Counted from the stretch's first letter, positions 1 to 25,549 are shown. The stretch is DNA of 25,549 nucleotides from Promethearchaeota archaeon (GCA_019058245.1 JAHPZJ010000016.1:1-25549), one strand, 5' to 3'. Numbers and translations: made by a program. Notes: generated from the letters alone by a model not told the origin.

Positions 1-1
1 G

Positions 2-2161
2 ATCTATGCCAATCAGATAAAACTCTACCAAGTAAAATTGGAGAAACATGAAAAACTATTAGAGGTAGAAGCTCAAAAAGCTCAGAAAGAAAAAGAACTC
101 GAAGAATTAAAAAAATTAGATAAAAGAGAAATTAAACCATCTAAGCTAGGTAAAATAAAAGAATTTGAAGCGGAATTTAAAGAAGAGGATGTTCTTTTAG
201 ATAAGGCAATGAATCTTATTGATGATGCAGAAAAAGCAGTTAAAAAGTATGAACTAAGCATTAAGAAAGATATTCTAGTATATGAAAGTCCATATGATAA
301 AGCAATTTCTAATTATGAAGAAGCACGAGAATTATTCAAAGAAATTGGATGGAAAGATGAAGCTAACCGATTACTTAAAACTATAAACTTTTATAAAGAT
401 AAAAAAGAAAAAGATGAGAAATTAAGAAGAAGAGAACAAGAGAAATTAGAACAACCAAAAATTGAAGTGGAATTTTTTAATGTAGATGCGGAAAAAGATT
501 TTTTAGAACGACAGAAGCGATTGTCTGAATTTGAGGAAAAACGAAAACAAGCTGATGAAACGGCTGAGAGAATCTTTAGCATGATTCAAGATGCTGAAAG
601 AATGGCTCAGGAATATGAAATAAAGCTAAAAGATGGTATTTTTGATTATGAGGCCCCATATGAAAAAATTATTGAAATTTATCGTAAGGCTCGCAAAGAA
701 TTTGAAGAAATTAATTGGAAAGAAGAGTCTATTAAATTAATTGAGACAATCAATTTCTATAAAGAAAAATTTGAGCAAGATAAAAAAATTCGTGCATTAG
801 AAGCAGAAAAGATTAAAAAGAGAGAAGAAGAATTAATAATTCAACAGAGTTTATTAGAACAAGCACGGAAAGAGCAAGAAAAACTACTTCAAAAGAGAAA
901 AGAAGGCATGGATTTGCGAAAAGAAAGAGTGGCTCAATTTGAAACTCAAAAAGATAAGGCCTTTCGATTAATGGATCAAGCTAAACGTGAATTGAGACAA
1001 GATAATTTTGATAAAGCAATAGAATTCTATAAAGAAAGTGAAAAAGTATTTATTGATATAGAATGGGAAGAGGGCATAAAAATGGTTCGAGATTCAGTTG
1101 TCATGATTAATAATAAGAAAAAAGCTCTTGAAATTGAACAAAAGGCTATCGAAGAAAAACAAGCTCAAGAAAAACTTATAGAAGAAAAATTAAAAGAAAA
1201 ATTAGATGAGGCTGAAGTAATTAAAAAACGACAACAGGAAGAAAAACGTAAAGAGGTTCTTAAAATTCAGAGGGAAAAAGAACAGGAGAGACAAATTTCC
1301 GAAGAGGCATATAACCTTCTAGAAGAAGGGACAGAATTAATGGATGATGGAAAATTTACTGAAGCATACGAGAAATATATAAATGCACGAGAATTATTCC
1401 AAAGTATTAATTGGCAACGAGAAGTATCACGTATAAATAATGAACTATTGTTCAAGCTGAAAAGAGAACAAAAACAAGCTGAAATTCTTGAAGATATTAA
1501 AAATAAAAAGATTGAAGAAGAAAAGCAAAGAGCACTTTTAAAAGAGGAAGTAAAAAGAAAACGTATAGAACTTGAGGAACGAAGAAAAGAAGAAAGAAAA
1601 GAAGAAGCTAAGAAAGAACTTGATAGAAAGATATCTTTTAAACTGGAAAAAGCAAATAAATTATTGGATAGTTTCAGGTATAACGAGGGAATCCTAATTA
1701 TGCGAGAGGTGATCCAAAGATTATTAAAATTAGATAGACATGATGAAATTGAAAGATTTAATGAAATAATTAACTATTTTAAGGAAAAAGCAGAAATTCC
1801 ATTAATAACTGCAGATGTAGATATAAAAAAATCGCAGAGTAGAGATTTTATAGCAGCATATAAAGCTCTTGATGAGGCTCAAGTATCGGCTGTTGATAAT
1901 AGGTTCATGAAAGCAATTTCTGAGTTAAATGAAGCCAAATTTAAACTTAAGGAATTAAATTTAGAAAAAAAAATCATCAAAGAAATTACTAAAAAAATTA
2001 CAGAATTCAGAAGCGGAATTAGTAAAAAATCATTAATAGAAGTAAAGTCTATGAACGAAGAAACTATTGAAGATGATATGGAAATTCTCAGAAAAAGGAT
2101 AGCAGCTAGACGAGAAGAACGAAGGAAAAAGGTTTTAGATTTATTGGGAAAAAATGAGTAA
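2..2161 (+). CDS. Large alpha-helical repeat protein (MIT/TPR-like three-helix units separated by E/K/R-rich helices), 5'-partial
   Basis: The frame is open from base 2 (IYANQIKLYQVKLEKHEK...), so the TTG at 38 is probably not the true start. Recurrent motif A..L...A......[YF]..A...Y..A...F..I.W..E occurs 4 times clearly and twice in degenerate form. Confidence 0.75.
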   Translation: MYANQIKLYQVKLEKHEKLLEVEAQKAQKEKELEELKKLDKREIKPSKLGKIKEFEAEFKEEDVLLDKAMNLIDDAEKAVKKYELSIKKDILVYESPYDKAISNYEEARELFKEIGWKDEANRLLKTINFYKDKKEKDEKLRRREQEKLEQPKIEVEFFNVDAEKDFLERQKRLSEFEEKRKQADETAERIFSMIQDAERMAQEYEIKLKDGIFDYEAPYEKIIEIYRKARKEFEEINWKEESIKLIETINFYKEKFEQDKKIRALEAEKIKKREEELIIQQSLLEQARKEQEKLLQKRKEGMDLRKERVAQFETQKDKAFRLMDQAKRELRQDNFDKAIEFYKESEKVFIDIEWEEGIKMVRDSVVMINNKKKALEIEQKAIEEKQAQEKLIEEKLKEKLDEAEVIKKRQQEEKRKEVLKIQREKEQERQISEEAYNLLEEGTELMDDGKFTEAYEKYINARELFQSINWQREVSRINNELLFKLKREQKQAEILEDIKNKKIEEEKQRALLKEEVKRKRIELEERRKEERKEEAKKELDRKISFKLEKANKLLDSFRYNEGILIMREVIQRLLKLDRHDEIERFNEIINYFKEKAEIPLITADVDIKKSQSRDFIAAYKALDEAQVSAVDNRFMKAISELNEAKFKLKELNLEKKIIKEITKKITEFRSGISKKSLIEVKSMNEETIEDDMEILRKRIAARREERRKKVLDLLGKNE

Positions 2162-2184
2162 TTAATTACGTTATTTCGCTTATA

Positions 2185-2209
2185 TTTTTTTAATAAAGAA
2201 TAAAAAAAA
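2185..2209. terminator. Probable bidirectional archaeal poly-T terminator
   Basis: A T-run on + (about 2185-2192) and an A-run (about 2202-2209) lie between two convergent genes. Confidence 0.45.
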
Positions 2210-2210
2210 T

Positions 2211-2432
2211 TTAATTAAATAACTTATTTTGAATTTCATTTTCTACGTCTGATTCAACAACACTAGGAGCAATATTTCTATTTACAGATTCTTCTATTAT
2301 ATATTCTGTTTTAATTAGATCTCGAATTGCTACTCTAATTGCTTCAGATCGATTAGGGAATTTTCCATCAACTACAAGTATTTCAAGCACTTTAAGATAG
2401 GATTCAGGTAAGTTTACAGAAATAAGTTTCAT
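2211..2432 (-). CDS. Ribbon-helix-helix (CopG/Arc/MetJ) transcriptional regulator, CdrS-like
   Basis: MKLISVNLP (beta strand) followed by GKFPNRSEAIRVAIRDLI, the archaeal RHH signature. Start is ATG 2432 or 2441. Confidence 0.85.
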   Translation of the reverse strand: MKLISVNLPESYLKVLEILVVDGKFPNRSEAIRVAIRDLIKTEYIIEESVNRNIAPSVVESDVENEIQNKLFN

Positions 2433-2646
2433 CTTAATCATCAATTTTTTTTTATTTTAATTGATAAAAATATATACGAGAGTGATATATTTAAAGGTTT
2501 AGTGGAAAATGACCCTCAGAAATCCGACAAAATGTAATAATCCGTTTAAATATTAGTATAAAGCAATATGAGATAAGAAAACTTAAAATTGGTTATACTT
2601 TTAGACTTTTAATTAAATATAAGATATTAATTCTATCCAAAAATTT

Positions 2647-2675
2647 TTATATATGCATTATATGTTACACGTAAC
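2647..2675 (+). promoter_or_regulatory. TATA-like box followed by inverted repeat GTTAC-N2-GTAAC (candidate RHH operator)
   Basis: TTTATATA at about 2647-2654 and gttac-ac-gtaac at 2664-2675, in the divergent intergenic region. Confidence 0.4.
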
Positions 2676-2723
2676 GTAAAAAGAATTTTTAAAAATTCGA
2701 AAATAAAATTATATATAAAGAAT

Positions 2724-3041
2724 ATGTCAAGTATTGAAAACCAATTAAAAGATCACCTAAAGAGTGGAGCTGACTGGGAAAAAATGGAGACTCCTGTTCC
2801 AGGAGTTTTTGTAGTTAAAGTTCCTGCTACCAAAACTAAACCAGCATTACTTTTTTTAGAAATTAATCCTTTAAAAGATGATGGAAAACCTTTGAAAAAG
2901 AGAGGATTATTTGTCGGTTCTAAAGAAATGCTTTTGAAATTCAGCGAATCTTTGAATGATGATAAAACTTTTCAATTAATTGGAGAACTCGAGAAAATAA
3001 ATCCTGAAATTAAAACAAAAGCTAAAAAATTAAAAATGTAA
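2724..3041 (+). CDS. Small conserved archaeal hypothetical protein
   Basis: 105 aa ORF with ATG start. Motifs DWEKMETPVPGVFVVKVP and LEINP..GKPLKKRGL resemble an uncharacterised archaeal family (from recall). Confidence 0.7.
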   Translation: MSSIENQLKDHLKSGADWEKMETPVPGVFVVKVPATKTKPALLFLEINPLKDDGKPLKKRGLFVGSKEMLLKFSESLNDDKTFQLIGELEKINPEIKTKAKKLKM

Positions 3042-3220
3042 TGATAAAATATTCCGCTATATTTTCATCAAATTACACTTTATTTATAATTAGATTTATC
3101 TTTTAAGAAAATCTTTAATTTATAAATTTATTATTAATTTATTACTACATTAAAAAAGTATAAAATACTTTTACAATATGCCGTTGTTAAATGAATTATA
3201 AATTTTAGTGAGAATATAAA

Positions 3221-3508
3221 ATGAGTCATGAAGAGGATGGAGTTCATTGTATTGTGTGTGGAAAAAACTCTTTCAGTCTAGCCCATGATGAATGGATGCG
3301 AAGAGCCTTCCCTTTTGTAGAACAAGGACAACTAAAAATGTGTTCCGGATGTGGAGCTAAATACCTGGTCTGTGAGAGCTGTGGAGGATTATATTGTCGA
3401 ATTCATCCCGCATTAGAGAGTTGGGAGCTGCCAGATAAATGTCCTAAATGTGGATGGGTAAATAAGGATGTAACAGCCTGGGACGGTACGTCTGCTCGCC
3501 ACTTTTAA
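3221..3508 (+). CDS. Small multi-zinc-finger protein
   Basis: CIVC, CSGC, CESC, CRIH and CPKC pairs within 95 aa; GC content is higher than the flanks. Confidence 0.75.
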   Translation: MSHEEDGVHCIVCGKNSFSLAHDEWMRRAFPFVEQGQLKMCSGCGAKYLVCESCGGLYCRIHPALESWELPDKCPKCGWVNKDVTAWDGTSARHF

Positions 3509-3690
3509 TACTTTTATTTTATAATGTTAATTATATTTCAAATTATTGAAAATGCTATTGTTTTAATTAAAAGCTGTATTCATTAATATCTCATTTGTTA
3601 TTTTATTAATTTTAAGTCAAGAAGATTTAAATTTTAAAATATCAATAATTATGTTAATAATATAGTAAATGACATTTGCGTTGGTATAAC

Positions 3691-4167
3691 ATGAGTTCAA
3701 ATATAAAGGTTCAAGTCGCTAATCCTGAACACATTGATGATTTAAGAGAATTAACAAAATTATTGGTTGAGGGATTAGGACAAAAGTTCGATCCAAAACG
3801 CTTTGATTGGGGAATTCGGCGACGACTTTACGATCCGCTTCAACGTCATGGAATATTGATTGCAGTAGATGAAGATTCTGGTGATATTATAGGAATGATT
3901 ATTGCAGAACTAAGAATTGATCCGTTTGGATCTTCTGAAGGTGCTATTAAACAACTTTTTCTGAAAAAACCATATCGTAGAAAAGGATTTGGAAGTCTTC
4001 TATTGAAAAAAGCAATGGAACATTTAAAAAAAATTAATGTAGAAAAAGTTAAGGTAAATATTAAGAAAAAAGCTGTAGAAGCTGCTAAATTATATGAGAA
4101 AATGAACTTCAAAAAAGTATATGAAGTTCTAGAGTTAGATTTAACCAAAGAAGGCAAAGAAGAATAA
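3691..4167 (+). CDS. GNAT family N-acetyltransferase
   Basis: Acetyl-CoA motif A (LFLKKPYRRKGFGSLLL) and motif B (AAKLYEKMNF). ATG at 3691 preferred over TTG at 3676. Confidence 0.88.
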   Translation: MSSNIKVQVANPEHIDDLRELTKLLVEGLGQKFDPKRFDWGIRRRLYDPLQRHGILIAVDEDSGDIIGMIIAELRIDPFGSSEGAIKQLFLKKPYRRKGFGSLLLKKAMEHLKKINVEKVKVNIKKKAVEAAKLYEKMNFKKVYEVLELDLTKEGKEE

Positions 4168-4176
4168 TTTAAGAAG

Positions 4177-5148
4177 ATGAGTTTAGAAATCCCATGGGTT
4201 GAGAAATATCGCCCTAGAACATTTATAGATATCGTAAGTCAAAGCTTTGCTATTAATAATCTCAAGGAATTTGTAAAAAGCACAAATATACCTCATATGA
4301 TTTTTACTGGTCCAGCAGGAACAGGAAAAACCAGTACTGCTTTAATAATAGCAAGACATTTTCTTAAAAAAGAGGAATTGGATACAAATCTTTTAGAATT
4401 AAACGCTTCTGATACTGTAAGAATAGATTTTGTTAGAAATATTTTAAAAAATTTTGTTAATCAAAATTTAATACAAAATGAGTCGTTAAAGTTTGTTATA
4501 TTAGATGAGGCAGATAATATACCAGGTCAAGTTCAACAAGCACTTAGAAGAATTATTGAAAAAACATCCAATAATGTTAAGTTCATTCTTTTGTGTAATT
4601 ACATAAATAAGATAATAGATCCGATCATATCCAGATGTGCTGTTTTTAGGTTTGTAAGTTTGTCTAAGGAAAAAATTATAGAAAGATTAAAGTATATTAG
4701 TAAAGAAGAAAAATTGGAAATACCTTCTCAGAAAAATGAAGAATTTTTTGAACAATTATATTTTATCTCAGGGGGGGATTTACGGAAAGCTATAAATGCT
4801 CTTCAAATGGCTGTTGCTCTTGACCTCTTGGAGAATTTAAATATTAATGAGATTTTTAAAATCTCAGGATTCTTAGATAAACAAATTTTAGAAAAATTAA
4901 AATCAGCATTGAAAAATAAAGATTTTATTAAGTCAAAAGAAATAATTCAATCTCTTGATACTTTCGATAGTAGAAATTTTATAAGACAAATAACAGAAAT
5001 CTTAACGTCGTTGAATATTACTTCTGAAAATTTAATTGAAATAAAGGCTTTTTTTGGAGAGGTAGATTATCGAATAAGTCAGGGAGCAGATGAAATAATT
5101 CAGATTTTAGCACTTTTAGCATTTTTAATTCAAAATGTTGAATCTTAA
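4177..5148 (+). CDS. rfcS: Replication factor C small subunit (canonical)
   Basis: PWVEKYRP, Walker A GPAGTGKT, LELNASD, Walker B DEAD, SRC arginine finger, GDLRKAIN. Confidence 0.95.
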   Translation: MSLEIPWVEKYRPRTFIDIVSQSFAINNLKEFVKSTNIPHMIFTGPAGTGKTSTALIIARHFLKKEELDTNLLELNASDTVRIDFVRNILKNFVNQNLIQNESLKFVILDEADNIPGQVQQALRRIIEKTSNNVKFILLCNYINKIIDPIISRCAVFRFVSLSKEKIIERLKYISKEEKLEIPSQKNEEFFEQLYFISGGDLRKAINALQMAVALDLLENLNINEIFKISGFLDKQILEKLKSALKNKDFIKSKEIIQSLDTFDSRNFIRQITEILTSLNITSENLIEIKAFFGEVDYRISQGADEIIQILALLAFLIQNVES

Positions 5149-5188
5149 CTATTAATTTATAAACACTTCAAGCAAAGGGAGTTTTAAT

Positions 5189-6235
5189 TTGGAACAAGAA
5201 ATACCGATTTGGAGAATAAAATATCTTCCAAAGAATTTGGATCAAATTTGTGGAAGAAAAAAAATCAAGGAAACCCTAAAACACATAATCCAACAACAAA
5301 ATTTTCCACATATGATATTTGTAGGAGCTAAAGGTATAGGTAAGACACTAATAGCCCAATTATTTTCAAAAGAGTTTTTAAAAAACAATTATGATGCAAA
5401 TTTTAAATTAGTTTATGCTGATATACCATTAAGTCAAGAAGAAAGAAAGCAGGTACGATCTGATGCCTATATTTCTACAAGTAAAATAGGGAGTGGTGCT
5501 GGAAGAACAATTACAACTCCTGCTTTTATTCAAGCACGAGTAAAACCTTTCGTTCAACTAAGAGTATTAGGTGGTTCTCCCTTTAAAATTTTAATTGTAA
5601 AAAATTTTGAAGCTTTAGGTCAAAACCAGCAAGGTTTCAGGAGATTAATGGAAATATATGGTAGAAATTGTAGGATGATTTTAATTACAACTAAAATTTC
5701 AAGTATTATTGATCCTATTGTAAGTAGGTGTCAAATCGTATTAATATCTCCTATTAAGTTTATCGATTTTAAAGATTTGATAACAATTATTGCCACAAAA
5801 GAGTCATTAGAGATTAATAATGAGGTAATTGAGGTTTTATATAGAATTTCTGAAGGAAAAATATCTCATGCTATAGATCTTTTACAGTTAAGTAGTATCT
5901 CAGGAAAAATAATCGATATAAATAAATTATATGAATTTTCTCAAAAATTCCATAATGATCTTATAAAAAGTCTTTTAATGATTGCGTTTAAAGGAGATTT
6001 TCCAAATGTTCGAGAATTATCGAGAAAAATCTTATCAAACTATAAATATGATATTAATGAATTCTTCAAACTATTAATTGATGAACTCAATAAAATGCCT
6101 TTAAGCAAATTTGTTAGGTGTAAATTAATAAATTACATTGCTGATGCTGATTTTCGCTCTATACTGGGTAGGGACAATGATATTCAAGTTTCCAGCCTAT
6201 TTTCAAAAATTTGTCTATTTTCAGAATATATATAA
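5189..6235 (+). CDS. Second, divergent RFC small subunit (predicted ATPase-inactive, Rfc5/RFC-E-like)
   Basis: IWRIKYLP, GAKGIGKT, RRLMEIY and IIDPIVSRC are retained. Walker B reads IVKNF and sensor-2 reads GKISHA. TTG start with a GGGGAG Shine-Dalgarno-like site. Confidence 0.85.
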   Translation: MEQEIPIWRIKYLPKNLDQICGRKKIKETLKHIIQQQNFPHMIFVGAKGIGKTLIAQLFSKEFLKNNYDANFKLVYADIPLSQEERKQVRSDAYISTSKIGSGAGRTITTPAFIQARVKPFVQLRVLGGSPFKILIVKNFEALGQNQQGFRRLMEIYGRNCRMILITTKISSIIDPIVSRCQIVLISPIKFIDFKDLITIIATKESLEINNEVIEVLYRISEGKISHAIDLLQLSSISGKIIDINKLYEFSQKFHNDLIKSLLMIAFKGDFPNVRELSRKILSNYKYDINEFFKLLIDELNKMPLSKFVRCKLINYIADADFRSILGRDNDIQVSSLFSKICLFSEYI

Positions 6236-6247
6236 GGAGATAATAAT

Positions 6248-7603
6248 TTGTCAAATGTAAAAATAGATATTCCCTGGGTTGAGAAGTATCGTCCAAAAAG
6301 TATTAAAGATATGGCTTTACCATCGGCTAGAATGAGTGGTCAAAGGGTGAAATTAGCAGAAGAATTAACCAACTTTATTAAAAATTTTTTTGAAGAAAGA
6401 AAAAAAGTAAATATTGAAAATAAACAGATTCGACAATATAATAGAACTTCTATTGATAAAGAACAAAAAGAAGAACTTAAGATTCCACCCGAGAAAGCTG
6501 CTGTTTTATTGGAGGGTCCTCCCGGAATTGGAAAAACTTCAATAGTATATGCTTTAGCTAATGATTTTAATATGGAAGTAATAGAAACTAATGCCTCTGA
6601 TACACGAACTAGAGACAAAATAGAAAAAAGGTTAAAAGAAACAACAAAAACACGTGGAATTATGGATTTTATTACCCAATCAAAAGAAAAATTAATCTTA
6701 ATCGATGAGATTGACGGGATTTATGGAGTACAAGATAGAGGGGCAATTCCTACTGTAATTGAATTGATTCAGAACACACAGTTCCCTATTATTATGTGTT
6801 CTAATGAATATAAAACAAATTTACAATCATTATATAACAAAATCCGAAGATATGAGGTTCACCCTTTACCAAAAAATGAAGTAAAAAAGATTGCTATGAG
6901 TATTTTAAAAAATGAAAAAATTACATATCTTAAAGAAGAGGACTTAGAATTAATTATTGATAAAAATAATGGTGATTTAAGAGGTATAATTAATGATATC
7001 CAAGGAATTACACAAGGGAACATAGAAGAAGATCATAAGGAATTAATTCTAAACCTTCATCGTGATAATTTAGAAGAAATCTTTTCATTAATTAGAGATT
7101 TATTTCAAGTTTCTTCTCTAAGAGAAGCGCGAAGTCTAACTGATAAATCTGATGTTGATTATAATTTTTTATACAAATGGATAAATGAAAACTTATTAAC
7201 ATTTATAAAATCTAATAGAGAGTTATCTGTTGCATTTGAAAATCTGTCTATTGCTGATGAGATTTTTGGAAAAATACGTATAAATCAAGATTGGAGTTTA
7301 TTACCTTATTTTTTTGACCTTTTTGCTGGGGGAGTTGCTCTTTCAAGGAAAGAAACACCTATAAGTAAAGGATTTAGGAGAGTTGTATTCCCTAGATACA
7401 CTTCAGGAACTTACTTTTCCTTAACGAGTGTTGAAAAAAAGTTAGTAGAGAAAGTTAAGAAGAAATATGAAATTACTCAAATAGATTTTATTCAAGATTT
7501 TCTTCCATTTATTAAAATTTTATGTGGAAGTTCAAGAAGAAATCTTAAAATTATTAGTGATTGGTTAGATTTAGATGCGAAAGAAAAAAAGTTGTTAAAA
7601 TAA
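6248..7603 (+). CDS. rfcL: Replication factor C large subunit
   Basis: PWVEKYRP, GPPGIGKT, IETNASD, DEIDG, GDLRGIIND, WINEN, LS.AD; no SRC motif. TTG start preceded by AAGGAG. Confidence 0.92.
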   Translation: MSNVKIDIPWVEKYRPKSIKDMALPSARMSGQRVKLAEELTNFIKNFFEERKKVNIENKQIRQYNRTSIDKEQKEELKIPPEKAAVLLEGPPGIGKTSIVYALANDFNMEVIETNASDTRTRDKIEKRLKETTKTRGIMDFITQSKEKLILIDEIDGIYGVQDRGAIPTVIELIQNTQFPIIMCSNEYKTNLQSLYNKIRRYEVHPLPKNEVKKIAMSILKNEKITYLKEEDLELIIDKNNGDLRGIINDIQGITQGNIEEDHKELILNLHRDNLEEIFSLIRDLFQVSSLREARSLTDKSDVDYNFLYKWINENLLTFIKSNRELSVAFENLSIADEIFGKIRINQDWSLLPYFFDLFAGGVALSRKETPISKGFRRVVFPRYTSGTYFSLTSVEKKLVEKVKKKYEITQIDFIQDFLPFIKILCGSSRRNLKIISDWLDLDAKEKKLLK

Positions 7604-7607
7604 TAAA

Positions 7608-8504
7608 CTAGTTTAAAATTCTTTTTATGAACAGGTCAATTTTATTAATTGCTTCTTGACCTTCTGGTATAAGATAAGCATAAAGTTGGAACATATGAAT
7701 CATGTCATCCCATAATTCAAGTGAGACTTCAACACCAGAAGCTTTAGCTCGATCTGCAAAACGAATTGAATCATCTAGTAATATTTCTGAAGTTCCAACT
7801 TGGATGAAAATGGGGGGTAATCCTTGAAGGTCTGCGTATAGTGGAGATGCATATGGATTTTTTGGATTTTCATCACCTAAATATTGATTTGCGCAAAATA
7901 AAAGGTCTTCTTTAGTCACACGAGGGTCAATATCTGCTTTTGTATTTACTGATTCACCAGTAACCGCTAAATCCATATAAGGAGATAAACATATTCCAGC
8001 TGCAGGTAAATTAAATTTTTCATTCTTTAATTTTAATAAAGTAGATATGGTTAGACCTCCTCCTGCAGATTCACCAGCTATAATTATATTTTTTGGTTTA
8101 ATTCCTTCAGATAAGATGAGCCATTGATATACTTCTACAGCATCTTCTAACGCAGCAGGAAAGGGATACTCAGGAGCAAGTCGATAATCAATTAATATTA
8201 CTCGTGATTTTGATGCTCGAGCTAATTTAACACCTAATCCACGATGAGAATTGATAGAACCAGCAACATAACCACCACCATGAAAGTATAAAATAACAGG
8301 ACTATTTGGAGTTTCAGGGACAGAAATCCATTCAGCAGGTATTCCTTCAACATTTACTGACTCACACTTTGCATCTTCCGGTATTTTAATCAATTTAGCC
8401 AATTGATCAAATGACTCTCGATATCCTTTAACACTAGGTTTATAGTTATTTCCTTTATTTTGTTTTATTTGAATGATTAATTTTTCCAGTTCTTTACTGA
8501 CCAA
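7608..8504 (-). CDS. Alpha/beta hydrolase, hormone-sensitive lipase family esterase
   Basis: HGGG oxyanion motif, DYRLAPE, GESAGG nucleophile elbow, EILLDD, and catalytic His in MIHMF. Confidence 0.93.
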   Translation of the reverse strand: MVSKELEKLIIQIKQNKGNNYKPSVKGYRESFDQLAKLIKIPEDAKCESVNVEGIPAEWISVPETPNSPVILYFHGGGYVAGSINSHRGLGVKLARASKSRVILIDYRLAPEYPFPAALEDAVEVYQWLILSEGIKPKNIIIAGESAGGGLTISTLLKLKNEKFNLPAAGICLSPYMDLAVTGESVNTKADIDPRVTKEDLLFCANQYLGDENPKNPYASPLYADLQGLPPIFIQVGTSEILLDDSIRFADRAKASGVEVSLELWDDMIHMFQLYAYLIPEGQEAINKIDLFIKRILN

Positions 8505-8860
8505 TGGTTTTCAACCTTATACTTCATTTCGTTTTATATTAAATAAAATTCTAAAAAAAATATTATATATCAAATCAAATTTAGAGAGGATTTAAATTTT
8601 TCTAAAAACAAATAACTATCCAAAAATGAGTAGATCATTTTTTTAAAAATTCATATTACAAGGATTAATATTGTTAATCTAAGTAATTCTATATATTAAA
8701 AGATGAAATTAAATTTACAAAATACAGATTAAACCTTCAGTTTTTTTTTGATAAATTAATCTTACTGTTTTTAATTTAATTTTAAATTTACCTAAAAATT
8801 TTTAAATAGAGAAATACACCATATCAAAGAACACAATAAAGTAAGTTAAACATTCTTTAA

Positions 8861-9517
8861 ATGAGAAAAATGTCTGAAACCAGTAAATCTGAAATTGCTT
8901 CATCATATGATGCAGAGAAAAAGTCGACTATGACTCCAAAAACTCGTCTTACACTACAAATTGCAGGAGCAGCTATTTTTGGGGCATTATCCGCAATTAT
9001 TTTTCCAATTCTCTTGCCATTTATAAACCTAACTCGTGTTCCTCAAGGATTAGCTCTGTTCGATCCGATTTCAATTATTTGGATGACCTGCTTTTTAATC
9101 TTTGGTCCATTAGCGGGTATCTTATGTTGTTTTATAGGATTCATTGCATTAATCCCATTTGATACCTCTATTCCCGTGATTGGACCATTAATGAAATTAT
9201 GTGCCACACTTCCTTTAATAATAATTCCAACACTTTATTTAAAATTATATAAAAAAGAAGAAACATCATATAATAGTCTAAAATTGAAGAAACCGATAAA
9301 CTATATAGTTTCATCTATATTTAGCATAATAGTTAGGATTATTGTAATGGTAATATTAAATATTATAGTATATATTGCTTTTTTTGGTACTGAAGGATTG
9401 GAAGCATGGTTAATCTTAATCGTTTGGGTAAACGCTGTAACTAGCATCTGGGACCTATTTATCCCATATGGATTAATCTATGGTACAAAACTCAATGAAA
9501 AATTCGAAATTTGGTAA
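8861..9517 (+). CDS. Membrane protein, probable ECF transporter S-component (substrate unknown)
   Basis: About 6 hydrophobic segments; IAGAAIFGALS...FDP.......FLIFGPLAG pattern typical of S-components. Confidence 0.65.
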   Translation: MRKMSETSKSEIASSYDAEKKSTMTPKTRLTLQIAGAAIFGALSAIIFPILLPFINLTRVPQGLALFDPISIIWMTCFLIFGPLAGILCCFIGFIALIPFDTSIPVIGPLMKLCATLPLIIIPTLYLKLYKKEETSYNSLKLKKPINYIVSSIFSIIVRIIVMVILNIIVYIAFFGTEGLEAWLILIVWVNAVTSIWDLFIPYGLIYGTKLNEKFEIW

Positions 9518-9618
9518 AGATCTAATTAACTTTTTTATTTTTTAATTTATTTCACTTTTATATCTGATTTTTATCTATATTTATTCAAGTTTAAAATTTA
9601 AGTTTAATTTCTAATGAT

Positions 9619-10875
9619 ATGGAGCTAACAAAAGAGATACAAGAATTTCTTATTAATGATGCACTAGAACGTTTTTTATGCTATGTAAAAATTTGGTCTA
9701 CTTCAGATCAGAACATTAAAACTACGCCATCTACAAAAATCCAATTCGATTTAGGAAAATTATTGGTAGAGGAATTAAAGGAATTAAACCTTGAAAATAT
9801 TATTCATGATGAATATGGTTTTGTTTATGCTTATTTACCTCCAAGTAAAGGTTTTGAAAAAACCCAACCTATTGGATTTTTAGCCCATTTAGACACATCT
9901 GAATCAGTAAATGGAAAGGATGTGAAGCCTATAATACATAAGAATTACAATGGAGATCCGATATTATATGAAAAAGATAGTGAATTATCTTTAACTCTTC
10001 ATGATTCTGCCAATTTAGAGAAATATAAAGGGCTTGATATTATAACTTCTCAAGGAGATACATTATTAGGGGCTGATGACAAGGCAGGTATTGCAGAAAT
10101 TATGGCAGCATGTGCTGCATGGAATAAATTTGACGAATTAAAGCATGGACCAATATATATTTGTTTTTCACCTGATGAAGAAATTGGATTAGGAATTCAG
10201 AAAGTCGATATAAAGAAATTGGCGGAAATATGTTATACTTTAGATGGCGGAGAAATTGGTGAATTAGAATATGAATGCTTTGATGCATGGTTAGCTTTAT
10301 TCAAATTTAAAGGCTTAAATATTCATCCAGGATATGCTAAAAATAAAATGATAAATGCAATTCAAATTGCCAGTAGGTTTTTTAGTGAACTTCCTGAAGC
10401 AGAATCACCAGAGCATACAGAAGAAAGAGAAGGATATTATCATTTAACAAAATTGGAAGGGAAAGCTGAAGAGGCTACAGCAAGAATGTTAATCAGAGAT
10501 TTTGAAAGTGAAAATAATCAAAGAAGAATTAATTACTTAGAAAGTTTAAAACAAACTTATGAACTTCGGTATCCAGGATTAAATATTGAAATAGATTTTA
10601 CCCATCAATATCTTAATATGCTCAGGTATATAGAGAAAAATATTAAAGTTGTAGAGTTAGCGAAAAAATCAATTAAAAAAGCAGGATTAGAAGTAAAAAT
10701 TCATTCAATAAGGGGGGGCACTGATGGTGCCCAACTAAGTGCCCGAGGTATAACTACTCCAAATATTTTCACAGGCGGCGAATTATTTCACTCCAGAAAA
10801 GAATTTATACCAACCATTGCATTACAAAAAGCTGCAGAGGTTTTAATATATTTAGCTCAGCTTTGGATTAAATAA
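9619..10875 (+). CDS. pepT: Peptidase T (tripeptide aminopeptidase, M20B)
   Basis: AHLDT, LLGADDKAG, PDEEIG, TLDG, HPGYAK, IRGGTDG, FHS. Confidence 0.95.
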   Translation: MELTKEIQEFLINDALERFLCYVKIWSTSDQNIKTTPSTKIQFDLGKLLVEELKELNLENIIHDEYGFVYAYLPPSKGFEKTQPIGFLAHLDTSESVNGKDVKPIIHKNYNGDPILYEKDSELSLTLHDSANLEKYKGLDIITSQGDTLLGADDKAGIAEIMAACAAWNKFDELKHGPIYICFSPDEEIGLGIQKVDIKKLAEICYTLDGGEIGELEYECFDAWLALFKFKGLNIHPGYAKNKMINAIQIASRFFSELPEAESPEHTEEREGYYHLTKLEGKAEEATARMLIRDFESENNQRRINYLESLKQTYELRYPGLNIEIDFTHQYLNMLRYIEKNIKVVELAKKSIKKAGLEVKIHSIRGGTDGAQLSARGITTPNIFTGGELFHSRKEFIPTIALQKAAEVLIYLAQLWIK

Positions 10876-10894
10876 AAATAATCTTCATATCATT

Positions 10895-11153
10895 TTACAT
10901 TTTAGTTAATCTTAAAATCGTAGCTAATGCTATTTCTCCCTCCAAATTCACACATTCTTTATAATATTCTCTTTTTTGCATCCAAGATAAATTCCAACCC
11001 TCAAGAGGAATATAGTAACTATAAAAAATAACGCTAAAATTTACATTTCTTTGTTTACAGATAGTAGCTAAAACATTAACTTCTCCATTTTCCATTGAAA
11101 TACATCTCACCTTTTAAAATCAGTTCTTTATACTATTTATATAGTTCATACAT
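10895..11153 (-). pseudogene. Possible C-terminal remnant of a nucleoside phosphorylase-like gene
   Basis: 71-aa ORF beginning (V)RCISMENG resembles the G...[VD]ME motif. An upstream frame gives YELYK*YKELILKG, which would join it across a frameshift. Confidence 0.3.
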
Positions 11154-11181
11154 TTTCTGGGAATATTCAAAATAAATCAGA

Positions 11182-12426
11182 TTATTTTTTTTTTTGAATA
11201 ATTTTTGAGAAGTCAGTAAGAGAAAATATAACTATACAAATAAATAATAGAATTGATACATAAATGAATGCCCAACTATATGAAAAGAAAGCATAAATCC
11301 ATCCAAAAATAAGAGATTCTGCCATTGAGATAAGTCCAACAGATAAGTAATAATATCCATAAGCTCTGCCTCTTTTATTTTTACCTGCTAAATCGGCAAT
11401 ATAAGCTCTTGAAATTGGATCTACAGAAGCCATGTAGAATCCATAGAATATATAAATCAAAATAATTAATATCAATGAAAATAATGAACTTTCAATAGGG
11501 AATATCAAGATAAAACAAGAAAGTAGCAATATAGATAAGCCAATAATAATCACAGGTTTGCGTCCGATTTTATCTGAGAGCGTTCCAGTAATTGGAGAAA
11601 AAAACATATATGTAATATTACTTAGAAGATAAAGTAATGGTATTAAAAAAATCAATGATCCAATATAATCATTGGATCTAATAATTAGAAATGATATATC
11701 TAAACTGGCAAACTCTATTACTCCTAAAATGATAACTAATTTAATGAAATTTCTGTCGATTTCCTCAATTTTTGGTATTCCATAATATTTTAGCTTTTTT
11801 TCATCTAATTTTAATGGATCGACATCTTTCACCATTAAAATAAAAAAAATAGCAAAAACTCCAGGGATTATAGAAAAAAAGATTATGTGTGAATATGACC
11901 ATGCCCAAAAAAGAAATACAGAGGCTAAGAGGGACCCTACAACAGCTCCAAAAGTATCCATAGCTCGATGTACTCCAAAAGCTTTTCCTTTCTTAATGGC
12001 ATAATAAGATATTAATGTGTCTCTGGAAGAGGTTCTTAATCCTTTGCCAAATCGGTCAGTAGCTTTAAGTCCTAAAATATATTGCCAAGAGGGACTAAAC
12101 CCAATAAAAGGTTTTGAAATATTAGAAATAGAATATCCTGCAACCACAAATGGCTTTCTTTTATTTAATTTATCACTTAACCACCCCGAAAAACCCTTCA
12201 TAACATTTGAAAGGGCGGTCGTAACTCCAGAAATCAATCCCAAAATAAAGACTGTTCCACCAATAGAAATAATAAACAGTGGTAGAATTGATTGGATCAT
12301 TTCAGAAGAGACATCAGTAAAAAAAGAAACAAGCCCCATAATGAAGACAGGTACAGAGACGCCTAAAATCATCTTCTTTTTCTGATTAACTCTTTTCTTT
12401 GAATTATTTTTTTCAGGTTGGGACAT
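11182..12426 (-). CDS. MFS transporter
   Basis: About 12 TM segments; MFS motif A twice (GWLSDKLNKRK, GTLSDKIGRK); VSFFTDVSSEM and DRFGKGLRT motifs. Confidence 0.92.
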   Translation of the reverse strand: MSQPEKNNSKKRVNQKKKMILGVSVPVFIMGLVSFFTDVSSEMIQSILPLFIISIGGTVFILGLISGVTTALSNVMKGFSGWLSDKLNKRKPFVVAGYSISNISKPFIGFSPSWQYILGLKATDRFGKGLRTSSRDTLISYYAIKKGKAFGVHRAMDTFGAVVGSLLASVFLFWAWSYSHIIFFSIIPGVFAIFFILMVKDVDPLKLDEKKLKYYGIPKIEEIDRNFIKLVIILGVIEFASLDISFLIIRSNDYIGSLIFLIPLLYLLSNITYMFFSPITGTLSDKIGRKPVIIIGLSILLLSCFILIFPIESSLFSLILIILIYIFYGFYMASVDPISRAYIADLAGKNKRGRAYGYYYLSVGLISMAESLIFGWIYAFFSYSWAFIYVSILLFICIVIFSLTDFSKIIQKKK

Positions 12427-12475
12427 AGTAAATTAGTTATGATATTCATTCAATTATTAAACTAAATTTAATTTA

Positions 12476-12503
12476 TATCGATTACCGATATCGATATTCG
12501 ATA
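12476..12503. promoter_or_regulatory. 28-bp imperfect palindrome, candidate PadR operator
   Basis: TATCG-attac-CGATATCG-atatt-CGATA; 12 of 14 pairs are complementary. Lies between the divergent MFS and PadR genes. Confidence 0.6.
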
Positions 12504-12565
12504 ATATTAAATTTGAATTATGATTTATTAATATTATTCATTTTCAATTTTCTTTCATGTAAAAA

Positions 12566-12889
12566 ATGGGTTCACAAATTAGATCTATAAATCCCTTGAG
12601 AAGATTTCAAAAGATTTCCATATTAGTCCAAATTTTATATCATGCAAGAAAAGAACCATTTTATGGATCTTGGCTGAAAAAGAAACTAATCCAAAATGAT
12701 TATACCATTTCAGACGGAACTTTATACCCATGGTTAAATAGATTAACATTTTCTGGTCTACTATCTTTAGAAAAACGTAATGTCGAAGGAAAAATAAGAA
12801 AGTATTATTCTCTCACAGAATTTGGCAAAAAACATTTTGATAAAATTAAAGAGTATCTTAGAGAACTATATGATGAAATTATAGACTAA
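12566..12889 (+). CDS. PadR family winged-helix transcriptional regulator
   Basis: PFYGSWL, ISDGTLYPWL.RL, RKYYSLTEFG. Confidence 0.92.
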   Translation: MGSQIRSINPLRRFQKISILVQILYHARKEPFYGSWLKKKLIQNDYTISDGTLYPWLNRLTFSGLLSLEKRNVEGKIRKYYSLTEFGKKHFDKIKEYLRELYDEIID

Positions 12890-13008
12890 AATGAATATAA
12901 AAATAATACTATAGCTATTAACATAGATTTTAATATTTTTATATAAGTTTAATATTAAAGTGTGAATTTTTATTTATACCACAATATATAATATTATTTG
13001 TGACTCCA

Positions 13009-13692
13009 ATGTCAGAAGAAAAAAAAACTTTAAATGTTATTGATGAAACTATTCAAGCTGCGGAGTCTAGTTTTAAGGATTTCATTGATGTTTTAGAAAC
13101 TTCAAGAACGGCTTTAATTAAACTCGAAACAGATAAAATAGAGTTAAGTAAAGAAAAGGAAAAACTTGAGCAAGATAAAATTTTACTCGAAGAAGCCAAG
13201 AATAAATTGGAAAGTGAAAAAAAATTATTAGAGACAGAAAAGTTAAAACTAGAAGAAGAAACAAAGAAACTTGAATTAGAAAAAAATGAGAGAGACCAAA
13301 AAATAGGATCTCTAACAGAAGAACAAATGAAATTATTAGATGAGTATCAAAATGTTAAAATCGAATTAGAAAAATTTATGAAGGCGGCTGAAGAAGCTGA
13401 AAATGCAGAATTTAATTTTGAAAAAGTTCGTGCATTACTCTCAATTTATAGCGTCCTAGTTTCTGAAATTTGGCAGGGTCAACCACATTATCGTATCTTA
13501 AAAATACTTCACGGTGATAAAGAAGCTATGTCTCGAGATGAAATAAAAAATACTACGGGAATCTCCGGTGCGTTTGTTCTAAGGGCTGTTCAGGAACTTG
13601 CAAAAGTGGAGTTAGTGGATTATAATATGGATAACCAAATGGTTAAATTGAAAAAAAGATTATTCGAAAAGAAAGCTCTAGAAGAAAAATAG
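13009..13692 (+). CDS. Coiled-coil protein with C-terminal winged helix-turn-helix
   Basis: Regular heptads (K..LE.EK) over about 80 aa, then RILKILHG...SRDEIKNTTGISGAFVLRAVQELAKVELVDY. ATG at 13009; alternative GTG at 13000. Confidence 0.7.
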   Translation: MSEEKKTLNVIDETIQAAESSFKDFIDVLETSRTALIKLETDKIELSKEKEKLEQDKILLEEAKNKLESEKKLLETEKLKLEEETKKLELEKNERDQKIGSLTEEQMKLLDEYQNVKIELEKFMKAAEEAENAEFNFEKVRALLSIYSVLVSEIWQGQPHYRILKILHGDKEAMSRDEIKNTTGISGAFVLRAVQELAKVELVDYNMDNQMVKLKKRLFEKKALEEK

Positions 13693-13775
13693 AATTGAAC
13701 CTAAGGAAATTTTTTTCATTATGATTTTTTTTTCAAAGTAAATCTCTCTTTGATATCCTATACTTATAGGAATAT

Positions 13776-14192
13776 CTAATCGTTATAACTTGTTAAAAAT
13801 TTAAAAACTTTTAATAAAATAAGTAATTTCCTAATTCCACGCATTTTTACTTTACGAGTTAACCATTTTTTCCCAATACCTAATAGCGATAGATTATTCA
13901 TAGCAATAGAAAGAAAAGTATATGTGTCCATTTCTAAAAAACCCTTCCATCCTATTTTTCTTTTTTTCAAATTTGCTTTCGGTTTATTAGGTATACTCTC
14001 AACTCTTATTATTCCATCATTAATTGTAATAAGAGCAGCAAAATCTAAGTTTGAAGCGTTTAAAAGAATTTTAGTATCCACCTTTCTAAATTTTTCTTTA
14101 AATTCCTTGTTTTCATTTAAAGGTGTTAGGATACTATTGATTAGAATTGCAAAACCTCGTAACTTTTTATCCTCTTGATTTGATTCTACCAT
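13776..14192 (-). CDS. SCP2-like sterol/lipid-binding domain protein
   Basis: Pattern ALITINDGIIRV...LEMDTYTFLSIAM..LS....WLTRKVKMRG matches the SCP2 fold topology. ATG at 14192; alternative TTG at 14210. Confidence 0.6.
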   Translation of the reverse strand: MVESNQEDKKLRGFAILINSILTPLNENKEFKEKFRKVDTKILLNASNLDFAALITINDGIIRVESIPNKPKANLKKRKIGWKGFLEMDTYTFLSIAMNNLSLLGIGKKWLTRKVKMRGIRKLLILLKVFKFLTSYND

Positions 14193-14310
14193 TATATTTT
14201 TTTTGAACAATACTTATTATCTGCTTTACAGTAAAATCTAAAATCCAGAATCAGATATAATATTTGGGTTAAAAATCTTAAATAAATTTAATAGAAGAAG
14301 AAGGGAAAAT

Positions 14311-15195
14311 TTATTCTATTTGGGTTAGGTCTTCCCAATAGTCTTTTATACTCCATTCTTTATTTGTCTTTAAATTGAACGCTATTTGTGTTAGGATTTC
14401 TCTTATTCTTTTTGAATTTAGATAATGAAAATTGGGAGTTATAGCACAAATCATAAATGTTCCTTTTCCACTTTTAGGAGTTATTATTGCGTTTTCTTCC
14501 ATTTTATCAATTAATGCATAAGCATCTATTAGGTTTTTGACAATTCTCATTATAAATTGTTTTTTTTCTAGAGCTTGCTCAAATTCATAAATCTTTATTA
14601 AAGTAGAATACAATTGGGTTGTAAGTTCTTCAAGGTTAAGTGAAGGAATCAGATTTTTTGGAAAGTACTCCAATATTATAGGTCCTTCATTTTCATCCCA
14701 TCCCATTCTGAAAAGATAATAAAAGTCAGCTCTACTAAACTTTTCGAGAGATGGTTCTTCGAACTTTAAAATATCTTTAAGTTTTTCTTCGACTTTTTTG
14801 GAAGTTTTTTTAATTTCTCTACTATCTTTTATTTTTATTCTGATTTTTTCTAATAATACTTTCGGACTAAAAGGTTTTGTAATATAATCATCTGCACCTA
14901 GCATTTTTCCAAATCTTACATCATCAGGCTCTGTTTTACCAGAAAGAAAGAAAAAAGGAATTCTTGACCACTCTGTCTTTTCTGAAACCTTCATATAAAA
15001 TTCATATCCATCCATTATAGGCATTAAAATATCGCTAATTATAATATCTGGAGGTCGCTCTAGTTTTGAAAGAATTTCTAATCCTTTTTTTCCGTTCAGA
15101 GCAGTTACTAAATCATAATCATGCATATCAAAGTAAATTTCAAAATTCTTAATTAGAACATCGTCATCTTCAACTAAAAATACAAGAGGTTTCAT
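14311..15195 (-). CDS. Response regulator: receiver domain plus C-terminal longin/uDENN-like domain
   Basis: REC: EDD, phosphoacceptor D55 (SDILMP), S85, KPF (K107). The C-terminal domain starts YYLFRMGWDENEGPIILEYFP; its assignment is an inference. Confidence 0.8.
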   Translation of the reverse strand: MKPLVFLVEDDDVLIKNFEIYFDMHDYDLVTALNGKKGLEILSKLERPPDIIISDILMPIMDGYEFYMKVSEKTEWSRIPFFFLSGKTEPDDVRFGKMLGADDYITKPFSPKVLLEKIRIKIKDSREIKKTSKKVEEKLKDILKFEEPSLEKFSRADFYYLFRMGWDENEGPIILEYFPKNLIPSLNLEELTTQLYSTLIKIYEFEQALEKKQFIMRIVKNLIDAYALIDKMEENAIITPKSGKGTFMICAITPNFHYLNSKRIREILTQIAFNLKTNKEWSIKDYWEDLTQIE

Positions 15196-15362
15196 TATAT
15201 TGAGACTTTTTTCCTACATTATAATACTACTAATTATCCCTTATAATAAAAAAATAAATATTTAATATTTATGAAATCGAAATATTGTCTAGATCCATTT
15301 CTAAATATTCTATTAAAAGAATTTTCTAATTAAAAAAAGAAAACTGTACAAAATCACTTAAT

Positions 15363-16256
15363 TCATAGAGGCACAGTGATTTTTAGCTTATTTTTTAATT
15401 CTTTATAGCGTGAACGAAGAGTAACTTCTGTAATTCCTATTACTTCAACAATTTTTTGTTGGGTCACATCTTTATTTTTAATTTTAGAAGCTAAATAAAT
15501 TGCACCAGCACATAAACCTTTTGGATCTTTTCCACTGACAGAAAATCTTGCCTTAAAAGAGTTTAAAATTTTAGTTGTTAATTGTTCTATCTCTGAATCT
15601 AATTCTAGATCATTTATATATCTCGGAATAAGAGATACTGGATCAGTAGAAGGAGATTTTAAATTAAACTCCCTAATTAATGTTGAATAACTTCTTCTTA
15701 CATCTTTATCATTCGCTGATGCTTCATTAGTTATTTCTTGGAGTGTTCTTGGAAGTTGTTTTCTTCTACAAGCTAAGTATAAACATGCTGCTACCATTGC
15801 ATTAATCGATCTTCCTCGTAATAATTTTTTTTTGAAAGCTTCTCTATAAAGGCGCATAGCATCTTCTCTTACATATATAGGTAAGTTTAAATTTGTGCTA
15901 ATCCTTTTTAACTCCGTTGAGGCAATTAACAGATTTCTTTTTTGCCATGTTATACGGGTATTCCATTTAGCAGCTCTTTTTAAGTCTGGATTACTTATTT
16001 TAGATCTGTCTATAACTGTACTTAATCCCATATCTGGTAATAAAATTGAAATTGGAGCTCCAGTTTGATCCCTATTATTCTTTTCTTGATTTGTATAAGC
16101 TCTCCTCCCATTATTTGAAACATCGACATTTTTTTCATCAATTACTAATCCACACTGGTTGCATACAACATCTCCAGTTTCAGTTAATGAAATTAGTGAT
16201 CCTCCACATTCAGGACAAACATTTAAAACAATATTATTTTTAGTATTTAATCCCAT
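15363..16256 (-). CDS. tfb: Transcription initiation factor IIB (TFB)
   Basis: Zn ribbon CPEC...CNQCGLV, cyclin repeats (LLRGRS, AACLYLACR, PRTLQEI, GKDPKGL) and C-terminal TEVTLRSRYKEL. Confidence 0.96.
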   Translation of the reverse strand: MGLNTKNNIVLNVCPECGGSLISLTETGDVVCNQCGLVIDEKNVDVSNNGRRAYTNQEKNNRDQTGAPISILLPDMGLSTVIDRSKISNPDLKRAAKWNTRITWQKRNLLIASTELKRISTNLNLPIYVREDAMRLYREAFKKKLLRGRSINAMVAACLYLACRRKQLPRTLQEITNEASANDKDVRRSYSTLIREFNLKSPSTDPVSLIPRYINDLELDSEIEQLTTKILNSFKARFSVSGKDPKGLCAGAIYLASKIKNKDVTQQKIVEVIGITEVTLRSRYKELKNKLKITVPL

Positions 16257-16315
16257 TTTAATATCCTCAATAAAAGTATTTTATTTAAAATTATAAAACA
16301 ATTGTAGACCAATTA

Positions 16316-18928
16316 TTAATTCACATCCATTTTTCCAATTCTTTCAAATAACAATTTTTTGTTATTGTCAACATCAACTCTAATAATACTTTCTTCCATA
16401 AAATCCCCTTCTAATAGTTTTAATGATAATGGATTTTGTATGTAATTCTGGATTGTCCGCTTTAAAGGTCTAGCACCATAATCAGGATCATATCCTTTCA
16501 CACTTAAGAATTGTTTTGCTTTTTGAGTAAGAATAATTTTGATTTTATGAACCGACAAGATTTTATTTAAATTTTTAATTTGAATATCAACAATATCTTC
16601 TAATTGATTTTTATCTAGGAAGTCGAAAATGACAATTTCATCAATTCTATTTAGAAATTCCGGTCTAAAATAATTTTTAAGAGTTGCTAAAATTAGTTCT
16701 CGATTTTTTAAGGGATCATCATTTCTGGAATCAAGAATGTATTGACCCCCAATATTACTTGTCATAATAATAATTGTATTTTTAAAATCAACTGTATGAC
16801 CATGACCATCTGTTAGTCTACCATCATCAAAAATTTGTAATAAGATATTGAAGACTTCAAGATGAGCTTTTTCGATCTCATCAAATAAGATAACAGAATA
16901 TGGTCTTCTTCGGACTGCTTCAGTTAAGTACCCTCCTTCCTCATATCCTACATAACCAGGAGGAGCACCAATTAATCTAGCAATGCTATGTTTCTCCATA
17001 AATTCTGACATATCAATTCTTACCATAGCATTTTCGTCATCAAAAAGAAATTCTGCTAATGCTTTAGCTGTCTCTGTTTTCCCTACACCAGTTGGACCCA
17101 TGAATATAAAAGTCCCAATAGGTCTGTTAGGATCTTGTATTCCAGCTCTCGCTCTCCGAATTGCATTTGATATCTTGTTCAAAGCCTCGTCTTGTCCAAC
17201 AATTCTTTTTTTCAATCTTTGCTCCATCTTTAATAATTTCTCCCTTTCACCCTCCAACATTCTTGATACAGGAATTCCAGTCCATTGAGAAATTATTCGA
17301 GCTATATCTTCATCATCCACTTCTTGTTTTAACATGATTTTATTTTTTTGAATTTCCAATAATTCAGTATTATTTTGACTTAATTCTTTTTTCAACTCAT
17401 TAAGCACTCCATAAGTTAATTCAGCAGCCTTTCCAAGATCTCCACGTTTTTCAGCTTTTTCAGCCTCAATTTTTGTTTCTTCCATATTTCTTTTTATCTG
17501 ATTAATCTTTAAAATTAAATTTTTTTCATTATTCCATTGTAGTTTTAATTTATCGTTTTCTTCTCTAAGATTATGTAGTTCTTCATCAAGTTTCTTCATA
17601 CGCTCTATACTTGATTTATCATTCTCTTTTTTAAGTGCTTCCTTTTGAATCTCCAATTGAATGATTTTGCGTTCAATTTCGTCAATTTCAGTCGGCATTG
17701 AATCAATTTCAATTCTTAATCTTGAAGCTGCTTCATCCATTAAATCAATAGCTTTATCTGGTAAGAAGCGATCTGAAATATATCTATGCGATAATGTAAC
17801 TGCTGCAATTATTGCAGAATCTGTAATTCTTACTCCATGATGAATTTCATATTTTTCTTTTAAACCTCTAAGAATAGCTATCGAATCTTCTACTGAAGGC
17901 TCATCAACATACACAGTTTGGAATCTTCGTGTTAATGCCGCGTCTTTTTCAATATATTTCCTATATTCATCCAGAGTTGTGGCTCCAACGGCCCTTAATT
18001 CACCTCGAGCTAATGCTGGTTTTAACATATTTGAAGCATCAATCGCACCTTGTGCTGCTCCAGCACCAACTAATGTGTGTAGTTCATCGATAAATAGTAT
18101 ATATTTTCCTGAGCTCTTTTCAACTTCTTTTATAAATGCTTTAAGTCGATCTTCAAATTCACCTCTATATTTAGCTCCTGCAACCATTGCTGCTAGATCC
18201 ATAGCTAAAATATCTTTTTCTTTTAATGATTCTGGAACATCTCCACTTGCTATTCTCTGTGCTAATCCTTCTACTATAGCTGTTTTTCCTACTCCTGCCT
18301 CTCCAATTAATACAGGATTATTTTTTGTTCTACGGGATAGAATATGCATCACTCTTCTAATTTCATCATCCCTTCCTATTACAGGATCTAATTTACCAAC
18401 TCTGGCTAAATCTGTTAAATTACGGCTGTATTTTTCAATAACTTGATATTTTCCCTCCGGATCTTGATCTGTAATAGTTTGATGCCCTCTGATGGTTTTT
18501 AATGCTTGTAAAATCCTATCTTTTGTTATTCCATTTTTGTTTAGAATTGAATATACAGTAAATTCATGATTACTACTCATAGCTATTAATAAATGTTCGG
18601 TACTTAGGTATTGATCTCTCAACATATCAGCTTCTTTCCAAGCTGCATCAAATAAAGTACTTGATTCGTGAGATAAAACCACATCCATTGCTCCTGAACC
18701 TGTAACCTTCGGAATCCGCCCCATTTCATTGTAGAGATCATTTAATAAATTTTTTATATTTACTCCTAATTTTTGCAACAAAGGCGTTGTAATCCCATCC
18801 TGCTGATCAATTAAAGCAATTAATAAATGAAGAGGATCGATTTTTTGATGATCTCTCTCTTGAGCTAGAGATCTTGCTGCCATCAAGGCTTCTTGCACTT
18901 TTATAGTAAATTTATCAAATTTCATCAT
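16316..18928 (-). CDS. clpB: ATP-dependent chaperone ClpB (Hsp100 disaggregase)
   Basis: Clp N-domain, two AAA+ modules ([13 protein letters not shown] and [15 protein letters not shown]), pore loops KYRG and GYVG, a long coiled-coil M-domain, and GARPL. Confidence 0.97.
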
Positions 18929-18941
18929 TATTGATATCCCT

Positions 18942-19949
18942 TTATAATCCAGTTTGTTTTAATTTTTCTAATAATTCTTTTTGGGATTTATTCAATTTTT
19001 TTGGAATATTGATACTAATTCTAACAAGTTCACTTCCTCTTTGTTCTGATCCCGTAAAATAAAATCCTTGATTTTTTAATCTTAGAATCGATTCATCCGA
19101 AGTCCCAGGAGGTACATTTACGGTTAGATCTTTTTCAATTCCTGGAACTTGTATTTTTCCACCAAGTACGGCAGTTGTAAATGGAATTTCTTTCTCAACA
19201 AGAATATCATTCCCTTCAAGTTTAAAAGTTGGATGAGGTTTAATATTTACATTTATATATAAATCTCCTGGAGCACCTCCATTTATACCAGATAATCCCT
19301 TACCTTTAAGACGTAACTTTTGTTGGTCTTTAATTCCTTTTGGAATCTTGACTTTTAATGTGGTCATTTGATTTGTATTAGGATCTTTATATGATATTCT
19401 TTTTTCTCCTCCATTGAAAGCTTCCATAAAATCGATTTCAATATCATATCTTAAGTCATCACCCTCTACTGGTCTAGATCCAAAATTACTTGAATTAACT
19501 CGTGAACTTCGTCCTCTTTTTGAAAATACATCAAAAATATCTCCTAAATCATTAAAGAAATCAAATCCACCGCTTCTACTTCGAGAATTATTACTATTTC
19601 CAAAAATATCACTGAAATCAAAACCCCCTGGAGAGTTTGAGGATGTATAATAATAAGTTGTTCCATCTGGACTTCGATGAACCCTTCCTCCTCCAGGAGA
19701 ACCGCCCCAATTTTGATAAGTTGATGTGTCTCCCTCTACAACCCCAAATCTATCATACATATCTCTTTTTTTATCATCACTTAAAATTGTATAAGCTTCA
19801 TTTATCTCCTTAAATTTTTCTCCAGATTTTGGTTCATCTGGATTAACATCAGGATGATATTTTCGAGCCATCTTACGAAATGCTCTTTTAATTTCATCTT
19901 TTGAAGCTCCTTTATTTATTCCTAAAATTTTATAATAATCTTTTGGCAT
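18942..19949 (-). CDS. dnaJ: DnaJ class B (CbpA-like) co-chaperone, no zinc finger
   Basis: J-domain with HPD, G/F-rich linker, C-terminal domain (GDLY, GSELV); no CxxCxGxG repeats. Confidence 0.9.
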
Positions 19950-20007
19950 ATTTTACAACCCCCTTATTTTAATAATGAATAATAGCTTAATAATCGTGAA
20001 TTTCTAG

Positions 20008-20031
20008 AAAAATAAAAAAAAATAAAAAAAA
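20008..20031 (-). terminator. Poly-T terminator/attenuator after dnaK
   Basis: Three consecutive T-runs on the minus strand just after the dnaK stop codon. Confidence 0.55.
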
Positions 20032-20036
20032 GGAAT

Positions 20037-21947
20037 TTAGTCATATTCAGCATCAACTACATTATCATCTTGACCTGTTGCTTTCCTGAATTGTTCTTCT
20101 TCAATTTCATCTTGAGATTTTCCTTGATATCCATATGAAGCACCTGGTGGGACATCTCCCATACCTCCAGGTGGAGCACCCTGATAAGCTCCTTGAGAAG
20201 GTCCTTGTTGTCCATAGATTCGAGAAGAAATCTCGTGTAGTGAATTCTGTAAGGCTTCTATGGCATTCTTAATTCGATTAACATCTTCAGATTCCATTGC
20301 ACTCCTTAATTCAGCGATTTTATCAAATATTTTCGATTTTAAATCTCCAATTCCACTCTCATTCTCTTTCAAAAGTTTTTCAGTTTGATAAATTAATGAT
20401 TCTCCATGATTCTTAGCTTCTGTTAATTCTTTGAATTTTCTATCTTCTTCAGCATTACGTTCAGCTTCTCGAATTTTTTGCTCAATATCATCATCAGACA
20501 TCTTTGTAGAGGCAGTTATAGTTATTGATTGACTTTTTCCTGTTCCTTTATCTTTAGCTGAAACATTTAAAATTCCATTTTGATCAATATCAAATGTTAC
20601 TTCGATCTGTGGTATTCCTCTTGGTGCAGGTGGAATACCATTCAAATGAAATCTTCCTAATGTTATATTATCTGCTGCTCGTGGTCTTTCACCTTGTAAT
20701 ACATGAATTTCTACCGCTGGTTGATTATCAGCTGCAGTTGAGAACGTCTCAGTTTTTTTCGTTGGAATTGTAGTATTTCGTTCAATCAGTTTTGTAAAGA
20801 CACCGCCTAAAGTCTCAACTCCTAAAGACAAAGGAGTTACATCTAATAACAATAAATCTTCAACTTCACCAGTTAATACACCACCTTGAATAGCAGCACC
20901 CATGGCTACACATTCCATTGGATCAATACTCCTTTCTGGAGTTTTACCAAGTAAGGTTTCAAATTTCTTCTGAACAACAGGCATTCTTGTAGGTCCACCT
21001 ACTAATATTGTTTTATCAACATCGCCTCTAGCTATACCAGCATCTTGCAGAGCCTTCAATATTGAAGTATCTAATCTCTTTAGTACAGGTTCAATGAGTT
21101 GCTCTAATTTGGCTCTCGTAAGTGTCATATTAAGATGTTTTGGTCCTTCTTTTGTTGCAGTTATATAAGGTAAATTAATATCAGTTGTAATTGAAGTAGA
21201 TAATTCAATTTTGGCTCTTTCTGCAGCTTCCCTGACTCTTTGCATCGCCATAGAATCTCCTTTTAAATCTACACCTTGATCTTTCTGAAATTCTGAAACT
21301 ATATAATCCACAAGAATCTTATCCATGTCTGTTCCTCCAAGCTGAGTATCTCCTGCTGTAGAAATTACTTCAAAGACTTGATTGTCCATCTCCATTATTG
21401 TCACATCAAAAGTTCCCCCGCCAAGATCTAGTACAGCAATCTTTAATCTAGCATTCTTTTTATCCAACCCATAAGCTACAGCCGCGGCAGTGGGTTCGTT
21501 AATTAAACGCTTTACATTTAATCCCGCGATCCTTCCCGCATCTTTAGTAGCCTGTCTTTGATTATCATTAAAATATGCTGGTACAGTAATAATAACATCA
21601 GTAACCTCTTCACCTAAATAAGCACTAGCATCTTCTTTGATTTTCCTTAGAATCATTGCAGAAATTTCTTGAGGAGTATAATCCTTACCATCAACTTTCA
21701 CAGTGTAAGAAGTACCCATCTTTCTCTTTATGGCTGTTATTGTGCGATCTGGATTAGAAATTGCTTGTCTTCTAGCAGGTTCTCCAACTAATCTCTGACC
21801 ATCTTTCGTAAAAGCAACTACAGATGGAAAAGCTTTACCACCTAATGTTAAACCCTCAGCACTCGGTATTATTGTTGGTTTACCGCCAATAAGTACGGCT
21901 GCTGCTGAATTTGAAGTTCCTAAGTCGATTCCTATTATTTTTCCCAT
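20037..21947 (-). CDS. dnaK: Chaperone DnaK (Hsp70)
   Basis: [39 protein letters not shown]. Short archaeal/Gram-positive form lacking the subdomain IB insert. GGAGTGA Shine-Dalgarno site at 21954-21960. Confidence 0.98.
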
Positions 21948-21994
21948 ATTTCATCACTCCATTTTTATGTTTATTTTCAATTTTGATTTTTTTT

Positions 21995-22723
21995 TTAATT
22001 TTCATTTAATTTTTTTAATTTTGATTTTTTTGAGATTTTGACCTTTGCTGGTCTTAAAATCTTATCTTTAAGATAATAACCCTTAGTTATCTCTTCTAAT
22101 ATAGTATTTTCAGGGAGATCATCTCGACCTTCTTCGACTAATATTGCTTCATGTTTATATGGATCAAATATTTCACCTTCCGAATTCATAGGTCTTACTC
22201 CTTCTTCTTCTAATATCTTATCAAAATTTTTAACAATAATCTCAAATCCTTTTTTGATTCCATCTTTCTCCTCAAGCATTTTAAGTAAATTAAATGCTCT
22301 TACTAAATCATCATAGTGATCGATTAATTTTTTTAACACAGTTTCCATAATATATGATTTATAGTTGCTATTTTCTCGTTCTGTACGTTTTTTGTAATTC
22401 TCAAAATCTGCTCGTATTCTTAAAAGAGCATTCAAATATTTCTCTTTCTCTTCCATTAATTCTTTGAATTTTCGACCATCCTCTTTCATATCATCCAGTT
22501 CCTTTAACAAACGGTCATTTTGAGTCTTAATCTTTTTATGTTCCTCTACTAGTGATTCATACTTCTCTGCTTTCGTTATAAGTCGATTATAATCACTTTT
22601 AGAAATTAGAATCTGACCTGATTTCCTATCTGAAAATCCTCTATTGTTAACAAATCTATCATAATAATCTTCAAATGTCATAGATTTCACATCTCCCATT
22701 CCATTTTTAATATTATATGTCAT
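21995..22723 (-). CDS. grpE: Nucleotide exchange factor GrpE
   Basis: RIRADFENYKKR, GEIFDPYKHEA, KGY..KDKILRPAKVKIS. True start may be ATG 22681, which has GGAG upstream. Confidence 0.94.
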   Translation of the reverse strand: MTYNIKNGMGDVKSMTFEDYYDRFVNNRGFSDRKSGQILISKSDYNRLITKAEKYESLVEEHKKIKTQNDRLLKELDDMKEDGRKFKELMEEKEKYLNALLRIRADFENYKKRTERENSNYKSYIMETVLKKLIDHYDDLVRAFNLLKMLEEKDGIKKGFEIIVKNFDKILEEEGVRPMNSEGEIFDPYKHEAILVEEGRDDLPENTILEEITKGYYLKDKILRPAKVKISKKSKLKKLNEN

Positions 22724-22770
22724 TTTTTTATTTATTGTGTTTTAAACCCCATTTTTTTATAATAACTTGT

Positions 22771-22821
22771 TATTGTCAATCTTCAATTGACAATATATAA
22801 GTGTAAATTATACTATATAAA
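22771..22821 (-). promoter_or_regulatory. Promoter of the chaperone cluster: TATA-like box plus perfect inverted repeat
   Basis: TATTGTCAAT-N5-ATTGACAATA at 22771-22795; TTTATATA on the minus strand at 22821-22814. Confidence 0.65.
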
Positions 22822-22991
22822 TGTTACGTTATTAAAAAATAATTATTCAAATATCCATAAATCAATAAATTCTGAATCTGAAAACCGATTCTTATAGAAA
22901 AAGATAATCTCAATTATTTGGATTGAAGGTAATATCTAATTACGAGTAATTTATGTAATTTTACTAAATGGATTTATCTATGATTTTTTGA

Positions 22992-24017
22992 CTATAAAAA
23001 ATCAGAAATTTTAATTACAATCGTATCTTGGATGTTATAATTATTATCCAGTTTACGCTCAAATCTTACCCTTTTAATCCTTTTCTTTGACCTTTTAAGA
23101 ATCGAATAGGGTAAGAAATATCCAAATTCTTCATGGACTAGTTTAATTATTGAATTAATCGGGACTTCAACTTCTTGATTTTCAGTTAGAAATTCTTCTT
23201 TTAGTTTCTTAAGGCAGATTTCCTTTAAACACATATGAAGTTGTTCAGCACATGAAATACCCATATTTTTATCCATAAATCGAGCTAAATAATATCCATT
23301 ATATTCTATACATAGAATATTATAGGAGAAAATAGTACCCAAAGTAGCACTCTGGTAATCCCTATAATATTTATCATGTCCATATATGCTTGTTTTAAGT
23401 CTTTGATTTTCAAAATAAGGAGAGAAATGAATAGGATATGGTTGTTCAACAACCTCTTCTCCAATTACATTCATATAATAAATACGACCACCATATAAGT
23501 TATGAAGCCTTCTTTCTTCCTTTAAAACTCGAATTTTATCTGAATTACATGGTCTCTTTTCTTCTGATACACAGCTTCCAGATCCGTTAAATACCCACAA
23601 GACATAAATATTCTTTTTTGTATACTTTTTAGTTCTTTCGATTAGCTTTTTGGCAATTATCGGTGAGTTTTGACATTCAATTGCGACTTTTTTCCCATCC
23701 CGTAATTCAAAAAATACATCTGCGACTTGATCCTCAAGCCAAAATTCCTTATGTCGTGATTTGATGTGATTAAATTTCGGAAATACTGTATACCAATAAT
23801 TTTTCATAGTTTTATGCTCTAAAGTTTCAGGTTCAAAATCCTCTGGTTTCTTTCCTCTATGTTTAAAACACTTTTCATACGGATTATAAAAGACTGGCTT
23901 TTTACAGTTCCTACACGTCCAAGTATAATTCTGTGGATTTTTTGGAAGACCATATCCGACCTTAAAGATTCTCCCCAACTCAACATTATAAGCTATATAA
24001 ATTTCGTTAGATTCCAT
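22992..24017 (-). CDS. CoiA-like PD-(D/E)xK nuclease with N-terminal Zn-binding module
   Basis: CRNC...FKH...ETLEH; E....QVADV...AIECQNSPI...ERT..Y.....VLWV. Confidence 0.8.
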   Translation of the reverse strand: MESNEIYIAYNVELGRIFKVGYGLPKNPQNYTWTCRNCKKPVFYNPYEKCFKHRGKKPEDFEPETLEHKTMKNYWYTVFPKFNHIKSRHKEFWLEDQVADVFFELRDGKKVAIECQNSPIIAKKLIERTKKYTKKNIYVLWVFNGSGSCVSEEKRPCNSDKIRVLKEERRLHNLYGGRIYYMNVIGEEVVEQPYPIHFSPYFENQRLKTSIYGHDKYYRDYQSATLGTIFSYNILCIEYNGYYLARFMDKNMGISCAEQLHMCLKEICLKKLKEEFLTENQEVEVPINSIIKLVHEEFGYFLPYSILKRSKKRIKRVRFERKLDNNYNIQDTIVIKISDFL

Positions 24018-24173
24018 TACCCTGTTTTTTAACTTTTGATTTAAGAACCTAACGAAAAATTACAATTTTATTTAAGAGGAAACTGTAAATTTAATAGTAT
24101 AACTTGAATAACAAAAAAATGTCGGTTCAAAAATTAAATAAATTTTATACCGATATCAAAATCTGCATTTAAA

Positions 24174-24668
24174 ATGATAAACAAAAAAAGTAAAAAACCA
24201 GAAGTTCTAAAAAAATTAAAATGTTTAGTTTGCGGTTCTAAAGATGTTTATTCTAAGCCTTATAAATACAAACAATTGCCAGATAAAAAATTACTAACAA
24301 AATTTAGAAATAAAAGAGCTTTAAAATTTTTATTGGACATACCAATTTGCCTCAATTGTATTAAAAAGTTCCATAAATGGAAAATATATATTATTTTATC
24401 CCTTCTAATTTTTATTATTGGTATTTTAGATGTTATAATAGGTATTTTTTATCTTATTCTTCACCAAATATTTGAAGATTTAGGTATTAAAATAATCGAT
24501 ATTGGTTTTTTAGTTATTATATCTAGTATAATTAGTAGATATATTCTTAGGAAAATTGAATCTAATCCAAATAATTATTTTTTCTATGATTTTGTAAGTA
24601 GAGTTTTTTATGTGAAACCAATTGAGGAAAAAACTGGATTCCCTATGATATTTGGATTAAAAATATGA
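24174..24668 (+). CDS. Zn-finger (CxxC...CxxC) two-TM membrane protein, possibly frameshifted near the 3' end
   Basis: CLVC and CLNC pairs followed by two hydrophobic helices. Confidence 0.6.
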   Translation: MINKKSKKPEVLKKLKCLVCGSKDVYSKPYKYKQLPDKKLLTKFRNKRALKFLLDIPICLNCIKKFHKWKIYIILSLLIFIIGILDVIIGIFYLILHQIFEDLGIKIIDIGFLVIISSIISRYILRKIESNPNNYFFYDFVSRVFYVKPIEEKTGFPMIFGLKI

Positions 24669-24812
24669 AAGGAAAATAATTCTATTCCAGAATATTTGAA
24701 AGATTATTGTTAAAAAAACAATTTAAAAAATTTCAAATTTATGATTTTTCAAACAAAATATTATAAATAGACTAACTTTTTACGTATTTAAATCAAAATT
24801 CTAAAAAAGATA

Positions 24813-25340
24813 ATGAGGTCTAAAATGGATTTTTATGAAGTAGTGAAAAAAAGAAGGAGCTATAGAGCCTATAAACCAGATATTCCTGAAAAAGAAAAAA
24901 TTGAGAGAATTTTAGAAGCTGCTAGGTTAGCACCTACCTGGGCAAATAAACAAGGTGTATCGCTAATTTTAGTACAAAAACCTGAAAAAGTTAAAGCAAT
25001 ATGGAGAGCAATTGATCAAGATCAAAAGTTTAGTAGTGCTCCTACGTTTATCGTTGGTATAATAAGTGAAGAGGGATCTGGCACTAATAAAAATGGTGAA
25101 AAATATTATGGTGTAGATTTTGGGATTTGCTTCGAACATTTAATATTAGCTGCTACAGCAGAAGGATTAGCGAGTTGCTGGATTGGAATGTTTAATGAAG
25201 ATGAAATAAAAAAAATACTAGATATTCCTAAGAAGTATAAAATTATGGGTTTAACACCTTTAGGATACCCTCTTAAATCCAAGAGCGAAGTAAATGATAG
25301 AATTCCTATTGATAAAATAGTACATTATGAAAAATTTTAA
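24813..25340 (+). CDS. Nitroreductase family protein
   Basis: KRRSYRAY, ARLAPTWANKQ, LAATAEGLASCWIG, LGYP. Confidence 0.93.
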   Translation: MRSKMDFYEVVKKRRSYRAYKPDIPEKEKIERILEAARLAPTWANKQGVSLILVQKPEKVKAIWRAIDQDQKFSSAPTFIVGIISEEGSGTNKNGEKYYGVDFGICFEHLILAATAEGLASCWIGMFNEDEIKKILDIPKKYKIMGLTPLGYPLKSKSEVNDRIPIDKIVHYEKF

Positions 25341-25397
25341 TTTTATTTTATTTTTTGAATAATTTTTCTTTAAATTATTAGATCTAGAAATTATTTC

Positions 25398-25549
25398 ATG
25401 ATAAACAAAAAAGAATTATTATGTGAAATAGTTTTCAACGATCACAAAACAGGTGTATTAACGAGTCGAATAGGAATAATTGACGAATCTCAATTGAGTT
25501 TATTTTCTTCAAATTCAAATAGGTTCATAGTATTTAAAGAAAAATATAA
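25398..25549 (+). CDS. Possible 3'-truncated ORF, unknown product
   Basis: ATG at 25398; the frame (MINKKELLCEIVFNDHKTG...) stays open to the window end. Confidence 0.3.
   Translation, partial: MINKKELLCEIVFNDHKTGVLTSRIGIIDESQLSLFSSNSNRFIVFKEKY

Follow-up and report, generated by a model that had tools for sequence, protein, structure and literature searches.

Membrane traffic and nutrient sensing in eukaryotes depend centrally on longin and roadblock platforms that act as switches of small GTPases, which raises the question of how such platforms were controlled before eukaryotes arose. In Asgard archaea, NPRL2-like longins fused to two-component domains have already been reported (Liu et al., bioRxiv 10.1101/2020.10.19.343400; Nature 2021), and the same authors suggested that two-component systems with 'eukaryotic' regulators stand at the centre of growth control in these archaea (bioRxiv 10.1101/2020.10.19.343400). 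These fusions, in which a longin of the NPRL2/FLCN kind is joined to REC, PAS or kinase modules, are of the same architecture class and from the same phylum as the gene described below. The part of that account that concerns them, one sentence and a figure, mentions neither cassettes with a GTPase, nor three subfamilies, nor an Arg-less subfamily restricted to one genus.

In eukaryotes, GATOR1 (NPRL2-NPRL3) and FLCN-FNIP2 are Rag GAPs under the control of amino-acid sensors, and C9orf72-SMCR8-WDR41 is an ARF GAP in which C9orf72 heterodimerizes with SMCR8, the donor of Arg147. A 2025 survey of longin GAP complexes (PMC12290439) described a 'GP motif' located where the second strand begins or in the loop leading into it, which is present in C9orf72, SMCR8, FLCN and NPRL2 and absent from FNIP2, NPRL3, adaptins, TRAPP and DENND proteins. 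The motif was reported as specific to GAP-type longins and was also found in Asgard longins (PMC12290439). In C9orf72, W33-D34 lies beside G38-P39 (PMC12290439), and mutation of W33 and D34 nearly abolished ARF1 GAP activity (PMC8213707).

Other described systems combine some of the same parts. Asgard archaea encode Rag-like GTPase-longin and GTPase-roadblock fusions, in an account that leaves receiver fusions unmentioned (Tran et al. 2024, PMC10933270). In Myxococcus, a receiver protein, RomR (together with RomX), and a roadblock/longin-type dimer, MglB, act on one small Ras-like GTPase, MglA. Thaumarchaeal REC-NitrOD3 response regulators have a Roadblock/LC7-related output (Galperin et al. 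2018, PMC5847659). Here we describe an Asgard gene in which a receiver precedes a longin-fold domain, and we compare it with these systems. The gene lies within a 25,549-nt stretch of DNA, all of which was analysed and which is referred to as the window.

Results

Identification of the gene and its locus

The gene is a single 294-aa ORF on the minus strand (Table 1), and the plus-strand frame is riddled with stops. Because the G+C content of the window is only about 28%, an ORF of this length is unlikely to have arisen by chance. More than 100 protein clusters match its C-terminal region at 54 to 83% identity, and it is therefore a real conserved gene; the orthologs of the window gene are 54 to 85% identical. 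All homologs with an organism on record are from Asgard archaea. Their public names are generic ('response regulator', 'PleD family' and 'RpfG family'), so that the records leave the C-terminal domain without annotation.

Table 1. Coordinates of the REC-longin gene, its parts and the adjoining intergenic region in the window
Feature	Coordinates	Strand	Basis
Complete gene for REC, a helical linker and the longin-fold domain (294 aa plus stop)	14311..15195	-	ORF list, translation, orthologs
Receiver (REC) domain, aa 5-119, phospho-acceptor D55	14839..15183	-	PF00072, alignment, Foldseek
Linker, aa 120-158	14722..14838	-	AF2 secondary structure and pLDDT; invariant alignment columns
Longin-fold domain, aa 159-293	14317..14721	-	AF2 domain model, VIA-align, Foldseek
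W166-D167-E-N-E-G171-P172 motif, strand 1/2 junction	14680..14700	-	Sequence
K241, aligned with the Arg conserved before strand 5 in other subfamilies	14473..14475	-	hmmalign
tfb/REC-longin intergenic region	15196..15362	-	Sequence read directly

The gene is on the same strand as grpE-dnaK-dnaJ-clpB-tfb and begins 167 bp downstream of tfb. Within the intergenic region, a T-run right after the tfb stop and an A/T-rich, TATA-like stretch ~40 to 60 bp before the ATG suggest that the gene has its own promoter; a consensus scan, the sites of which are of bacterial type only, found no terminator hairpin there. In agreement with the initial annotation, a Pfam scan of the protein found no HTH or histidine kinase domain, and neither a kinase nor a GTPase gene was found across the full window.

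The receiver domain is intact and is followed by a long helix

The receiver is intact, as had been read from D55, S85 and K107. Pfam PF00072 matched it with 75.5 bits, against a cut-off of 30.2, and it was recovered in the whole-genome profile search; the window genome gave 23 REC and 19 HisKA matches in such searches. In an alignment of 25 orthologs, residues E9, D11, D55 (codon 15031-15033, minus strand), S85, Y104, K107 and P108 are invariant, and D10 is retained in at least 90%. The receiver part of the AF2 model superposes on RR468 and CheY with a TM of ~0.9 (Foldseek). The top PDB match, 12aw_A ('hybrid two-component system protein', 279 aa), was set aside as irrelevant to the output domain, because its alignment covers the receiver only.

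The helical linker noted earlier is borne out by the AF2 model, in which the last receiver helix is prolonged to span aa 111-142; aa 143-158 are predicted with low confidence. The linker motif LKDILKFEEP is conserved inside the window-type subfamily described below, and E136, L139, I142, K144, E146, E147 and P148 are invariant across the 25 orthologs.

The C-terminal domain is predicted to adopt a longin fold

Because receiver matches swamped the fold search with the whole protein, the C-terminal domain was re-folded alone, with an alignment of the 86 relatives that phmmer recovered when 1.8 billion representative proteins were searched exhaustively. The AF2 domain-only model of 155 residues had a pLDDT of 87.3 and a pTM of 0.82. 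Its topology is strand-strand-helix-strand-strand-strand-helix-helix (strands 160-167 and 171-178, helix 188-205, strands 213-218, 223-231 and 246-253, and helices 262-276 and 283-291), which agrees with the beta-beta-alpha-beta-beta-beta-alpha-like pattern that had been proposed for these ~135 aa.

The best Foldseek matches of the domain, a check suggested at the outset, were all longin proteins, with weak E-values of 2e-3 to 4e-3: DENND10, GATOR1 chains (NPRL2/3), DENND1B, a SEA-complex chain and the Lokiarchaeota longin 8yqg. An independent VIA-align structure search of 48,161 chains was clearer: 8yqg scored a Z of 11.6, followed by Lst4 (11.5), VAMP7 (11.4), DENND1A (10.8) and the GATOR1 chain 8fw5_C (10.8). 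Sec22, Ykt6 and TRAPP subunits were further longin matches; solved longins overall scored 11.6 to 10.5, and their alignments span residues 15-155 of the 155-residue model. The predicted longin fold of the domain is therefore well supported.

A Roadblock/LC7 (MglB-like) identity was considered and rejected. In the AF2 model there is no more than a 4-residue helical turn ahead of strand 1, so that the N-terminal helix of roadblocks is absent; there are two C-terminal helices, PF03259 does not match, and roadblock domains scored below the longins in VIA-align (Z 8 to 9).

Profile searches at the sequence level gave no comparable matches. On the C-terminal domain, Pfam found nothing at an E of <0.01, and on 12 homologs it found just stray single-sequence matches to Afi1 (0.076) and Folliculin (0.14). 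NCBIfam matched the receiver and nothing in aa 140-294. A domain-only profile searched against PDB sequences gave two chance matches (E of at least 0.3), and whole-genome searches with the NPR2 and Folliculin profiles gave no match at REC-longin loci. A profile search of a word-indexed protein database returned the same family only, with no bridge to annotated longins. Sequence-level homology to C9orf72 was not detected, and likeness to NPRL2 was not reproduced with Pfam NPR2; one neighbouring Atlas cluster bears a 19% NPR2 tag. Because Pfam NPR2, Folliculin and Longin all fail to match, kinship with the eukaryotic GAP longins rests on the fold and a short motif. The protein ends straight after the second C-terminal helix of the longin, at aa 294, and has no DENN or NPRL2-specific domain.

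A GAP-type motif is present and a conserved arginine is replaced

In the AF2 model, W-D closes strand 1 and G171-P172 opens strand 2. Among 83 remote homologs the motif reads W-D-[DE]-x-x-G-P, with W, G and P near-invariant; within the window-type subfamily, the D of WD is replaced by N or S and the G of GP by E in part of the clade. The initial annotation had taken the domain for a longin/uDENN module. The longin fold and the WD...GP motif stand, but 'uDENN' is the wrong label for the motif, because the GP motif is reported as absent from DENND-family proteins.

In most members of the family, the loop that leads into strand 5 contains F-D-S-x-x-D-x-x-x-R-[GYF]-G, and this Arg is the only one conserved family-wide. 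We suspect that it is the counterpart of the NPRL2/FLCN/SMCR8 arginine finger. In an hmmalign alignment of 143 domain sequences, all window-type members have K, E or Q, followed by S-G-K-G-T, where the other subfamilies have this Arg.

REC-longin genes are linked to GTPases and kinases across the wider family

We surveyed the architectures of the longin-type domain (X) in the 83 remote homologs by Pfam scans, a survey proposed with the initial annotation. REC-X accounted for 53 of the 83, and X was also found behind G domains (Arf-X in P0154 and Ras-X in P0169) and in PAS-X, RsbRD_N-X, DUF1638-X and kinase-REC-X hybrid proteins. The domain occurs in 49 of 201 genomes of the phylum; two families account for 34 of 40 and 10 of 10 genomes, and two others have it in 0 of 43 and 0 of 19.

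Including the window gene, four copies of the domain were found in the window genome (G000; 3.09 Mb, 76% complete). One is in a cassette on contig C5 (L039:3425-7872, plus strand), which runs from an ArsR-type HTH gene through genes for a 182-aa Arf/Rag-like GTPase (C5, ~15.8 kb), a 651-aa MASE3-PAS histidine kinase and a 303-aa REC-longin (C5, 18.4-19.4 kb) to HSP20. Another REC-longin paralog (contig C14, 128.0-128.9 kb) is followed after 104 bp by a Gtr1/RagA-like GTPase (183 aa; C14, ~129.0 kb), with a divergent kinase upstream. A further copy, on contig C8 (L038:4798-8190, minus strand), is in a protein of 1130 aa in which a ~150-aa N-terminal region and an Arf-like GTPase come before the longin-type domain, and two PAS domains followed by a histidine-kinase ATPase domain come after it.

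At the paralog loci examined, the order kinase then REC-longin recurs with gaps of 40 to 90 bp, and the orders GTPase - HK - REC-longin and HK <-> REC-longin - GTPase recur in several families. A small GTPase lies within 3 kb at 20 of 31 paralog loci, against roughly 20% of the other REC genes of the window genome by comparison of coordinates; because related genomes are not independent, the figures are given without a statistic. Fusion in some lineages together with conserved adjacency elsewhere is the classic signature of a physical partnership, and it supports a probable partnership between the longin-type domain and G domains. The initial annotation had proposed that phosphorelay signalling is wired to GTPase control. 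As judged from gene order and fusions, such a link is well supported for the REC-longin family, with its Arf/Ras fusions and its GTPase-HK-REC-longin cassettes; for the window gene itself, which has no GTPase or kinase neighbour and has lost the Arg, the proposal is weakened.

Several observations were made alongside. HSP20 follows the C5-type REC-longin in most genomes of the genus, and this adjacency is a second link of the REC-longin family to chaperone genes. In the 1130-aa protein, the kinase has a GTPase-longin pair attached at its input side, and open frames near this length occur in at least six related genomes. The window genome has at least 70 Arf small-GTPase model matches in its 3.09 Mb, several of them in tandem arrays (C13, 274-298 kb; C31, 14-35 kb; C17, 75-77 kb). 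At C13:297086-297820 (plus strand), a 492-aa frame has a weak Folliculin match (E of 9.5e-4, below the cut-off) followed immediately by an Arf-model GTPase domain and may be an FLCN-like longin-GTPase fusion. Two REC-longin paralogs from other subfamilies also have a TFB-like gene nearby, which at L065 (G183) is co-oriented and 440 bp upstream and at L060 (G109) lies ~1.9 kb upstream in the opposite orientation; this may be coincidence.

The window gene belongs to a genus-restricted subfamily with a different neighbourhood

In a tree of 79 REC-X proteins, the window gene is in a well-supported clade of 26 sequences with a long stem. The family comprises three REC-longin subfamilies, two of them in conserved cassettes (GTPase - histidine kinase - REC-longin and REC-longin - Rag/Arf-like GTPase, respectively) and the window type as the third. 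The window-type clade was found only in the genus of the window, as a single copy in 28 of the 53 genomes searched (that of the window counted); a neighbouring genus gave two weak matches of 39%. In each of the four genomes in which all types were located (G000, G150, G192 and G195), an Arg-bearing paralog is also present.

No kinase or GTPase was found in the 1.5-kb flanks of 28 orthologous loci outside the window genome, and no second longin gene was found near the window-type gene in the window or at these loci. At 24 of the 28, the gene is flanked on the same strand by an FAD-linked oxidase gene and a CCG/Fe-S gene, the latter with a second FAD-linked oxidase gene after it; the gaps are ~80 to 180 bp, and the arrangement holds down to 56% identity.

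tfb lies directly upstream of the window-type gene only in the window, G257 and G275. In three congeners compared in detail, 4.6 to 5.7 kb separate tfb from the REC-longin gene, and ~3 kb separate the latter from an ORF of 144 aa. Judged at window positions 14211-14310 and 15196-15362 against L034-L036 and L072-L098, two blocks that most congeners have are missing beside the window gene, one of ~3 kb (CCG/Fe-S and FAD-oxidase genes) and one of 4.6 to 5.7 kb (FAD-oxidase, flavoprotein, ferredoxin and class II FBP aldolase genes). Since the window genome has only paralogs of the flanking enzymes that are 38 to 47% identical and located elsewhere, the flanking blocks were apparently lost and the regulator kept. 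The adjacency to tfb in the window thus appears to follow the loss of flanking genes. The co-oriented position downstream of the chaperone-tfb cluster, to which the initial annotation drew attention, is real in the window but is not conserved in congeners, and a functional tie to that cluster was rejected, because 4.6 to 5.7 kb of other genes intervene in most of them.

Within the chaperone cluster, clpB (window 16316-18928, minus strand) lies between tfb and dnaJ and is missing there in the congeners L034, L035 and L036. In L034 and L036, dnaJ and dnaK come next after tfb; in L035, dnaJ comes next, at the limit of the sequence compared. This looks like a lineage-specific insertion here or a loss in the others. 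On the other side of the REC-longin gene, the 144-aa ORF (window 13776-14210, minus strand) is kept in the genus at 65 to 76% identity. It was considered as a possible roadblock partner and rejected: it has no Pfam family match, and in the Atlas, where it groups with hypothetical proteins of Promethearchaeota, the one lead is a weak resemblance to SCP2 sterol-transfer proteins. In the orthologs L083 (G233) and L086 (G265), an in-frame stop (TAG and TGA, respectively) parts the receiver from the longin domain, and some 'stand-alone' database entries of 127 to 131 aa may be split genes or truncated gene calls.

Discussion

The window gene is of the Asgard longin and two-component fusion type, with REC and longin in one polypeptide in an Asgard genome. 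The fusion class was already known from the Asgard proteins of Liu et al., in which NPRL2-like longins are joined to two-component domains; the GTPase cassettes, the split into three subfamilies and the Arg-less orphan subfamily are not described in the literature compared here.

Among the eukaryotic proteins, C9orf72 shares with the window protein the longin fold and a W-D-x3-G-P motif at the strand 1/2 junction with identical spacing, and both are without an arginine finger of their own. Unlike the window protein, C9orf72 has a DENN domain after its longin and no receiver. GATOR1 and FLCN-FNIP2 are likewise structural matches of the window domain with a GP motif in common, and the parallel extends to REC-longin paralogs that adjoin Gtr1/RagA-like GTPases and keep the Arg in the loop before strand 5. 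In contrast to the NPRL2 and FLCN systems, the window subfamily has neither that Arg nor the C-terminal domain of NPRL2 nor a DENN domain, and control would be by Asp phosphorylation, where GATOR1 and FLCN respond to amino-acid sensors.

Among the prokaryotic systems, the solved Loki Roadblock-Longin protein 8yqg is the best structural match of the window domain; relative to the fusions of Tran et al., the receiver occupies the position of the G domain, and a phosphorylation switch would replace the nucleotide switch. The Myxococcus system differs in being bacterial, in having receiver and roadblock on separate proteins and in the output of RomR, which is no longin. NitrOD3 proteins are also archaeal response regulators with an output in the superfamily shared by Roadblock/LC7 and longins, but they have another domain family, belong to another phylum and have no reported GTPase context, and no Pfam match links the two.

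We tentatively favour the reading that the window protein is switched by phosphorylation and acts, without catalysis of its own, as a longin platform or a partner subunit. The gene would encode an orphan two-component response regulator with an output longin of the GP-motif class (the NPRL2, FLCN and C9orf72 kind). A kinase encoded elsewhere would phosphorylate D55, and this would alter the pairing or exposure of the longin by way of the long linker helix. The longin could then offer a binding platform to a small GTPase, or it could pair with another longin protein. The window protein would thus be a phospho-controlled adaptor or the partner of an Arg-bearing paralog, as C9orf72 stands beside SMCR8 and NPRL3 beside NPRL2. 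A non-catalytic subunit is preferred over a GAP in its own right because the candidate arginine finger and the kinase and GTPase neighbours have all been lost. The presence of an Arg-bearing paralog in the four genomes in which every type was located also speaks for this reading. For the window gene itself, any link to a GTPase would be inherited by homology only, and its FAD-oxidase and CCG/Fe-S neighbours, which point to metabolism more than to GTPase control, count against the platform or partner reading, as do the lack of a GTPase, kinase or second longin gene nearby in the window and at the 28 orthologous loci, the substitutions at the D of WD and the G of GP in part of the clade, and the negative profile searches with Pfam NPR2, Folliculin and Longin.

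Those neighbours are the starting point of an alternative that we regard as unlikely, in which the longin is a phospho-regulated interaction module unrelated to GTPases that controls or scaffolds the flanking FAD-linked oxidase and CCG/Fe-S enzymes (glycolate-oxidase- or D-lactate-dehydrogenase-like). The conserved placement of the gene between these enzyme genes on one strand at 24 of 28 loci would be explained, as would the loss of the candidate catalytic Arg and the partial erosion of WD and GP in the clade, and SNARE and adaptin longins do function without GTPases (PMC10933270). However, the gene is retained in the window, G257 and G275 despite the loss of both enzyme blocks, so that its function is independent of those neighbours, and all other branches of the family are tied to GTPases.

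That tie, together with the intact WDxxxGP of the window protein, could instead be taken to mean that the protein is a complete phospho-activated GAP or GEF whose longin homodimer acts on an Arf/Rag-like GTPase without a partner, as the initial annotation implied; the literature describes homodimers of longins and roadblocks, MglB for one, that are able to regulate GTPases. This is improbable, because the Arg of the GTPase-linked subfamilies is K, E or Q in the window type and there is no cognate GTPase gene nearby in the window or at the 28 orthologous loci.

A more elaborate form of partnership, which we hold to be very improbable, would make the window protein the Arg-less half of an asymmetric longin heterodimer with an Arg-bearing REC-longin, in which two receivers gate the assembly of an Arf/Rag-like GAP. 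If this were true, the ancestral position in a lactate/glycolate-oxidase-like cluster would tie GAP assembly to nutrient status, and the system would be a phosphorelay-driven prokaryotic forerunner of the logic of GATOR1, folliculin and C9orf72-SMCR8. The least probable explanation, a small-molecule sensor with a PAS/GAF/profilin-like alpha-beta sandwich that integrates a metabolite signal with phosphorylation, would suit the metabolic enzymes among the conserved neighbours and the weaker Foldseek matches to the SrrB PAS domain (E of 9e-3) and LOV proteins (E of ~3e-2), but both structure searches are topped by longins that align along the entire domain with its pair of C-terminal helices, the PAS matches cover just ~95 to 105 columns at a TM of 0.35, and the WD...GP motif and the GTPase fusions suit a longin platform.

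The naturally Arg-less and neighbour-less window gene is a possible contrast to the cassette forms or a candidate partner subunit. In the REC-longin family as a whole, prokaryotic two-component signalling appears to be wired directly to a GAP-type longin, often beside kinase and Rag/Arf-like GTPase genes, and the compact three-gene cassettes of the window genome and its relatives offer a tractable system in which to ask whether an Asgard GTPase is under the control of Asp phosphorylation.
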